Assembly: GCA_963787205.1 (NCBI GenBank)
Contig: CAWBCD010000023.1
Span: 99,587-163,586 of the forward strand
Source of the DNA: an uncultured bacterium
GTDB taxonomy: Bacteria > Bacteroidota > Rhodothermia > Balneolales > DATFMH01
Direction of reading: 5' to 3'
Length of the DNA stretch: 64,000 nucleotides
The stretch's first letter is position 1. Each line of letters starts with the position of its first letter. The notes below the pieces were generated by a model, which did no database searches, was not told the DNA's origin, and was given only the letters and a program-made list of their open reading frames with translations. Of the stretch, positions 1 through 64,000 are shown in pieces. Made by a program: the position numbers and the translations under genes.

Positions 1-98
1 TTATGCGAAATAATCTTACCCTTTGATCGATCAATTTTAACATAATGGCCTGTCTTTGGGTTTTTTACCTGAACAATATTTTTTTTTGTATCTGCCAT
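1..98 (-). CDS. small basic hypothetical protein, 3' end runs off the window
   Basis: Manual translation from ATG at 98: MADTKKNIVQVKNPKTGHYVKIDRSKGKIISH..., open to the window edge; not in the ORF track. Confidence 0.55.
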   Translation of the reverse strand, partial: MADTKKNIVQVKNPKTGHYVKIDRSKGKIISH

Positions 99-379
99 AC
101 TTTGCCTATATGTTTTAGACAAAAAATTCAAGGTTTTTCGCTTTTATAAAAATGAAAAATACCTATACTTAGGATTTAGTTATTTTTCCCTAACTATTCA
201 AGTCACCTCATCTCGTGAGGAAATTTCATTTTTTCTTCTCTTATAAGATCGTTTGGAATTTATATATATGCTAAGGTAACTTTTCAAATCATTCTATTCT
301 ATAACATTGCGATCAATTTAAGGGATCCCTCAAGGATCGATGGAAGACAAATCAAATGCATTAAAATTTCCATCCTCTT

Positions 380-1459
380 TCATTCTCCTGCCCAGGCTTT
401 TCTAAGCATACGAAGCCAGTTGCCATGCATTATGGCCTCAATATCTGTTCCTTTATAACCTCGTTTTTTTAATAAACCAGGTATTTTTTGTAAATCTGCA
501 ATGGTATCCAGATCAGACGGAGACTGTTCCCTGCCAAATCCTCCATCCAGATCGCTGCCTATTGCCACATGATGGCTATTACCAGCCAGTTGACAGATGT
601 GATCAATATGGTCAATAATCTGGTCCATGATAACTGGTTTGTTGTTGGTTGCTCCCCTGACCCATCCAGGACCAATCATCCAGTTATCGAATGCCGCACC
701 AATGACACCGTCACAATTAATAATTGCCTGGATTTGTTCATCACTGTATTGGCGTTGGTGAGGTACCAATGCACGACAATTGTTATGACTGGCAATCAAG
801 GGTCCGTTATGGAGATCCATAGCCTCCCAAAAAGCACGATCAGACAGATGAGTCATATCCAGTATAATATCAAGATGCCTCATCTCTTTAATCAGTTTTT
901 TCCCATCCCGCGTCAATCCCTCCTCACAACCTGTCCCACCTGCATAACGGCCGGGGCCATAGTGTGCCGGACCAATAATACGCAGTCCGGCTGCCCACCA
1001 TTCCGTCAGTTGTCCAGGTTCTATGATCGGATCAGCACTTTCCATGCTGATTATAATGCCGATCGGCGGCTGATTTTTTTTCCTTTCACTCTTGTCCCAT
1101 TTTTCCCATTCACTGATATGTTCTTCCAGTACGGTCGGGTGAGTGATCAGTCGTGCTTCTCCTCTGCGACTCAGTGCATGATAATAGGCCAACTGCCCCT
1201 GAGCGATTGCATAGGCCTGGGCTGGCGACAAATAATCCAAATCCGGCTCCATAACCCCCGTTGACCTTGCCAGCAACGTAGCAAAACACAACGCCATGTT
1301 TGCCCCTCTCAACTCAGGCAGAGCAACGGTTCCCATCTCTCGCCCGGGTTCCGGCATCCCTTTTTCAAGTTTTCTTATATCCCGAACCGGCAATTCCAGG
1401 TTGCGATTCCATTGCAAGGCGTTCCAGGCCAGATCCAGATGAGCATCAATAATGATCAC
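380..1459 (-). CDS. membrane/renal-type dipeptidase (peptidase M19)
   Basis: IIDAHLD N-terminal motif, D(M)THLS, ASHNN, and HVAIGSDLDG motifs. Confidence 0.92.
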   Translation of the reverse strand: MIIIDAHLDLAWNALQWNRNLELPVRDIRKLEKGMPEPGREMGTVALPELRGANMALCFATLLARSTGVMEPDLDYLSPAQAYAIAQGQLAYYHALSRRGEARLITHPTVLEEHISEWEKWDKSERKKNQPPIGIIISMESADPIIEPGQLTEWWAAGLRIIGPAHYGPGRYAGGTGCEEGLTRDGKKLIKEMRHLDIILDMTHLSDRAFWEAMDLHNGPLIASHNNCRALVPHQRQYSDEQIQAIINCDGVIGAAFDNWMIGPGWVRGATNNKPVIMDQIIDHIDHICQLAGNSHHVAIGSDLDGGFGREQSPSDLDTIADLQKIPGLLKKRGYKGTDIEAIMHGNWLRMLRKAWAGE

Positions 1460-1533
1460 TAATTGGGAAATTTGTAATCAGATACTATATCTGATTTTTA
1501 TGATTATTTAATAAGTTTCTCCCGGCATAGTAG

Positions 1534-1589
1534 CCATTTTCCCGGGATTATTACAGAGGGATGCTAATGATTTGATAGTCAATAAATTG
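1534..1589 (+). repeat. 56-bp exact direct repeat, copy 1 (copy 2 at 2170-2225)
   Basis: CCATTTTCCCGGGATTATTACAGAGGGATGCTAATGATTTGATAGTCAATAAATTG read identically at both sites. Confidence 0.95.
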
Positions 1590-1689
1590 CTTTGGTATTT
1601 CAAAAGTTGATTTCATTACCGGAAGAAAAAAATGACTGGATTGACAATCATATTAATCAGAATAGAAATGAATTATATCATAATAGTAA

Positions 1690-1717
1690 AAAGTCCCCTT
1701 CAGGGGATTTAGGGGTC
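1690..1717. repeat. REP-like inverted repeat, left copy flanking the DUF559 gene
   Basis: AAAGTCCCCTTCAGGGGATTTAGGGGTC; 27/28 match to the reverse complement of 2113-2140; internal TCCCC-N4-GGGGA hairpin. Confidence 0.9.
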
Positions 1718-1724
1718 TGTCAAA

Positions 1725-2093
1725 CTAAGGCAGACAGGCACCAATACTTTTCAATACACCTTCTATATCTTGAATTACTTGATCATTTGTAAATCTGATA
1801 ACAGTTATACCAAAACCATTCAAATCATCTGATCTTTTTTGATCTTGATGTTTTTGCTCTTTCAGATTATGAAAACCTCCATCGAGTTCCAGGACAAGCT
1901 TGACGGAATGACAATAAAAGTCTACTACGTAAGTCGCTATTGGGTGCTGTCTCCGAAACTTATACCCTCTCAGTTGTTTTTTCTTTAGTCGTTGCCATAG
2001 TATACGTTCCGTACTGGTCATTGTCTTACGCAACTCTCTTGCTTTTTCGAAAATATATGGTGGTGCTCCATAAAACATCTTTGGTCTTTGCAT
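1725..2093 (-). CDS. DUF559 / Vsr-like endonuclease domain protein
   Basis: ARELRKTMTSTERILW, FRRQHPI, YVVDFYC, LVLELDGGFH, and DQKRS motifs. Confidence 0.92.
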   Translation of the reverse strand: MQRPKMFYGAPPYIFEKARELRKTMTSTERILWQRLKKKQLRGYKFRRQHPIATYVVDFYCHSVKLVLELDGGFHNLKEQKHQDQKRSDDLNGFGITVIRFTNDQVIQDIEGVLKSIGACLP

Positions 2094-2112
2094 AGTACCT
2101 CTCTCTTGATTC

Positions 2113-2140
2113 GACCCCTAAATCCCCTAAAGGGGACTTT
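2113..2140. repeat. REP-like inverted repeat, right copy flanking the DUF559 gene
   Basis: GACCCCTAAATCCCCTAAAGGGGACTTT. Confidence 0.9.
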
Positions 2141-2169
2141 ATTCACAGGTAAATGATAGATCTAAAATC

Positions 2170-2225
2170 CCATTTTCCCGGGATTATTACAGAGGGATGC
2201 TAATGATTTGATAGTCAATAAATTG
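2170..2225 (+). repeat. 56-bp exact direct repeat, copy 2
   Basis: Identical to 1534-1589. Confidence 0.95.
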
Positions 2226-2285
2226 TTGAACAAGTCTTATATACTCTACCCTCTCGATGACGATGGAGAGGACCAGGGAGAGGTA

Positions 2286-3467
2286 TCATCCCTTCAATAA
2301 ATCACGCGCAATTATAATACGCTGCACCTCCGAGGTACCCTCACCGATTTCGAGAAGCTTTGCATCGCGCAGAAAGCGTTCAACATGGTATTCTTTGGTG
2401 TAGCCATAGCCGCCATGGATCTGAATGGCATCGAGCGAAGATTGCGTTGCCGCTTCGGAGGCATAGAGCTTAGCCAATGCGGCTTCTTCTGTATACGGTT
2501 TACCCTGATCTCGGAGCCATGCAGCGCGCAAAACCAATAGCCGGGCAGCTTCGTACTTGCTCTTCATATCCACAATTTTCCATTGGATCGCCTGATTTTT
2601 CCCTATCGGCTTTCCAAATTGATGCCGCTCTTTTGAATACCTGATCGACTCTTCCAATGCACCCCGTATAATTCCAACTCCAAGTGCGCCTATACCGACG
2701 CGCCCGCCATCCAGAACTTTCATCGTGTCATAAAATCCGTGGTTTAGCTCTCCCAACAGGTTCTCTTCCGGGACCTCCACATTGTCGAGATACAGGGCGA
2801 CGGTATCCGAGGAGTTCATACCAAGCTTTTTGATCTTTGGACCATGAGAAAAGCCCTCCCAGTCCGATTCGACAATAAACGCACTAATGCCCTTTGCTCC
2901 CAGCTTTGGTTCAGTCAGTGCCAGGATCACAAAGATCTTCCCGACTGATCCTTGGGTGATAAACATTTTGGATCCATTCAGAATCCATTTTCCATTCTTG
3001 AATTCGGCAGTCGTTTTCATGCCGGAAGAATCACTGCCGGAACCGGGTTCGGTAAGTCCCCACCCGCCCAACACTTCTCCGCTTGCCAATTGACTCAAAT
3101 ATTTCTTCTTCTGATCTTCATTGCCGGCAATAGCAATATGGCCTGAGCACAAGGAGGTGTGAGATGCCATGGTTAAGGCCAGTGAGGCATCCCAGCGTGC
3201 GATCTCTTCCAGTGCAAGGGCAAAACTGACGACATCGGTCCCGCCCCCGCCATATTTCTCTTCATGATACATGCCGAGCAGATTCATCTCACGCATTTGC
3301 TCTATCAGATCGTGTGGAAATTTCTTTTCCTCATCACGCTCTACCACTCCCGGAGCGACATAACGCTCAACGAAATCACGTACACTGTTGCGAATAAGTT
3401 GCTGATCTTCCGTCAGATCGAATGATAAGCCAGCCGTTTGCGTCTTGAGTTCTGCGTCTCGAGTCAT
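2286..3467 (-). CDS. acyl-CoA dehydrogenase
   Basis: LTEPGSGSD, NGSKMFIT, QIHGGYGY and IGEGTSEVQR motifs. Confidence 0.95.
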   Translation of the reverse strand: MTRDAELKTQTAGLSFDLTEDQQLIRNSVRDFVERYVAPGVVERDEEKKFPHDLIEQMREMNLLGMYHEEKYGGGGTDVVSFALALEEIARWDASLALTMASHTSLCSGHIAIAGNEDQKKKYLSQLASGEVLGGWGLTEPGSGSDSSGMKTTAEFKNGKWILNGSKMFITQGSVGKIFVILALTEPKLGAKGISAFIVESDWEGFSHGPKIKKLGMNSSDTVALYLDNVEVPEENLLGELNHGFYDTMKVLDGGRVGIGALGVGIIRGALEESIRYSKERHQFGKPIGKNQAIQWKIVDMKSKYEAARLLVLRAAWLRDQGKPYTEEAALAKLYASEAATQSSLDAIQIHGGYGYTKEYHVERFLRDAKLLEIGEGTSEVQRIIIARDLLKG

Positions 3468-3702
3468 GAGTCACCCAGATATTTTGTTTTAGATAATTTT
3501 TGAATCAATGCATAAAACATTTTTTTCTATCTCTCCGATCTTAATTATTAATTCTGGAAAAGACATCTGAATTCAGATAATTAAGGTTATTTGAAATCAT
3601 GAATGGCGTTTCCAATTCATATGTTGATCCATTTTTGTATGAATCGTTATATAAAAAGGATACTCCGTCATCAAAAACTTACATGAAATCTCAAGACTAT
3701 TT

Positions 3703-4005
3703 TCACCCGAAATTCCAGTTAACACCCCGACCGGTCTCCGGTTGGGGATAGTGCCACAAAACAGCTCCCTGATCGCAGGCGTACATGCAAGTCCCACATT
3801 CGATACAGTCTTCAAACTGGAAGTGTACCTTGCCCTCCTCGTCGACGGTATAACAATTAGCCGGGCACACATAGGTCGTGCAAAGATGCGTACACTTTGA
3901 GTTGCAGATATCAGTATCAACCTCAATGTGAGGGGTAGCATCCGATTTGCCCTGATTACGGTAATTAACCAGTCCCAGTCGTTCTGCAATGCTCAGTTTT
4001 TTCAT
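3703..4005 (-). CDS. fixX: FixX-type ferredoxin
   Basis: CPANCY and CIECGTC...C motifs; directly downstream of fixC. Confidence 0.88.
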   Translation of the reverse strand: MKKLSIAERLGLVNYRNQGKSDATPHIEVDTDICNSKCTHLCTTYVCPANCYTVDEEGKVHFQFEDCIECGTCMYACDQGAVLWHYPQPETGRGVNWNFG

Positions 4006-4010
4006 GACGT

Positions 4011-4045
4011 TAGTCCTGAGTAATGAGTATTTAGTATTGAGAAAT
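4011..4045. repeat. degenerate heptamer array, GAGTATT type, 5 units
   Basis: TAGTCCT GAGTAAT GAGTATT TAGTATT GAGAAAT in the fixC-fixX spacer. Confidence 0.7.
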
Positions 4046-4063
4046 TAAGTTCGATCTTACAAG

Positions 4064-5479
4064 TCATAACGACTTAAAGCCTTTGATGCCGATTTTCAGA
4101 AGCTCCCAGAATGAACTGTGTCGTTTGACAGCACCTTTCAGCATATCTTTTGTTTTCGGCGTTGGTTTGTTGTCTATCATAAAAAACTGACGACCAAAGT
4201 CACATGCAATGTTCGGCACTTTGCTGAACATCGCCGGCTGATGGAGAAAGTGCACAGCGTTCTGAAACCCGCGCAGATCTTTCATCACATAACTGTCTTC
4301 CAGGGCGTCGCGATATGCTTTCATTGATGCTTTGCCAAAATCGTTTTTCTTTTTAGCCGCAACAGCCGTCTTTGCCGCCAATACGCCCGATGCCATCGCA
4401 TAATCCATTCCCTGAATAGCCTTGCCGGAGTTCATCAGCAGGTTGGCCGCCTCACCGGCCACCATCACTCCGTCGTCATAAATTTCTCTGGGCATGATAC
4501 GCATATCACCTGTCGATACAACATGTCCGGAATACTCCACCACCTCTCCACCTTTGATCATATCCCGAACGGCCGGATGCGATTTAAAGGCAGACAAAAT
4601 ATCGTAGATTTTCAGAGGTTGGGTTTTCTCGGAATCGGGAGTGGTATTCCCTGGGGTTTTTCTGAGATCAATCGCCTTCTGTATGTCTGGATTTCCGCCT
4701 TTCTCACGCAAATTTTTCATGCCCAATACAAGGCCAAGCGATATAGAATCTTTGTTGGTATACAGGAAACCACCACCTTCAACCCCACAGGTTGCTCCCA
4801 GTCCAATGAATTCGTTGGACATACCACTTAGCCCATCGAGTTGAAATCGGTCTTCCAGTGTCTTCTGGTCGAATTTGATGATCTCCTTGATTCCCGTGGC
4901 CACGTAATCGGCGGGGACATACTCTTCCTGCAAGCCAATTTGACGCGTCAAAAGATTATTAACTCCTTCTGCCAGAATCACACAACTCGCATAGAATTTT
5001 TCTTCTCCACTCCGAATACCTACAACACGACCGTTTTCCTTCAGGATTTCTTCCACCAAAATATCGTTGGCCACGAACGATTCTTCGGCGTAATCGCTCT
5101 GCAACACTGCTTCCTGAACTTTATCGGCAAGCCACTGATCGAAACGAGAACGCAACACAATCACACCTTTGTAAGGCTTCTCTACAAAATGCTCCGATTT
5201 GAAATCAATAGAGAACGAGGATTGTTCATCGAGAAAACTCAGCCGCCGGTGCTTGATATATCGTTCAATGCCGGCGTCAGCATCTTCCCAATAATCCGGA
5301 ACCAGCTCGCTCAGTTGCGTACCCCAGAGAACACCTCCCGATACATTTTTAGCGCCGCTGTATTCCCCCCGTTCGATCAGGAGAAATTTCATGTTGTTTC
5401 GTGCAAGCGTCATAGCCGCACTCAGACCGGCAATACCACCACCAACTACGATACAATCAAATTTTTCGTCTTCCACCAA
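4064..5479 (-). CDS. fixC: FixC-type FAD-dependent oxidoreductase (ETF:quinone oxidoreductase flavoprotein subunit)
   Basis: VVGGGIAG Rossmann motif, ERGEYSGAKNVSGG, GGGFLYTN, and GMDYAMASG; lies between the etf genes and the ferredoxin. Confidence 0.88.
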   Translation of the reverse strand: MVEDEKFDCIVVGGGIAGLSAAMTLARNNMKFLLIERGEYSGAKNVSGGVLWGTQLSELVPDYWEDADAGIERYIKHRRLSFLDEQSSFSIDFKSEHFVEKPYKGVIVLRSRFDQWLADKVQEAVLQSDYAEESFVANDILVEEILKENGRVVGIRSGEEKFYASCVILAEGVNNLLTRQIGLQEEYVPADYVATGIKEIIKFDQKTLEDRFQLDGLSGMSNEFIGLGATCGVEGGGFLYTNKDSISLGLVLGMKNLREKGGNPDIQKAIDLRKTPGNTTPDSEKTQPLKIYDILSAFKSHPAVRDMIKGGEVVEYSGHVVSTGDMRIMPREIYDDGVMVAGEAANLLMNSGKAIQGMDYAMASGVLAAKTAVAAKKKNDFGKASMKAYRDALEDSYVMKDLRGFQNAVHFLHQPAMFSKVPNIACDFGRQFFMIDNKPTPKTKDMLKGAVKRHSSFWELLKIGIKGFKSL

Positions 5480-5484
5480 ACTAC

Positions 5485-5517
5485 TAATTATGAATTTTGA
5501 ATTATGAATTTTGAATT
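5485..5517. repeat. degenerate heptamer array, GAATT(A/T)T type
   Basis: TAATTAT GAATTTT GAATTAT GAATTTT GAATT just upstream of fixC. Confidence 0.75.
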
Positions 5518-5560
5518 GGTCGTCAAGTTAAAATCCATTTCATTATTTACGGAGCTATGA

Positions 5561-6535
5561 TCAACTTTGGGCTTTTCTTACTTCCTCGATGAGCGGGGGT
5601 AAAATTTTGTACAAATCACCGACAAGTCCATATGTAGCAATGTCGAAGATAGGTGCTTCCGGATCTTTGTTAATTGCCACGATGACTTTACTGTTCGACA
5701 TGCCGGCCACGTGCTGTATTGCCCCGGAAATACCAACAGCAAAATAGATTTGTGGCGATACGACCTTACCGGTCTGACCTATCTGTGCTGTAGCAGGGAA
5801 AAGTCCTGATTCGGTAACCGCCCGGGATGCTCCTACCGCTCCACCCATCAGGTCGGCAAGATCGTGAACCATCTTTTTACCTTCCTCATCTTTAATGCCG
5901 CGTCCACCCGAAACGACAACCGGAGCCTCGGCAAGATCCACACCACCGCCGGAGCTGGTAATAATATCGCGTAGCTCCATCTTCAACGAACTTTCGTCGT
6001 AGCTGAAATCGAGTTTCTTTATTTCCGGCTGATTCTCCGACTCGGAAGCATCATATGAACCGGAGCGAACCGATACGAGCATTCGATCCCCTTCCACTTT
6101 CGTTCTGGCCATCAACTTGGCGGCCATTATCGGGCGAAGTGATTCAACCGCTCCATCCTTCAGCTCAAACGATGCCACATCAGGCAACGCCTTTGCATCG
6201 AGACGCACAGCAAGAGCACCAAGCACATCCTTGACAGCCTCTGTTGAAGCAAAAGCAGTAAGCATTGGACTGGATTGTTTGATAACCGTCTCAAAGGCAT
6301 CCAGCAACGGTTGGTTCATATGGTCCCTGAATATCGGGTGCTCTATCACATAAATAGTATCCGGACCATATTTGGCTACTTGCTCTGCATATTGGGAAGC
6401 ATTAGAATCTATGATCACCGCTTCCGATTTATGTCCATTGGTTTTTGCCAGTTCCCGGCAATGCGACAAAACCTCCAGAGATGACCGTTTCAGTTTTCCG
6501 TTACTGACCGCAACATATGTTAAAATCGTACTCAT
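5561..6535 (-). CDS. etfA: electron transfer flavoprotein subunit alpha (EtfA/FixB)
   Basis: VVSGGRG, QIGQTGK, GISGAIQH and AINKDPEAPIF motifs. Confidence 0.95.
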   Translation of the reverse strand: MSTILTYVAVSNGKLKRSSLEVLSHCRELAKTNGHKSEAVIIDSNASQYAEQVAKYGPDTIYVIEHPIFRDHMNQPLLDAFETVIKQSSPMLTAFASTEAVKDVLGALAVRLDAKALPDVASFELKDGAVESLRPIMAAKLMARTKVEGDRMLVSVRSGSYDASESENQPEIKKLDFSYDESSLKMELRDIITSSGGGVDLAEAPVVVSGGRGIKDEEGKKMVHDLADLMGGAVGASRAVTESGLFPATAQIGQTGKVVSPQIYFAVGISGAIQHVAGMSNSKVIVAINKDPEAPIFDIATYGLVGDLYKILPPLIEEVRKAQS

Positions 6536-6579
6536 AATGATTATTCTGAATAGTGTTAAAAATTCATTAAGTCGCTGGT

Positions 6580-7365
6580 TTATAATACTTTTGCTTCGTT
6601 TTGAAGCAGATCAACCAGCTGTTTCGCCAATTCCCCAGGCTCTCCTTCCAGCTTTTTGCCATGCTGCCGTTCGGGCATAGGCTCATAACCCGTGATTTCT
6701 ATGGAAGCTAGTTGTTGAAGTTCATCAGATGGATAGCCAAGGTCATCCGGAGATATCTCCTCAACCGGTTTCTTCTTCGACTGCATGATGCCCCGGAGAT
6801 TTGGTATTCGAGGATCATTCATGTCATTGGAACAGGTAATGAGACAAGGAATCGGCAATGCAATCACTTCCTGACCGGCATCCCCTTGTCGTGTCACAAT
6901 CATTTTCTTTGCCGATTCATCATACTCCAACCCTACGGCGTTTGTCGCGTAGGAAAGATTCATTTTCCCCGCCAGCATCGATCCGGTCAACCCGGCATCG
7001 GTATCCTGGGCCTGCTTGCCAAGAAGGATAACCTCATAATCCGGATTTTTTTCAAAATAGGCTGCCAGCAAACGCGCATATACAGAAGAGTCGAGTGAAG
7101 CACTGTCATCTGTCTTGATGTGAGTTGCCTTTTCCGCGCCCATCGCCAACGCTTTTCGAATTGTTTCTTTCACCTTGTCCGGGCCGATTGAAATGATACT
7201 TACCTCTCCGCCATGCTTCTCGGTTAAAACCAAAGATTCTTCGACCGCCGACGCGCTGTACGCGTCCAGCACAACGCGATCTGTTTCAAAAACCAGTTCT
7301 CCATTTCTGATACTGATGGGAGCCGTTATGTCCGGAACCTGTTTAATACAAATATGAAATTTCAT
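6580..7365 (-). CDS. etfB: electron transfer flavoprotein subunit beta (EtfB/FixA)
   Basis: CIKQVPD, RKALAMGA, GKQAQDTD and PRIPNLRGIM motifs. Confidence 0.95.
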   Translation of the reverse strand: MKFHICIKQVPDITAPISIRNGELVFETDRVVLDAYSASAVEESLVLTEKHGGEVSIISIGPDKVKETIRKALAMGAEKATHIKTDDSASLDSSVYARLLAAYFEKNPDYEVILLGKQAQDTDAGLTGSMLAGKMNLSYATNAVGLEYDESAKKMIVTRQGDAGQEVIALPIPCLITCSNDMNDPRIPNLRGIMQSKKKPVEEISPDDLGYPSDELQQLASIEITGYEPMPERQHGKKLEGEPGELAKQLVDLLQNEAKVL

Positions 7366-7628
7366 AAGTAAAACTTTTCTTGACTATTTTTTAAATCTGT
7401 AACCGCTTTTCTGAGCTATATAATACGAAATTAATCTTCATCCCTCAGATTACTTCTGATGCATAGAATACAAAAAAAGGGATCAAAGATGCCATTCTAC
7501 CAGCTCTTTATTCCAGTACAAAAGCAAGGTAAATGTACAACTAAACGTTCCGTTCGTTCGTCATAAAACTAGTTTAAGACAAACACGTCTTAAAACACCC
7601 TTTAACAATAATTCCATTGGAGTGACTT

Positions 7629-8057
7629 ATGAAACCTGTAACAGTTTATCGCAAGATAGGATTAACCGCACTGGCAGTTTTACTGTCATTAAGCCTTTCC
7701 TTCATATTCAATTCAACTGTAAACGCACAAGGCCGGGGAGGAAACCGTGGTCCTGCAAATAGTGAGGTCCGGTTAAATCGGGCAATGGCTTACTGGACAC
7801 AGCAGCTCAGCCTTACCACTCAACAACAAACTCAATTCCAAGCTGTCTTACAACAACATTTCGCTAAACAGGATTCGCTACGCGGCATGTTTAGAGGAAA
7901 TCGCCAGGCTATGCAAGGTCATATGCTCACTGTCAGAAACACAACGCATGCCAAACTTGCACAGATACTGACGCCCGATCAACAACAAAAATTTGTACCG
8001 CTGTGGGGTCAAAGAGGCAATATGATGAACGGGAATGGAAGAAACCGGAATAACTAA
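7629..8057 (+). CDS. secreted Spy/CpxP-like helical protein
   Basis: Signal peptide; LSLTTQQQ and ILTPDQQQKF (LTxxQ) motifs. Confidence 0.65.
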   Translation: MKPVTVYRKIGLTALAVLLSLSLSFIFNSTVNAQGRGGNRGPANSEVRLNRAMAYWTQQLSLTTQQQTQFQAVLQQHFAKQDSLRGMFRGNRQAMQGHMLTVRNTTHAKLAQILTPDQQQKFVPLWGQRGNMMNGNGRNRNN

Positions 8058-8070
8058 TTGTATTCCAACC

Positions 8071-8108
8071 GCAACCGTTGGTCAAGAGCCAACGGCTGCA
8101 GTTTTTTT
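8071..8108 (+). terminator. intrinsic terminator
   Basis: GCAACCGTTGG / CCAACGGCTGC stem followed by a T7 run, just after the stop codon. Confidence 0.75.
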
Positions 8109-8516
8109 GCCCCTTTCTTTAATGGATCCAACCTTCACTAAATCAAACGAGAACTATCCCTCCAAGACTTATTAAAGGATATACAAATTAATCCATTGAA
8201 TAACTTTTAGTTGCAATGCTTAAGTAATTAATTATTCTAAATCTTCCATAAGTATACCTTAGCATATGCTTACCTGATTTTCGCCGTTCTTCACCTTTTA
8301 TAGATCACCAAAGCTAACTTTATACCCGGCATCTTGATAACCTGTGGTCCTTCCGACTTTATATCATCAATTCTTTCAACTGTTAAAAAAGGTATATATA
8401 ATTAGATCCACCGGGAACTGCCCTTACAGGGATACTCAAAACAGCCTGTCTTATCTTCATAGTGCTCTCAAAAGAATGAATGCCATCTCACAATAGCTTT
8501 GTAAATTGTCCCTCTA

Positions 8517-9473
8517 TCAGTCACCACCTTTAAGCTTGTCGTATTCGGTGATATGACCCGTATCCATTTTAGTCAGCAGGCGATAAACCTCGAGTCGTTG
8601 ATCCACTTTCGCATCATGGAAGACAGAGACATACTCTTTATACTTTGTATTAAAGATCAGGTCAAATGGATAGTTTTCTGTGGTGTTTTGCTGAGTTTGG
8701 TAAAGGATGTTCAATGCCTGCAGGATATTCTCTCTGGCCTTCTCTGCATTAATCGTGAACATATCCAGTCCCTTTCGATGATAGATATAATTGTATTTTC
8801 TGATCCCCGCATAATTGGGATTAAGCAAATTGGTTATCAATGTATATCGACTCCGCGGACCGGATGAGGAACTCCATCCCCCACCGGCACCGACTCCCTG
8901 AGCCAGGTCAACCACTTTCTGGGCTTTAGTGAAATATGGTGTTCCTCCCATCAGGGAAAAGGAGTCATAATCAAATCCAAGAACAAGGTAGCTGTAGTAA
9001 TCAAGCATCGAGGCGATATCATCATATTGAAACTCGTCGTGGACGATACTTCTGTTCGGCCGATAACTGAAGTTCCAGTCGTCGGACAACACCAGGATAG
9101 GTGTCTGTGAAACCGTGTTATAGATGGGACGCTGCGACTGTAACACCAGTGTGGCCTTAACGTTGTAATTATTATCCACCTGATTGATAATCACCTGGAT
9201 ATTGAACTTGATACGTTCGTAATCCTGAAACTTGTCCGAGGTCCAGTGATAGTCGTTGATGTACGATTCTATTGCTGGTTTCAGGTTATTCAGATAATCC
9301 ACGTTCGAGCTGTTTACCTGGCTCATATCCAGCGAAACGGTACAATCCAGTTCCTGAGCCCTGGCATTCCAGCCGCCAATCAACAAGATTAGAAAACTTA
9401 AGTAAACTATTTTTTTCCAATCATTCTGTAATGACCGGCGAAGTTGTGTGTCATATAAAGTAGATGCCTTCAT
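8517..9473 (-). CDS. DUF4835 family protein (PorD-like, T9SS-associated)
   Basis: AQELDCTV mature N-terminus, QSQRPIYN, LGFDYDSFS, YHRKGLD. Confidence 0.8.
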   Translation of the reverse strand: MKASTLYDTQLRRSLQNDWKKIVYLSFLILLIGGWNARAQELDCTVSLDMSQVNSSNVDYLNNLKPAIESYINDYHWTSDKFQDYERIKFNIQVIINQVDNNYNVKATLVLQSQRPIYNTVSQTPILVLSDDWNFSYRPNRSIVHDEFQYDDIASMLDYYSYLVLGFDYDSFSLMGGTPYFTKAQKVVDLAQGVGAGGGWSSSSGPRSRYTLITNLLNPNYAGIRKYNYIYHRKGLDMFTINAEKARENILQALNILYQTQQNTTENYPFDLIFNTKYKEYVSVFHDAKVDQRLEVYRLLTKMDTGHITEYDKLKGGD

Positions 9474-9511
9474 TTGGCGGGATAACTGAGTACATTCATT
9501 GAGAGAGGATC

Positions 9512-10348
9512 ATGATACGAAGAAAGAGAGGGATTTTCAGCGTTATTAACGCACGTGCAACCTGTCTGTTGTCACTTTTTCTGTTATGCGGTGGGACGAG
9601 CCAGGCCCAGGCACTTATGGGTGCCCGGCTGTCGGGACTTGCCGGTGCCGTTACTGCGATTCCTGATGATTCCTGGCAAGTGTTTGGAAACCCTGCTATG
9701 ATCCCTGTCGATAAGACCACTTTTTCAGTATATACACGCCGGAACTACAACCTGGCGGAACTGACAGATTACGCGGGTACCTTCACCTGGAATCATGATA
9801 ATCTGACACTGGGTGGCGGGGCCAACTCATTTGGTAACGACCGGTACAGACAAACCCGCTTCCTTATCGCCGGAATGAGACGTTTTAAGTTTCTAAGAGT
9901 CGGTCTGAGGGTTTCATACACTAGAATTTCACTGGCCCCTCCCTATGGTTCGGCCGGTCAGTTCGGCATTGATGCCGGTTTTGGAATCCGGGCACTCCCA
10001 CACCTCTGGATTGGCGCCTTTGCAACCAACATCAATAGTCCTAAGCTGGGGAAAGCTTTGGAGCCCCTCCCTCAAACCCTTGATATCGGATTATCCTGGA
10101 TGCCAGCCTCAAAAGTTTTCATTGCCACAGGAATCCACAAGGATATCCGCTTCCCTGTATCCGTAAGATCGGGTATTGAATGGCATCCGGTTTCAGTGTT
10201 CGCATTGCGGGTTGGAGTGACTACGAAACCGACGACATATACCATCGGTTCCGGCATCGGTATCGGCCGCCTTAGTGCAAACATAGTGGCACAGCACCAT
10301 CAATGGCTGGGTTGGAGCCCGGGAATTGATATTGGGTTAAACCTGTAG
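9512..10348 (+). CDS. PorV/PorQ-like outer-membrane beta-barrel protein
   Basis: Signal peptide, GARLSGLAGA...FGNPA motif typical of FadL/PorV-like barrels, alternating beta strands. Confidence 0.65.
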   Translation: MIRRKRGIFSVINARATCLLSLFLLCGGTSQAQALMGARLSGLAGAVTAIPDDSWQVFGNPAMIPVDKTTFSVYTRRNYNLAELTDYAGTFTWNHDNLTLGGGANSFGNDRYRQTRFLIAGMRRFKFLRVGLRVSYTRISLAPPYGSAGQFGIDAGFGIRALPHLWIGAFATNINSPKLGKALEPLPQTLDIGLSWMPASKVFIATGIHKDIRFPVSVRSGIEWHPVSVFALRVGVTTKPTTYTIGSGIGIGRLSANIVAQHHQWLGWSPGIDIGLNL

Positions 10349-10352
10349 AGTC

Positions 10353-12389
10353 ATGAAAAGATACTTGATACTGCTTGTCGGCCTGCTTCTTATGTCAGCC
10401 AATGCGTACCCACAGGTTCAGGATTCCACTCTCAGGATAATAGAAAATCAATCGGAACTGAATGCTGAAAAATCGGAATCAGGCGATGCCGCATCCACTG
10501 CAGAACAAGAGATGAATTTTCTGGAACAGTTGATTCAACACCCGATAGATCCGAACACGGCCTCTGCTGACGAACTGCAGCAAATTCCAGCCCTGGATCT
10601 CAAAACAGCGAATCGGATTGTGACATTCAGACAAACCCATTTGTTTGAGAATCTATCCGAACTCGAAAAAGTTACAGGTATTGGAAAAGTGACGTTAAAA
10701 CGTATTCGCCCGTTTTTGCGAATCAGCAGATCTTTATTACACAAAAATCCCCATTTCTGGACCGGCGGATTTCGCGGTCAGTATCTGGCAAGGTTTCAAC
10801 AGACGCTCACACCTCAGAAAGGTTATCAGGCTGATTCCGGAAAGACAGGCTACCTCGGAGGTCCGGCACACGCTTATCAGCGGCTGACGCTTTACAACAG
10901 GCATCTGTCACTGAATATCACTCAGGACAAAGATCCCGGTGAAGCATGGGACGGCAAACTTGGATTCGACTATACATCCGGGCATTTCGCTGTCTATGAC
11001 GTGGGTATTTTGCGCCGAATAGTTGTCGGGGATTATAGCCTGAACTTCGGACAGGGACTTAATATCCGAACAAGCGGATCAATGGGAATGGGCAGTGAAG
11101 TGGTTACCGGCGCCATCCTGAGCGGCCGGGGGTTGCGGCCTTATACCTCCTCAGACGAAAACCATTTCTTCCGCGGGATTGCAGCTACTGTTGGAAATCG
11201 TCTGTCTGCAACATTTTTTTACTCCAGGCGCCGATACAGCGCTACGACCATTGATGGAGATACCATTTCATATCCTAGCTTTACCGGTTATTACCGCACA
11301 CCAACTGAGTTTGGCCGCCGCTATGATATTGGTGCAATAATGTACGGAGGTCATTTGGAATGGACATTCCAATATGGCAATGCAGGATTGACGGCATATC
11401 ATAATCGTTTCGATCACTATATCGCTCCCGATGACCGATACTACCGTCTCTATTATTTTTCAGGAACGAATGCGGAAGTCGTAAGTCTCGATTATCAGTT
11501 TCATCTGTCAAATCAAATCATTTTTGGTGAAGCAGCGAGAAGTGACAATAATGCTTATGCATTTATCACCGGAATTCGATCACATTTAAGTAAGAATGCT
11601 GAATTACTCGTCTCCTGGCGAAACTATGACTATCGCTTTCAATCTATTTTCGGGAACGCGCTCTCCCAAAAATCGGGTAATCCGCAGAATGAGCAGGGGT
11701 TTTATGCCGGATTAAAAATCCGGTTTTGGGGGAAGATGACATTTCGCACCTATTTCGACCAGTTCTACTTCCCGGAACCACGGTACAGGGTGCATAGTAA
11801 GTCGCAGGGTTGGGAATGGTTGGGATTCCTTGATTTCGACAACAAGACTGGTTTATCAGCAGCACTTCTGGGCAGTTATCAAACAAACGGTATCGATGAG
11901 AACGCCATTGATTTTCTGGGGCGTGGTTTCCGATTTACAGGAGGTCAGAATCGATTGCGTTTGAGAGGACAGGTCGAAGGGGCTCCTGATGCCTATTTGC
12001 GATTTCGGTCACGTATTGAATGGGTTCGATATGCAGCTTCAAATAGTAATAGCTCTACCGGACTTCTTCTTTATCAAGACGTAAGATGGCTGCCTTTTAA
12101 AACAATCCGGCTGGATTTTCGGTACTGTTTCTTTGATACCGACGATTATAACTCGCGTGTCTATGCATTCGAGAATGATCTGTTTAATGTGTTTCATATT
12201 CCCTCATTTTACGGCCGGGGCAGACGCATCTATCTTCTTGTTAAATGGTCTTTATTACGACATATCACCTTATGGGGCAAACTGGGAGTCACACAATACA
12301 TTGATCGAAAAACAATAGGGAGTGGACTGAGCCTGATAAATGGAAATAAAAAAGAAGACCTGGGACTGATGATGCGACTGACACTGTGA
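10353..12389 (+). CDS. helix-hairpin-helix (ComEA-like) domain outer-membrane protein
   Basis: DPNTASADELQQIP and LEKVTGIGKVT HhH motifs, followed by KDPGE and a beta-rich C-terminal region. Confidence 0.8.
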   Translation: MKRYLILLVGLLLMSANAYPQVQDSTLRIIENQSELNAEKSESGDAASTAEQEMNFLEQLIQHPIDPNTASADELQQIPALDLKTANRIVTFRQTHLFENLSELEKVTGIGKVTLKRIRPFLRISRSLLHKNPHFWTGGFRGQYLARFQQTLTPQKGYQADSGKTGYLGGPAHAYQRLTLYNRHLSLNITQDKDPGEAWDGKLGFDYTSGHFAVYDVGILRRIVVGDYSLNFGQGLNIRTSGSMGMGSEVVTGAILSGRGLRPYTSSDENHFFRGIAATVGNRLSATFFYSRRRYSATTIDGDTISYPSFTGYYRTPTEFGRRYDIGAIMYGGHLEWTFQYGNAGLTAYHNRFDHYIAPDDRYYRLYYFSGTNAEVVSLDYQFHLSNQIIFGEAARSDNNAYAFITGIRSHLSKNAELLVSWRNYDYRFQSIFGNALSQKSGNPQNEQGFYAGLKIRFWGKMTFRTYFDQFYFPEPRYRVHSKSQGWEWLGFLDFDNKTGLSAALLGSYQTNGIDENAIDFLGRGFRFTGGQNRLRLRGQVEGAPDAYLRFRSRIEWVRYAASNSNSSTGLLLYQDVRWLPFKTIRLDFRYCFFDTDDYNSRVYAFENDLFNVFHIPSFYGRGRRIYLLVKWSLLRHITLWGKLGVTQYIDRKTIGSGLSLINGNKKEDLGLMMRLTL

Positions 12390-12685
12390 CGGGTTAATGG
12401 TGTGTTGTAAGTTTCCCCCCCGTGTTCTGTCTACGGTAAAAATGGAGCCATTCCTGTTCACACCCCCGGAGAAACGACTCCTTCAAGACGCTCCAGGACC
12501 CCTGCTAATTCATCATTTGTAATTTCTGCTACCATGATACTTCCTTTTCATGTGTTCACCCTATGTATGAAACACGAAAAACATGGGAAGTGATCACTTT
12601 AATCAAGGCTATCAAGCGCTGTGAATAGCAGACAAGGTGCTCTCACTCCATTTTCAAATTTCTACTTTCTGATAACTAACGACAC

Positions 12686-13510
12686 TCAATACAGCGCCAT
12701 CGAAAACCGTCTGCGGTACTGTTGAGTAAGCGGATGCTGATTGTCCAGCATAGTGAATATAGCGATACAAGCCTTGCGCGGACCATCTTCATCAATCGTG
12801 CGATCACGGATCAGGCAATCAATAAACCTCTCAAGAGCTTCCTGAAAATCCTCTTTAAACAAAGATTTCGCTGCCTCTCTGTATTTTTCTGCAACCCCAT
12901 CAATAGTCGACGTTACCTGGGCTTTCCCGTTTTGCAGATCTTTCAGATGTTGCACGGTCTGAAGAGTCTCTCTTTCTATTTCAAATTTTGTACTCCCTCC
13001 TGTCTTCTCAAAGAGTTTTCGGGATGATTCAATGTCTCCAGGTAATATTAGCATTGCAAGTTTGGCAACGGATTCCAGATCACCAGGATCATTTTTCACT
13101 ACCTTTTCCACAAGCTTACGGGCTCGTTTACGATCACCGCTTGCCAGCAACTGTTCCAGTTGTTCTTTACTCTCCGTCTCCCCCTCTGATTCCGGAAGAT
13201 TTTGTATTAGCCACTTGAGAACAGCCGGCTCCGGTTGGGCACCCTGGAATTCAGCGATAATCTTTTTCTGATAAACCATTTTTACCGATGGGATGCCCCG
13301 AATTCCAAATTGCGCTGCCAGTTGTGGATTCTGTTCGGTGTCAATCTTTACCAGTTTCCATTTTCCACGAGCTTCTCCGGCAAGTTTCTCCAGCACGGGG
13401 CTCAGTACCCGGCATGGTCCACACCACTCTGCCCAAAAATCCAGAACGACAGGGATGGTCTCACTCGCTTCGATTACATCTTTTCGAAAATCCTGTATTT
13501 CGTAATTCAT
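12686..13510 (-). CDS. thioredoxin-TPR co-chaperone (CnoX/YbbN family)
   Basis: DFWAEWCGPC thioredoxin site; C-terminal YRRRFSMALY. Confidence 0.9.
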   Translation of the reverse strand: MNYEIQDFRKDVIEASETIPVVLDFWAEWCGPCRVLSPVLEKLAGEARGKWKLVKIDTEQNPQLAAQFGIRGIPSVKMVYQKKIIAEFQGAQPEPAVLKWLIQNLPESEGETESKEQLEQLLASGDRKRARKLVEKVVKNDPGDLESVAKLAMLILPGDIESSRKLFEKTGGSTKFEIERETLQTVQHLKDLQNGKAQVTSTIDGVAEKYREAAKSLFKEDFQEALERFIDCLIRDRTIDEDGPRKACIAIFTMLDNQHPLTQQYRRRFSMALY

Positions 13511-13744
13511 AACTGCACCCTTCTCATGAATATTGAATTCACTCCTACCTAAATAATTTGATTAACTCAGAAACCTGAAATTTCAGCAAAATCAGCAGAT
13601 TTTATTTGATGAACCTGCGGCTTTGCTAAACGCAAGCGGTGGGATCAAGAATCCGGCTAAGCACTATATAAGAAAGGCCGGATTACAACGAACCGGCCAC
13701 CTAAAACAAAATCGCCTTAATTGGATAAGAAAAAACCGGTATGT

Positions 13745-13960
13745 TCAGGCTTCATCTTCATCCACATTTTCCACGCGATACGGAACCACGGATTCAAGGC
13801 TGTCCCCGTTCCTGGTCGTTGTCAAATACTTATTCCGTTCCTGCAGGGCGTCATGTAGCTGAGAATCCTTGATCCAGGCTCTGCCTCCATCATGTTTGAG
13901 ACGATAACGATTCTTATATGTTAAAGCCGCGCGATGAATATCTGGCAATTTTTTTATCAT
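13745..13960 (-). CDS. small hypothetical protein
   Basis: 71-aa ORF with GAGG SD-like sequence upstream; fills an otherwise empty gap. Confidence 0.5.
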   Translation of the reverse strand: MIKKLPDIHRAALTYKNRYRLKHDGGRAWIKDSQLHDALQERNKYLTTTRNGDSLESVVPYRVENVDEDEA

Positions 13961-14122
13961 CTTTTTCCTCTTCAGTTATTCAGTTAACCAATGGGATCTA
14001 AATTAGCAGATTCCGCTGAAGTGTTCCACTCAAAGTTAACGGTAAAAAATTTGATATAATTTCCTGAACTCTTATCTTTGGTTTCTGTAAGAAATTTAAC
14101 TTTAAGCTATCTCCCAGATATA

Positions 14123-14434
14123 ATGTACGCAATTGTTGAAATTGGCGGGCATCAATACAAAGTAGCCGAGAACGACTTAATTTATGTGGATCATCTTGCA
14201 AATGACATAGACGAAAAGGTCGACTTCGACCGTATTCTTCTGGTCAATGATGATAAGAAAGTCCATGTCGGAAAGCCGGTTGTAGAAGGTGCCAAGATTC
14301 AGGCTACCGTGGTAGACCACGTGAAAGCCGATAAACTTATCGTATTTAAGAAAAAACGGCGCAAGGGGTATCAAAAGCGTACCGGTCATCGTCAAAAACT
14401 GACCCAGATACGCATCGATAAACTTACCGTTTGA
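14123..14434 (+). CDS. rplU: 50S ribosomal protein L21
   Basis: MYAIVEIGGHQYKV...FKKKRRKGY...GHRQ; start set at ATG 14123. Confidence 0.97.
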   Translation: MYAIVEIGGHQYKVAENDLIYVDHLANDIDEKVDFDRILLVNDDKKVHVGKPVVEGAKIQATVVDHVKADKLIVFKKKRRKGYQKRTGHRQKLTQIRIDKLTV

Positions 14435-14478
14435 TACGAATTTCTCACGTAGTGAATCATCAGAAACAGTAAGCAGTT

Positions 14479-14733
14479 ATGGCTCATAAAAAAGGTGGCG
14501 GCTCAACTAAAAATGGTCGCGATTCCGTTTCAAAACGCCTTGGTGTAAAAAAATTTGGTGGCGAGCATGTTCTTGCCGGAAACATCATTGTGCGTCAACG
14601 TGGCACTAAATTCCATCCGGGTAAAAATGTTGGTTTAGGTAACGATTATACAATCTTTGCTACCCAGGAAGGCACCGTCCGTTTTACCAAAGGTCAGAAT
14701 GACCGCCGGTTCGTTCATGTAGATCCGAACTGA
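14479..14733 (+). CDS. rpmA: 50S ribosomal protein L27
   Basis: [16 protein letters not shown]...[13 protein letters not shown]. Confidence 0.98.
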
Positions 14734-14760
14734 ACCATCTGAAATTTTTTTTCTGTAATT

Positions 14761-14791
14761 GGCCTTAGTGTTTTCTACACTAGGGCTTTTT
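14761..14791 (+). terminator. intrinsic terminator of rplU-rpmA
   Basis: GGCCTTAGTG / CACTAGGGCT stem followed by a T run. Confidence 0.65.
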
Positions 14792-14803
14792 ATCATCTTA
14801 TCT

Positions 14804-15466
14804 ATGCGCGATTCGATCACTATTCCCGGTCTGGAACGCCGATTACGAATAAATACGATTTTTGGGATTGGAAGGAATTATGTAGCTCATGCCCATGAGC
14901 TCAAAAATGAAGTTCCCAAAAATCCTGTCATATTCATTAAACCTGTTACCTCCATCATCTATTCCGGTGACAATATCCAGATTCCTTTCCAGAGCCAGGA
15001 TGTTCATTATGAGACAGAGATTGTGGTTGCAATCGGGAAAACCGGTAAAAATATTCCCGTACAGGATGCTCTGAGCCACGTTGAAGGTTACGGCATTGGT
15101 ATTGATGTCACGGCGCGCGATCTCCAGACACAAGCCAAATCCAAGTCACTTCCGTGGGCGGTCAGCAAAGGATTCGACACGTTTGCTCCCATCAGTAACT
15201 TTATTCCTGCCGGCAAGGTTGATGATCCCCAGCAACTAACGTTTGAGCTTGAACAGAATGGAGAGATCAAACAGCGCGGAGACACCTCAAAGATGATTTT
15301 CCCTGTGGCGCATCTGATCTCCGAACTTTCGCATTTTTTCACGTTAAACCCCGGCGATCTCATCTTTACAGGAACTCCTGAAGGGGTTGGACCGATACAT
15401 TCAGGAGATCATCTCAGGGCAACCCTTTGTGGAAAAAATGTGGTTCTGGAAGTCGGTGTCAGCTAA
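14804..15466 (+). CDS. fumarylacetoacetate hydrolase family protein
   Basis: IGRNYVAHAHE, HYETE, DVTARDLQ, KGFDTF and GDLIFTGTPEGVG; start set after the terminator. Confidence 0.93.
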   Translation: MRDSITIPGLERRLRINTIFGIGRNYVAHAHELKNEVPKNPVIFIKPVTSIIYSGDNIQIPFQSQDVHYETEIVVAIGKTGKNIPVQDALSHVEGYGIGIDVTARDLQTQAKSKSLPWAVSKGFDTFAPISNFIPAGKVDDPQQLTFELEQNGEIKQRGDTSKMIFPVAHLISELSHFFTLNPGDLIFTGTPEGVGPIHSGDHLRATLCGKNVVLEVGVS

Positions 15467-15574
15467 AAACCGATAAAAATTCTTTGCAAAACTGCAAAGC
15501 GGGAGATAATTTACGCAGGTGGCTGCCTCAAAGGCCGAAGATAAAATCTCAATCCACTCCAACAGAACAGGCTC

Positions 15575-17494
15575 TTGCGTACCCGTCTCATACTCTTCAC
15601 CACTATTGCTGCATTAATATTCGCAGGGAAGCAACTTCCCGCAACCGCACAGACACTTCCGCCCTATCTCTCGCACAATATCAAATGGTTGTGGCCAACC
15701 GATGCCAGCCACGACATTTCGTCTACTTTTGCAGAAACGAGGGCCGGCCATTTTCATGCCGCACTGGACATCAAAACATGGGGGCGGCGTGGATATCCCG
15801 TTTATGCGACCCGATCCGGGATATTGTACAGACTGGGTGTCGATCCGTACGGCTACGGAAATGTCGTTTACCTCAGACATAAAGATGGATCATTCTCCGT
15901 ATATGCTCATCTGGAAGACTTCATCCCGGAAATCCGGCATCTTGTAGATTCGTTGCGTCTCCAGACGTATGAATTCAGCTTCGACCGGATAATGACGAAG
16001 TATCACATCTATTTTAAGCAAGGTGATGTTATTGGATACACCGGATCATCGGGAATTGGTCCGCCGCATCTGCATTTCGAATTACGCACGCCGCTGGAAC
16101 ACCCTTTTAACCCGTTTTTAACGAATCTGAGAGTCAAAGATCACCGGCCGCCTTATGTCCAGGGATTGTCTATAGAGCCTATTTCGGAAAACGCAACCAT
16201 TGAAGGTAAAAAGGAAATTTACACCGAACGGCCGCGCAGAACCAGGCAAGGATACGATTTCGGCACCATAAGGGTCAGCGGTGCTGTCGGCCTTGGTATA
16301 GAAGCGGGTGATCATTCCGATGGAGTACACAATTCATATGCTGTCTACCGGCTCATGCTCAGGCAGGACACAACCGTCTATTTCAAATCTGAAGTCGACA
16401 GTTTCTCCTACTCCAACACCCACCAGATGGATCTGGACAGGATCTATCGGCTCCTTAAGCATAAGGGAGAGGCTTATCAACGCCTGTATGTAAAAGATGG
16501 CAACACGCTGACCTTTTATAAGCAGCTCAAAAATCGTGGTGTCCTCGATTTACCCAATGGACGTTACCGGTTTACCATCACGGCGTCCGATTTTTTCGGT
16601 AACAAAACGAACGCTTATGTAACGCTCATATTTGAAAATCCACCCTCCGTATCATCGAATGATACAAAGGGTGAAAGCTCATCTAAAAGGCATCGGGGGA
16701 ATTGGTTTTGGGCGGATAATTGGGTGTCTATGCCTGCCGGTGAATCGGTTGCTACGGAGAATAGCAGTGGTCCCAATACAAGTATTATTTCATATGAAGG
16801 GAACAGTAAAGTCATCAGTTTACGTCATCAGGATATATTGCCCATCAAACTGCCTGACCGTATGGCAACGCTTTATCGCATCTATCCCGGACATTCAAAG
16901 ACAATTTCATCAGATGATCATACCATCTCAGCCGGATTTGGACGCAACACGCTATACGATACTCTTAGTGTTTATTTGAATAACGGCTATCGTCACGGAC
17001 TCCCGTGGTTTTCGGTATTACCTGATATCGAACCTGTTAAAGGCTCAATTTACATGAGTATAAAATTGCCAGATTCTCTCTCCGGTAAACCAGGGTTGGC
17101 CATCTACTCTGTCAATCCACGCCATAGAAAACGATACGATTTTGTAGCCACCATGCATAGTCAGGATCTTCTGAGTGCGCATATCACAAGTTTTGGAAAA
17201 TATCGCGTGCTTCAGGATACCATGCCCCCCGGCATTACCCATCCCGAACTCGTTCGCAGGCATGGGCACTGGCTAATTGCAGTATCTGTAAAAGATAATC
17301 TTTCAGGTGTGGACAATGAGCGTACAGTTATTTACTGTAATGGTATCAGGGGTATTCCGGATTTTGACCCGGAAGGCCATAAGATTTTATACTATCGCCC
17401 TGATTTCAAACCAAAGGCGGTCAACAAATTGAGGGTCACAGCATATGATAATATTGGCAATCATCGAACCTCCGAATTCACTGTCACCCGGTAA
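15575..17494 (+). CDS. M23 family metallopeptidase
   Basis: HFHAALD, GYGN, YAHL and GPPHLHFE motifs; signal peptide. Confidence 0.9.
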   Translation: MRTRLILFTTIAALIFAGKQLPATAQTLPPYLSHNIKWLWPTDASHDISSTFAETRAGHFHAALDIKTWGRRGYPVYATRSGILYRLGVDPYGYGNVVYLRHKDGSFSVYAHLEDFIPEIRHLVDSLRLQTYEFSFDRIMTKYHIYFKQGDVIGYTGSSGIGPPHLHFELRTPLEHPFNPFLTNLRVKDHRPPYVQGLSIEPISENATIEGKKEIYTERPRRTRQGYDFGTIRVSGAVGLGIEAGDHSDGVHNSYAVYRLMLRQDTTVYFKSEVDSFSYSNTHQMDLDRIYRLLKHKGEAYQRLYVKDGNTLTFYKQLKNRGVLDLPNGRYRFTITASDFFGNKTNAYVTLIFENPPSVSSNDTKGESSSKRHRGNWFWADNWVSMPAGESVATENSSGPNTSIISYEGNSKVISLRHQDILPIKLPDRMATLYRIYPGHSKTISSDDHTISAGFGRNTLYDTLSVYLNNGYRHGLPWFSVLPDIEPVKGSIYMSIKLPDSLSGKPGLAIYSVNPRHRKRYDFVATMHSQDLLSAHITSFGKYRVLQDTMPPGITHPELVRRHGHWLIAVSVKDNLSGVDNERTVIYCNGIRGIPDFDPEGHKILYYRPDFKPKAVNKLRVTAYDNIGNHRTSEFTVTR

Positions 17495-17499
17495 CGAAG

Positions 17500-18942
17500 A
17501 TGGGTAAAACCACTGCTTTATTCACCAGAGCCGCATCGTTCGTCACGCTTCTCGTCGTTATTTTTCTTGGTGGATGCGGCACCCCCAGATACGCCAATGT
17601 CAGTGCCGGGGATCTGCATTCATTTGTTCCCGGTCTACCCAACTTCAATATTGGAGCATTTGGGTACTATGATGAGCATTATTTGCCCGGATTACGGGTT
17701 GATATCAGTATCCCGTATAACAGCCTGATTTTTAAATCAGTAAATAATACCGGACATTTTGAGGCAGATTTTGACATGGAACTCAAAATAACCAGGAAAG
17801 ATACGGCTGATGCTCTTCCTATCGTCAAAAGTTATAACAGGACGATCGATGTAAGTAATTATTCAGCAAGCCGTAGTCTCAAGAATTATCTGATCCATTT
17901 CAAAACAATTTTGGTGCCGGGAACTTATGATGTACAGGCCATACTACTGGATCAGAACTCGGGAAAATCGAGCCAACAGTCGTTACACACTATTATACCA
18001 AACCCGACCAAAAACCAGGTAACCACCACATCGATCGAGCTTCTATCAAAAGGGGGCGGCCCCGGCGCTCCACCAAATTTTGAACCGGTCCTTACCTATC
18101 ACATCTCGCAGAGCGTCGACTCCCTGAAGGCAGCGATTCAGCTGTATCTGAATACTACTAATAACAATCTGAACCTGAAAATGGCCCTTATTAAGTTCAG
18201 GGCGGATTCCACACCGGCACGGCCACCCTACTTTGTCACCCCAATGCAGGGAAGCCTGCAGTATCGGGGCATTGATTTCGGCAAGGCTGATACCATACAG
18301 GTAACCACGCGAAACTACAACGGGTTGGCCGGCGCTATCTCGATAGATTTTCTCTTGCCTAAACTAAAACAGGGGATTTATCGTGCTTCAATCATTGGAA
18401 CGGATATGGCTAATAACACCTCCTTCGTCCGCTCTCGTGATTTTGCTGTTCGAGAACCCGGGTTTCCGCGGCTGACCAATCTCAATGAACTGGCGGAAGC
18501 TACCTACTATATCGCAACCCAGAAGGAATACAAAAACCTGATGAGATATTACAATACCGATTCCCTCAAACAGGCATTCGACAAATTCTGGGCTAATCTA
18601 ATCCCAAACAAAAACAAGGCAAAAGCGGTTATCTCTAGCTATTACAGTCGGGTAGAAGATGCCAACATGCTGTTTTCAAACTACAAGGAAGGATGGAAGA
18701 CTGATCCTGGTATGCTGTACATCGTACTGGGTCCGCCATCTTACGTTGAGCATAATATTGATGGAATGACATGGTACTATCAGCAATTTACTTCCGACGT
18801 GCCCAATACTTTCTATTTCAAGCAGGTCATCAATACACGCGATTTCTTCCCCTTCAACCACTACCTGTTGATGAGGAATATGTACTATCAGCAGGTTTAT
18901 TATACCAGGGTCGAGGACTGGCGTGACGGCATAGTCCCCTAA
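17500..18942 (+). CDS. GWxTD domain-containing lipoprotein
   Basis: Lipobox LGGC; EGWKTDPGMLYIVLGPP. Confidence 0.88.
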   Translation: MGKTTALFTRAASFVTLLVVIFLGGCGTPRYANVSAGDLHSFVPGLPNFNIGAFGYYDEHYLPGLRVDISIPYNSLIFKSVNNTGHFEADFDMELKITRKDTADALPIVKSYNRTIDVSNYSASRSLKNYLIHFKTILVPGTYDVQAILLDQNSGKSSQQSLHTIIPNPTKNQVTTTSIELLSKGGGPGAPPNFEPVLTYHISQSVDSLKAAIQLYLNTTNNNLNLKMALIKFRADSTPARPPYFVTPMQGSLQYRGIDFGKADTIQVTTRNYNGLAGAISIDFLLPKLKQGIYRASIIGTDMANNTSFVRSRDFAVREPGFPRLTNLNELAEATYYIATQKEYKNLMRYYNTDSLKQAFDKFWANLIPNKNKAKAVISSYYSRVEDANMLFSNYKEGWKTDPGMLYIVLGPPSYVEHNIDGMTWYYQQFTSDVPNTFYFKQVINTRDFFPFNHYLLMRNMYYQQVYYTRVEDWRDGIVP

Positions 18943-18995
18943 TCTCGTTCTTTAGGGTAAGGGATATTTCTTATTAAATACTTTTGTGGTCTGTG

Positions 18996-19787
18996 TCAGT
19001 CAGAAATGATATGACCTTTCGCTTCGCGTTCCAGGAGCTTCATGTAGTGGCGTATCCGTCGTGCGTTCTCGCCGATATCGCTGTAACCAAGCCTGGAATC
19101 CGAACGAATATCAACGCGGCTGTCGCTGTTTTGACTTTCTATGCGGATGACGATATCGTCCTTGAAACCGAACCAGGGGATCGTTGATGTGGCTTCAATT
19201 CTACCGGCTGATTGATCAGCAGCCTGAATTTTCCACCAATTCATCTTTTTCGCGGCCGCCAGAGCGTAATTATAAGCCTGGTCTGTGGAGACCGATAATT
19301 TGATGGGCACAATATCGGGATAGGCCTCGCGCTGCGCCTCCGATACCGTTACAAGTTTACCATGCCACCTGACGCTATCATCACCAAAGTAGGCCGACTT
19401 ATTGGGTGCATTGACGCGGAGTGGGAGAACAGCCTTAAACAGCGGGGGATTTTGAATATCGGTGGACACGTCGTGAATAGGAGGTGCGGATGATGCACGT
19501 CGCAGGAAAAACCAAGTCGTCCCACAGATGGCGAGCGATAAGATAATCCCGATACAGGCATATTTAAATCCACGCACCGGTCGTTTCGGACGCGCGATAA
19601 CAGCCCCGGCAATCGATATGAGTCCACCTGCCAGTGCGATGTAAAAACCCCAGCGCAACAACGTAAAGCCGATCCCGAGGCTCCACCAATGCCACTGGTA
19701 GCCCAGGCCTGAGATGCCGAATACGATCGCCCCGACTATTGAGATAAAAAAACCGACCCCTACCGTTATTGAAAAACGCTTTTTCAT
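18996..19787 (-). CDS. DUF1499 domain membrane protein
   Basis: PPIHDVSTD, QREAYPDI, FGFKDDIVIR, SDIGENARRI; start set at MKKRFS, which has a GAAGGGGA SD. Confidence 0.88.
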   Translation of the reverse strand: MKKRFSITVGVGFFISIVGAIVFGISGLGYQWHWWSLGIGFTLLRWGFYIALAGGLISIAGAVIARPKRPVRGFKYACIGIILSLAICGTTWFFLRRASSAPPIHDVSTDIQNPPLFKAVLPLRVNAPNKSAYFGDDSVRWHGKLVTVSEAQREAYPDIVPIKLSVSTDQAYNYALAAAKKMNWWKIQAADQSAGRIEATSTIPWFGFKDDIVIRIESQNSDSRVDIRSDSRLGYSDIGENARRIRHYMKLLEREAKGHIISD

Positions 19788-20025
19788 AGTAATCCCCTTC
19801 TTACACATGATATGACATAACCGCTTCTTAACCTGATCTGCTGACCAAAACCAATCAATCATTCAACTTCAGGAAGAACAGTATGGTTCATCCGCAACTG
19901 AACAAAATTCTGTCAGACATAACTATCACATGCCCTAATTAATGCTAATCAGACAGATAAGTCAAATATCTTCAAAAAAAAGGAATTATTGACCTTTGAA
20001 AGGGATAAAGGTATACGGGATCAAA

Positions 20026-20406
20026 CTACCCTACCTGAGCAATACAGCTGATTTCCACTAAGGCATTCTTGGGTAACGACCTTACGGCAACTGTTTCCCT
20101 TGCAGGAGGGTTGTTTTGAAAATAGGCGCCATATATCTCATTAACCTTTTCGAAATCATTCATATCAGCCAGGAAGATGGTGGTTTTTACCACCTTTTCC
20201 AGACCGGATCCTGCAGATTCAAGGACTGCTTTCAGATTCTGCATGATTTGCCGGGTCTGGGTTTCGACGATGGGCCCCACAAAATGCCCGGTTTCCGGAT
20301 CCAAAGCGATCTGTCCGGAACAGAACACCAACCCATTTGCAACGACAGCCTGGCTATAAGGTCCAATTGCTTCTGGTGCCTTTTCAGTCTTGATTACTTG
20401 TTTCAT
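20026..20406 (-). CDS. ridA: RidA/YjgF family enamine/imine deaminase
   Basis: APEAIGPYSQA, SGQIALDP, PPARETV and LPKNALVEI. Confidence 0.93.
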   Translation of the reverse strand: MKQVIKTEKAPEAIGPYSQAVVANGLVFCSGQIALDPETGHFVGPIVETQTRQIMQNLKAVLESAGSGLEKVVKTTIFLADMNDFEKVNEIYGAYFQNNPPARETVAVRSLPKNALVEISCIAQVG

Positions 20407-20417
20407 AATTAATGATC

Positions 20418-21347
20418 TTATTTCACTTCGTTGAAGAATGCCGATTCGTAAAGTTGCGGAACCGGGTCGATACTTTTAAGAAACTCGCTGACAAGCTTCA
20501 TGAATGAGCTCGGATGCTCCATCATAGGAGCATGTCCACATTTGTCAATCCATTCGAGTTGTGCGTTCGGAAGTAATTTCAGAAATGACTCTGCGACAGC
20601 AGGTGGTGTAATGAGATCATTTTTCCCCCAAACCAACAGGCATGGCTGCCGAATGGCCGTGAGGTAAGCCTCCATGTTGTATTCATGGGTAGAACGGGCG
20701 ATTTTAAGCAATCGACCTAGTTTCCTGTTTGAGGCCAGAACCTGCACAATCTCATCGATAATTCTATCCTCGAGCTGATAGCTGAAAAAAGCCTGCTGCG
20801 CGCGTTCACGGATATAAACCCTGTCGAAACGACGGGGGCGGGAATAACCAAAGTTCTGCTCAAACAGCCCTGAACTCCCCGCCAGCACTAGAGCTCTCAC
20901 TCTTCCAGGGTTTGTAAGTGCACATTCAAGTGCAATATGTCCTCCCAGGGAATTGCCAATTATAATAGCTTCCCCGAAATCAAATCGATCAAACACATTC
21001 TCAAAAACCCAATCAGCCAATCCCTGTATCTTCAAATAACGGCTGCGTCCCTGATAAAGTGGTAATTCCGGTATAACAATCGTACGATCATATCCCAGCA
21101 TACTCGCAAGCTGGTCAAAATTGCTAAGTCCGCCAAACATTCCATGAAGGCATACAATCGGAACTCTGTCCGGATCATGGCCTTCCAGATATATAAAATC
21201 GAGCTCCCGCTCGCGTCGAACTGAGAATATACTATTCGAAAACATAGGCATAAAATAATACTTCCATTCGAACTTTTTTGATACATTCTGAATGCTTTCT
21301 TGAATTCTACCTGCTATAACGTTGTTAGACAATTGCAGATCGACCAT
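20418..21347 (-). CDS. alpha/beta fold hydrolase (true start possibly near 21251)
   Basis: LHGMFGG, GNSLGG nucleophile elbow, CGHAPMMEHP. Confidence 0.9.
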   Translation of the reverse strand: MVDLQLSNNVIAGRIQESIQNVSKKFEWKYYFMPMFSNSIFSVRRERELDFIYLEGHDPDRVPIVCLHGMFGGLSNFDQLASMLGYDRTIVIPELPLYQGRSRYLKIQGLADWVFENVFDRFDFGEAIIIGNSLGGHIALECALTNPGRVRALVLAGSSGLFEQNFGYSRPRRFDRVYIRERAQQAFFSYQLEDRIIDEIVQVLASNRKLGRLLKIARSTHEYNMEAYLTAIRQPCLLVWGKNDLITPPAVAESFLKLLPNAQLEWIDKCGHAPMMEHPSSFMKLVSEFLKSIDPVPQLYESAFFNEVK

Positions 21348-21404
21348 TCTATGGTTACATTTCGTTAATAATCAAATTATGAAACCAAGATCCATAACTT
21401 AATT

Positions 21405-22709
21405 ATGAATAAGAATCTCACACGTGTGTTATCAGTGGGCCTTTTGGCTCTCTTTCTGTACTCTTGTTCTGCAAGTAACCCAAACATTGAATCAGCCAAA
21501 CTGAATCTTCAGCACAAGGACTATCAGAAAGCACTAACTTCACTCGATAAAGCTATTGCTCAGGATTCAACTGATGCGGAGGCCTATTATTACAAAGGGT
21601 ATGTTTACTCAAAAATGGCCAATGAGGATAGTCTAGACCAGAAAGTCGCCGACTTCAAAAAAATGCACCAGAACTACGAAAAAGCAAAAGAGCTCTACAA
21701 AACCCTGGGCAAGGCTGATTCGAAGGAAATGACTCTGATGCGCATGGAAACCGTAAACATGTGGACACATGAACACAATGCTGCCGTACACCTTGCAGCC
21801 AATGACAGCACCAAGGAACCGGGTGATCTTAACAAAGCCGTTGACCACTTACAGAATGCTATTGCCATTAGTCCGGATAGTTTGATCAGCTATGAAGTTC
21901 TTGCTGAAGTCTACGATATGCAAGGCAACACCAGTCAGGCTGAGAATGTACTTACCGAAATCCTTCAGAAATCATCAAAACCACCGGTCAACGATTATCT
22001 GCGTCTTGCTCAGTTCTATCAAAAGAACAAGAATTATGATAAGTCCGTTGACGTACTGAATAAGGCCAAGCAGAATTATCCTGATAATGTAAAAATCATA
22101 CAATCTCTTGCCAATACGTATCTGGCGATGAATGATGATCAGAATGCGGTTGCCACGGTCAAAACGTTGATCAGCACGGATTCGACCAATGTTCAATATC
22201 ATCTGGTATACGGAACAGAGCTGTACAAAATGGCAATGACCATGAATGACACGCTGACTAATCGTTATAACCGGATATTCAATTTTCAACAAGAGCAGCA
22301 AAAGAACAACAACAAAGAGTATCAATCTCAGATTGATGAACTCCAAAACTCCAATCAACAGCTGGCTTCGAACATCGAAGATATGACCGGAAAGGCTAAG
22401 ACGCAGCTTCAGTACGTGATCGATCACAGACCTAATGATCCTATAGCGTACAACACGATGGGTGTCATTTATCAAAACAAGGCTGCTGCATTGTTCCAGA
22501 TGAGAAATAATACCAATGATCTGAAAAAGGCTGACTCACTGGATACTGCTGCAAAGAATGTCCTTAAACAGGGCCTGCCCTTTTACGAGAAAGCTGCACA
22601 GCTCGACCCGAATAATCAGAACTATTGGCAATCATTATTCCGGGTTTACACGGCTCTCGGCATGAAGGAAAAAGCCCAGGAAGCCATGAAAAAAGCAGGG
22701 CTGAACTAA
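21405..22709 (+). CDS. tetratricopeptide repeat lipoprotein
   Basis: Lipobox LYSC; multiple TPR-like helical repeats. Confidence 0.85.
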   Translation: MNKNLTRVLSVGLLALFLYSCSASNPNIESAKLNLQHKDYQKALTSLDKAIAQDSTDAEAYYYKGYVYSKMANEDSLDQKVADFKKMHQNYEKAKELYKTLGKADSKEMTLMRMETVNMWTHEHNAAVHLAANDSTKEPGDLNKAVDHLQNAIAISPDSLISYEVLAEVYDMQGNTSQAENVLTEILQKSSKPPVNDYLRLAQFYQKNKNYDKSVDVLNKAKQNYPDNVKIIQSLANTYLAMNDDQNAVATVKTLISTDSTNVQYHLVYGTELYKMAMTMNDTLTNRYNRIFNFQQEQQKNNNKEYQSQIDELQNSNQQLASNIEDMTGKAKTQLQYVIDHRPNDPIAYNTMGVIYQNKAAALFQMRNNTNDLKKADSLDTAAKNVLKQGLPFYEKAAQLDPNNQNYWQSLFRVYTALGMKEKAQEAMKKAGLN

Positions 22710-22746
22710 CGAATACTACTGATCTGACCCTAAATCCGAAACTTAT

Positions 22747-24036
22747 ATGACAACTTTGTCAGCCCGAATGGCCATGCTTTTGCTGGCCTTCGGGCTTTTT
22801 GTTAGCTGTTCAACTACTAAAAAAGTAGACCGAAACGGCGATTCTGCTAACGACAAACCCATACAAAAGGCGTTAAACAATAAGAATTATCAGACGGCGC
22901 TTAAAGATGCTGATAAGGCGATTCAAGGCAATCCCAATGACCCCGGTCTGTACTACCTGAAGGGAAAGATTCTGAGTAAAATGGCTGTTGCGATAACTCA
23001 ACCGGACCAACGACAGCCCCTGTATAAGAATATGCGTCAAAATCTGCTTAAGGCCCAGCAACTCGACAAACAGGGAAAAGGTCCGCTTGAGCCGAAAATT
23101 GACGATCTTCTTGCAAATAGCTGGAGTGATGAGCATAATCAGGGTGTCAGTATCCTCAGCCATGACTCCACGGATACCAGGACGGACCTGAATAATGCAA
23201 AGGTGCATTTGCAAAATGCGACCATTATTATGCCGGACAGCGCGATTAGTCATGCTGCTTTGGCAACCGTTTATTACAAGCTGGGTGAGATCCCGGAAGC
23301 CCTGGGAAGCATGGAAATGGCTGTATCATATGATGACAGCGTTCATACCGATTACCTTGAAAGACTGGCCTACCTCTACAGCGTAAATAAGCAGGATAGT
23401 GAAGCTGTAAATACCTATCGATTGCTTATTGAGCGCAATCCTGGTGATCTGAACTTGCTTAACGGGATCATGAACGTCTATCTCGATGAAAACTCATATG
23501 GTTCAGTTGAAAGCATCCTGCAAACGATGCTGGAAAAGGATCCGGATAACCCGCTTTACCACCAGATCGATGGTCGTGAATTGTATAACGAGTCTATGGC
23601 CAAACTGTTGGCGATAAGAAACGGTTACGAGAATGTGCACAGTACAGGTCAGAATGAACTGAAAGTGTCGGATAGTCTTAACAGTATTGAAGGCGAGGCC
23701 AGAACCGTTCTGGATTCTGCAATCAACCAGTTCGACAAAGCGATAAGCCTGGACAGCACCGATACGAATGCATCATACACGCTGGGGGTCATTTATCAAA
23801 ACTCAGGTGTGTCTTATCTTCAGATAGCTCAGCAAATACAAAATTCGGAACTCTCTGCATTTTATAAAGCCAGAGCTCAGCAATTGTTGACAAAAGCTCT
23901 TCCCTATCTGGAAGATTACGCCATTAAGAAATCATCTGATCAAAAAAGCTGGAAGAATTTACGTGAAGTTTACCAGTATCTGGGAATGAATGATAAGGCC
24001 CAACAGGCAGCAGAACATTTATCGCAACAACAGTAG
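22747..24036 (+). CDS. tetratricopeptide repeat lipoprotein, paralog of the upstream gene
   Basis: Lipobox FVSC; shared motifs W..EHN, HLQNA..I.PDS, GVIYQN, VY..LGM..KAQ. Confidence 0.85.
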   Translation: MTTLSARMAMLLLAFGLFVSCSTTKKVDRNGDSANDKPIQKALNNKNYQTALKDADKAIQGNPNDPGLYYLKGKILSKMAVAITQPDQRQPLYKNMRQNLLKAQQLDKQGKGPLEPKIDDLLANSWSDEHNQGVSILSHDSTDTRTDLNNAKVHLQNATIIMPDSAISHAALATVYYKLGEIPEALGSMEMAVSYDDSVHTDYLERLAYLYSVNKQDSEAVNTYRLLIERNPGDLNLLNGIMNVYLDENSYGSVESILQTMLEKDPDNPLYHQIDGRELYNESMAKLLAIRNGYENVHSTGQNELKVSDSLNSIEGEARTVLDSAINQFDKAISLDSTDTNASYTLGVIYQNSGVSYLQIAQQIQNSELSAFYKARAQQLLTKALPYLEDYAIKKSSDQKSWKNLREVYQYLGMNDKAQQAAEHLSQQQ

Positions 24037-24110
24037 CGACGGTGCTGTGTTCATATTGCCCGGTTTCATGGGAGCCGGGTTATAAATTCGAAGTTTAAAT
24101 TGATAGTCAC

Positions 24111-25256
24111 ATGAAATTCAATACCAAAACTATTCACGCCGGTCAAGAACCGGAACTGACCAGTGGCGCAGTAATGCCGCCAATCTTCCAAACTTCAACC
24201 TATGCTCAGGAAGCACCTAATGTTCATCACGGTTACGAATATGCCCGTGTTTCCAATCCAACACGGACAGCCCTGGAAAAATTGATAGCAGGTCTGGAAG
24301 GGGCAAGTGACTGTGCAGCATTTGCAAGTGGCTGTGCAGCTATGGATGCTATGGTCAAAATGTTCCGGCCGGGTGACCATATCATTGCATCCAATGATCT
24401 ATACGGCGGAACGTACCGGTTATTTACGCAGGTCTTCGAACCTTACCAGATAACATTCAGCTTTATCGACATGTCCGATCCAGCAAATGTTGAGAAGGCA
24501 CTGACCGGCAATACTAAAATGATCTGGATTGAGACACCTACCAATCCCCTTCTGCGCATCGTGGATATTAAAGCGGTGAGTGATATCGCGAGAAAGGCAG
24601 GTGTACTAAGTGTCGTTGACAATACCTTTGCTTCCCCCTATCTGCAGAATCCACTTAAACTCGGTGCCGATGCGGTGGTACATTCGACGACAAAATATCT
24701 CGGTGGCCATTCGGACATCATTGGCGGGGCGATATGCACGTCACACCCGGATATCATCGAAAATATGCGTTTCCAGGTTAAAACGACCGGCGCCGTTCCC
24801 GGCCCGATGGATTGTTATCTGACCCTCAGAGGTATTAAAACGCTGCATGTCAGGATGGATCGAGCCTGCACAAATGCCCAGGCAATCGTAGAGTACCTTA
24901 CAAATAATCCGGATGTCGGTTCCGTCAATTACCCGGGTCTGGAATCTCATCCACATCATCATGTTGCGAAAAGCCAGATGAATGACTACGGTGCGATGGT
25001 TTCCTTTACACTTAAGGACGATTCCGTTGAAAATGCTAAAAAATTTATGAGTCATACCCACTATTTTACTTTAGCGGAAAGCCTGGGGGGCGTTGAATCA
25101 TTGATTTCTCATCCGGCCAGTATGACACATGCATCCATACCTGCTGATATCAGAAAGAAAGCAGGTCTGAGTGATTCACTTATTCGTCTGTCAGTAGGGA
25201 TTGAAGATGTTGAGGACCTGATCAGCGATTTGGATCAGGCTTTTAAGTCAGTGTAA
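24111..25256 (+). CDS. cystathionine gamma-synthase/gamma-lyase (PLP-dependent transsulfuration enzyme)
   Basis: YARVSNPTR, ETPTNP, VDNTF, HSTTKYLGGHSD and LAESLGGVESL. Confidence 0.93.
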   Translation: MKFNTKTIHAGQEPELTSGAVMPPIFQTSTYAQEAPNVHHGYEYARVSNPTRTALEKLIAGLEGASDCAAFASGCAAMDAMVKMFRPGDHIIASNDLYGGTYRLFTQVFEPYQITFSFIDMSDPANVEKALTGNTKMIWIETPTNPLLRIVDIKAVSDIARKAGVLSVVDNTFASPYLQNPLKLGADAVVHSTTKYLGGHSDIIGGAICTSHPDIIENMRFQVKTTGAVPGPMDCYLTLRGIKTLHVRMDRACTNAQAIVEYLTNNPDVGSVNYPGLESHPHHHVAKSQMNDYGAMVSFTLKDDSVENAKKFMSHTHYFTLAESLGGVESLISHPASMTHASIPADIRKKAGLSDSLIRLSVGIEDVEDLISDLDQAFKSV

Positions 25257-25260
25257 TTAA

Positions 25261-25785
25261 TTGCGTGGAGCAGCTTTTTATATTGCCAGGATTATAATTG
25301 CGGCCATTATTCTGGCTTCATGCACTACTAATCCCTTTGCTCCCGGTATTGCTCAAGAAGCGCTTACAAACGATCCCCTTGGCGATCAGCATACAATCAG
25401 TGGTTTTTTTACCCGTTTTCGCAATGCGTATCAGTTGCGTGATACCACTATTTATGGTCCTCTGATTCAGTCTGATTTTACCTTCACCTACCACGATTTC
25501 AATAACAATGTGGATGTCTCCTGGGGAAGGGATGTCGAATTGAACTCCACATACAATATGTTCACACAAAGTGAAGACATCCAGCTTCAATGGAATAATA
25601 TTGTCACACAAGTCGAAGATTCTACCTCAACTAAAGCTCAGGTTGTACGCCGATTCGATTTGGCGATCGTCCTGAAAAACTCAGATGTTTTGCATACCGA
25701 CGGGGCTGCTAATTTTTTGCTGTCGCGAGCGGACTCTACTAAACCATGGCGTCTTCTAAGATGGCGTGATGAATCGAATTTTTAA
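25261..25785 (+). CDS. hypothetical lipoprotein
   Basis: Lipobox LASC-TTNPFAP; operon-coupled to the upstream gene. Confidence 0.7.
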   Translation: MRGAAFYIARIIIAAIILASCTTNPFAPGIAQEALTNDPLGDQHTISGFFTRFRNAYQLRDTTIYGPLIQSDFTFTYHDFNNNVDVSWGRDVELNSTYNMFTQSEDIQLQWNNIVTQVEDSTSTKAQVVRRFDLAIVLKNSDVLHTDGAANFLLSRADSTKPWRLLRWRDESNF

Positions 25786-25934
25786 TTGGGAAGTGTTGAG
25801 CAGCGAGCAAAAAGTATTGAGAAAACTGCTTGATATTGACTAAGTTTTCGGATGATCGATTACCAGTTAATGATTCCCATGAGATATTGTACATTGACTG
25901 AATTCTCACTACCAACTACTCAATGCTATTTACT

Positions 25935-27116
25935 ATGACTGACGTTGTTATCATCGATGCTGCGCGCACACCAATTGGATCATTTGGAGGAAGTCTATCA
26001 TCATTCACGGCACCCGAACTCGGTGCATCCGTCATTCAGGCACTGCTCAAACGCTCCGGAGTATCACCCGAACAAGTGCATGAAGTGATTATGGGGAATG
26101 TACTACAGGCGGGTATCGGGCAGGCACCCGCCCGGCAGGCAGCATTAAAAGCCGGATTACCGGACCGCACCCCGTCTACAACAGTCAATAAGGTCTGTGC
26201 ATCCGGAATGAAATCGGTGATGTATGCTGCAAATCAAATCCGTTTGGGAGAAGCGGATGTTGTCGTTGCGGGCGGCATGGAAAGCATGAGCAACTGCCCC
26301 TACTATCTAACAAAGGAACGTTTCGGGGCAAAATTGGGTCACAGCTCGGTCATCGATGGTATCATTAAAGACGGGCTATGGGATGTTTACAACGATTTTC
26401 ACATGGGTAACGCTGCCGAGCTTTGTTCACGTGAATGCAACATAAGTCGCGAGGAACAGGATGCATTTGCTATTGAATCGTACAAAAGAGCTATAAACGC
26501 CCAGAGAAGCGGGTATTTTGATAATGAAATCATCCGTCTAAAAGTCAAAGGAAGGAAAGGTGATGTCACCGAAGTTTCAGAAGATGAAGAACTAAAAAAG
26601 GTTAATTTTGATAAGATCCCAAAGCTTCGGCCAGTCTTTGACAGGGAAGGCACTGTAACAGCAGCTAATGCCAGTTCTATTAATGATGGTGCCGCTGCCT
26701 TATTGGTAATGTCTGCGGATAAAGCCAAACAGTTGAGACTCAAACCGATGGCACGTATTCTCAGCCAGTCAAGCGCGGCAAAGGCTCCTGAGTGGTTTAC
26801 AACGGCCCCTGCTGAGGCCATACCGATTGCACTGGAACGGGCAGGCAAGAAAGCAGACGAAATCGACCTTTTCGAGATTAACGAAGCATTCGCAGTGGTA
26901 TCACTAATAAATAACCGACTGCTTAATCTGGATCCCCAAAAGGTCGATATACATGGTGGAGCAGTAAGTCTCGGGCATCCTATCGGTTGTTCCGGAGCTC
27001 GTATCCTCGTTACATTGTTGCATGCACTGCAACGAACTGGCGGGTCACTCGGCTGTGCAGGCATTTGCAACGGGGGCGGTGGCGCTTCTGCAATGGTTAT
27101 TGAAATGTTAGGTTAG
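25935..27116 (+). CDS. acetyl-CoA C-acetyltransferase (thiolase)
   Basis: VNKVCASG, GGMESMS, NEAFA, GHPIGCSG and CNGGGG; start set at MTDVV. Confidence 0.95.
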   Translation: MTDVVIIDAARTPIGSFGGSLSSFTAPELGASVIQALLKRSGVSPEQVHEVIMGNVLQAGIGQAPARQAALKAGLPDRTPSTTVNKVCASGMKSVMYAANQIRLGEADVVVAGGMESMSNCPYYLTKERFGAKLGHSSVIDGIIKDGLWDVYNDFHMGNAAELCSRECNISREEQDAFAIESYKRAINAQRSGYFDNEIIRLKVKGRKGDVTEVSEDEELKKVNFDKIPKLRPVFDREGTVTAANASSINDGAAALLVMSADKAKQLRLKPMARILSQSSAAKAPEWFTTAPAEAIPIALERAGKKADEIDLFEINEAFAVVSLINNRLLNLDPQKVDIHGGAVSLGHPIGCSGARILVTLLHALQRTGGSLGCAGICNGGGGASAMVIEMLG

Positions 27117-27309
27117 AAAGGGATAAACAGCGTATTTTCGAGGTGAACACTCTTTTTTCCTATTATCGAAATTATTATCATTAAGAAATGATTTTGATCA
27201 TTACCTCATTTTCCTTTATCACCCCAAAAAAATCTCTATAGCGATAAACGATACGATCTAATTCATAAAAAGAATTGGTTTAACTGCTAACCTATCGCTT
27301 TTCGTTTCG

Positions 27310-30300
27310 TTGTCGAATACTCTTTTTAAATATGTGTGGGGTGTCTGCCTGGTGCTGGTTAGTCAACTCCTGAATTGTGTGCCGCTTTCTGCTCAGGGAT
27401 TGCGAGTAGATAAGGTTACATCCAATTACATCGAATATGTAGTTGAAAATGACAGCCTGAATACGGGTTCCCCCATTAATTTTGTTATACCTTACGACAA
27501 AGGTTCCGATTCTTATCAGATCCTGAATCAATCTGTTGTCCCCGTTCCGGTAAGCAAAATGACGAATCCGTCTCAGTATAAAGATAACGGGAACACAAAT
27601 GTATTACCGTTAGTCCAGATCACACGAACGGGAATATCCAGGAAGCAGCGGGTTGCAAGTATACGTATCAATATCAGTAGATATCGTTCAACCGATCAAA
27701 CCGTACTCATTACGAAGTTTCTCAGAATTCGTGTCGAACGTTTTGGGAACCAGCCACTTATTTCAGAGCGTGCCCCCGGTATGGCTGAGGCGCAGATCCA
27801 ACAGACCGAAGACAGTCCCCTTGCCACCGGCAAATGGTATAAAATACCTTTCGAGCGTAACGGCATTTACCGCATAGATAAACAATATCTGACCAACCTT
27901 GGTATCAATGTAAGTTCAATCGACCCAAGGGATATTCAAATATGGGGTACGAATGGATATGAATTACCACATCCAAATGCTGATCCCAGGCCCTCGTTTG
28001 CACAAATTCCCATCATTGTACATGGGGAATCCGATGGTAAATTCGACGACAGCGACTACATCTTATTCTATGGCAACAGCCCCAATCAAAATATCTTTGA
28101 TACCACTACGCACTACTGGCATCATAAGCTGAATCCTTACAGTACGAAAAACTATGTCTTTTTGACTATCGGATCACAAGCCGGCGAACGGCTTCATGCA
28201 GTCGCGGCTTCCGGAAGCGGATCAACTATCACGACTTTCCAGGATTTTCTCTGGAAAGAAGATGAACTTCATAAATCTGAAGCTAGTATCAAGTCTGGTA
28301 CCCAATGGCTGGGACAGTTATTTACCAATGAGTCATTCAATAACCAACAAACGATTTTTAATGATACTCTTCCGGGTTTACCTGCAACGGGCCCGATGCA
28401 GGTCCTTGTTCAGTTTGCCGCCAAATCACAGTCTACCTCCTATTTCAGTGTCAACGCCAACGGCGCGAATCTCGGACAGGTAAGCATTGCCCCCATACTT
28501 GATTACAACGGGGACACCGGTTATTCGGCTTACGAATCGTCGATGAGCCGATCTTTGTCCAATGCTTCCTTCAACAACGGAATTATAAAGCTGGATGCCA
28601 CCTTCTCAAGCGGATCAACCAGTGCAAACGGATGGCTGGACTGGATTGAACTGACGGTCCGGAGGTCTCTTGCGGCGAAAAACGGACGCTTGCTGTTCTA
28701 CTCTCCCAATAACGGTCAGAGCAGTGACCTCGCCAACTATATGCTTAGCGGGTTCAGCAGTCAGCCCGTGGTTATGGACGTCACGAATCCTGTAGAACCA
28801 GCGTTGCTGAATGTTCAGCAATCCGGTAATGATTACTCGGTGGACTGGCACGCCGACAGTGGACGAATGCTGATCGCACAAACCAATTACTTTACTCCGG
28901 AAGACGGTACTGAAATAGCCAATCAAAATCTTCATGGTATTACTGATTATCCGGATTATATCATTGTTACTGCTCCTGAATTTCTGAACGAAGCGAATGA
29001 GATTGCCGACTTCCATAAAAAGAATGACGGCTTCCGTCCATTAGTAGTGACCCAGGAACAAATATTCAACGAGTTTTCGGGTGGAGTGCCTGACGTGTCG
29101 GCGATTCGTGATTTCATGCGGTACTTATATGTACGGGCAGGAACCGATGCAAGCCGGCTTCCCAAGTATCTCCTTCTGTTCGGGAATACGACATACGACT
29201 ACAAGGGGATTATTAAAAATGCTGCCGAGAAAAATTACGTATTCACATTCGAAAGCAATGAGTCGCTGCAGAGAATCAATACCTACGCCAGTGACGATTA
29301 TTATGGTTTACTGGACCAAAATGAGGGAGCATGGTCACCCAATAATACCGATGAACTGCTCGACATCGGCATCGGCAGAATTCCCGTTGAAACACAGGCT
29401 GATGCAAAGGCAGCGGTCCAGAAGATTGAAACGTACAGTAACCCGGCTAATAACGGCGACTGGAAAACGTTGTTCACCTTCGCAGCCGATGATGACTATC
29501 CGAATCCGCTCGACAATCGCGACTTGCATGTTTTAAATGCCGATTCTACATCGGTCATTGTAACAAACTCGGATAACGGACTGCATCTCAATAAGATCTA
29601 TGAATTCAGCTACCCTGTTGAAAACACAACTGCAGGCAGACGCATCCCCGGTGCTACCCAGGCGTTTATCAATAGTGTAAATAATGGCGAACTGGTTTTG
29701 AATTATTCCGGACATGGAGGCGACCAGGTGTTGAGTGATGAACGTCTCTTCGTCTCCGATTACACCAATCAGTTTTACAATAAAAATAAGCTGGCGATTT
29801 TCGTGACGGCAACATGTTCTTTCGGCCGCTACGATGATACCGATCAGCAGTCAGGTGCCGAGATTACCCAGCTCTACTCCGATGGAGGTATGATCGCGGC
29901 ATTTACCATGACCCGCGTCGTTTACACCAGTGACAATCCGTATACACTAAATTTTGGCATCAACAGAATCGTCACTCAGTATATGTCTACGCGTGACGAA
30001 GCAACGGGTCAACCACGCCGGCTTGGGGATATTTACCGACTCACAAAGATCACCGGTATTGCCGGTCCCAGTTTCAACAGCAGAAAGTTTATCCTTCTCG
30101 GTGACCCGGGCCTTAGAATTGGCCTCCCTGACAAGAAAATTCGGCTCGACCAGGTCAACAATGTTACCCAGCTTTCCGACACGACAATCAATTTACGGGC
30201 ACTTGACAAAGTTCAGATTGCTGGAGATGTTCTGAATTATGATCAATCTGTTGCGACTAACTTTAATGGTACGGTTTTTGTGCAGGTTTATGATGCCAGT

Positions 30301-31245
30301 CGTTCGGTCAAACTTCCCTACAGAAGCTGGATGCAATACGGCTGTTATCTGAAGAACTGCAGTTATAATGTCCGCACAGATGTACTTTTCAGTGGTCGTG
30401 CGTCCGTCACTGATGGACATTTCAAAGCTGACTTCATTCTACCAAAAGATATTTCTTATTCGGGCCGGAGAGGCAGGATGACGTTCTATGCCACCTCCGG
30501 TACTGTTGATGCTTCCGGGGAATATGATCGCTTCACACTATCCGGGAAAAATCCAAATGCTGTCAATGATGATGCCGGTCCGGCAATCGCCATGTATCTC
30601 AATGATAAATCCTTCCTCAACGGAAGCCTTGTAAATCAATCACCCGAATTGGTGGTTAATCTCTCGGACCCGTCGGGTATTAATACTACCGGCAATGGAG
30701 TAGGCCATGATCTTACCGCTCAGTTGACAAGTCCTAACCAACCCGATCAGACGATCGTTCTCAACAATTTTTACACAAGTAATCTCAATAGTTACACAAG
30801 TGGAAAGATTCAGTACCGGTTCAATAATCTCCCGGAAGGAAACTATCACCTGAATCTAAGAGCCTGGGATGTGTATGATAATCCCTCGCAAACGAGTATC
30901 TCTTTTAAAGTGGCGAACAGTGACCATCTCACAATCCGTCGCGTTTATAACTTCCCAAATCCAATGAATAACGAAACCCGTTTTATTATTGAGCACAATG
31001 AGCCGGGCGTACCGTTGGATATTCATATCCGGATTTACACTCTAAGCGGACATCCAGTAGCGCATATCGACCGGGATGGCCTGATAACGGATGCTCCCTA
31101 TGCTAGTATTCAATGGTCGGGAAGGGACGACGACAACGACCGGCTGGCCACGGGAACCTACTTGTATACTGTTACTGTGAATGCCCAAACCGATTCCGGG
31201 AAACAATCCCAAAGCCGGATCGACAAATTGGTCATTATCCACTAG
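27310..31245 (+). CDS. porU: type IX secretion system sortase PorU
   Basis: C25 domain with YSGHGG and ATCSFG catalytic His/Cys, IFNEFSGG.PD, and a C-terminal YNFPNP...KLVIIH CTD. Confidence 0.93.
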   Translation: MSNTLFKYVWGVCLVLVSQLLNCVPLSAQGLRVDKVTSNYIEYVVENDSLNTGSPINFVIPYDKGSDSYQILNQSVVPVPVSKMTNPSQYKDNGNTNVLPLVQITRTGISRKQRVASIRINISRYRSTDQTVLITKFLRIRVERFGNQPLISERAPGMAEAQIQQTEDSPLATGKWYKIPFERNGIYRIDKQYLTNLGINVSSIDPRDIQIWGTNGYELPHPNADPRPSFAQIPIIVHGESDGKFDDSDYILFYGNSPNQNIFDTTTHYWHHKLNPYSTKNYVFLTIGSQAGERLHAVAASGSGSTITTFQDFLWKEDELHKSEASIKSGTQWLGQLFTNESFNNQQTIFNDTLPGLPATGPMQVLVQFAAKSQSTSYFSVNANGANLGQVSIAPILDYNGDTGYSAYESSMSRSLSNASFNNGIIKLDATFSSGSTSANGWLDWIELTVRRSLAAKNGRLLFYSPNNGQSSDLANYMLSGFSSQPVVMDVTNPVEPALLNVQQSGNDYSVDWHADSGRMLIAQTNYFTPEDGTEIANQNLHGITDYPDYIIVTAPEFLNEANEIADFHKKNDGFRPLVVTQEQIFNEFSGGVPDVSAIRDFMRYLYVRAGTDASRLPKYLLLFGNTTYDYKGIIKNAAEKNYVFTFESNESLQRINTYASDDYYGLLDQNEGAWSPNNTDELLDIGIGRIPVETQADAKAAVQKIETYSNPANNGDWKTLFTFAADDDYPNPLDNRDLHVLNADSTSVIVTNSDNGLHLNKIYEFSYPVENTTAGRRIPGATQAFINSVNNGELVLNYSGHGGDQVLSDERLFVSDYTNQFYNKNKLAIFVTATCSFGRYDDTDQQSGAEITQLYSDGGMIAAFTMTRVVYTSDNPYTLNFGINRIVTQYMSTRDEATGQPRRLGDIYRLTKITGIAGPSFNSRKFILLGDPGLRIGLPDKKIRLDQVNNVTQLSDTTINLRALDKVQIAGDVLNYDQSVATNFNGTVFVQVYDASRSVKLPYRSWMQYGCYLKNCSYNVRTDVLFSGRASVTDGHFKADFILPKDISYSGRRGRMTFYATSGTVDASGEYDRFTLSGKNPNAVNDDAGPAIAMYLNDKSFLNGSLVNQSPELVVNLSDPSGINTTGNGVGHDLTAQLTSPNQPDQTIVLNNFYTSNLNSYTSGKIQYRFNNLPEGNYHLNLRAWDVYDNPSQTSISFKVANSDHLTIRRVYNFPNPMNNETRFIIEHNEPGVPLDIHIRIYTLSGHPVAHIDRDGLITDAPYASIQWSGRDDDNDRLATGTYLYTVTVNAQTDSGKQSQSRIDKLVIIH

Positions 31246-31294
31246 AACGATGATTTTTCTAAATAAACAAAAACCAAGCAACAGCACACACATC

Positions 31295-32407
31295 ATGAAA
31301 ACGACAATAAAATATCTGCTTGCAATTTCTGCAGTGGTTCTGCTCAGCGTGCCTGTGATGGCACAAGTTAGTGCAACCGCCGTTCCTTTTTTGCAGATTG
31401 AGCCGGACTCACGCGGTGCCGGCATGGGAAATGCGAATGTGGCTATCGCAGATAACGCGTATGCCATCTTCTGGAATCCGGCAGGACTGGCCTACCAGAA
31501 GGGAAACCAGATAAGCATAACCCACTCTAACTGGCTGCCTAAATTCCATACCGACCTGTTCTACGACTACCTGGTTGGAAAGTACTACGTAGACGGCATC
31601 GGCACCTTCGGAGGCGGCGTCACATTCCTGAACTTGGGTAAACAAACCCGGACTGACGAACAAGGTAATCCGCTCGGTGACTTCCGCAGCTACGAACTTG
31701 CTGCCGGAATCTCCTACGGCTTTAAGGTCAGCAAGAACTTTGCTCTTGGTACCGGCATGCGGTACATCTACAGCGACCTGGTGCCGACCGGAACAGACGT
31801 AGGTGGTCAACAGGCTAAAAACGGAACAAGTGTTGGATTTGACATTGCCGGCCTCTACCGTACCGATGTCTTTCACGTATTGAACCGCCGCGCTCGATTC
31901 AGTGCAGGCGCTAACCTGTCGAATATCGGTCCTGCAATCCAGTACACCGATAACCCGCAAAAAGACCCGCTGCCGACGGAACTCCGTGTCGGGTGGGCGT
32001 ATACCATGGAACTCGATCAGGATGGCTATAATACGATCACAATCGCCAATGATATTTCCAAGATCATGGCACGCAAGGATACTACCGGGTACAGCAAGGG
32101 CATCCTTGATGGCATCTTCAATTCGTGGGGACCATACACCCGCTTTGACGGCCAAAACTATGTAACCCTCTCGCTTCTTGACCAACTCATGATCGGTACC
32201 GGACTCGAATACTGGTATAACAATCAGTTTGCGATAAGAACCGGATATTACTATGAATCACCGAAAAATGGTGGACGACAATACCTAACCTTCGGTGCCG
32301 GTTTGCGATATAATATATTTGGCGTAGATTTCAGCTACATTTACACCATTAAACAGGATAATCCGCTTGCGGATACAATACGATTTTCACTACTCCTGAA
32401 TTTTTAA
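31295..32407 (+). CDS. porV: type IX secretion system outer-membrane protein PorV
   Basis: TAVPFLQIEPDSRGAGMG, FWNPA, GLEYWY...RTGYYYE; follows porU; start set at MKTTIK. Confidence 0.92.
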   Translation: MKTTIKYLLAISAVVLLSVPVMAQVSATAVPFLQIEPDSRGAGMGNANVAIADNAYAIFWNPAGLAYQKGNQISITHSNWLPKFHTDLFYDYLVGKYYVDGIGTFGGGVTFLNLGKQTRTDEQGNPLGDFRSYELAAGISYGFKVSKNFALGTGMRYIYSDLVPTGTDVGGQQAKNGTSVGFDIAGLYRTDVFHVLNRRARFSAGANLSNIGPAIQYTDNPQKDPLPTELRVGWAYTMELDQDGYNTITIANDISKIMARKDTTGYSKGILDGIFNSWGPYTRFDGQNYVTLSLLDQLMIGTGLEYWYNNQFAIRTGYYYESPKNGGRQYLTFGAGLRYNIFGVDFSYIYTIKQDNPLADTIRFSLLLNF

Positions 32408-32432
32408 AGTATTAATTCACGTGACGGCTTGA

Positions 32433-35400
32433 ATGGGAAGTGCTTGGTTTTTGGGCAGAGGCAGGATTTCCATAGTTCTGCTCCTGCTTTTTTTTACTAT
32501 TACGAATGTACGGGCTCAGATAGTTCCTCATCTTGTCTATCAATCCCACCCTTACAAAGATGAAACGAACCAGACTATCAGAGGTACCGGCACACTCACT
32601 ATAGTGGCTGTAATGGTTGATTTTCAGAAGGACGATAATCCTTACACCAGTGGCAATGGATTATTTAACACGTCTATCGTCGATACCAATGCATCCAGTT
32701 ATTTTTCTGCCAAAGATGTAAAGATTGATCCTCTGCCGCATAACCGCGCATATTTCGAAGCACACCTCAAATTTGCGCAGAATTATTTCGAGACCGTATC
32801 AGGTGGGAAACTGAAGGTCAACTATATATTATTGCCAAAGGTCTATCAGCTTAATAATAAAATGGCAGCCTATAGTCCCCTTGGCAGCAACCCCGATTCA
32901 TCGGGGCAGGATTATAAGCTCACCAACCTGCTGAACGACACCTGGACTGCGGTGCAGCAATCCGGTGGTCTTGACACAAGCGGACTCGACCCCAATCACA
33001 CGATATTTGTGATTTTCCATGCAGGAACCGGCCGTGAATTTGATTTCCGGGGTACGGCTCTTGATCATACTCCACAGGATATCCCTTCTATTTTTCTTGA
33101 TCATAACACTATCTCGCGTCTACTCAAACAGCCCGGATTTGCAGGCTTTCCAATCGGTAACAGCGGTTTTCATATCACAAATTCTGCAATTATCCCTGAA
33201 ACGGAGTCACATCTTGCAACCGACATTACCGGAACGCGCTACCTGGTCGAATTCTCGATCAATGGACTTCTTTGTGCCACGATCGGCAACTACCTGGGTC
33301 TTCCCGACCTCTACAACACGAAAACCGGTAATTCCGGGATCGGTCAGTTTGGGTTGATGGATCCTTCGAGCTTCTTCGCATACCGTGGACTGTTCCCCCC
33401 GGAGCCGTCGGCATGGGAAAAAATCAGGCTGGGATGGGCTAACTCTTTTAATGTCTCTCTGAATGATTCGACACCAATAAAACTGCCGGCTTCTTCGCTT
33501 CACGAACCCAATAGTGTTGCGCGCTATGATATCTCACGGGATGAGTATTTCCTTGTTGAAAACAGATACCGTGATCCTTCCCAGAAAGGTCTTGATCTGA
33601 CAATCCAACAACCGGACGGCACCATAACCGTACAGCATTTCAACGATAATAACGCCTATTTCAATAACTCTTATCCGGATAGCATCATCGCTCAGATAAA
33701 GGCTGGTACCGTGATTGGCGTAAATGACTACGACTGGGCACTGCCCGGCGGAGTGGATGCGGGCCCGGATAATGAGGTGGGCACCAAAGATGACAGACTA
33801 TTGATGGGCGGGCAGCTGATCTGGCACATCGATGACGGCGTGATTCGCACCCAGGAAGCCAATGACGCCATCAATAACAACCCCAGCCGCAAAGGCGTAA
33901 ACCTGATGGAGGCCGATGGTTCGCAGGATATTGGCCGGAATATTCCAAACCTGTTTTTCCAGGATGCCGTCTCCGGTACAGCGTATGACTTTTGGTGGAA
34001 AGGGAACAATGCATCGGTCATCACCCAGGCTGGTGACACTCTCAAACTATACAAAAACCGATTTGCCGACGATACCCGTCCAAACAACCGAAGCAACACC
34101 GGAAGTCCGACTTTTTTTGAGTTTTATGATTTTTCAAACACCCAGTTAGTCGCCTCATTCAGAGCTAAACCGGCATCACCCGATTGGTTCAGCAAAGAGG
34201 CCTTGAATCCCTCCTCTCCTCTTCCCGATGGTACCGGGAATAATCCCAAAGGGAATAATGCTTACCCGCTGGGACTCCGGATTTATACCTCACCGACTGA
34301 CACCTTTTTGATCGTACCCTCATACAAATCAGTCTATGCCATTCGCTTATCTGGTAATCAAAAAGACGAGCTCACCGATTTTCAATTCCCTTACCCCTGT
34401 CAACCTCTCATTGACGGACAACTCGTTCTGGGAAGGGAATCAGGAACAGGCAATCATCCTGCCGAAGCCTGGAAACCGGCCAACGGACAGTGGTCGATGG
34501 TATGGGAAAATAAGGATGTCACATCGGTTCCGGCACTCATCAGCTCTGAAAATGGGGACACCCTACAGGTCGATCTTACCGGCAAAGGGATGCTCGCTTC
34601 GGATGGAAGCACCGTTATCAGAAACACCCAGGATCAGAGATCCAAAAAGATTAACAGGACATTTTCATCAATAGAAGATGGCACTCTGTCTCTCTCGGAT
34701 AACAGCTACAACGAAAGTCTGCCCAACAGTAACCGACTCTACAGTGGTGCTGTTCAAATTAATGCCACAACATCCGCTTTCTTCGCCTTGCTTGATAACA
34801 GCTTCCAGTATATAAGCCTGAAGCAGAACTCCGACTTGTTTCAATCGTCAAGAACATTGCAACCTGTCGAGGGAGTGTCACTGGGCTGGCCGGCCCTGAC
34901 CGATTTCAACGGCGACGGTACTATGGATCTGGTTTATGTAAACAAGACTGATAACACCCTGGAAGCCCTGAATCCGAACGGTTCTTTCTTGAATTCGTTT
35001 CCGTTGTCTGCTCCTGCCGGATCACATTTTGTCGGAACACCTCTGATTGTAAACCTGGATGGAAACAGTGGTTCTGATCTGCTTGTTGGAGCTACGGACA
35101 GCATCTCTTACGTTATTCATGGTTACAATCCTCAAATGCACGAACTTCCCGGTTTTCCACTCTATGTAGGAGGATTATCGGATTCCACCCATTCGCCGGT
35201 CGAACCTGTCTTTTTCAATCACACAGTATATGCAGTGAGTCCTGCCGGAGATATCAAGGCGTGGTCTTTCCCAAAATCTGTCGAGCCACTGTGGGGTTCG
35301 CTTTATGGAAACGGGAAATACAACAAAGTGTATTCTTTCGAGCTGGGAAAACCAGCCAGTACGGCGACAGCTGCCCTGTTAAACGTCAATGAAACATACA

Positions 35401-35654
35401 ATTGGCCCAATCCAGCTAATGAATTAACTCATTTACGCGTGCAGACCAGCAAAGCCGCTGATGTCACCATTACGATCATCACCATGACTGGCCGCATGCT
35501 CTATCAGAAACACTTACGAACCAGTGCAGGTGTTCCTTCCGAGATTCAACTGATGACCGGTCAGTGGGGCAGCGGTGCCTACTATGCCCGCGTTCATGCA
35601 ACAGATGGGTCTCGTTCTGGCAGTAAACTGGTTAAAATCGCTGTGATACACTAA
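32433..35654 (+). CDS. T9SS cargo protein with an M6 (immune inhibitor A)-like domain lacking HExxH, FG-GAP-like repeats and a CTD
   Basis: FHAG, LGLPDLY, SAWEKIRLGW, EYFLVENR, LIWHID, DFNGDGTMDL and YNWPNP...KIAVIH. Confidence 0.8.
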   Translation: MGSAWFLGRGRISIVLLLLFFTITNVRAQIVPHLVYQSHPYKDETNQTIRGTGTLTIVAVMVDFQKDDNPYTSGNGLFNTSIVDTNASSYFSAKDVKIDPLPHNRAYFEAHLKFAQNYFETVSGGKLKVNYILLPKVYQLNNKMAAYSPLGSNPDSSGQDYKLTNLLNDTWTAVQQSGGLDTSGLDPNHTIFVIFHAGTGREFDFRGTALDHTPQDIPSIFLDHNTISRLLKQPGFAGFPIGNSGFHITNSAIIPETESHLATDITGTRYLVEFSINGLLCATIGNYLGLPDLYNTKTGNSGIGQFGLMDPSSFFAYRGLFPPEPSAWEKIRLGWANSFNVSLNDSTPIKLPASSLHEPNSVARYDISRDEYFLVENRYRDPSQKGLDLTIQQPDGTITVQHFNDNNAYFNNSYPDSIIAQIKAGTVIGVNDYDWALPGGVDAGPDNEVGTKDDRLLMGGQLIWHIDDGVIRTQEANDAINNNPSRKGVNLMEADGSQDIGRNIPNLFFQDAVSGTAYDFWWKGNNASVITQAGDTLKLYKNRFADDTRPNNRSNTGSPTFFEFYDFSNTQLVASFRAKPASPDWFSKEALNPSSPLPDGTGNNPKGNNAYPLGLRIYTSPTDTFLIVPSYKSVYAIRLSGNQKDELTDFQFPYPCQPLIDGQLVLGRESGTGNHPAEAWKPANGQWSMVWENKDVTSVPALISSENGDTLQVDLTGKGMLASDGSTVIRNTQDQRSKKINRTFSSIEDGTLSLSDNSYNESLPNSNRLYSGAVQINATTSAFFALLDNSFQYISLKQNSDLFQSSRTLQPVEGVSLGWPALTDFNGDGTMDLVYVNKTDNTLEALNPNGSFLNSFPLSAPAGSHFVGTPLIVNLDGNSGSDLLVGATDSISYVIHGYNPQMHELPGFPLYVGGLSDSTHSPVEPVFFNHTVYAVSPAGDIKAWSFPKSVEPLWGSLYGNGKYNKVYSFELGKPASTATAALLNVNETYNWPNPANELTHLRVQTSKAADVTITIITMTGRMLYQKHLRTSAGVPSEIQLMTGQWGSGAYYARVHATDGSRSGSKLVKIAVIH

Positions 35655-38600
35655 TGCAACGTAAGCTCCGAAACATATTATTTTTAACACTCGGCTTAAC
35701 GGTATTTGTCGGATTATTGGGGCAACCTGCACAGGCGCAGGAGAGCCCGTATGATTACAGTTACCCATATAACAACCTGAAGTGGTACACGATACAGAGT
35801 CCTCACTTTTTGGTTCATTTTCAAAAGGGAAACAGCCGGTCGGCCCAGGTGGTGTCGCGGGTTGCCGAAGAAGTTTACGGACCCATCACCTCGCTTTACC
35901 ACCATAAGCCCGATACCAGGATCAGCATCGTCCTGCACGACCGGGAGGATTATTCAAATGGCGCCACCTACTTCTTCGACAACATGATCGATATTTGGGT
36001 CCCTGCGCTTAATATGCCTCTGAGAGGTACCCACGACTGGTTCCGGAACGTAATCACGCATGAGTTTACCCATATGGTTGAGATACAGGCGGCCATGAAA
36101 CGTAACCGGCGTGTTCCGGCGCTCTACCTTCAGTGGCTTTCTTATGAGAATGTCCGGCGTCCAGATGTCCTTTACGGCTATCCGAATGGTGTTATTACGA
36201 TACCTTTTGCAAGTGTCTCCATCCCCTCCTGGTTTGCCGAAGGCACCGCACAATTTCAGCGGGAAGGCCTTCATTACGATTTTTGGGATAGTCAGCGCGA
36301 CATGATCATACGCACCCGGGCACTGAGCAATAAACTGCTCTCCCTTGTACAGATGGGCACATTCAGCTCAAAAACGAGTATCGAACGGGAGGTGGTCTAT
36401 AACCAGGGCTTTGGATTTACCCGCTACCTTGCGTACCGGTTTGGTGAAAATGTACTCTACAAGATTACCCATGCCTTATCCGAAAAAGGGGTTAACGATA
36501 TATCCAAAGCTCTGAAAGATGCCACGGGAATCGACGGATATACGCTGTATAATCAATGGGTGGATACTCTTAGAAGTGGGTATCAGGATGCAATCCGCGA
36601 TCTGAAGTTCTCTAAAAGTGATACACTTGAAAAAGGTGGGTTTTATAATCTTTCCCCACAATTTTCACCGGGCGGCGATCGGCTGGCCTACCTGTCTAAC
36701 AAAGGCTTGGATACCTATAACGTGAGCCTGTATCTCCGGAATTTGTCCGACAGTTCCTCCTCTTCAATTCTGGCTGATGCCTTGCATCTCCAGGAGACAC
36801 GCGACAATACCGACTCCTACGGATACCCGATCCGCCCCAAAATAAAACCGGATGCCGCAAAATTTTCATTCTCCCCTGACGGTACGCGGATAGCTTACAG
36901 CCAGCATACCAATAACCCTTACGGTGAATATTATCAGGACATCTTCATCTATAACCTGAAGACACACAAGAAGCAAAGACTGACTCACAGTGCCCGTGTA
37001 AGTCAACCTAACTGGTCGCCTGATGGACGTTATCTCGTAGCTGTTCAACAGCACGATGAATCACTGAACCTCGTAATGCTGGATACCAAAACCGATTCAA
37101 TCCGAACTCTGCTGGCTTCAAATGATGGGGAACAATTCTATAACCCCGTCTGGTCAAAGGATGGCAAATCTATCTATTATGGCGCCTCGAACGAGGGATC
37201 CAGAAGCATCTACCGGTATGATATAAAATCGGGCAAGGCAACGCCCGTCCTTCTCAGCGATTCGAATGCACTGGATTACCGGGATCCCTGCCCGGGACCC
37301 GATGGCAAATATCTATACTATTCATCAAACCCGGATGACATCTTCAACATATACAGGATGAACCTCAAGACCGGCGAGAAGGAACAGATAACCAGCGTTT
37401 TAGGCGGTGCCTTTGAACCTACGGTCAACAAAAAAGGAGATCTGGCTTATTCGGAGTATATGGCCGATGGGTTTAAGATATCGCTCACTAAAATACCAAA
37501 AACCGATCCATCCTACGGAACATACCATAAACCGCCGCTCTCTCATGTAAGAACACCAGCAAATGCCAACTACACGTTTCTGAATCATTTTGATGATACC
37601 AGTTTGAAAACGTTGCCCAAAAATGTGATGGCAGTGGCGGATACCGGAATCTACAGGTTCAACATTGATACGCGCGGGGAAACCAATCATCGATCTCTCT
37701 ACTCCTATCACGACGTATTTACCTCGTTTAGCTTCTTCCCGGTATTACGATTTGACAACTATGCCCGGCCGAAAGGTCCAAATGGCAAGCTTATCACGCA
37801 CGGTGAATTCGGACGACTTGGTCAGAACCTGTGGCGTGACAGCAAGGTAGGTTTTTACATGTCATCTCATGACGTGCTGAACCGGTTTTCACTGTATGGC
37901 GGGGCACTCTTCGGCTTCGGATCGGTAGGAGCGTCGGGCATCGGAGACTTCTTCTCCCCCGCCAGGCTAATGGATCTGGACCGCGATCTTTTCCTCATTA
38001 CAGAATACAGGGGACTGCCATTCATCAAGAAAAGGTGGTCTCCGACAGTTTCCGTTGAACTTTACAGCCTCCGGCGAAATGTCAAAAACGGCTTGTCCAT
38101 CCAGGAATTTCCAAGTGTATCGGAGTTGCCCGACACTACAAAAGTGGATATCGCATACGATATCTGGGAAGCTGATTTTTATCTCCGCAGTAAAATCGAC
38201 CAGTGGAACATGGTTGAGTTAGGCGCCACTTACTCGCCATATACGGTTACTACCAAATCCTTCTATTCGAAAGAATACCAGTCCTATCTCTCCAGTAACT
38301 CATCACAGTATTACATTGGTGCCGGGCTGACCGCTGCGTATATTTTCGACCTCGATCAACCTTACCGGAATGACGACATCGCGCCCATCGGCATCAAAGG
38401 TGAAATCCGGTATCGGTACCAACCAAGCAAGCTGTTGAATAATTACGATATTAAAAATGGCGTCCTGTTGCCCAACTACAAGACCTACCGGAATCATTCG
38501 GTCGAGGCTAATTTGCGATGGGGTTTTCGTGCCCTGGGTGAGACCGTTGATCTGAAAACCCGGTTCTTCACCTACTTCAACAATCCGAATGATTACTTTT

Positions 38601-39025
38601 TCCAGGATTACATCGGTGGTTTTACTGGCATGCGCAGTTATCCTTATTTCGCAGTGGGTGGCAATACAACAGCCTACGCTACAGTGGCTTACAATGTTCC
38701 ACTCATAACCGGAATTAATAAACAGGTGGGACGTTATACTCTTGATAAATTATACGGACGGTTTTTCATGGAAGCAGGCAACGGATGGCGTGGACCCTTA
38801 GATATTGGCAACAACCTGAAAACAGGCATCGGTGCCGAACTGCGTTTAAGTATGAACTCCAGCTACTTGTTCCCTTCCAAGTTTTTCATCAGCGGTGCCT
38901 ACGGTTTAAACAAATTCAACGTAAATTTGCCTGATGGGTTTATCACCAATACCGGCACGAATAAGGTATCCTATGGGCATCGCGTACTCTTTTATTTCGG
39001 CATGCTTTTTGATTTTGATATGTAA
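35654..39025 (+). CDS. gluzincin peptidase + PD40/TolB-like propeller + C-terminal barrel protein
   Basis: HEFTH...WFAEGTA; repeated P.FSP.G/WSPDG; C-terminal beta strands ending FDFDM. Confidence 0.78.
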   Translation: MQRKLRNILFLTLGLTVFVGLLGQPAQAQESPYDYSYPYNNLKWYTIQSPHFLVHFQKGNSRSAQVVSRVAEEVYGPITSLYHHKPDTRISIVLHDREDYSNGATYFFDNMIDIWVPALNMPLRGTHDWFRNVITHEFTHMVEIQAAMKRNRRVPALYLQWLSYENVRRPDVLYGYPNGVITIPFASVSIPSWFAEGTAQFQREGLHYDFWDSQRDMIIRTRALSNKLLSLVQMGTFSSKTSIEREVVYNQGFGFTRYLAYRFGENVLYKITHALSEKGVNDISKALKDATGIDGYTLYNQWVDTLRSGYQDAIRDLKFSKSDTLEKGGFYNLSPQFSPGGDRLAYLSNKGLDTYNVSLYLRNLSDSSSSSILADALHLQETRDNTDSYGYPIRPKIKPDAAKFSFSPDGTRIAYSQHTNNPYGEYYQDIFIYNLKTHKKQRLTHSARVSQPNWSPDGRYLVAVQQHDESLNLVMLDTKTDSIRTLLASNDGEQFYNPVWSKDGKSIYYGASNEGSRSIYRYDIKSGKATPVLLSDSNALDYRDPCPGPDGKYLYYSSNPDDIFNIYRMNLKTGEKEQITSVLGGAFEPTVNKKGDLAYSEYMADGFKISLTKIPKTDPSYGTYHKPPLSHVRTPANANYTFLNHFDDTSLKTLPKNVMAVADTGIYRFNIDTRGETNHRSLYSYHDVFTSFSFFPVLRFDNYARPKGPNGKLITHGEFGRLGQNLWRDSKVGFYMSSHDVLNRFSLYGGALFGFGSVGASGIGDFFSPARLMDLDRDLFLITEYRGLPFIKKRWSPTVSVELYSLRRNVKNGLSIQEFPSVSELPDTTKVDIAYDIWEADFYLRSKIDQWNMVELGATYSPYTVTTKSFYSKEYQSYLSSNSSQYYIGAGLTAAYIFDLDQPYRNDDIAPIGIKGEIRYRYQPSKLLNNYDIKNGVLLPNYKTYRNHSVEANLRWGFRALGETVDLKTRFFTYFNNPNDYFFQDYIGGFTGMRSYPYFAVGGNTTAYATVAYNVPLITGINKQVGRYTLDKLYGRFFMEAGNGWRGPLDIGNNLKTGIGAELRLSMNSSYLFPSKFFISGAYGLNKFNVNLPDGFITNTGTNKVSYGHRVLFYFGMLFDFDM

Positions 39026-39061
39026 ATCGTACCATACCCTCATTCTCTATCCTGCTTCATT

Positions 39062-40045
39062 ATGAAAATGTCCAAACCTCTGTTTCCTTTTTGCTGCTTG
39101 ACAGTTGTTCTGTTACTATCGGGTAGCGTGGCAAGTGCACAATCGGTGGTTATAGAACATCAGGAAGCCCCGAAAAAGATACAACCAGGTGAGTTTTCGT
39201 ATGTAAACGCGTTTCCGTTTGATCACTTCCTGGGATTTCAACAGAAGGACAAACCACAAAAAAAATCGGGAAACTTCTTTGATGATATTGGAAAGGATCC
39301 GGGACTCTCATTTATTTCATCGGCACTGGTTCCGGGACTTGGTCAGGCAGCTCATCATCAATGGATTAAAGCAGGCATCTTTGCAGCTATTGAAGCTGTA
39401 ACCCTTTATTCTCACTTTCATTTGCATAATGAAGGCCACAGCCTCGAAGAACAATATATACAATATGCCGACAACAACTGGAGTGTGGTAAACTACGCCA
39501 CCTACCTTGTCAACTATCACAATCATTACTTTCCGAATGATAAGATCAGCCTGAACTCTCTGGCAAACCAGGGATATAACCTGACAACCGGGCCCGACTA
39601 CTCCCATCAGGATTGGCAACGCGTGAACCTGGAAAAGCTTCATCAGTTGGAAAACATAACTTACTACGATGGAACCTCGGGTGTACCGTTTTCACATAAC
39701 ATGCCGGACTATGGTTCACAACAATACTATGAACTGATGAGTAAATACTTTCAGTTTTCACCCGGATGGAAAGACTTTACTGATAAATATCCTATAGATA
39801 ATACGAGTGGCAAATTCACTCCACCATCATGGTCCCTGAATGATATGCCGGCACTTTTCCTTCAGGGAGCACGTATGGCCAACGAGTATAACAACAAATT
39901 CCGGATGGCAACAAACGTATTGACAATAACGATCATTAATCACTTTGTTTCTGCATTCGATGCATTCATCACAACTAAGCTTCGTGACCGTAATCTGCAT
40001 GTAGAAGCCGATGGAATGGGTGCAAAACTGGTTTATGGATTTTAA
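39062..40045 (+). CDS. hypothetical secreted/membrane protein
   Basis: Signal peptide, SALVPGLGQ motif, QQYYELMSKY.QF..GW, NHFVSAFDA. Confidence 0.7.
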   Translation: MKMSKPLFPFCCLTVVLLLSGSVASAQSVVIEHQEAPKKIQPGEFSYVNAFPFDHFLGFQQKDKPQKKSGNFFDDIGKDPGLSFISSALVPGLGQAAHHQWIKAGIFAAIEAVTLYSHFHLHNEGHSLEEQYIQYADNNWSVVNYATYLVNYHNHYFPNDKISLNSLANQGYNLTTGPDYSHQDWQRVNLEKLHQLENITYYDGTSGVPFSHNMPDYGSQQYYELMSKYFQFSPGWKDFTDKYPIDNTSGKFTPPSWSLNDMPALFLQGARMANEYNNKFRMATNVLTITIINHFVSAFDAFITTKLRDRNLHVEADGMGAKLVYGF

Positions 40046-40069
40046 CCGATCCTTATACGACATTACGGT

Positions 40070-40906
40070 ATGCTAAAACAAGTTCTTACAGATATACGAT
40101 TCTACCTGCTGCTGCTTGGAGTGGCCCTTTTAGGCGCAATTTTCCTTTTTGTGATGAACGATTGGATCATGCCGGCTTACACAAAGCATGATGAGGGACA
40201 GACGGTACCCGACATAACAGGAGTATCCATAACCAGGGCAAGGAAACTGCTTGTGAGTGAAGGACTCCGTGATACAGTGATCGACAGGCGATATAATGCA
40301 GCTTATCCACCCGATTATGTCATTGATCAAAATCCGGGTGCTAACCAAATCGTGAAACCCGGGCGCCAGATCTACCTGACCATCAACACTTCCAGTATTC
40401 CGAAAGTTATTGTACCGGACGTCCAAAACATGTCCCTTCGAAATGCTGAATTGCAGCTAAAAAATTACGGTCTTGATATGGGACAGGTCTCTTATATTTC
40501 ATCTCCATTCAAAAATACAGTTGTCAGGCAATCAATTGGTGGTGGAACGCCGGTTGAACGGGGTACTGTTATAAGCTTGACTGTTAGCGACGGACTTGGT
40601 ATCAGCATGGTAAAGATTCCGGAGCTATCGGGTCTGCGCTTATCAGAGGCACAGAGCCAGTTACGGGATGCTGACTTGCGTATCGGAAGCATTAGTTATC
40701 AGCCATCTTCTACCGTCGAACCCAACCGCGTACTCAGTTTTAGTCCAAATGATAAAGATAGTCTGAGAGAAGGTTCAACTGTTGATTTAGTCGTTTCCGA
40801 ACCGGCAAAAACTCACGAAGTACGCGAGTTGGACCCGATCATGATTGATTCAACCCAGCATAACAGTCCTCAATCTCCAGCTAAAAATGATAATCACAAA
40901 CCGTGA
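40070..40906 (+). CDS. PASTA domain-containing protein
   Basis: N-terminal TM helix and three PASTA repeats (VPDITG, VPDVQN, IPELSG). Confidence 0.9.
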   Translation: MLKQVLTDIRFYLLLLGVALLGAIFLFVMNDWIMPAYTKHDEGQTVPDITGVSITRARKLLVSEGLRDTVIDRRYNAAYPPDYVIDQNPGANQIVKPGRQIYLTINTSSIPKVIVPDVQNMSLRNAELQLKNYGLDMGQVSYISSPFKNTVVRQSIGGGTPVERGTVISLTVSDGLGISMVKIPELSGLRLSEAQSQLRDADLRIGSISYQPSSTVEPNRVLSFSPNDKDSLREGSTVDLVVSEPAKTHEVRELDPIMIDSTQHNSPQSPAKNDNHKP

Positions 40907-41589
40907 AAAATCAGATCCCAATTATTGCCCCTTCAATTCTCGCAGCCGACTATACTCAACTTGGTCATGAGATCGAACAAGCCGCAGAAGGAGGTGCTGA
41001 GTGGATTCACTGCGATGTGATGGATGGTCATTTTGTGCCGAATATCAGTATTGGACCGGTGATTGTAAAAGCTGCCCGCAAAGCAACAAACCGGTTTCTG
41101 GATGTCCACCTCATGATTTATCATCCTGATCAATACATTAGCGATTTTGTGGAAGCCGGAGCCAATCAGATTACTGTACATTACGAGGCCGTTCCCCATC
41201 TGCACCGCTGCATCCAGGAAATTCACTCACATGGAATAAAGGCCGGTGTGGCTATAAATCCGGCCACTTCCCTGCAAAATATCGAACCCATTTTACCTTA
41301 TGTCGATCTGGTTCTCGTGATGAGTGTAAACCCCGGGTACGGCGGACAGGAATTCATAGATCAAACGTACGAACGGCTGCACGAACTGGTCGGAATGAGA
41401 CAAAAAGTCCATGGAAAATTTCTGATAGAAGTCGACGGTGGAATAACCCAAAAGAATATCGAACATATTTCTCGGTGCGGTGCCGATGTCTTCGTTGCCG
41501 GAAGCAGCGTTTTCCACACTGATCAGATAAGCGATAGTGTCCGTACACTTCATTCACTTGCCAGTACGGGTAAACAATTTCTTGTTTAA
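40903..41589 (+). CDS. rpe: ribulose-phosphate 3-epimerase
   Basis: IAPSILAAD, HCDVMDGHFVPN, DVHLM, MSVNPG and EVDGG. Confidence 0.97.
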   Translation: MKNQIPIIAPSILAADYTQLGHEIEQAAEGGAEWIHCDVMDGHFVPNISIGPVIVKAARKATNRFLDVHLMIYHPDQYISDFVEAGANQITVHYEAVPHLHRCIQEIHSHGIKAGVAINPATSLQNIEPILPYVDLVLVMSVNPGYGGQEFIDQTYERLHELVGMRQKVHGKFLIEVDGGITQKNIEHISRCGADVFVAGSSVFHTDQISDSVRTLHSLASTGKQFLV

Positions 41590-41715
41590 TCATCAGTTAT
41601 TCCCAATTGAGGGGTGACTAATATTGAGTCCCACATAATATGTCGTTAGCTTAATGACTGATGAAAGGCTTTAGTCTAAAACGAAAAATCAGTTACACTC
41701 AATCAGACTCTAAAT

Positions 41716-42726
41716 TTGCAACAGATCCGAAAAAAACTTTTGGAAACCGAAGAAATACTCATCAAAAATATCGATCCGGTCAGCATTTTGGGACTCCAGG
41801 ATGAAAATCTGAACCTGATCGAGGATGCTTTTCCAGAAGTAAAACTAACTGCAAGAGGTAATACACTGAAACTCAGTGGGAATGAGGAAGATGTCAGCAG
41901 AGCCAGAGAAGTAATCTATGACCTTATTGACATCAGCAAGAGAAAAGGCCGGGTTACAGGTCATGATGTCAATACCGTACTTTCTCTTAAACAGCACCAT
42001 CCCGAAATTGATGTACCCACCTACATGGAGGATGACCTGATCCTTCGAACCTATACCGGTGAAAATGTGCGTGCCAAGACAGGGGGCCAACGGGCTATTG
42101 TACGGGCATCCGGGAAAAACGACATTACCTTTGTAATCGGTCCGGCCGGAACGGGGAAAACGTATACATCGGTCGCTCTGGCTGTTAAAGCCCTTAAAGA
42201 GCGCCAGGTGAAAAAGATAGTTCTCTGCCGACCTGCAGTCGAAGCAGGTGAAAACCTGGGTTTTCTGCCTGGAGGACTTAAAGATAAGATTGATCCTTAC
42301 CTCCGTCCACTCTACGATGCCCTGGAGGAAATGATCGAATTTGAACAGCTTGAGTTGAATCTCGTCAAAAATATTATTGAGATCGCGCCCCTTGCCTATA
42401 TGCGTGGACGAACTCTCAACAATGCGTTTGTAATTCTCGATGAGGCTCAAAACGCCACAGGCATGCAGATGAAGATGTTCCTGACGCGCCTTGGCATCAA
42501 CAGCCGCGCCATTATCACGGGTGATATCACCCAGACCGACCTACCGCGCCATAAGGATTCGGGACTCCGTGTTGTGCAAAGCATCTTAGCCGACATTGAT
42601 GGGATCTCCTTTGTATATCTTGATCGCAGTGATGTCGTTCGCCACAAACTCATCCGCGAGATCATAGCCGCCTATGAAAAGCACGAACAGGAACAAGATT
42701 CAGCAAAAAAAGAGAACAAAAAATAG
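41716..42726 (+). CDS. PhoH family ATPase
   Basis: GPAGTGKT, RPAVEAGENLGFLPG, PLAYMRGRTL and DEAQN. Confidence 0.95.
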   Translation: MQQIRKKLLETEEILIKNIDPVSILGLQDENLNLIEDAFPEVKLTARGNTLKLSGNEEDVSRAREVIYDLIDISKRKGRVTGHDVNTVLSLKQHHPEIDVPTYMEDDLILRTYTGENVRAKTGGQRAIVRASGKNDITFVIGPAGTGKTYTSVALAVKALKERQVKKIVLCRPAVEAGENLGFLPGGLKDKIDPYLRPLYDALEEMIEFEQLELNLVKNIIEIAPLAYMRGRTLNNAFVILDEAQNATGMQMKMFLTRLGINSRAIITGDITQTDLPRHKDSGLRVVQSILADIDGISFVYLDRSDVVRHKLIREIIAAYEKHEQEQDSAKKENKK

Positions 42727-42911
42727 GCTGATACAATCTTGTCTCAAGTTTTAAACCAGTTACATTTTATACTTAGTTGTTACGCAGCTAAGTATGAAAT
42801 TAAATACTTTCGAACCATTATGAGGCGACCGCAGGTAGTGAAAAATGAATAGACGCATTCATACGTTCTTGCGGTGAAACAAATCTAAAATCCGGGTAAT
42901 ATCTAGTTATT

Positions 42912-43712
42912 GTGAGTATTTATGCAGCCCCGCTTTATGAGGGCACTTTTTATGTCGGACTCGACAAGAAATTTGTTCCAATGGACCGTAAAGGGAAGCC
43001 ACCGAAAAACACACTTCGGGTTGCCATCCAACCTTTCTTGATCCATGCCGAAGACAAAAAAATTCTGCTGGATACCGGTCTGGGTGAATTTGGTCAGGGC
43101 ACGAGTATCGATACCATTCACGAAAACCTGGCCGAACATGGTCTCAGCGAGTACGACATCACCGATATCTTCCTGAGTCACCTCCACTTTGACCATACCG
43201 GGGGACTGGCACATCGCAAACACGGTTACTGGGAACTGACCTTTCCTGATGCCAATGTCTGGCTTTCTGAAAACGCATGGAAACAGGTGCTGGCGAAAGA
43301 CAACTATTACGATGATGAGAAAACCGAATTTCGTGATTTCATCGAAGCCAGGGCCGATCTGCATCTTCTTAAAGATGAAGATCAGCCATATCCTGAGATC
43401 AGGGTCCAAAAAATTGGCGGACACAGCCAGTATCACATGGCCATTTTTTATGAGAAGGAAGATCATCGCTATCTGATGGCGGGAGATGTAATTCCAACAA
43501 AAGGACACATAAATCAAAAATTTGCCGCCAAGTACGATTTTGATCCTAAGCAGAGCATTCAGGCACGCCAGGAGCTTGCACAAAAGGCGCTGAAGGAAGA
43601 TTGGGTGCTGCTTGCATATCACAGCACGGAGACGGCCATGTTCCGGCTCACCGGTTACGAAGAACGACACGGCTACACCATTGAAAGCGTCACCGAATAT
43701 GTCCCGTCCTGA
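42912..43712 (+). CDS. MBL-fold metallo-hydrolase
   Basis: LLDTG, SHLHFDHTGG, GGH, GD and YH metal ligands. Confidence 0.9.
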   Translation: MSIYAAPLYEGTFYVGLDKKFVPMDRKGKPPKNTLRVAIQPFLIHAEDKKILLDTGLGEFGQGTSIDTIHENLAEHGLSEYDITDIFLSHLHFDHTGGLAHRKHGYWELTFPDANVWLSENAWKQVLAKDNYYDDEKTEFRDFIEARADLHLLKDEDQPYPEIRVQKIGGHSQYHMAIFYEKEDHRYLMAGDVIPTKGHINQKFAAKYDFDPKQSIQARQELAQKALKEDWVLLAYHSTETAMFRLTGYEERHGYTIESVTEYVPS

Positions 43713-44502
43713 AACAATAGAACAGGCTCATTCTGAACTCTGCCGGCATGGTTTCCCCGAACGGGTTGACGCGGCCGTTATCCTTGGCTCGGGGCTCGGA
43801 GGATTTGAGCAGCGATTAACGGACCAAATTACAATTCCCTATGATCAAATTCCGGGATTCCCTCCAACAACAGTACCCGGACATGAAGGGGCACTGCATT
43901 TTGGATTGATTGGTTCAAAAAAAACGCTCGTCTTTTCCGGCCGCTTCCATCACTATGAAGGTCATCCCTTTGAGCGAACTCTTTTGCCGGTGCGACTTGC
44001 CCGTTCTTTCAACGCTCATACCCTTTTCGTTTCCAATGCGGCAGGTGGCATCAACTACCGCTTTCATATCGGCGACCTGATGCTCATCGACGACCTCATC
44101 AGTCTTGGCGTCCGTTATGGAGTCAACGACAAGCCGGTTTTATCCGGATACCGGAATGATGCAATGGTCGACCGTGTAACCAAAATTGCCACACAACTGG
44201 GACTCCACCTGGTGCGCGGCACCTACATCTATGCTAAAGGCCCATCCTACGAAACCAAAGCCGAGATTCGTGCATTTCGCAGACTTGGAGCAGATGCAGT
44301 AGGCATGTCCACTGCGCCCGAATTGCTTGAAGCACAGCATCTCGGGATGCAAAGCGTAGGTATCTCTTTGATTACCAACATGGCTGCCGGCGTATCGCGT
44401 AAGAAACTGGCGCACGAGGAGATTAAGGAAGTGGCTGCAAAACGAGCCAAAGACTTTGCCCGGCTTGTGGAGACTTTGATTCAGAAGGTGTTAAGGTGTT
44501 AA
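43699..44502 (+). CDS. purine-nucleoside phosphorylase (trimeric type)
   Basis: ILGSGLG, VPGHEG, GRFHHYEG, GPSYETKAE, VGMSTAPE; start set at MSRPET. Confidence 0.93.
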   Translation: MSRPETIEQAHSELCRHGFPERVDAAVILGSGLGGFEQRLTDQITIPYDQIPGFPPTTVPGHEGALHFGLIGSKKTLVFSGRFHHYEGHPFERTLLPVRLARSFNAHTLFVSNAAGGINYRFHIGDLMLIDDLISLGVRYGVNDKPVLSGYRNDAMVDRVTKIATQLGLHLVRGTYIYAKGPSYETKAEIRAFRRLGADAVGMSTAPELLEAQHLGMQSVGISLITNMAAGVSRKKLAHEEIKEVAAKRAKDFARLVETLIQKVLRC

Positions 44503-44532
44503 GGTGTTAAGGTGTTAAGGTGTTAAGGTGCT
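44485..44532. repeat. 8-mer tandem repeat (AAGGTGTT)x5 plus one variant
   Basis: Read directly; contains the PNP stop codon. Confidence 0.95.
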
Positions 44533-44611
44533 AAAGTCTAGGGTGTTAAAGTTATTATCCCTGCGACGAATAAATCACAACTTACGTCATTATGAGCACC
44601 TCATTTTGATT

Positions 44612-44646
44612 TAATTCAAAATTTAGAATTCATAATTCAAAATTCT
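44612..44646. repeat. degenerate heptamer array, AATT core
   Basis: TAATTCA AAATTTA GAATTCA TAATTCA AAATTCT abutting the photolyase stop codon. Confidence 0.7.
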
Positions 44647-46108
44647 AATTACCGTATTTCTCCAGATACTTCTTCAACTTAACCTTCTTCCTCGTGCTGT
44701 CGCTGCTCATGTAGCGGATCTTTCCAAAAATGGGACGTTCGAACCACGGACGATCGAAACGGCCAAGTATCCAAAAAATGCCCGAGTAACTGTTTGGATC
44801 ACGCCCATCCATGGCATACTTGTTATTCAGCTCGATCATGATTTTCAGGGCATCCTCAGGCGCTTGGGTCCACTCCAGGATCTTCTTTCCCCATAGCATG
44901 CGCAGATAGTTGTGTATATAGCCCTCTTCGATGAGTTGCCGCTGCGCAGCATTCCATATTTCATCATGAGTTTGAGCCTGCTCGAACTGCTGCAGGCTGT
45001 AAATATATTCACGCGGGTCGTCTTTATGTTCTTCAAAGGTTTCGAGAACCCAGTCCGGCAGTGATTCAAACCTGGCGTAATCCGGAGTGTGGTGGCAAAA
45101 ATGATATCCGACCTCCCTCCACGTTATCAACTCATCCAGAAATTTTTCAATATAACTGTGCCCCTTGAAAAAGCCGCTTTTTTGCCCATTGTTATCTTTA
45201 ACCTGACTTAGATCCCATACTTTGGGTTGTCGATCCAGGGTTCCTTTAACAATTTCATAATCGGAAATTTTACCAAAATGAAGCCACGGACTTAGCCTGC
45301 TCGTCCGGTCGTTATCCGGATCATTCCGTTCTTTTCCATACTTGCTCAGGTCATTGTCCAAAAACCTGTTCATCTGTGATATGGCCGCTTCCCTTGTGCC
45401 CTTTATTTCGACCGGGCCGACCGAATGATCAATATCTAATTCTGCAATGAAAGAATCGATATCCTGCAGTTGATCGCCGGCATGCGGCCACTTTTTTGTA
45501 ATAGCCTCCGACAGAGCAATTTTGTCCGTGTTTTTCAGTTTTGACAGTGAATTTTCATCGGGTGGATTGGTAAAACAGTCCACAAAATGCCGCTGCATGA
45601 TCTTGCGGAAATGATAGGCGGAATAGGGAGCCTTATTGGTCATCCCCAAAGGTATAATTCCGTTGGAGTCGACGGTAATGTATGGCACGTTTACCTGTTT
45701 CGGCCAGCTTTTATTTCGCTCAGCCATGATGAACGTTGGGTATTCATCGGTGATGATCACCGCAGCCTGTTTTGCAAGTTCAGAAATCAGCTTATCCGCC
45801 TCACCCGGGGATGTTTCCAGATAGGGATAGTAGGTGATCCCATAATCTTTGCTGATTTCGTAATCCTCTCGCGTACTTTCCAGCAGAAACCAATGCAACC
45901 GGTCCGAGGCCCATCGATAGTTACAGATGATGCCTTCGTGAACCAACAAAGGGAGATCCAGGTTGTTGGCCCAACCAACCGCGTAATCGAGTGCATAATT
46001 ATATTCAAACCGGTGATGCGCCTGCATCCAGTACATCACATATTTTCCGTCGGGTTTGGGATCAAGGTCATTTCTGTTAAAAACCCTGTAACTGTTGATA
46101 TTCTTCAT
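44645..46108 (-). CDS. deoxyribodipyrimidine photolyase, class II CPD
   Basis: YVMYWMQ, SRLSPWLHFG, THDEIWNAAQ, NYLRMLWGKKILEW and DGRDPNSY; start set at MKNIN. Confidence 0.92.
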   Translation of the reverse strand: MKNINSYRVFNRNDLDPKPDGKYVMYWMQAHHRFEYNYALDYAVGWANNLDLPLLVHEGIICNYRWASDRLHWFLLESTREDYEISKDYGITYYPYLETSPGEADKLISELAKQAAVIITDEYPTFIMAERNKSWPKQVNVPYITVDSNGIIPLGMTNKAPYSAYHFRKIMQRHFVDCFTNPPDENSLSKLKNTDKIALSEAITKKWPHAGDQLQDIDSFIAELDIDHSVGPVEIKGTREAAISQMNRFLDNDLSKYGKERNDPDNDRTSRLSPWLHFGKISDYEIVKGTLDRQPKVWDLSQVKDNNGQKSGFFKGHSYIEKFLDELITWREVGYHFCHHTPDYARFESLPDWVLETFEEHKDDPREYIYSLQQFEQAQTHDEIWNAAQRQLIEEGYIHNYLRMLWGKKILEWTQAPEDALKIMIELNNKYAMDGRDPNSYSGIFWILGRFDRPWFERPIFGKIRYMSSDSTRKKVKLKKYLEKYGN

Positions 46109-46257
46109 AACCCGGGAACTCAATCGTTGTAATCTTTTTTTGAATATCGCTTCAACTATCGGGTAGACTCTTCAGCAGAAACAAGCGGAATTTGTACCTT
46201 TCTGATAAGCTTCGTGTACTTTTTCACAAACTTTCCATACAAGCTGGAGATCGGTGT

Positions 46258-47104
46258 TCAGATAGGGCAAAAACCAGAATAAAAGAGGAACGGTTGCCCT
46301 GCCGCCACAGCATCTTCGAAGGGACCGAATTTAGACAACCGCTCCTCAATAAACTGATCAATCAACTTCAGTGTATCACGACGAGTAACGGCCAGGCGGA
46401 ACTCATCGATATAACCATAATGATCCACATTCAGCTGTTCTACCTCGTCGATAATATCTTTTGTTATCAAATCGGGCGTTGACTTCGTGACACAAGGAAC
46501 CCGAATACCGGAGGGCAACGGTTTTCTATTTTTTTCGTCATAGTTCCATTTGCCTCCTAGAGGATTATCGGAATCCATAAGATATCCTATAACTCTTCTC
46601 ATCTCACGATAGAAAAATCCATGCGATATCGCGGACCTATCTTATCCATCCAGTCCTCTGGATTGGCAAAAAAAACCGATTATCTAACACCCAAACCCGA
46701 TCGGGCCAAAACACCTTTAATTCATTAATAGCTCATCTCAAACCTCATTCAGCTGGCTTCATTTATGTCACCTTAAAATGAGTGCTGGAATCTAACAAAT
46801 TCTTTAACTCGTTATCCAGCTTTTCTATCGTTAAGATATAATAAACTTTATGTTTCTTGCCGTAACATTCCATCACGGAATGACGTAGTGTACTTAAATG
46901 GAATGCGATTTTTTGCTTGTGATAAGGAAGTTCATTAAACCAGCCAGTTGACTCAATAAACAAAAGCGGCTTTTTACAATCCCGGATGTCTTTCGACCAG
47001 ACATCTGAATTTAACTGGTCATACCAGATTAATGCCACCGAATCGACTTCGGACAAGTCCTCTTTCACATAAAATGGATTTAAACTCCAGGGTTGTTCAG
47101 GCAT
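46258..47104 (-). pseudogene. decayed bacterial (6-4) photolyase / FeS-BCP cryptochrome (PhrB/CryB-like), N-terminal part only
   Basis: YHKQKI, YRM-FFYREMRR (frameshifted), GGKWNYDEKNRK, FGPFEDA; in-frame stops (T*MKPAE*GLR*) and two apparent frameshifts. Confidence 0.85.
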
Positions 47105-47207
47105 TTTTGCATTTTAGGATACAACAATTGAAATATGAAGTGATTTCGTTCCTCTTCGTCACGATAAAAGACGCCAACATAAAACAATTTAGATCGAAAT
47201 ATTTTTT

Positions 47208-47687
47208 ATGAAGACGATAGTTGGGATAATGGGTCCGGGCAAGACCACCGGAGAAGTTCTTGAGACAGCCTATGAGCTGGGTTATGCCATCGCCCAGCAC
47301 GACTGGGTTTTATTGACCGGCGGAAGACGGGCGGGTGTCATGCATGAAGCTCTCCGGGGCGCGAAAGACGCCGGTGGCATGACACTGGGAATTCTGCCGG
47401 ATGACAAATCCGACGATCTCTCTGAATTTGTGGATATGCCCATTTTTACCGGCATGGGCAGCGCACGCAACGTCATTAATATTTTGACCAGCAAGGTGAT
47501 CGTAGCCTGTGGCACCGGACTCGGAACGACTTCTGAAATTGTTCTCGCACTCAAATCCGGAAAACCGGTTATCCTCATCCAACAAACCCCGGAAGCTATC
47601 AATTTTTTCAGCTCTTTTAACTTATCCAATCTCCAAATCGCTAATACAGTAGACGAAGTAATCGAATTGATCAAAAGCCACGTTTAG
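47208..47687 (+). CDS. TIGR00725-like SLOG/LOG family protein
   Basis: LLTGGRRAGVM, GILP, TGMGSARNVIN and GTTSEI. Confidence 0.85.
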   Translation: MKTIVGIMGPGKTTGEVLETAYELGYAIAQHDWVLLTGGRRAGVMHEALRGAKDAGGMTLGILPDDKSDDLSEFVDMPIFTGMGSARNVINILTSKVIVACGTGLGTTSEIVLALKSGKPVILIQQTPEAINFFSSFNLSNLQIANTVDEVIELIKSHV

Positions 47688-47745
47688 TGCCTGCAGAATC
47701 AGATTACTGAAATTTGTAATTAGGAATTTTAAATTAGTAAGAAAC

Positions 47746-47840
47746 CCTATCTCCTATCTCCTATCTCCTATCTCCTATCTCCTATCTCCTATCTCCTATC
47801 TCCTATCTCCTATCTCCTATCTCCTATCTCCTATCTCCTA
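47746..47840. repeat. perfect heptamer microsatellite (CCTATCT)x13.6
   Basis: Read directly, 95 bp. Confidence 0.97.
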
Positions 47841-47858
47841 AAAAATATCTGATATAAT

Positions 47859-47914
47859 TTGACTTTTATCTTAGTACGATTATATTAGTATTAGTAATTA
47901 CTAACTAATTAGTA
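47859..47914 (+). promoter_or_regulatory. putative blaI promoter and operator
   Basis: TTGACT-N16-TATATT; perfect palindrome TTAGTAATTACTAA (47891-47904); TACTAA-N4-TTAGTA (47899-47914). Confidence 0.55.
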
Positions 47915-48294
47915 TGAATATGAGAAAAGCACTGACCCCAATGGGTGAAACCGAAATGGAAATCCTGCAACTCGTCTGGGGAAGAGGCGAATCAACCGTT
48001 GCAGACATCCAGGAGGAGATCATGAAAAAGCGCAAAGTGGCCTACACCACCGTGATGACCATCATGAAGAACCTGGCGGATAAAGGATATCTCACCTTTC
48101 GCAAGGAAGGTCTGACCTATATCTACAGTCCAAAGAAACCGGAAGAAGATGTGAAGTCGAGCCTTCTCGAAGCCATCCTCAACAAAGTTTTCAAAGGATC
48201 TCCCACAGAACTGGTTCAAACACTGGTTAAACGGGAAAAATTAAGCGATGCTGAACGCGATGAGATCATTGAACTCATCAAAAAGATGAAGTAG
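47914..48294 (+). CDS. BlaI/MecI/CopY family transcriptional repressor
   Basis: EMEILQLVW, AYTTVMTIMKNLADKGYL, VFKGSPTELV. Confidence 0.93.
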   Translation: MNMRKALTPMGETEMEILQLVWGRGESTVADIQEEIMKKRKVAYTTVMTIMKNLADKGYLTFRKEGLTYIYSPKKPEEDVKSSLLEAILNKVFKGSPTELVQTLVKREKLSDAERDEIIELIKKMK

Positions 48295-48296
48295 CT

Positions 48297-49853
48297 ATGC
48301 AAGGAATAGTCAAGTTTCTGTCAACCGCCGGTGGTCAGAGCATTCCGTTTTTCTGGATTCCACTGCTAATCTGGACCGCCTTTGCTTTAATCACAATTGT
48401 GATTATGCACTTTTCAAAAGGACTGTCGGCGCGATACCGGTTTCATACCGATGCGGCTCTCCTTGCTGCACTACCGGCAGGATACCTGAGTTATGTCATT
48501 GTGCATTACCTGCTCAGCACCTCTTATCTCCCCAATTCATTGATGCTAATCAGCATCGGGTCACCCACCCTCGTCCGCGCAACATCCACCGGCCCTCATC
48601 TTTTAATTACTCCGGATACCTGGATCGGTTTGACATGCGTCGTATTGTTTGCCGGAATTCTCTACAAACTCACCCTTATCTTCCTGAATCAGGCAGGACT
48701 TTGGAGATTTCATAGACGATTATCTCTGCTGGATCCCTCGCAAGTGGGAGAACTCAGTCCGGAGAACCGGCAATTTATTTCAGATGGAAAGAGACCGGTT
48801 CATTTCGCTTTTACCGATGACGACATCGTCCCGATGACTTTTGGATTGTATAAAGCGGTTATTGTCATCCCGGGCTTTTTACGCTTCCAACCGAATAAAT
48901 TCAACCTGGCTGTTAGACACGAGCTCGAGCATATTCAACATCACGACTACCTGCGTTTCAGGTTGTTGCATCTCTTAAAAGCCATGTTCTGGTTTCATCC
49001 CTTCGTGCATTTCCTGGAAAAAGACATCGTACTGCACCGGGAAATGGACATCGATGAAGCCGTCGTCTCTCAAAACAAAAATTTGTCACCTGAATATGCT
49101 CATCTGTTACTGGATCTGGCTGATCAGGGGAAACACCGGTCATTATCCCCGACCGGTCTGGCCGCACATCCATCAACGATCAAAAAAAGAATTATTGCTA
49201 TGACACACTCAAACAAATCTAACCGATATCACTGGCTTCCTGTTGGCTTACCCGTTTTAACCCTGATTATTGCTCTTGTCATGGGTTGCAACAACACAAC
49301 TAACGACAGCAATAAACAACTGGTAGCTCAGACCAACAACCCCGTCAAGATTCGCAGTCAATTAAATAGTGGGGATAGCCTTGGTCATCCGTTGTTCATC
49401 GTCGATGGAGTTACAGTTGATCAGGAAACTTTCAAAAAACTCGATCCGAAGAGCATAAAGTCAGTTCAAGTATGGAAGGGTAAAGAGTCTGTAAAGAGAT
49501 ATGGTAAAAAAGGTATTAATGGTGCCGTAATCATTACTACCAAAGAAGGTTCATCCGCTTCGAGCTCCGCACCGGACAAAAAACCCCAACTTATTGGTGG
49601 AATGCAGAGTGTAGCCAGCCATGTTGTGTACCCAAAGGATGCAAAAAAAGCGGGAATACAGGGCAAAGTTTTTGTTCAGTTTACAGTGAATGAAGATGGG
49701 AATGTTGTTGATCCTCATGTAGTAAAAGGGATTGGCCATGGTTGCGATCAGGCCGCCATTAACGCTGTCAAGCAGGCCAAATTCACTCCCGGGACAAAAG
49801 ATGGGAAACCGGCTACATTCAAATACACACTTCCGATCGTTTTTAAACTTTAG
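48297..49853 (+). CDS. M56 (BlaR1-type) peptidase with a TonB-plug-like segment and a TonB C-terminal domain
   Basis: PMTFG, HELEH, FWFHP, IKKRI; PLFIVDG..IKSVQV.KG..YG..G.NG; YPKDAKKAGIQGKVFVQFTV. Confidence 0.88.
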   Translation: MQGIVKFLSTAGGQSIPFFWIPLLIWTAFALITIVIMHFSKGLSARYRFHTDAALLAALPAGYLSYVIVHYLLSTSYLPNSLMLISIGSPTLVRATSTGPHLLITPDTWIGLTCVVLFAGILYKLTLIFLNQAGLWRFHRRLSLLDPSQVGELSPENRQFISDGKRPVHFAFTDDDIVPMTFGLYKAVIVIPGFLRFQPNKFNLAVRHELEHIQHHDYLRFRLLHLLKAMFWFHPFVHFLEKDIVLHREMDIDEAVVSQNKNLSPEYAHLLLDLADQGKHRSLSPTGLAAHPSTIKKRIIAMTHSNKSNRYHWLPVGLPVLTLIIALVMGCNNTTNDSNKQLVAQTNNPVKIRSQLNSGDSLGHPLFIVDGVTVDQETFKKLDPKSIKSVQVWKGKESVKRYGKKGINGAVIITTKEGSSASSSAPDKKPQLIGGMQSVASHVVYPKDAKKAGIQGKVFVQFTVNEDGNVVDPHVVKGIGHGCDQAAINAVKQAKFTPGTKDGKPATFKYTLPIVFKL

Positions 49854-49888
49854 CAGACCCGTTATCAAGAACTTACGAGGAGACCTTT

Positions 49889-51652
49889 ATGAGCGCCCTG
49901 ATTCATAATCTCACAAACATTGGCAGCAGAAGTATCCATATTTTTTGGGCGCCTCTGCTCCTCTGGACGATGATGGCTCTTTTAGGGAAAGTGATACTGC
50001 ACTTTACAAAAGGTTTATCAGCCAGGCAGTTTTATCACTCCCATCTCGCATTACTGATTGCACTGCCGGAAGGTTATCTGGCGTATCTCATCCTGCATAG
50101 CTTGCCGACCCTACCCACGGTGGATACAGTGGCCAAATCATTTGCTGTCATTCAATTTCAGCTGCCTGCAACATTGAGTGCGGCACCGGTAACCGCTCAT
50201 CAAATAACGCTAACTGCTGATGCCTGGCTGGGGATCATTGAGTTGGTACTGGCTATTGGAATCTTAGTCTTGTTGCTGCGATTAATCATTGATCAGGTAA
50301 AACTCCATAAGTTTTCTCAGAAACTGAACAGACATGACCACCAGGAGGTATCGGATATCTCAACAGAGAATAGAAATCTGATACAGTCACTGAGAAGAAA
50401 AGTCGGAATTACCTTCTATGATGGTGACACGATACCTATGACGTTCGGATTGTTTAAACCGGTTATCGTGTTGCCGGACACTCTCAAAAAGGACCAGGTA
50501 AAGATGAACCTGGCTATTCGGCATGAATTGCAGCACATCTGCCATCACGATTACCTTCGTTTTTGGCTGATCAGGCTGCTCCGGATCTTTTTCTGGTTTC
50601 ACCCGCTGGTCTGGCTGCTTGAAAAAGATATTACCATGTTCAGGGAGATGGACATTGACGAAATGGTAATATCACAAAACAGAGAAATTTCATCTGATTA
50701 CGCGCAATTGCTACTTGACCTCGCCGCCACCCCTGCCACGCAATACCTGTTGCCTGCCGGTCTGGCCATGAGACCATCAACTATCAAAAAGAGGATTACC
50801 GCTATGACACAAACAGGGAAGACACACCATTACCGCTGGATCACTGCAAGCTTAACCATTCTGACCTTGCTGATTGCCCTCGTTATGGGTTGCTCAGATA
50901 TGCAGAATCAGGATTTATCGGGCAAAAAACTAGTGGATCAGAAGTTAACTTTTTTGAAACCCAAGATAACCATCAATGATCAGACCTATTTAAGTAATGC
51001 CATATCAATGGAAAAACCATTAAAAGTTCCGGCATTAGGAATCACGTTCATAATGACACCTGATTATGGAACCTTTTTGATTTCCGGACAATCTTTTGAT
51101 GGAGCAAAACCTGTTGGGACAATCTCCGGCGATCATTTGAAATTCACCTTAAATAGCAGAAATGTTGATGTAAGTTCCATAACGCCAATATTACCTTTTA
51201 AAAAGACTATTGTATGGGTTAAAAATGTTGATAACACACCTGTATCTAAGAATCATTGGCTAATATCATGGGCTCAGAATTTTGATGCGTATAATAAACG
51301 TATGTCCATGATGAGTACTCCACAAAAGACTTATGTCATGGAAAATGGCAAAAAAGTCTATGTCGTAGCTCATAAAATGCCCGAACTCATTGGTGGTTTG
51401 GCAAGTATAGAAAGCCGCGTGGAGTATCCCGAAGCTGCACGAAAAGCCGGTATCCAGGGACGTGTCTACATAATGTTCACTGTTGATAAACAGGGAAATG
51501 TAGTTGATCCTAAGGTTGTGAAAGGAATTGGCCACGGCTGTGATCAGGCTGCTCTTAACGCTGTTAAGCAGGCAAAATTCAAACCGGCCATGAACGATGG
51601 CAAACCAGTGAATGTACGCTATTCAGTACCGATCGTCTTCAGAGCGCAATAA
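49889..51652 (+). CDS. M56 (BlaR1-type) peptidase with a TonB C-terminal domain, paralog
   Basis: PMTFG, HELQH, FWFHP, IKKRI; YPEAARKAGIQGRVYIMFTV. Confidence 0.88.
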   Translation: MSALIHNLTNIGSRSIHIFWAPLLLWTMMALLGKVILHFTKGLSARQFYHSHLALLIALPEGYLAYLILHSLPTLPTVDTVAKSFAVIQFQLPATLSAAPVTAHQITLTADAWLGIIELVLAIGILVLLLRLIIDQVKLHKFSQKLNRHDHQEVSDISTENRNLIQSLRRKVGITFYDGDTIPMTFGLFKPVIVLPDTLKKDQVKMNLAIRHELQHICHHDYLRFWLIRLLRIFFWFHPLVWLLEKDITMFREMDIDEMVISQNREISSDYAQLLLDLAATPATQYLLPAGLAMRPSTIKKRITAMTQTGKTHHYRWITASLTILTLLIALVMGCSDMQNQDLSGKKLVDQKLTFLKPKITINDQTYLSNAISMEKPLKVPALGITFIMTPDYGTFLISGQSFDGAKPVGTISGDHLKFTLNSRNVDVSSITPILPFKKTIVWVKNVDNTPVSKNHWLISWAQNFDAYNKRMSMMSTPQKTYVMENGKKVYVVAHKMPELIGGLASIESRVEYPEAARKAGIQGRVYIMFTVDKQGNVVDPKVVKGIGHGCDQAALNAVKQAKFKPAMNDGKPVNVRYSVPIVFRAQ

Positions 51653-51718
51653 TTCGAATAGGTTACCCAAGGATCATACAATATTCAACACAACTGCCCC
51701 GTCCTCAGGAGTTGTTTT

Positions 51719-51750
51719 AAATCCCATGTCATACGGCGTGGGATTTTTTT
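51719..51750 (+). terminator. intrinsic terminator
   Basis: AAATCCCATGTC / GGCGTGGGATTT stem followed by a T run. Confidence 0.65.
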
Positions 51751-51813
51751 ATCTGTGGGATGCGTTGTCATCATAGAGAGATTCTCGTGTAAGCAATTGG
51801 GCAATTGAAGGTT

Positions 51814-52500
51814 ATGAAACAGAAACTTCCCGGTTACCTGGTTCACGCATTCACGGCGCTCGGTGCCGCACTGGGATTGTGGGCTCTGTTTGCAACAGCG
51901 GGACACCAATTTCAGCTGGCACTGTGGCTGCTGGCTGCTGCTGCCGTCATCGACTCGGTTGATGGCGCGCTGGCCCGCAAAGCACAGGTCAAAATCAGGA
52001 TACCGGAATTCGACGGAGGTCTCCTCGACAACATCATCGACTACCTGACATGGACGATCGTCCCCCTGTTCTGGGCATGGCAGGTGCTTTCTGTACCAAC
52101 CCTGGTTGTAATCATAGGCGGTATGGCCAGCGTCATTGGGTTCTCACGGACCGACGCCAAGACTGAAGATCACTTTTTCAAAGGATTTCCCAATTACTGG
52201 AACCTGGTTGTGCTGCACATGTACAGCCTGCATTTTAGTCCAATGGGTGCCAGCATCGGATTGCTCATATGCGTCTTGTTCGTATTTATACCGATGGTGT
52301 GGATCTATCCAACCAGATCTCTTCATTTTCGCAAAACGATGTTGATTCTTGGCGGACTCTACGGCATTCAGTTGCTGATCATGATCACATTGTTTCCTCA
52401 TATTCCGCTATGGCTGGCCTGGACGGCACTGATTTACCCGGTAATTTATTTCGCCGGATCTCTCTATTTGAATTTCAAACGTGAAAACGGTAGACGGTAG
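51814..52500 (+). CDS. pcs: phosphatidylcholine synthase-like CDP-alcohol phosphatidyltransferase
   Basis: VHAFTALG, DSVDGALARK..VK...P.FDG..LDNIIDYL, KTEDHFFKGFP..WN. Confidence 0.8.
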   Translation: MKQKLPGYLVHAFTALGAALGLWALFATAGHQFQLALWLLAAAAVIDSVDGALARKAQVKIRIPEFDGGLLDNIIDYLTWTIVPLFWAWQVLSVPTLVVIIGGMASVIGFSRTDAKTEDHFFKGFPNYWNLVVLHMYSLHFSPMGASIGLLICVLFVFIPMVWIYPTRSLHFRKTMLILGGLYGIQLLIMITLFPHIPLWLAWTALIYPVIYFAGSLYLNFKRENGRR

Positions 52501-52544
52501 ACGGTAGACGGTAGACGGTAGACGGTAGACGGTAGACGGTAGAC
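52487..52544. repeat. perfect heptamer microsatellite (ACGGTAG)x8.3
   Basis: Read directly; contains the pcs stop codon. Confidence 0.97.
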
Positions 52545-52799
52545 AAGGATACACAATGATTTTGGGACTTAACAATAGATCCACAACATTCAGAAAAACT
52601 TTGTGACACAAGAATGATAGGTTGCGCCAGCGGGCAACTGGTAATATGCAACAGGCATCACTAAACATAATAATTGCAGTCCCATTTATGTACTTTGTAA
52701 GCGAATTTTGGTAGAACATCGTCTTGAAACTTCTGAATAAATGCAGCGTATGAATAGTATAGAGTACCAATTATTATCATCACGAATCCGGAGGGAATC

Positions 52800-52988
52800 A
52801 TGAGTCGTACAAGATTAACCCGCTCATCCAGAAACAAGATGTTGTTAGGCGTTTGTGGCGGAATCGCTGAATACTGGGGATGGGACCCTACAGTAGTTCG
52901 CGTCATATTCTTGATTGCCACGCTTCTTGGTTTTGGTTCTCCGATCATTCTCTACATCATTCTGGCCGTTATTCTGCCGCGCTATTGA
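52800..52988 (+). CDS. PspC domain-containing protein
   Basis: RLTRS..NKMLLGVCGGIAEY...DPTVVR...LYII; GGAGG SD. Confidence 0.9.
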   Translation: MSRTRLTRSSRNKMLLGVCGGIAEYWGWDPTVVRVIFLIATLLGFGSPIILYIILAVILPRY

Positions 52989-53057
52989 ACGTGTATCATG
53001 TGAAGTCGGTATCGTTTGTTAAATTGTGTAATTGGTTTCTGCATTCGGGTTTATATT

Positions 53058-53085
53058 TTATCTCAATACTAAATACTCACGACTC
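53058..53085. repeat. degenerate heptamer array, AATACTC type
   Basis: TTATCTC AATACTA AATACTC ACGACTC. Confidence 0.7.
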
Positions 53086-53160
53086 ATTTATATTAGCTAT
53101 TGACCCCAACATTTTAGAATTTGCCGGTATGTGCAAAAATTATTGACGAATGCATGTATC

Positions 53161-54009
53161 ATGAAGATGGGGATAATTGGTCCGGCAGAGCGAACGAGTG
53201 TTTGGGAACAGCGGGTGAGGCCTATACAATCGGTCAGCGAGGTTATTACAACCGAGCGTGCTGCGTATCTGGGTTCCGTTGACGCCTGTATATTCCTCGA
53301 CGAGTCGAAAAACAAATATGAAAAGCTGCTCGATCTCATTCAGGAAGGCATCCATGTCTTCGCGATCATACCCCTGAATATCGAATCAGAGATGGCGCTC
53401 AGACTTTTTCGGTCAGCCGAAGAATCCCGTGTTCAGGTCCAATTTGCCCACTGGGCAACGTTTACTTCCCTGACCGAGTGGATGACCGAACAAATTCCAA
53501 ATCCCCGAAGCCTCTATTTCAGCCGTATTCTACCCCGTTCGGTCTTCCTTGGCTATCAAACCGGATTTGATCATCTCTGGCTGGAAGATATTGCATTGTG
53601 TCTTTCCTGGATCTCATCGGAAGTACACCGTATAGAAACAATCCCCGTACGGCATGCTGGTGAAGATCTGGCACTGCATCTGCATATACGTTTCGATAAT
53701 AGTGCCACAGGTACCATCTTTATCAGTACCCTCGGATCGGACGTCCGGCATGAACGCATGGCTTCCGACAACAAAATGTCTATTCAGGCTAACGTTTTGG
53801 AAAATCATGTCCGGATTGCACACGTCACTGCCGAAGAACGATTGGCAGTTGAACAGAAGAAAATTGAACAGAGGGAACCGGCGTCAACAGCACTTTTGCG
53901 TTTCATCAAATCCATCCAAATGCGGTTGGATCCCCCTTTTTCGGTTTATCATCTATTGCGACTTTCACGCACGTTAGAGGGTATACAGGCGCAATTAGCT
54001 CGTTATTAA
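53161..54009 (+). CDS. divergent Gfo/Idh/MocA-like protein
   Basis: MKMGIIG start, DACIF..GIHVF..P, IRFDNSATGTIFIS; lacks canonical GxGxxG and EKP motifs. Confidence 0.6.
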   Translation: MKMGIIGPAERTSVWEQRVRPIQSVSEVITTERAAYLGSVDACIFLDESKNKYEKLLDLIQEGIHVFAIIPLNIESEMALRLFRSAEESRVQVQFAHWATFTSLTEWMTEQIPNPRSLYFSRILPRSVFLGYQTGFDHLWLEDIALCLSWISSEVHRIETIPVRHAGEDLALHLHIRFDNSATGTIFISTLGSDVRHERMASDNKMSIQANVLENHVRIAHVTAEERLAVEQKKIEQREPASTALLRFIKSIQMRLDPPFSVYHLLRLSRTLEGIQAQLARY

Positions 54010-54092
54010 ATCCTTATCCTGCTGATGTTGGCTAACAATTGCAGGATTTGATAAATTTGTCTTCGTAAATATTCAAAAAATTATACACAAAC

Positions 54093-55022
54093 ATGCAAAC
54101 TGTGCCAATCAAACAGGTTGATGCCTTCACACGAAAACCTTTTTCCGGAAACCCGGCCGCTGTTGTTGTAGGAGCCAACGGTCTGAGCGGAACCGATATG
54201 CAGAAGATAGCCCGTGAAATGAATGTTTCCGAGACTGTTTTTGTGCTGGATCCAGAGTCTGAAGAGACGGATCTGCGTCTTCGATGGTTCACCCCGAGCC
54301 AGGAAGTCGACCTGTGCGGTCACGCTACAATTGCAGCCTTCCATGTACTTGCGGAAGAAGGCGCTTACGGGCTCGAAGTTGAGGAACCCCAGAGTTTTAT
54401 TGTTGAGACTCGTTCAGGAAACCTGGTCGTCGATGTTGAATGGCGAGAATTTCATCCTTATATCAAATTTAGCCTGCCTATCCCCGAATTTTTCCCTTAT
54501 CCGGGGGACATTGCTCATTTATGCGGTGCTCTTGGCCTTTCTGAAATTGAACTTAGTCAGAAAGTAAAGCCGCAAATCACCGGGAATGGTTATTGCTACA
54601 TACCTTTGAAAACGTACGATAGCCTTAAGACGCTTGATCCCAACATATCCCTGTTGCGCAAAATCAATGAACAGCATGATATTGTGGGCTTTGCGGTCGT
54701 TACGGATGATACCGGTGACAAGAATGTCAATTGGCACATGCGGTTTTTTGCACCTTCACTCGGTGTTCTGGAAGATCCTGTCACCGGATCAGCGAATGGC
54801 CCAATGGCAGCATTCCTGCTCCATAGCGGCTTTCTGGACAAGAGTAAGCAGGTCTTTACATTCCGTGCTGATCAGGGACGCTTTGTGAATCGCCCCGGAA
54901 CTGTCACCGTTTACATGCAGCAACGCGAGGGGATAATCGAAGAACTTCAAATTGCCGGCCAGGCTGTTACAGTCATGACCGGTAACCTGTTCATGACGGC
55001 TAATCAGCCCGAGCATTTTTAA
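54093..55022 (+). CDS. PhzF family epimerase/isomerase
   Basis: VDAFT..PFSGNPAAVV, NVSETVF, RWFTP..EVDLCGHATIA and EDPVTGSA. Confidence 0.93.
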   Translation: MQTVPIKQVDAFTRKPFSGNPAAVVVGANGLSGTDMQKIAREMNVSETVFVLDPESEETDLRLRWFTPSQEVDLCGHATIAAFHVLAEEGAYGLEVEEPQSFIVETRSGNLVVDVEWREFHPYIKFSLPIPEFFPYPGDIAHLCGALGLSEIELSQKVKPQITGNGYCYIPLKTYDSLKTLDPNISLLRKINEQHDIVGFAVVTDDTGDKNVNWHMRFFAPSLGVLEDPVTGSANGPMAAFLLHSGFLDKSKQVFTFRADQGRFVNRPGTVTVYMQQREGIIEELQIAGQAVTVMTGNLFMTANQPEHF

Positions 55023-55038
55023 GCGAAATAGCTGTTGC

Positions 55039-55893
55039 TCAGTCGTTGTTGCCCGATTTCATTTTATGGAAGACCGCTTTTAGCTCTTCCCTTGGCATGA
55101 GATGATTCAGGAAGTTAAACTGGCCGGCATTCAGTCGTTCCCCTCCGTCGATCACCACATCTGCGCCTGTAATGTACGGTGACAAGTCAGACATCAGAAA
55201 GACCGCCAGGTTAGCCAGCTCTTCATGGTTCCCAAACCGATGCATAGGAATGCGGTTTAGATAAAGTTCCTGGGATTTTTCATCCGGTATGAGTCGGCTC
55301 CATGCTCCTTTTGTTGGAAATGGACCGGGAGCGATGGCATTTAGGCGGATTCCATAGGTGGCCCACTCGTAAGCAAGTGTATTGGTAAGGGCCAGAACAC
55401 CGGCTTTGGCACAAGCTGATGGCAGCACAAAAGCGGAACCCGTTTCTGTGTAGGTCGTCACAATATTCAGAACAGAGCCGTTTTGTTTTGTATCGATCAG
55501 ATGGCGGCCAAAGTGCTGCGTACAGTTGAAGGTACCATGCAGAACAATATCGACAACCGATTTGAACGCATTGGGACTCAGATCCTCCGACGCCGAAAGA
55601 AAATTACCGGCGGCATTATTAACCAACCCGTTAAGCACACCATACTCCTCGTTAAAATATCGGATCATTTCGCCAACGGCATCATAATCACGTACATCAG
55701 CCACATAAGTCAGAATTTTGCTATCTGATTGTCTCAGTTCTCTCGCTGCTTTTTCCAGCTTCTCCTCGGTACGTCCACAAATGGCAACATTTGCACCGCA
55801 GCTCACGAACTTGGTTGCCATAGCCAAACCTAGTCCGCTGCCACCGCCGGTAACAAGGATATTCATGCCTTTAAGTGTATCTGAAGCGAACAT
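55039..55893 (-). CDS. SDR family 2,4-dienoyl-CoA reductase-like
   Basis: TGGGSGLG, NNAAGNF, PSACAKAGV and IAPGPFPTKGAW. Confidence 0.88.
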   Translation of the reverse strand: MFASDTLKGMNILVTGGGSGLGLAMATKFVSCGANVAICGRTEEKLEKAARELRQSDSKILTYVADVRDYDAVGEMIRYFNEEYGVLNGLVNNAAGNFLSASEDLSPNAFKSVVDIVLHGTFNCTQHFGRHLIDTKQNGSVLNIVTTYTETGSAFVLPSACAKAGVLALTNTLAYEWATYGIRLNAIAPGPFPTKGAWSRLIPDEKSQELYLNRIPMHRFGNHEELANLAVFLMSDLSPYITGADVVIDGGERLNAGQFNFLNHLMPREELKAVFHKMKSGNND

Positions 55894-55962
55894 ATATCCT
55901 CCTCTGGGTGATTCGTTTTTTCTAAAGGAGACTTTTCTTATTTTACGGTTCTATCAGTAACT

Positions 55963-56034
55963 GACTCGATAGTTCAATGGATAGAATAAGAGCCTCCGGA
56001 GCTCTAGATCCGGGTTCGAATCCCGGTCGGGTCA
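55963..56034 (+). tRNA. tRNA-Arg(CCG)
   Basis: Acceptor GACTCGA/TCGGGTC; anticodon arm AGAGC-CTCCGGA-GCTCT; T arm CCGGG-TTCGAAT-CCCGG; CCA not encoded. Confidence 0.95.
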
Positions 56035-56607
56035 CTCTCTAATATACTATTTAATTGAATAGCAATTAGTTCCGTCATCTGTTAATTCCCTCATTTTTAG
56101 AATGGTATGGGGATTTTTTTTGTATTGGCACTGACACAGGCTGCGGAATGCCCCCGAATCCAAACCTGTCTGAGTGACACTTTGTTATTCGCTGGATATA
56201 CTTCAAGTTGCAGAGACAGGAGAAATAATATGTCCTCCAAATTTATAATAAGTTGGAATTAAGTATCAAGGATACATTTTAATAGGGACGTCAGATTAAA
56301 TTTGATAAATAGATTCCATTGTTTCTCATAAAAATACTTCATTTATAATAAGACCGTAGATTGTAGCGTCACGTCTTAGTGATAGGCAGGGGAGGGAAAA
56401 TTTATCTCTTTAACCTGTTAAAGATTAAAGAATTCCATTGTCAGAGCTATAAAGCTTAATCGTTATTGGGTCGATTATTCATATATGACTAATTATTAAC
56501 CATTAATTAAGCAAATATACCAGATTTTTGAGACCATCTATTACTAATACATATATAGTTATATTATGAATGTGTATTAGAAAGTAAATGTTCTGCAGGA
56601 GTCGTTA

Positions 56608-57192
56608 ATGCCTCAATATCCATCCAGCCATATAATCAATTATCTCAGTCAGCATTTTGAGAAATATATCCTGTCGGCATCTGTAAACATTCTTCAGGAT
56701 ATTGCCCGTATCCCATATTTCAATAAAGGTAATGACCCAATTTTAAGAACGAATCATATTGCAAATCTACTTATCACCTGTATCCTTCAGCTAGATCAAC
56801 CCAACATTTCAACCAGATATGTGAATATGTACCTGGATATGCATTCTGACCAGGGCAGCTGGTATGAGTCGTTTTCAGAAGAAATAGCACGTCTTATTGA
56901 TAATCCGAAGCTCATTGACAACGTTTATTGTATTCATATGCAAGGCAGTTACCCCTATGCCGAGATCTGGCGAAAGCAATACGTTCAAGGCATCTTATAC
57001 TATTACAAGTATGTATATTCTCTGGATCAATATGAGGTTTATAATAATATGGATGATCCTGAATCGGCCAATATTCTCACCCAGAAAATCACCAGGCAGA
57101 TGATCCGTCTGGATGGGGATTATCTTGAAAAAAGTGGCGATGGAGTTATCAGAGCCAGCGTAACCGACATCAAATCGGACTGCATAAAATGA
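56608..57192 (+). CDS. hypothetical protein
   Basis: 194-aa ORF with CAGGAG SD; no recognised motif. Confidence 0.6.
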   Translation: MPQYPSSHIINYLSQHFEKYILSASVNILQDIARIPYFNKGNDPILRTNHIANLLITCILQLDQPNISTRYVNMYLDMHSDQGSWYESFSEEIARLIDNPKLIDNVYCIHMQGSYPYAEIWRKQYVQGILYYYKYVYSLDQYEVYNNMDDPESANILTQKITRQMIRLDGDYLEKSGDGVIRASVTDIKSDCIK

Positions 57193-57199
57193 AGCTAAA

Positions 57200-58417
57200 T
57201 CAGCTTATATTTTCAAAGATACCGGCGGCTCCCATTCCACCACCGACGCACATTGTTACCATTCCATAGCGGCTGCCCCGGCGTTTCATTTCATACAATA
57301 TCTGCGTCGTTAGTTTGGCCCCGGTACAACCCAATGGATGTCCCATGGCAATGGCACCGCCATTAACATTTACCTTCTCTTCGTCCAGCTCCAAATCACG
57401 AATAACAGCCAGTGACTGGGCAGCAAAGGCTTCGTTAAGTTCGATCAGATCTATATCACTCAGCTTTAACCCTGTTTGTTTGAGAACTTTGGGGACAGCT
57501 TTGATCGGACCTATTCCCATAATTTCGGGTGGTACACCAGCAACAGCGAAACCAAGATATCTGGCCATAGGTCTCAGACCTAGCGATTTGGCCTTTCCCG
57601 CACTCATCACGAGAACGACTGAAGCGGCATCATTCATTTGAGAGGCATTGCCAGCCGTGACCGTCCCTCCCACTTTGAAAACGGGTTTTAGTTTGGCCAA
57701 AACCTCAAGTGAGGTATCCGGTCTTGGCCCTTCATCAACCCTGAAATCCGAATTTTCAACAATTCGCTCACCATTTGCATCGATCATCTCGCGTTTAACA
57801 GCCACGGGGGCTATTTGCTCGTCGAAATAATGATTCTGTTGGGCATTAACTGCACGCATATGGCTGTGGTAAGCAAAAGCATCCTGATCTTCCCGGTTGA
57901 TATTATACTGCTCGGCTACACGTTCAGCAGTGAGTCCCATATTCAAATAAATACCAGGATGAGTCTCCACGATATCCGGATTTGGTCGCAGTACATACCC
58001 TCCCATCGGAACCTGGCTCATACTCTCCACACCTCCTGCAATAATAGCATCTGCCGCACCGGCCATGATACGTTCGGCGGCCTGGGCAATGGTCTGTAGC
58101 CCGGACGAACAGAATCGGTTCACCGTTGCCGCAGGTACGTCTACCGGCAATCCGGCAAGCAGGCTGGCCTGCCGGGCCATGTTCATGCCCTGCGATCCCT
58201 CAGGGAAGGCACACCCCAGGATGACATCATCTACCATACCTGCCTCTAATGCTGGAACACGATTTAGCAGTTCCCTAATAGCTATACTTCCGAGCGTATC
58301 GGGCGGCACATCTCTGAGTGATCCTTTATTTGCTTTTCCACACGGCGTCCGCACAGCCGCGACAATCACAGGAAAAGAGTCGTGAGTATTGGGTACTGAG
58401 TATTGAGAATTTGGCAT
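57200..58417 (-). CDS. fadA: acetyl-CoA C-acyltransferase (3-ketoacyl-CoA thiolase)
   Basis: [30 protein letters not shown] and MCVGGGMG. Confidence 0.93.
58377..58411. repeat. heptamer array, downstream arm of the four-helix-bundle cassette (inside the fadA 5' end)
   Basis: + strand GAGTCGT GAGTATT GGGTACT GAGTATT GAGAATT. Confidence 0.85.
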
Positions 58418-58773
58418 TACTTGTTGTTAAAGTTTTGAATCAGTTTATACAGCATTTTTTGTAATTCGTCAATTTGAATAGACAATGCTTCAAAGTTATT
58501 TGTATTCAAATAATGAAGATTATTCGAGATTATCAGTTGAGTTTCCAGCTCGTATATCGATCCATATGCGACATTTAAAAAATATTTAAATTCCGAATCC
58601 GAACCTCTTCCTGCACCTTCAGCAATATTAGAACTGATTGATACCACACTTCTGTGAATTTGTGAAATAAGACCATACTTCTCTTCATGTGGGTATGAGG
58701 CTGTCATTTTGTACACTTCGGTAGCCATGTCTACTGCCTTCTGCCATACCAAAAGATTTTTATACCTATGCAT
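58417..58773 (-). CDS. four helix bundle protein (23S rRNA IVP / TIGR02436, Avd-like)
   Basis: L.VWQKA, E.YGL.SQI.RS.VSI.SNIAEG.GR, FL..A.GS..ELETQL. Confidence 0.93.
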
Positions 58774-58835
58774 TCTGTTCTCCTCTGTGCCATTATCTAT
58801 ATAGAGGACACTTGAGTCAAATATGGCTTACATTA

Positions 58836-58870
58836 AAATCTCAATACTCAGGACTCGATACTCCATACTA
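58836..58870. repeat. heptamer array, upstream arm of the four-helix-bundle cassette, inverted relative to 58377-58411
   Basis: + strand AAATCTC AATACTC AGGACTC GATACTC CATACTA; the last unit contains the fadN stop. Confidence 0.85.
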
Positions 58871-61231
58871 GTTTCTCAGAGGCTTGCCCTTCTTCAAGGT
58901 GAATTCTATTCGTTCCTGGGTTTTCTTTTCGTGCAGGAGTTCTATGAATGCCTCACGTTCTAGTTTATGGACGTAGGATTCGGGTACGTACTGCGGCTCA
59001 TTCAGAAGTCCGCCGGTCATGATGTACGCCAGCTTTTCACCAATCAATTGGTCATAATCGCTGATATAACCGGCCTCGTGCATGATGTAAAGCGACAGTT
59101 TCAGTGCGCTATATCCTTCCTTACCCATGAGATAAACCTCACCAGATGCAGGCGGTCGATATCCCGCTTCTGCCATCGCCTTTGCTGATTCTCGTGCCGC
59201 CCTGAGCTGCAGATCTCTGTTCATGACAATCGGGTCCTCCCGCCGCAACAGATTCATCTGTCGTGCTTCGTATGCACTGGTGGCCACCTTGGCCATTCCA
59301 ATCTGCTGGAATGCTTCTTTCAAAAAAATCAGCGGATCCACGTTATTGTCATCCGGCATCCGGCTCATTGACCGTCGAAGGACTTCTGTCGTGCCGCAAC
59401 CGGCAGGGATCAGCCCGACGCCGACTTCAACCAGACCCGAATAGAGTTCATGATGTGCTACCACCCGGTCGGCATGAAGCATGAATTCACATCCACCTCC
59501 AAGTGTCTGGTTGTACGGAGCAAGGACAACAGGAATGGATGAATACCGGATCCTTCTGGAAGCATCCTGGAAGGTCATCACTGCCTGAGAAAGCAAATCA
59601 AATTGATTCTTCGACACGGCAGTCAGCACCTCGTACAGGTTGGCTCCCAGTGAAAAATTCGCCCCATCGTTGCCGATTACCATTCCCTGGAATTCATTCT
59701 CGCAGATATCAATGGATTTGAAAAGCCCCTCAATCACCGACTGGCCAAGTGTATGCCCTTTGGAATGGAACTCAAACAAAGCCACACCTTCTCCCATATC
59801 GATCAGGCTTGTCTCTTTATCGCTGGAAACAACTTTATTCGTTTTATACAGATCAGGGATGAGTACAGCTCCTTTTATGGGAGGCGTCTGCTCTTCAACT
59901 TTTCCGACGCCAAGATTGTAAAATGTCCCTTTCTTGTGATCATAGAATGATGTTCTGCCGCTGGCAAGCATTTTCTCCACCGAATCCGGAACATCATATC
60001 CTTCTTCTTTCATCCGGTCGGTTGTCTCTTTTACCCCGACCGCATCCCACTTCCCAAAAGGACTCATTTCCCAATTAAAACCCCATTGCATGGCACGATC
60101 AATCTCTTCAATGGAATCGGTAATCTCGGGAATCCGATTGGCGGCATATAAGAACAGGTCACGGTGAATCTCCCACAAAAAACGACCGGCCTTGTCATCC
60201 TGTTTGATCATAAACCGGAGTCGTTCACCGGTCGTCTTGTATTTTTCTTTTGCCTGGTCGACCGATGAAAACGAAATCTTCTGCTGTGGTTCATAATCCA
60301 GCGTGTCCACGTTTAGCACCAGGTATTGGGTGCCCTCTTTCGTCCTCACTTTCTTATAGAAGCCCTGACCTGCCTTGTTTCCTATCAGACCTTTATCGAT
60401 CATTTTCTGAAGGGTATCGGGCAACTTAAACAGTTCCCGCCGTTCATCATCCGGAATATTCGGATATAGATTCCGCGCCACGTGTCCCAAAACATCGATT
60501 CCGACCATATCGGCTGTTCGGAAGGTTGCCGCTTTGGAATAGCCGCTGAATGTACCGGTCAGGAAATCAACCTCCTCGATCCGCAGCTTTTTACTGAACA
60601 CCCATGGCATGATACTGGCCATGGAAAAAACACCGATCCTGTTTGCGATGAAATTCGGGGTATCCTTACACGTCACAACTCCTTTGCCCAGTAGTTTCCC
60701 GGCGAATCCAGACATGTATCCGAAAACAGCCGGATCGGTATACGCTGTTGGAATGACTTCCAGTAACTTCATGTAACGGGGAGGGTTAAAAAAGTGCGTT
60801 CCCAGAAAATGATTTTTGAATGATTCCGAACAGTGTTCACTCATTTCTGTAAGAGGAAGCCCGGAAGTGTTGGTAGTCACAACAGTATTTTGGCGGCGGA
60901 CTTCATCAATACGCGACATCACTTTCTGCTTGATATCCATCCGTTCAATGACCACCTCACAGATCCAGTCGGCTTCTCTCAGTTTGCTCCAGTCGTCATC
61001 GAAATTCCCGATCTGGATCCGTTTGGAAAAACCAGGCAAAGCAAGCGGTGCCGGTTTCATTTTGAGAAGTGCATCCAGTCCTTCTTTTACCAATGCATTG
61101 TGGTCTTCATTATCTTTTGCCGTGATATCCAGCATCAGCACATCGAAACCGGCGTTAGCACAGTGAGCGGCAATCTGCCGTCCCATCACGCCAGATCCAA
61201 GGACAGCAATTTTTTGAATACGGTAACTCAT
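58868..61231 (-). CDS. fadN: 3-hydroxyacyl-CoA dehydrogenase / enoyl-CoA hydratase (FadN type)
   Basis: VLGSGVMG, TNTSG, THFFNPPRY, KDTPNFIANRIG, LGGGCE and GKPLRN. Confidence 0.9.
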   Translation of the reverse strand: MSYRIQKIAVLGSGVMGRQIAAHCANAGFDVLMLDITAKDNEDHNALVKEGLDALLKMKPAPLALPGFSKRIQIGNFDDDWSKLREADWICEVVIERMDIKQKVMSRIDEVRRQNTVVTTNTSGLPLTEMSEHCSESFKNHFLGTHFFNPPRYMKLLEVIPTAYTDPAVFGYMSGFAGKLLGKGVVTCKDTPNFIANRIGVFSMASIMPWVFSKKLRIEEVDFLTGTFSGYSKAATFRTADMVGIDVLGHVARNLYPNIPDDERRELFKLPDTLQKMIDKGLIGNKAGQGFYKKVRTKEGTQYLVLNVDTLDYEPQQKISFSSVDQAKEKYKTTGERLRFMIKQDDKAGRFLWEIHRDLFLYAANRIPEITDSIEEIDRAMQWGFNWEMSPFGKWDAVGVKETTDRMKEEGYDVPDSVEKMLASGRTSFYDHKKGTFYNLGVGKVEEQTPPIKGAVLIPDLYKTNKVVSSDKETSLIDMGEGVALFEFHSKGHTLGQSVIEGLFKSIDICENEFQGMVIGNDGANFSLGANLYEVLTAVSKNQFDLLSQAVMTFQDASRRIRYSSIPVVLAPYNQTLGGGCEFMLHADRVVAHHELYSGLVEVGVGLIPAGCGTTEVLRRSMSRMPDDNNVDPLIFLKEAFQQIGMAKVATSAYEARQMNLLRREDPIVMNRDLQLRAARESAKAMAEAGYRPPASGEVYLMGKEGYSALKLSLYIMHEAGYISDYDQLIGEKLAYIMTGGLLNEPQYVPESYVHKLEREAFIELLHEKKTQERIEFTLKKGKPLRN

Positions 61232-61419
61232 AATAGATCTTTAATTGTTTGAATAATCTCATTCATCTTTGATGCTTTCAAGCTACCGACTTTATAGAGA
61301 TTGAGATTTTGGAAACAAGTGAATAATTTATTCGGTCGAATATTGCTTGGTTTTTTCAAAGATCCCTCTTCAAAATCACTCTCTTCCATTTCGTTTAATA
61401 AAACTTCTTTATTACTCAT
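61228..61419 (-). pseudogene. probable antitoxin-N-terminus / MazF(PemK)-C-terminus fusion remnant
   Basis: MSNKEVLLNE resembles DUF2281-type antitoxin starts; DFEEGSLKKPSNIRPNKLFT..LYKVGSLK resembles the MazF C-terminal half; the toxin N-terminus is absent. Confidence 0.6.
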
Positions 61420-61491
61420 TTTGACGGTGCTGCTCTTTTTATCATGATTTTTGTTCTCAATCTATTTAAAAACAAACTATCTTTATTGATC

Positions 61492-63318
61492 TTATTCGTC
61501 TCCCGGGGGGTAAATTTCTTCAATTTCTTTTTTGCGGGTTTTCTTTACTTCGTTTCGTTTCACTTTTAACGTTGGAGTCAATTCACCCGATCCGATACTG
61601 AATGGTTCAGATAAAAGCACAAACTTTTTGACTTGCTCCCATATCGGGAACTGTTCATTGATCCTGTCGATCTCGTCTTGTATCAAATCATTAACGGGCT
61701 GTTCACGGACAAGGTGCTCATCATTAAGATCCGACAGTTCTTTGAGTCTGGACCTTACCCCATGAAAATTGGGGACAATCAGAGCCGAGCAGAATTTTTT
61801 CTCATTTCCTATCACAATCACCTGTTCCACAAACGGGCTTTCTCCCAGCGCGTTTTCGATGGGTTGCGGAGCCACATATTTTCCGGTCGACAATTTAAAA
61901 AGCGCTTTCTTTCTATCTGTGATAAACAAGAAACCGTCGTCATCAATCCGTCCCATATCTCCGGTATGCAGCCAGCCATCCGTTATTGTTTCAGCCGTTT
62001 CTTCCGGCAATTTATAGTATCCTTGCATGACATTGGGTCCCCTGGCGAGTATTTCTCCATCGTCCGCAATTCTGAGTTCTACTTCCTCAATTGGATAACC
62101 TGCGGAGCCCGTCTTATGGCGTACCAGATCGTTGAGCGTGAGCACAGGCGAAGACTCGGTCAGTCCGTATCCCTGGTTGCAAAAATATCCCAATGCACTA
62201 AAAAAACGCACGATTAACGGAGACAGAGCAGCTCCTCCGCTTATTATGCCAACCAGATTTTTCCCAAAAACTTCCCGGATCTTCGAATACACGATCTTGT
62301 CAGCGATCGAATATTTGAATGCTTCCAAACCGGTTGGAGGGTCATCAACGTTATAATTTTCAGCCAAACTGATAGCCCAAAAGAAGAGTTTCTGTTGCCA
62401 GCCGCTCAAGTGTTCACCCCGCTCCCGGACAGCTAGATGGATCTTCTCCATCAACCGGGGGACCGTTATGAAGAATACCGGATCAACCTCCTTGAGTTCA
62501 TCTGCAAAATGCATGATGTCTTCTATAAAATAGATGGGGTATCCCATGTACATATACATAAACGTACCCATGCGTTCGAGTACGTGAGACAGTGGCAGGT
62601 AGGAAAGCATCCTGTGACCACGCATCACCTCAACGTCGAAGGGCATATGTAAAACAGTGCTCTTGGTGTTCGAAACCAGATTATGATGCGAGAGCATCAC
62701 CCCCTTTGGCCTGCCGGTCGTACCGGAGGTATAAATCAGCGTTGCCAGCTGATCATAAGTAACCTCAGCACGAAGTCTGTCAAACAAACCGGGATCTTTC
62801 TCTGCCAGCTCCCTCCCTTTATTAATGATCTTGTCTGTTGTTTTTACTTTATCATGAACACTCGGCAAAAAAGAAATGACCGCATGCACTGTCTTTATCT
62901 GTTTGATCATCGGTTTTACCGAATCAAACAGATCATCCTTTGAGTACACGTATGCTTTTGCACCGGAATTCTCAAGAATAAATTTTATTTGATCGCCCGG
63001 TTGTGTTGTGTATATCGGGACACTCGCGGCGCCAATCGATAGAATAGCCTGATCGATCCAGAGCCACTCCGTGCAGCTTTCGGAATGCAACGCCACCTTA
63101 TCCCCGGGTCGTACCCCCAGCTCATATAATCCGAGTGCAAAATAACGAACATTTTCCCTGAATCTGGAGACCTCAGTTTTCAACCAAATTCCGTTTCTTT
63201 TCGTCGCAGCAGCTATACCGGTCGTATTTTTACCAAACCCTTTATCAATCAGATCCAACAATGTAGAGGGATTCATCGTTGTTTTTTCCTCGATAGGTTC
63301 TTGATTTGCCGTTTCCAT
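61492..63318 (-). CDS. long-chain fatty acid-CoA ligase (AMP-dependent synthetase)
   Basis: YTSGTTGRPKGV, LPLSHVLER, GYGLTE, GWLHTGD and TPTLKVKR; start set at METAN. Confidence 0.93.
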   Translation of the reverse strand: METANQEPIEEKTTMNPSTLLDLIDKGFGKNTTGIAAATKRNGIWLKTEVSRFRENVRYFALGLYELGVRPGDKVALHSESCTEWLWIDQAILSIGAASVPIYTTQPGDQIKFILENSGAKAYVYSKDDLFDSVKPMIKQIKTVHAVISFLPSVHDKVKTTDKIINKGRELAEKDPGLFDRLRAEVTYDQLATLIYTSGTTGRPKGVMLSHHNLVSNTKSTVLHMPFDVEVMRGHRMLSYLPLSHVLERMGTFMYMYMGYPIYFIEDIMHFADELKEVDPVFFITVPRLMEKIHLAVRERGEHLSGWQQKLFFWAISLAENYNVDDPPTGLEAFKYSIADKIVYSKIREVFGKNLVGIISGGAALSPLIVRFFSALGYFCNQGYGLTESSPVLTLNDLVRHKTGSAGYPIEEVELRIADDGEILARGPNVMQGYYKLPEETAETITDGWLHTGDMGRIDDDGFLFITDRKKALFKLSTGKYVAPQPIENALGESPFVEQVIVIGNEKKFCSALIVPNFHGVRSRLKELSDLNDEHLVREQPVNDLIQDEIDRINEQFPIWEQVKKFVLLSEPFSIGSGELTPTLKVKRNEVKKTRKKEIEEIYPPGDE

Positions 63319-63629
63319 CGACTCCCCCAAGCACTTGCATTACAAATTAAGTTGAGCGAATATTCGCTGGCTTTTATCTCAAATTTAATACAAAGGAATT
63401 CTTAACAAAATGAATTTTCTCAAACCTCAGGTTGCTATCGGTTGATATTCATGGTACTAGATATTAACTATGACACTTTCGAAAGCGTTCTGATCCAATA
63501 CAATTTCCTCATGTTCCCAACAAAAAAAGACCCTTTAGGGAAGAATTCAGAAATTTTCGTAGCCAATTGTCTTTAAATTTCTTTAGTCACTCAATGCAAA
63601 ATTTTGACAGGTTTTAATACGGATGAATC

Positions 63630-64000
63630 ATGGAAGTTGAAGCACAGGTAAAAAAACAGGCAGACCGGTTATTTAATCATGCCGTCAAAAACATGGCTGA
63701 CACACTGGGCATCCGTTTTGCGGTGTTGCGCAGTGATTCGATTGTTGCCACAATGCCGGTCGATGAGAGAACAGTACAGCCGTTCGGACTCTTACACGGT
63801 GGAGCCTCTGCAGCATTAGCCGAAACACTGGCATCCCTGGGAGGCTGGCTCAATCTGAAAGAACCTGACCTCGGTGTTGTGGGAATCGAGATAAATGCCA
63901 ATCACCTGAGAAGCAAACGAAGCGGAGAGGTCACAGGGCGGGCTACTCCCATTCGTATCGGATCAAAAATCCATGTTTGGGAAATACGGATTGAGGATGA
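63630..64000 (+). CDS. PaaI/hotdog-fold thioesterase (MenI/EntH-like), partial
   Basis: Manual translation: MEVEAQ...ATMPVDERTVQPFGLLHGGASAALAET...VGIEINANHL...HVWEIRI; runs off the window. Confidence 0.9.
   Translation, partial: MEVEAQVKKQADRLFNHAVKNMADTLGIRFAVLRSDSIVATMPVDERTVQPFGLLHGGASAALAETLASLGGWLNLKEPDLGVVGIEINANHLRSKRSGEVTGRATPIRIGSKIHVWEIRIED

Follow-up and report, generated by a model that had tools for sequence, protein, structure and literature searches.

We found that a gene for a 118-aa four-helix-bundle (4HB) protein of the PF05635/TIGR02436 family (58417-58773, minus strand), located between a FadN/FadB-like gene and a thiolase gene in a 64,000-nucleotide stretch of DNA (hereafter the window), is enclosed by two inverted 35-nt arrays of GAGTATT-type heptamers, and that such an inverted-arm architecture characterises the PF05635 family in many phyla. 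Each arm is built of 7-8-nt units in tandem, which are cassette-specific in sequence and co-diverge with the protein. Close relatives either have the entire cassette, lack it or carry a replacement, and a copy of the whole unit has also arisen within the genome that the window comes from. With moderate confidence, we propose that the 4HB gene, its leader and the two inverted arrays form one small transposase-less cassette, similar to the ORF-bearing 23S rRNA intervening sequences (IVSs) but located at the junctions of protein-coding genes, with a looped-out RNA stem as a putative RNase III substrate.

All parts of the fad locus lie on the minus strand. The upstream host gene (58868-61231) encodes a FadN/FadB-like 3-hydroxyacyl-CoA dehydrogenase/enoyl-CoA hydratase recognised by PF02737, PF00725 and PF00378; its top NCBIfam match, NF052272, scores 631 bits, under the cut-off of 999 for that family. 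The TAG stop of this gene (58868-58870) is the opening triplet of the 5' arm, which consists of five tandem heptamers (TAGTATG GAGTATC GAGTCCT GAGTATT GAGATTT, 58836-58870) and pairs with the 3' arm. The leader between this arm and the start codon (58774-58835) contains a TGTAAG motif (58827-58832), a sigma-70-like TTGACT-17-GATAAT (58792-58820) that is a consensus match only, at 10 of 12 positions, and, in the predicted fold, a CCTCT (58803-58807)/AGAGG (58782-58786) hairpin over the GAGGAG right before the ATG. The TGTAAG and CCTC..GAGG pattern also occurs at loci L049, L043, L052, L014 and L195, and a functional role of the TGTAAG motif, the promoter-like site and the hairpin is conceivable from their sequence. 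The 3' arm (AATTCTC AATACTC AGTACCC AATACTC ACGACTC, 58377-58411), the reverse complement of the 5' arm family, begins after the stop of the 118-aa ORF. The downstream host gene is a thiolase (405-aa ORF, 57200-58417; Thiolase_N from residue 17; TIGR01930, 479 bits with a cut-off of 240.55), whose first ATG (58415-58417) overlaps the TAA of the cassette as TAATG and opens a frame that runs through the 3' arm; a GTG beyond this arm (58367-58369) is an alternative candidate start. Profile scores confirmed both the family of the small gene and the FadN and thiolase neighbours named in the first-pass annotation of this DNA. No terminator-like site was found in 57900-59300, and a terminator role of the arms was rejected on this ground.

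The annotation had also placed the gene inside inverted heptamer arms able to form a transcript stem around the ORF. The four inner heptamers are indeed reverse-complementary at 24 of 28 positions (6+5+7+6), and the energy of the arm RNA duplex (-31.8 kcal/mol) was reached by none of 500 right-arm shuffles (-12.4 ± 3.4 kcal/mol; z = -5.6). Local alignment of the upstream flank with the reverse-complemented downstream flank gave a score of 19.0 (25/29), the 99th percentile of 1332 mismatched pairs being 17.5, and a genome-wide inverted-repeat scan returned the fad arm pair among 138 matches, against 11 in the reverse-not-complement control. The minimum-energy fold of the 511-nt sense RNA pairs both arms, and the mean probability of left-arm bases pairing with the right arm is 0.72, in agreement with the stem that had been suggested. 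Taken over its full length, the 511-nt RNA does not fold with unusual stability (z = -1.6; 6 of 100 shuffles do equally well), and the antisense arm duplex is more stable than the sense one, at -39.1 kcal/mol.

In the own genome of the window, all nine PF05635 copies were found by eye to carry inverted tandem arms, with repeat units differing between copies. Within the order, 30 of 37 loci scored above the 95th percentile of mismatched-flank controls, which preserve array composition, and 15 above the 99th, while seven loci failed the 95th percentile and the direct-orientation control reached it at two of 37. Similar results were obtained for a cross-phylum sample made up of the query's PF05635 subfamily only (alignment A2; Bacteroidota, Acidobacteriota, Planctomycetota, Firmicutes, CPR, Nitrospirae, Desulfobacterota, Kiritimatiellota, Chloroflexi and others): 59 of 78 loci exceeded the 95th percentile and 19 did not, with 14 of 78 in direct orientation. 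These tests rely on local alignment; RNAduplex on whole 130-nt flanks separated own from mismatched pairs poorly (12/37 below the 5th percentile). The own genome contains six inverted repeats with 7/8-periodic arms and a spacer of at least 240 nt, five of which enclose a PF05635 gene. Altogether, these counts strengthen the earlier suggestion of a transposase-free, arm-defined cassette at operon junctions. In the main texts of the literature searched, we found no description of inverted tandem-repeat arms around PF05635 genes.

The period of the 78 periodic arms is 7 nt in 59, 8 nt in 18 and 9 nt in one. Arms become more alike as protein identity grows (Spearman 0.29; none of 1000 permutations reached this value), and the share of arm-unit pairs with a cosine above 0.2 goes from 1% below 35% protein identity to 43% at 55-70% and 83% above 70%. 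The unit type GAGTATT/GAGATTT is kept across phyla inside the query's subfamily, and the arrays turn over fast within the genus. The 5' arm is G-rich on either strand at 78 of 87 loci. Stops in all three frames occur in 35 of 87 left arms versus 12 of 87 right arms, the fad 5' arm having stop codons in two frames only; since reversed sequences reached 28 of 87, these stops follow from composition and period, and we rejected them as the purpose of the 5' arm. A unit 9-mer was found inside the cassette interior at 19 of 78 loci, against 3.1% in controls, mostly at the edges where arrays run on, and copies at least 27 nt from either edge were present at five loci (L007, L050, L062, L069 and L089). 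The idea of a telomerase-like internal template for the repeat unit was likewise abandoned, as the 78 interiors contain no consistent internal copy.

The gene is not stably syntenic at the fadN-thiolase junction, where only 5 of 24 genomes carry the cassette. Within the genus, corresponding junctions are empty, retain leftover arms or harbour non-orthologous cassettes. The own genome lacks the gene at four junctions that are filled in relatives of the genus, and two of these retain one or both arms of the cassette found in the relative. The empty allele C20:4506-4877 keeps both arms as a hairpin with a loop of ~20 nt, and the empty allele C16:174511-174882 keeps the right-arm array. Non-orthologous cassettes at one junction were observed in four cases, three with protein pairs that are 47, 35 and 34% identical and the fourth with a DUF559 gene in place of a 4HB gene, and cassette exchange was also found between groES and groEL. 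Both cases of opposite orientation involve non-orthologous genes (35% and 34% identity) and thus give no example of a cassette inverted through its own arms. At five polymorphic junctions no target-site duplication was recognisable and no exact breakpoint was definable. Since alleles differ over entire intergenic regions, replacement may also result from conventional homologous recombination within the neighbouring genes. Stable synteny, armless copies and the lack of a stem had been named as arguments against a cassette; what we found is the opposite in each case, the stem being judged in silico.

A second cassette of the same lineage is present in the window in a decayed form (3440-3699, minus strand), detected by tblastn as a remnant whose intact ortholog lies in another genome (G002, L195). 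Its 5' arm (TAGTCTT GAGATTT, 3686-3699), its TGTAAG leader (3669-3685) and its 3' arm (GTGACTC ATGACTC GAGACGC..., 3440-3474) are recognisable, all on the minus strand, and of its gene a remnant of the 3' part only is left. The intact ortholog is 66% identical in aa sequence to the fad cassette protein and has the leader and arm type in common with it. This second cassette is flanked by a 4Fe-4S ferredoxin-like ORF (3703-4005) on one side and, on the other, by an acyl-CoA dehydrogenase ORF (2286-3467) that starts at an ATG within the 3' arm. A tblastn search of the own genome with 138 4HB proteins returned eight intact genes and this one remnant only; it detected no gene remnants inside cargo-less hairpins.

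The 118-aa protein is a member of PF05635 (3e-38, 130.7 bits, cut-off 33.8) and also matches TIGR02436 (126.1 bits, cut-off 24) and NF008911 (141.8 bits, cut-off 137). The family motif is given as GxxRxxxSxxxNxxE in the part of PMC3936711 used here. R41, S45, N49 and E52 of this motif are present, and its first position is Q, not G, in the aligned set (alignment A1, 33 sequences), where Q38 and E52 do not vary and conservation is at least 90% for R41, S45, N49 and G53. The nearest solved chains are 2GSC (1.1e-19) and 2RLD (2e-05), and each of these PDB entries holds five chains. We detected neither a nuclease signature nor a known catalytic motif in the protein; PF05635 and bAvd were the sole matches of its profile search, with no Y1 (HUH) transposase domain, and the cassette encodes no recombinase or transposase domain. 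Membership in a defence system was discarded, as PADLOC gave no match. PF05635/TIGR02436 genes reach up to 18 copies per genome within the order and are present in many phyla; to our knowledge, no function has been assigned to them except in diversity-generating retroelements (DGRs).

Avd, the accessory protein of DGRs, is a binder of nucleic acid and of its partner reverse transcriptase. The relation to Avd put forward in the first-pass annotation holds as a distant similarity within the four-helix-bundle fold family (NF033474, 4.9e-07; PF22296, 8.6e-07; phrog_3206, 7e-10), and closer kinship does not: the scores stay under the curated cut-offs (30 vs 80 bits for NF033474 and 29.9 vs 40 bits for PF22296). 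Moreover, a search for reverse transcriptases (PF00078) gave no match in the own genome (94.6% completeness), with positive controls. Because no reverse transcriptase was found, the cassette protein is not a DGR Avd, and retro-mobility was discarded on the same ground. Unlike in DGRs, there are no template/variable repeats here, the flanking repeats being short tandem arrays.

The closest parallel is provided by the ORF-bearing IVSs of the 23S rRNA of Leptospira and Coxiella; it was in rRNA IVSs that this protein family was initially discovered. In the part of PMC4990558 used here, these elements are ~430-760 nt long and encode a PF05635 protein in the loop; the Coxiella IVS has a 28-bp terminal stem, which RNase III cleaves in the middle in vitro. 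The same part describes rRNA IVSs as sporadically distributed and free of a transposase, with a long-suspected mobility and the ORF as a factor of mobility or benefit. The fad cassette resembles them in its size, its PF05635 ORF, its terminal inverted-repeat stem of ~28 bp (25/29 complementary), its sporadic occurrence and its lack of a transposase. It differs in its host site, an mRNA operon junction between two protein-coding genes instead of helix 9, 25 or 45 of the 23S rRNA, and in that excision by RNase III was demonstrated for the rRNA elements and is a prediction for the cassette. In agreement with this, an Rfam search (E-value mode) of the nine own-genome PF05635 loci retrieved no rRNA or other family, apart from one chance-level match (HtrA thermometer, E = 0.99). 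A further possible difference is the build of the fad-cassette arms as arrays of tandem 7-8-nt units.

According to our cassette model, the arms would pair in a transcript reading through the junction as a stem of ~30 bp, with the cassette looped out, and by analogy with rRNA IVSs this stem could be an RNase III substrate. Cleavage would release the cassette RNA from the operon transcript and leave the host genes on either side expressed. The downstream gene might then restart from an ATG that lies at or within the 3' arm, an array poor in G and stop-free more often than the 5' arm, and the cassette gene could be expressed from the promoter-like site inside the arms. Excision of the cassette at the RNA level, as by RNase III in rRNA IVSs, is plausible by this analogy. 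Of the cassettes between co-directional neighbours, 66 of 68 share the orientation of these neighbours, and in four of the seven cassettes read, an ATG located at the 3' arm or within it leads in frame into the downstream gene. On the other hand, the stem does not explain the tandem 7-8-mer make-up of the arms or the G-rich 5' arm. Since arms are still present at six of seven loci with a convergent downstream gene, they are not shaped by operon context alone. At the 37 loci of the order, arm mismatches are not biased towards the G·U pairs of one RNA strand or the other (30 sense-type vs 29 antisense-type, with 79 transversions), and duplex energies show no difference between sense and antisense (15 vs 22 loci, p = 0.42). 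Given that the arms are symmetric at the DNA level and leave footprints at empty sites, the cassette may move by recombination using the arrays.

Arrays of this type are not limited to the cassettes. The own genome contains 395 solo heptamer/octamer arrays (period 7/8, at least 2.8 copies) in 5.0 Mb, many of them perfect and long, and heptamer arrays also fill further junctions of the window. Their units include AATACTC (= GAGTATT; 25 arrays), AAATTAG (14 arrays) and the GTGTTAAR type (19 arrays: AACACCTT in 11 and AAAGTGTT in 8), while the commonest one, AAAATTC (35 arrays), has no resident cassette. In 20-kb samples, PF05635-free genomes have 11 arrays in 346 kb and genomes with 11-18 copies have 33 arrays in 400 kb, a weak association; the PF05635-free genome G018 has six arrays in 80 kb. 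Arms also surround other genes, since two of four full-length GxxExxY (PF13366) genes have CACGGA-type periodic arms, one of two DUF559 genes has a 28-nt inverted repeat, and a DUF559 cassette occupies a junction that carries a 4HB cassette in G003. These small nuclease genes of the own genome (GxxExxY/PF13366, DUF559 and GIY-YIG) are similar to the 4HB gene in size, junction position and inverted arms, but have nuclease folds that could drive homing, whereas the 4HB protein lacks a nuclease signature. RAYT genes, for their part, are flanked by REP/REPIN repeats. They share with the cassette the arrangement of a single small gene between inverted copies of a short repeat that is also frequent elsewhere without the gene; in contrast, the 4HB gene encodes no Y1 transposase, and its repeats are tandem 7-8-mers instead of the 20-40-nt palindromes of RAYT/REPIN. 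The own genome also has IS200/RAYT-like genes with palindromic flanks.

Heptamer tandem repeats of cyanobacteria are known as STRR. The TAACTGA repeats of Beggiatoaceae, Cyanobacteria and Bacteroidetes are described in the main text of PMC4679880 as direct repeats and proposed translational regulators, with one inverted set; this text contains neither "four helix" nor "intervening" and makes no link between the repeats and PF05635 genes. The fad arms (58836-58870 and 58377-58411) are tandem 7-nt intergenic arrays in the manner of STRR. As far as that text goes, the two kinds of arrays further share their frequent position abutting start or stop codons, a copy number that varies among close relatives and a sporadic occurrence.

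The abundance of such arrays, many of them of the GAGTATT family and some at further junctions of the window, raises the question of whether the gene lies between two of them by coincidence. We consider this extremely improbable, because it is contradicted by the mismatched-flank controls (own flanks above the 95th percentile at 30/37 and 59/78 loci) and by the direct-orientation controls (2/37 and 14/78); five of the six long-spacer inverted repeats enclosing a PF05635 gene and the identical architecture in many phyla point in the same direction. A possible, though unlikely, alternative is that the arms act at the DNA level only, as recombination substrates (through a hairpin or cruciform, template switching or gene conversion between arrays) for insertion, loss, swap and copying, the RNA stem being a by-product. 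The Watson-Crick symmetry of the arms without wobble bias, their independence of transcriptional context (6/7 convergent loci) and the arm footprints at the two empty alleles on C20 and C16 would all be expected, but neither a breakpoint nor a target duplication nor an excision product turned up, and the cassette has no recombinase. Similarly, the genome-wide dispersal of arrays of the cassette unit families (AATACTC, AAATTAG and the GTGTTAAR type) and the many long perfect arrays, which suggest ongoing expansion, would fit, as would the frequent breaks of relatives' assemblies beside PF05635 genes (at least ten among the 150 matches listed). Replaced cassettes, however, carry their own, different arms, so that exchange at those sites did not occur via shared arm homology, and neither the cargo-less hairpins without detectable gene remnants nor the single remnant genome-wide favour this view.

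We also considered that the repeat units may be iterons bound, as DNA or RNA, by a pentameric, paralog-specific 4HB protein, for autoregulation or for array maintenance or spread in trans, as with RAYT and REP/REPIN. This appears improbable to us. Arm-unit similarity does climb with protein identity, up to 83% of pairs above 70% identity, but the same correlation is expected from co-inheritance of gene and arms. The family is basic (median pI 8.84) and distantly related to Avd, a nucleic-acid binder, yet the window protein is not (pI 6.4, net charge -1). The GAGTATT/GAGATTT type conserved across phyla in the query's subfamily and the solo arrays with units of resident cassettes would agree with iterons, whereas the lack of a resident cassette for AAAATTC, the weak association of array density with copy number, the arrays of G018 and the similar arms of GxxExxY genes lacking a 4HB protein would not. 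Finally, PF05635 4HB proteins and 7-8-nt arrays could constitute one system, with the cassette as its autonomous member and the solo arrays and cargo-less hairpins as footprints or non-autonomous offspring, seeded, recognised or maintained by the protein in a unit-specific manner. We judge this quite improbable; if true, it would explain the sporadic heptamer repeats (STRR, TAACTGA) of Cyanobacteria, Bacteroidota and Beggiatoaceae and would represent a first function for one of the most abundant uncharacterised protein families.

Returning to the transposase-less cassette with its looped-out stem, PF05635 genes would be packaged like rRNA IVSs, with the gene placed in the loop and the long stem made of tandem 7-8-nt repeats, and would be exchanged as a unit. 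What looked like an annotation curiosity would thereby turn into a genetic element of defined make-up, whose arms, leader and protein can be tested, the ORF-bearing rRNA IVSs would be linked to elements in mRNA operons that are far more numerous, and the enigmatic heptamer repeats of bacteria would gain a candidate partner. Members of the PF05635 family have been found inside cas operons and beside CRISPR arrays, according to the parts of PMC3936711 and PMC10910872 used here; insertion at junctions together with flanking short repeats could be the reason for this location. On the practical side, the arms break short-read assemblies: among the 150 matches listed in assemblies of relatives, at least ten start less than 500 nt from the contig start.

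The FadN/FadB-like ORF (minus strand, 58868-61231) ends in a TAG that opens a 5' arm of five heptamers, TAGTATG GAGTATC GAGTCCT GAGTATT GAGATTT (58870-58836). The 118-aa four-helix-bundle (4HB) ORF lies between the two arms (58773-58417), and the 3' arm, AATTCTC AATACTC AGTACCC AATACTC ACGACTC (58411-58377), begins four bases past its TAA. The neighbors of this cassette (4HB gene, leader and both arms) encode a 3-hydroxyacyl-CoA dehydrogenase/enoyl-CoA hydratase and a thiolase, with an acyl-CoA ligase upstream. The leader carries a sigma-70-like site matching at 10/12 positions and a predicted hairpin masking the GAGGAG that precedes the ATG; a search for a terminator-like site in it found none. 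Profile searches place the 118-aa ORF clearly in PF05635/TIGR02436/NF008911, and its nearest solved chains are 2GSC and 2RLD. The kinship to Avd, the accessory protein of diversity-generating retroelements (DGRs), suggested in the first-pass annotation holds as a distant one (phrog_3206, 7e-10), but the scores stay below the cut-offs of NF033474 (30 bits; cut-off 80) and PF22296 (29.9; cut-off 40).

Read on the minus strand, the four inner arm units are complementary at 24/28 positions, as first counted. The long stem proposed to loop out the ORF also appears in the predicted fold, since the arms pair in the minimum-energy structure of the 511-nt sense RNA; per left-arm base, pairing to the right arm has a mean probability of 0.72. 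Taken alone, the arms form an RNA duplex of -31.8 kcal/mol, against -12.4 +/- 3.4 for right-arm shuffles, 0/500 of which reached the observed value. The energy of the whole 511-nt fold is ordinary (z = -1.6; 6/100 shuffles equally good), and the antisense arm duplex (-39.1 kcal/mol) is stabler than the sense one.

Inverted arms are a property of the PF05635 family and not peculiar to the fad locus. The genome holding the window (5.0 Mb, 48 contigs) has nine PF05635 matches, eight of them above cut-off, and by eye all nine have short tandem repeats on the upstream side that recur reverse-complemented on the downstream side. Each copy has a unit of its own, of the GAGTATT, GAAATTT, GTGTTAAA, GATGACN, CAGTTAA, CTGGATA/CTCGATA, AACAAAT, TCGAAYR and AAAGG types. 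Across the order, the family is present in 36/41 genomes (0 to 18 matches each). At 29 loci of relatives and eight of this genome, the 130-nt upstream flank of the gene was aligned with its reverse-complemented 130-nt downstream flank. Measured against 1332 mismatched upstream/downstream pairs, scores lay above the 95th percentile at 30/37 loci and above the 99th at 15/37, while direct-orientation controls exceeded the 95th in only 2/37; inverted flanks, which the first-pass annotation proposed to look for at other copies, are found in this genome and its relatives.

A cross-phylum scan with one genome per species, covering the query's subfamily only, gave 79 loci, of which one was dropped for a short flank. 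These came from Bacteroidota, Ignavibacteriae, Acidobacteriota, Gemmataceae, Acutalibacteraceae/Clostridia, three CPR lineages, Nitrospirae, Desulfosarcina, Kiritimatiellaeota, Caldilineaceae and SAR324. Against 6006 mismatched pairs, 59/78 loci exceeded the 95th percentile and 22/78 the 99th (14 and 8 in direct-orientation controls), and arms were readily visible by eye in the non-Bacteroidota examples. We are highly confident that the cassette architecture is real and family-wide.

Arm statistics were drawn from the 87/116 loci whose arm score was 12.5 or higher. The arms have a median length of 28 nt; the 3' arm begins a median of 14 nt past the stop codon, and the 5' arm ends a median of 42 nt ahead of the start codon, either right at the ATG or with a 40-120-nt leader between. 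The best period of the 78 periodic arms is 7 in 59, 8 in 18 and 9 in one. G exceeds C in the 5' arm at 78/87 loci (the reverse at 5/87), an excess that is valid on either strand because the arms are inverted. Arm similarity follows protein identity (Spearman 0.29; 0/1000 permutations as high), similar arms being found in 43% of protein pairs at 55-70% identity and in ~1% of pairs below 35%. We looked within the cassettes for an internal template of the repeat units and found none.

Among the 24 genomes surveyed (25 thiolase loci, one without fadN on its contig), the fadN-thiolase junction holds a PF05635 gene in five: this genome, its congeners G002 and G003, G005 and G032. Four of these have GAGTATT-type arms and proteins 65-78% identical, G032 among them despite belonging to another family of the order; the G002 cassette has TAGATTT/TAGACTT arms and a protein only 47% identical. 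The empty allele anticipated by the first-pass annotation exists at the other 19, with gaps of 37-195 nt. In three of them (L015, L017, L019), inverted TGAATTT-type units make up a hairpin without cargo, and a further one (L022) carries TGTCGGA x10.

We mapped 14 G003 and G002 loci onto this genome. An orthologous gene is kept at two of its sites, C17:52171 (L186, 65% amino-acid identity) and C3:516300 (L188, 76%); with L193, a different cassette at the C3 junction, these sites account for three loci. At C9:99804, the possible G003 ortholog (L187) is only 52% identical and has different arms. At four junctions occupied in G003 or G002 the 4HB gene is absent here: both arms are left as a hairpin with a ~20-nt loop (C20:4506-4877), the G003 cassette's right-arm array persists (C16:174511-174882), the spacer is unrelated (C7:108910-109215), or there is a solo GAGTATT-type array where the G002 cassette has GTCATTCAGTA arms (C48:50769-51064). 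Two junctions hold non-orthologous, oppositely oriented cassettes (C28 versus L190, 35%; C3:516300 versus G002 L193, 34%), and at C17:45948 (region C17:45672-46513) a DUF559 cassette stands at a junction where G003 has a 4HB cassette (L184). Insertion hot spots are common to different small-gene cassettes. No counterpart of L191 was found in this genome.

A second 4HB cassette in the window (3440-3699, minus strand), with a 4Fe-4S ferredoxin-like ORF on one side (3703-4005) and an acyl-CoA dehydrogenase ORF on the other (2286-3467), is decayed; it keeps its arms and TGTAAG leader, but a deletion of ~200 nt has removed sequence from the gene's 5' part. Its intact G002 ortholog (L195) encodes a protein 66% identical to that of the fad cassette and has the same leader and arm type, so gene, leader and arms were copied jointly. 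We consider it probable that the cassette is a unit able to move or be exchanged. On relatives' contigs, at least 10 of the 150 PF05635 matches listed start <500 nt from a contig start (e.g. G025:C24:158, G019:C251:9, G037:C255:92), as expected if repeat arms break short-read assemblies.

The orientation agrees with that of the neighbors in 66/68 cassettes with co-directional neighbors; several recently polymorphic cassettes are antisense. In 4/7 cassettes read, an in-frame ATG at or inside the 3' arm leads into the downstream gene: this fad cassette (TAATG overlap), that of G003, L195 and the decayed cassette, where the acyl-CoA dehydrogenase start (3467) lies within the arm. The downstream ATG lies past the 3' arm in the remaining three. 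In the thiolase the Pfam domain starts at residue 17, in the acyl-CoA dehydrogenase at residue 19. In a Kiritimatiellaeota MAG (L122:826-2740), a TAGTTTT/AAAACTA-armed cassette sits between groES (Cpn10, 1e-33) and groEL (Cpn60, 1.1e-45).

The present analysis shows how the cassette is built, how widely this build holds, that arms diverge together with the protein, and that the unit undergoes indels and replacement. As to mechanism, the arms would pair within any read-through transcript, and RNase III might then cut the cassette RNA out, leaving the flanking cistrons functional. We put forward such processing tentatively, by analogy with rRNA elements bearing the same protein family, for which it is documented; in Coxiella, the intervening sequence (IVS) of 23S rRNA has a 28-bp terminal stem, cut in its middle in vitro (PMC4990558). 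That the arms act at the DNA level alone is a live alternative, sustained by arm mismatches that carry no RNA-strand signal at the 37 order loci (G·U-type, 30 sense versus 29 antisense; 79 transversions) and by arms in non-operon contexts; they are still there at 6/7 loci with a convergent downstream gene. A stem alone leaves the tandem 7-8-nt build and the G-rich 5' arm unexplained. A retroelement mechanism is unlikely here, since PF00078 was not found in this 94.6%-complete genome.

The rRNA IVS literature describes stem and ORF, with an old idea that the ORF serves mobility (PMC4990558). The family figures among the rRNA insertions of a CPR study (bioRxiv 10.1101/2024.02.27.582315), two CRISPR surveys place it inside cas loci or as CRISPR-linked (PMC3936711, PMC10910872), a DGR survey remarks on its likeness to Avd (PMC10053308), and MacGregor reports heptamer direct repeats in passages that draw no link to PF05635 (PMC4679880). 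Our search, which covered main texts of mostly open-access papers, found no published account of PF05635 genes enclosed by inverted tandem-repeat arms. From this comparison we regard the cassettes as IVS-type elements, but located outside rRNA and with arms of short tandem repeats.

TRF detected 395 period-7 or -8 arrays (at least 2.8 copies) in this genome, most commonly of AAAATTC (35), AATACTC = GAGTATT (25), AATTATG (19) and AAATTAG (14). Five of its six 7/8-periodic inverted repeats with spacers of at least 240 nt enclose a PF05635 gene, and all seven with 15-169-nt spacers are cargo-less. Sampled in 20-kb pieces, five genomes lacking PF05635 contained 11 arrays over 346 kb and five having 11-18 copies contained 33 over 400 kb. 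One copy-less genome has 6 arrays in 80 kb, so the association is weak; the sample is small and kin are non-independent. Further window junction arrays of 7/8-nt units lie at 4017-4045, 5486-5517, 44485-44549, 44612-44650, 47746-47840 and 52487-52544, with units including CCTATCT x13.6, ACGGTAG x8.3 and AAGGTGTT x8.2; the etf/acyl-CoA dehydrogenase operon has one array at each of several junctions.

Inverted repeats also bracket other small genes (GxxExxY, DUF559, GIY-YIG-like, and IS200/RAYT-like with REP-like palindromes). On the minus strand of the window (1690-2140), a 28-nt inverted repeat, AAAGTCCCCTTTAGGGGATTTAGGGGTC / GACCCCTAAATCCCCTGAAGGGGACTTT, encloses a DUF559 gene of 122 aa (1725-2093; PF04480, 7.6e-38), and GGGGATTTAGGGG-type palindromes resembling these flanks are found elsewhere in the genome. 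Two GxxExxY (PF13366) genes (C10:6560-7210, C21:79226-79707) have inverted arms of CACGGA-type units; the C10 copy has on both flanks a direct duplication of the last ~85 coding nt of the host gene, as would a target-duplicating insertion. At C19:36953-38529, a 37-nt palindrome, ACAGAAGGCATCTCCAAAGTTTTGGGATGCCTTTTGT, recurs at least nine times at 192-nt spacing, with no ORF >28 aa between the copies. The small genes with REP-like palindromic flanks (C12:171076-171537, C12:192380-193009, C6:288383-288985, C3:518335-518787, C29:84575-84952) are, from their sequences, IS200/RAYT-like candidates.
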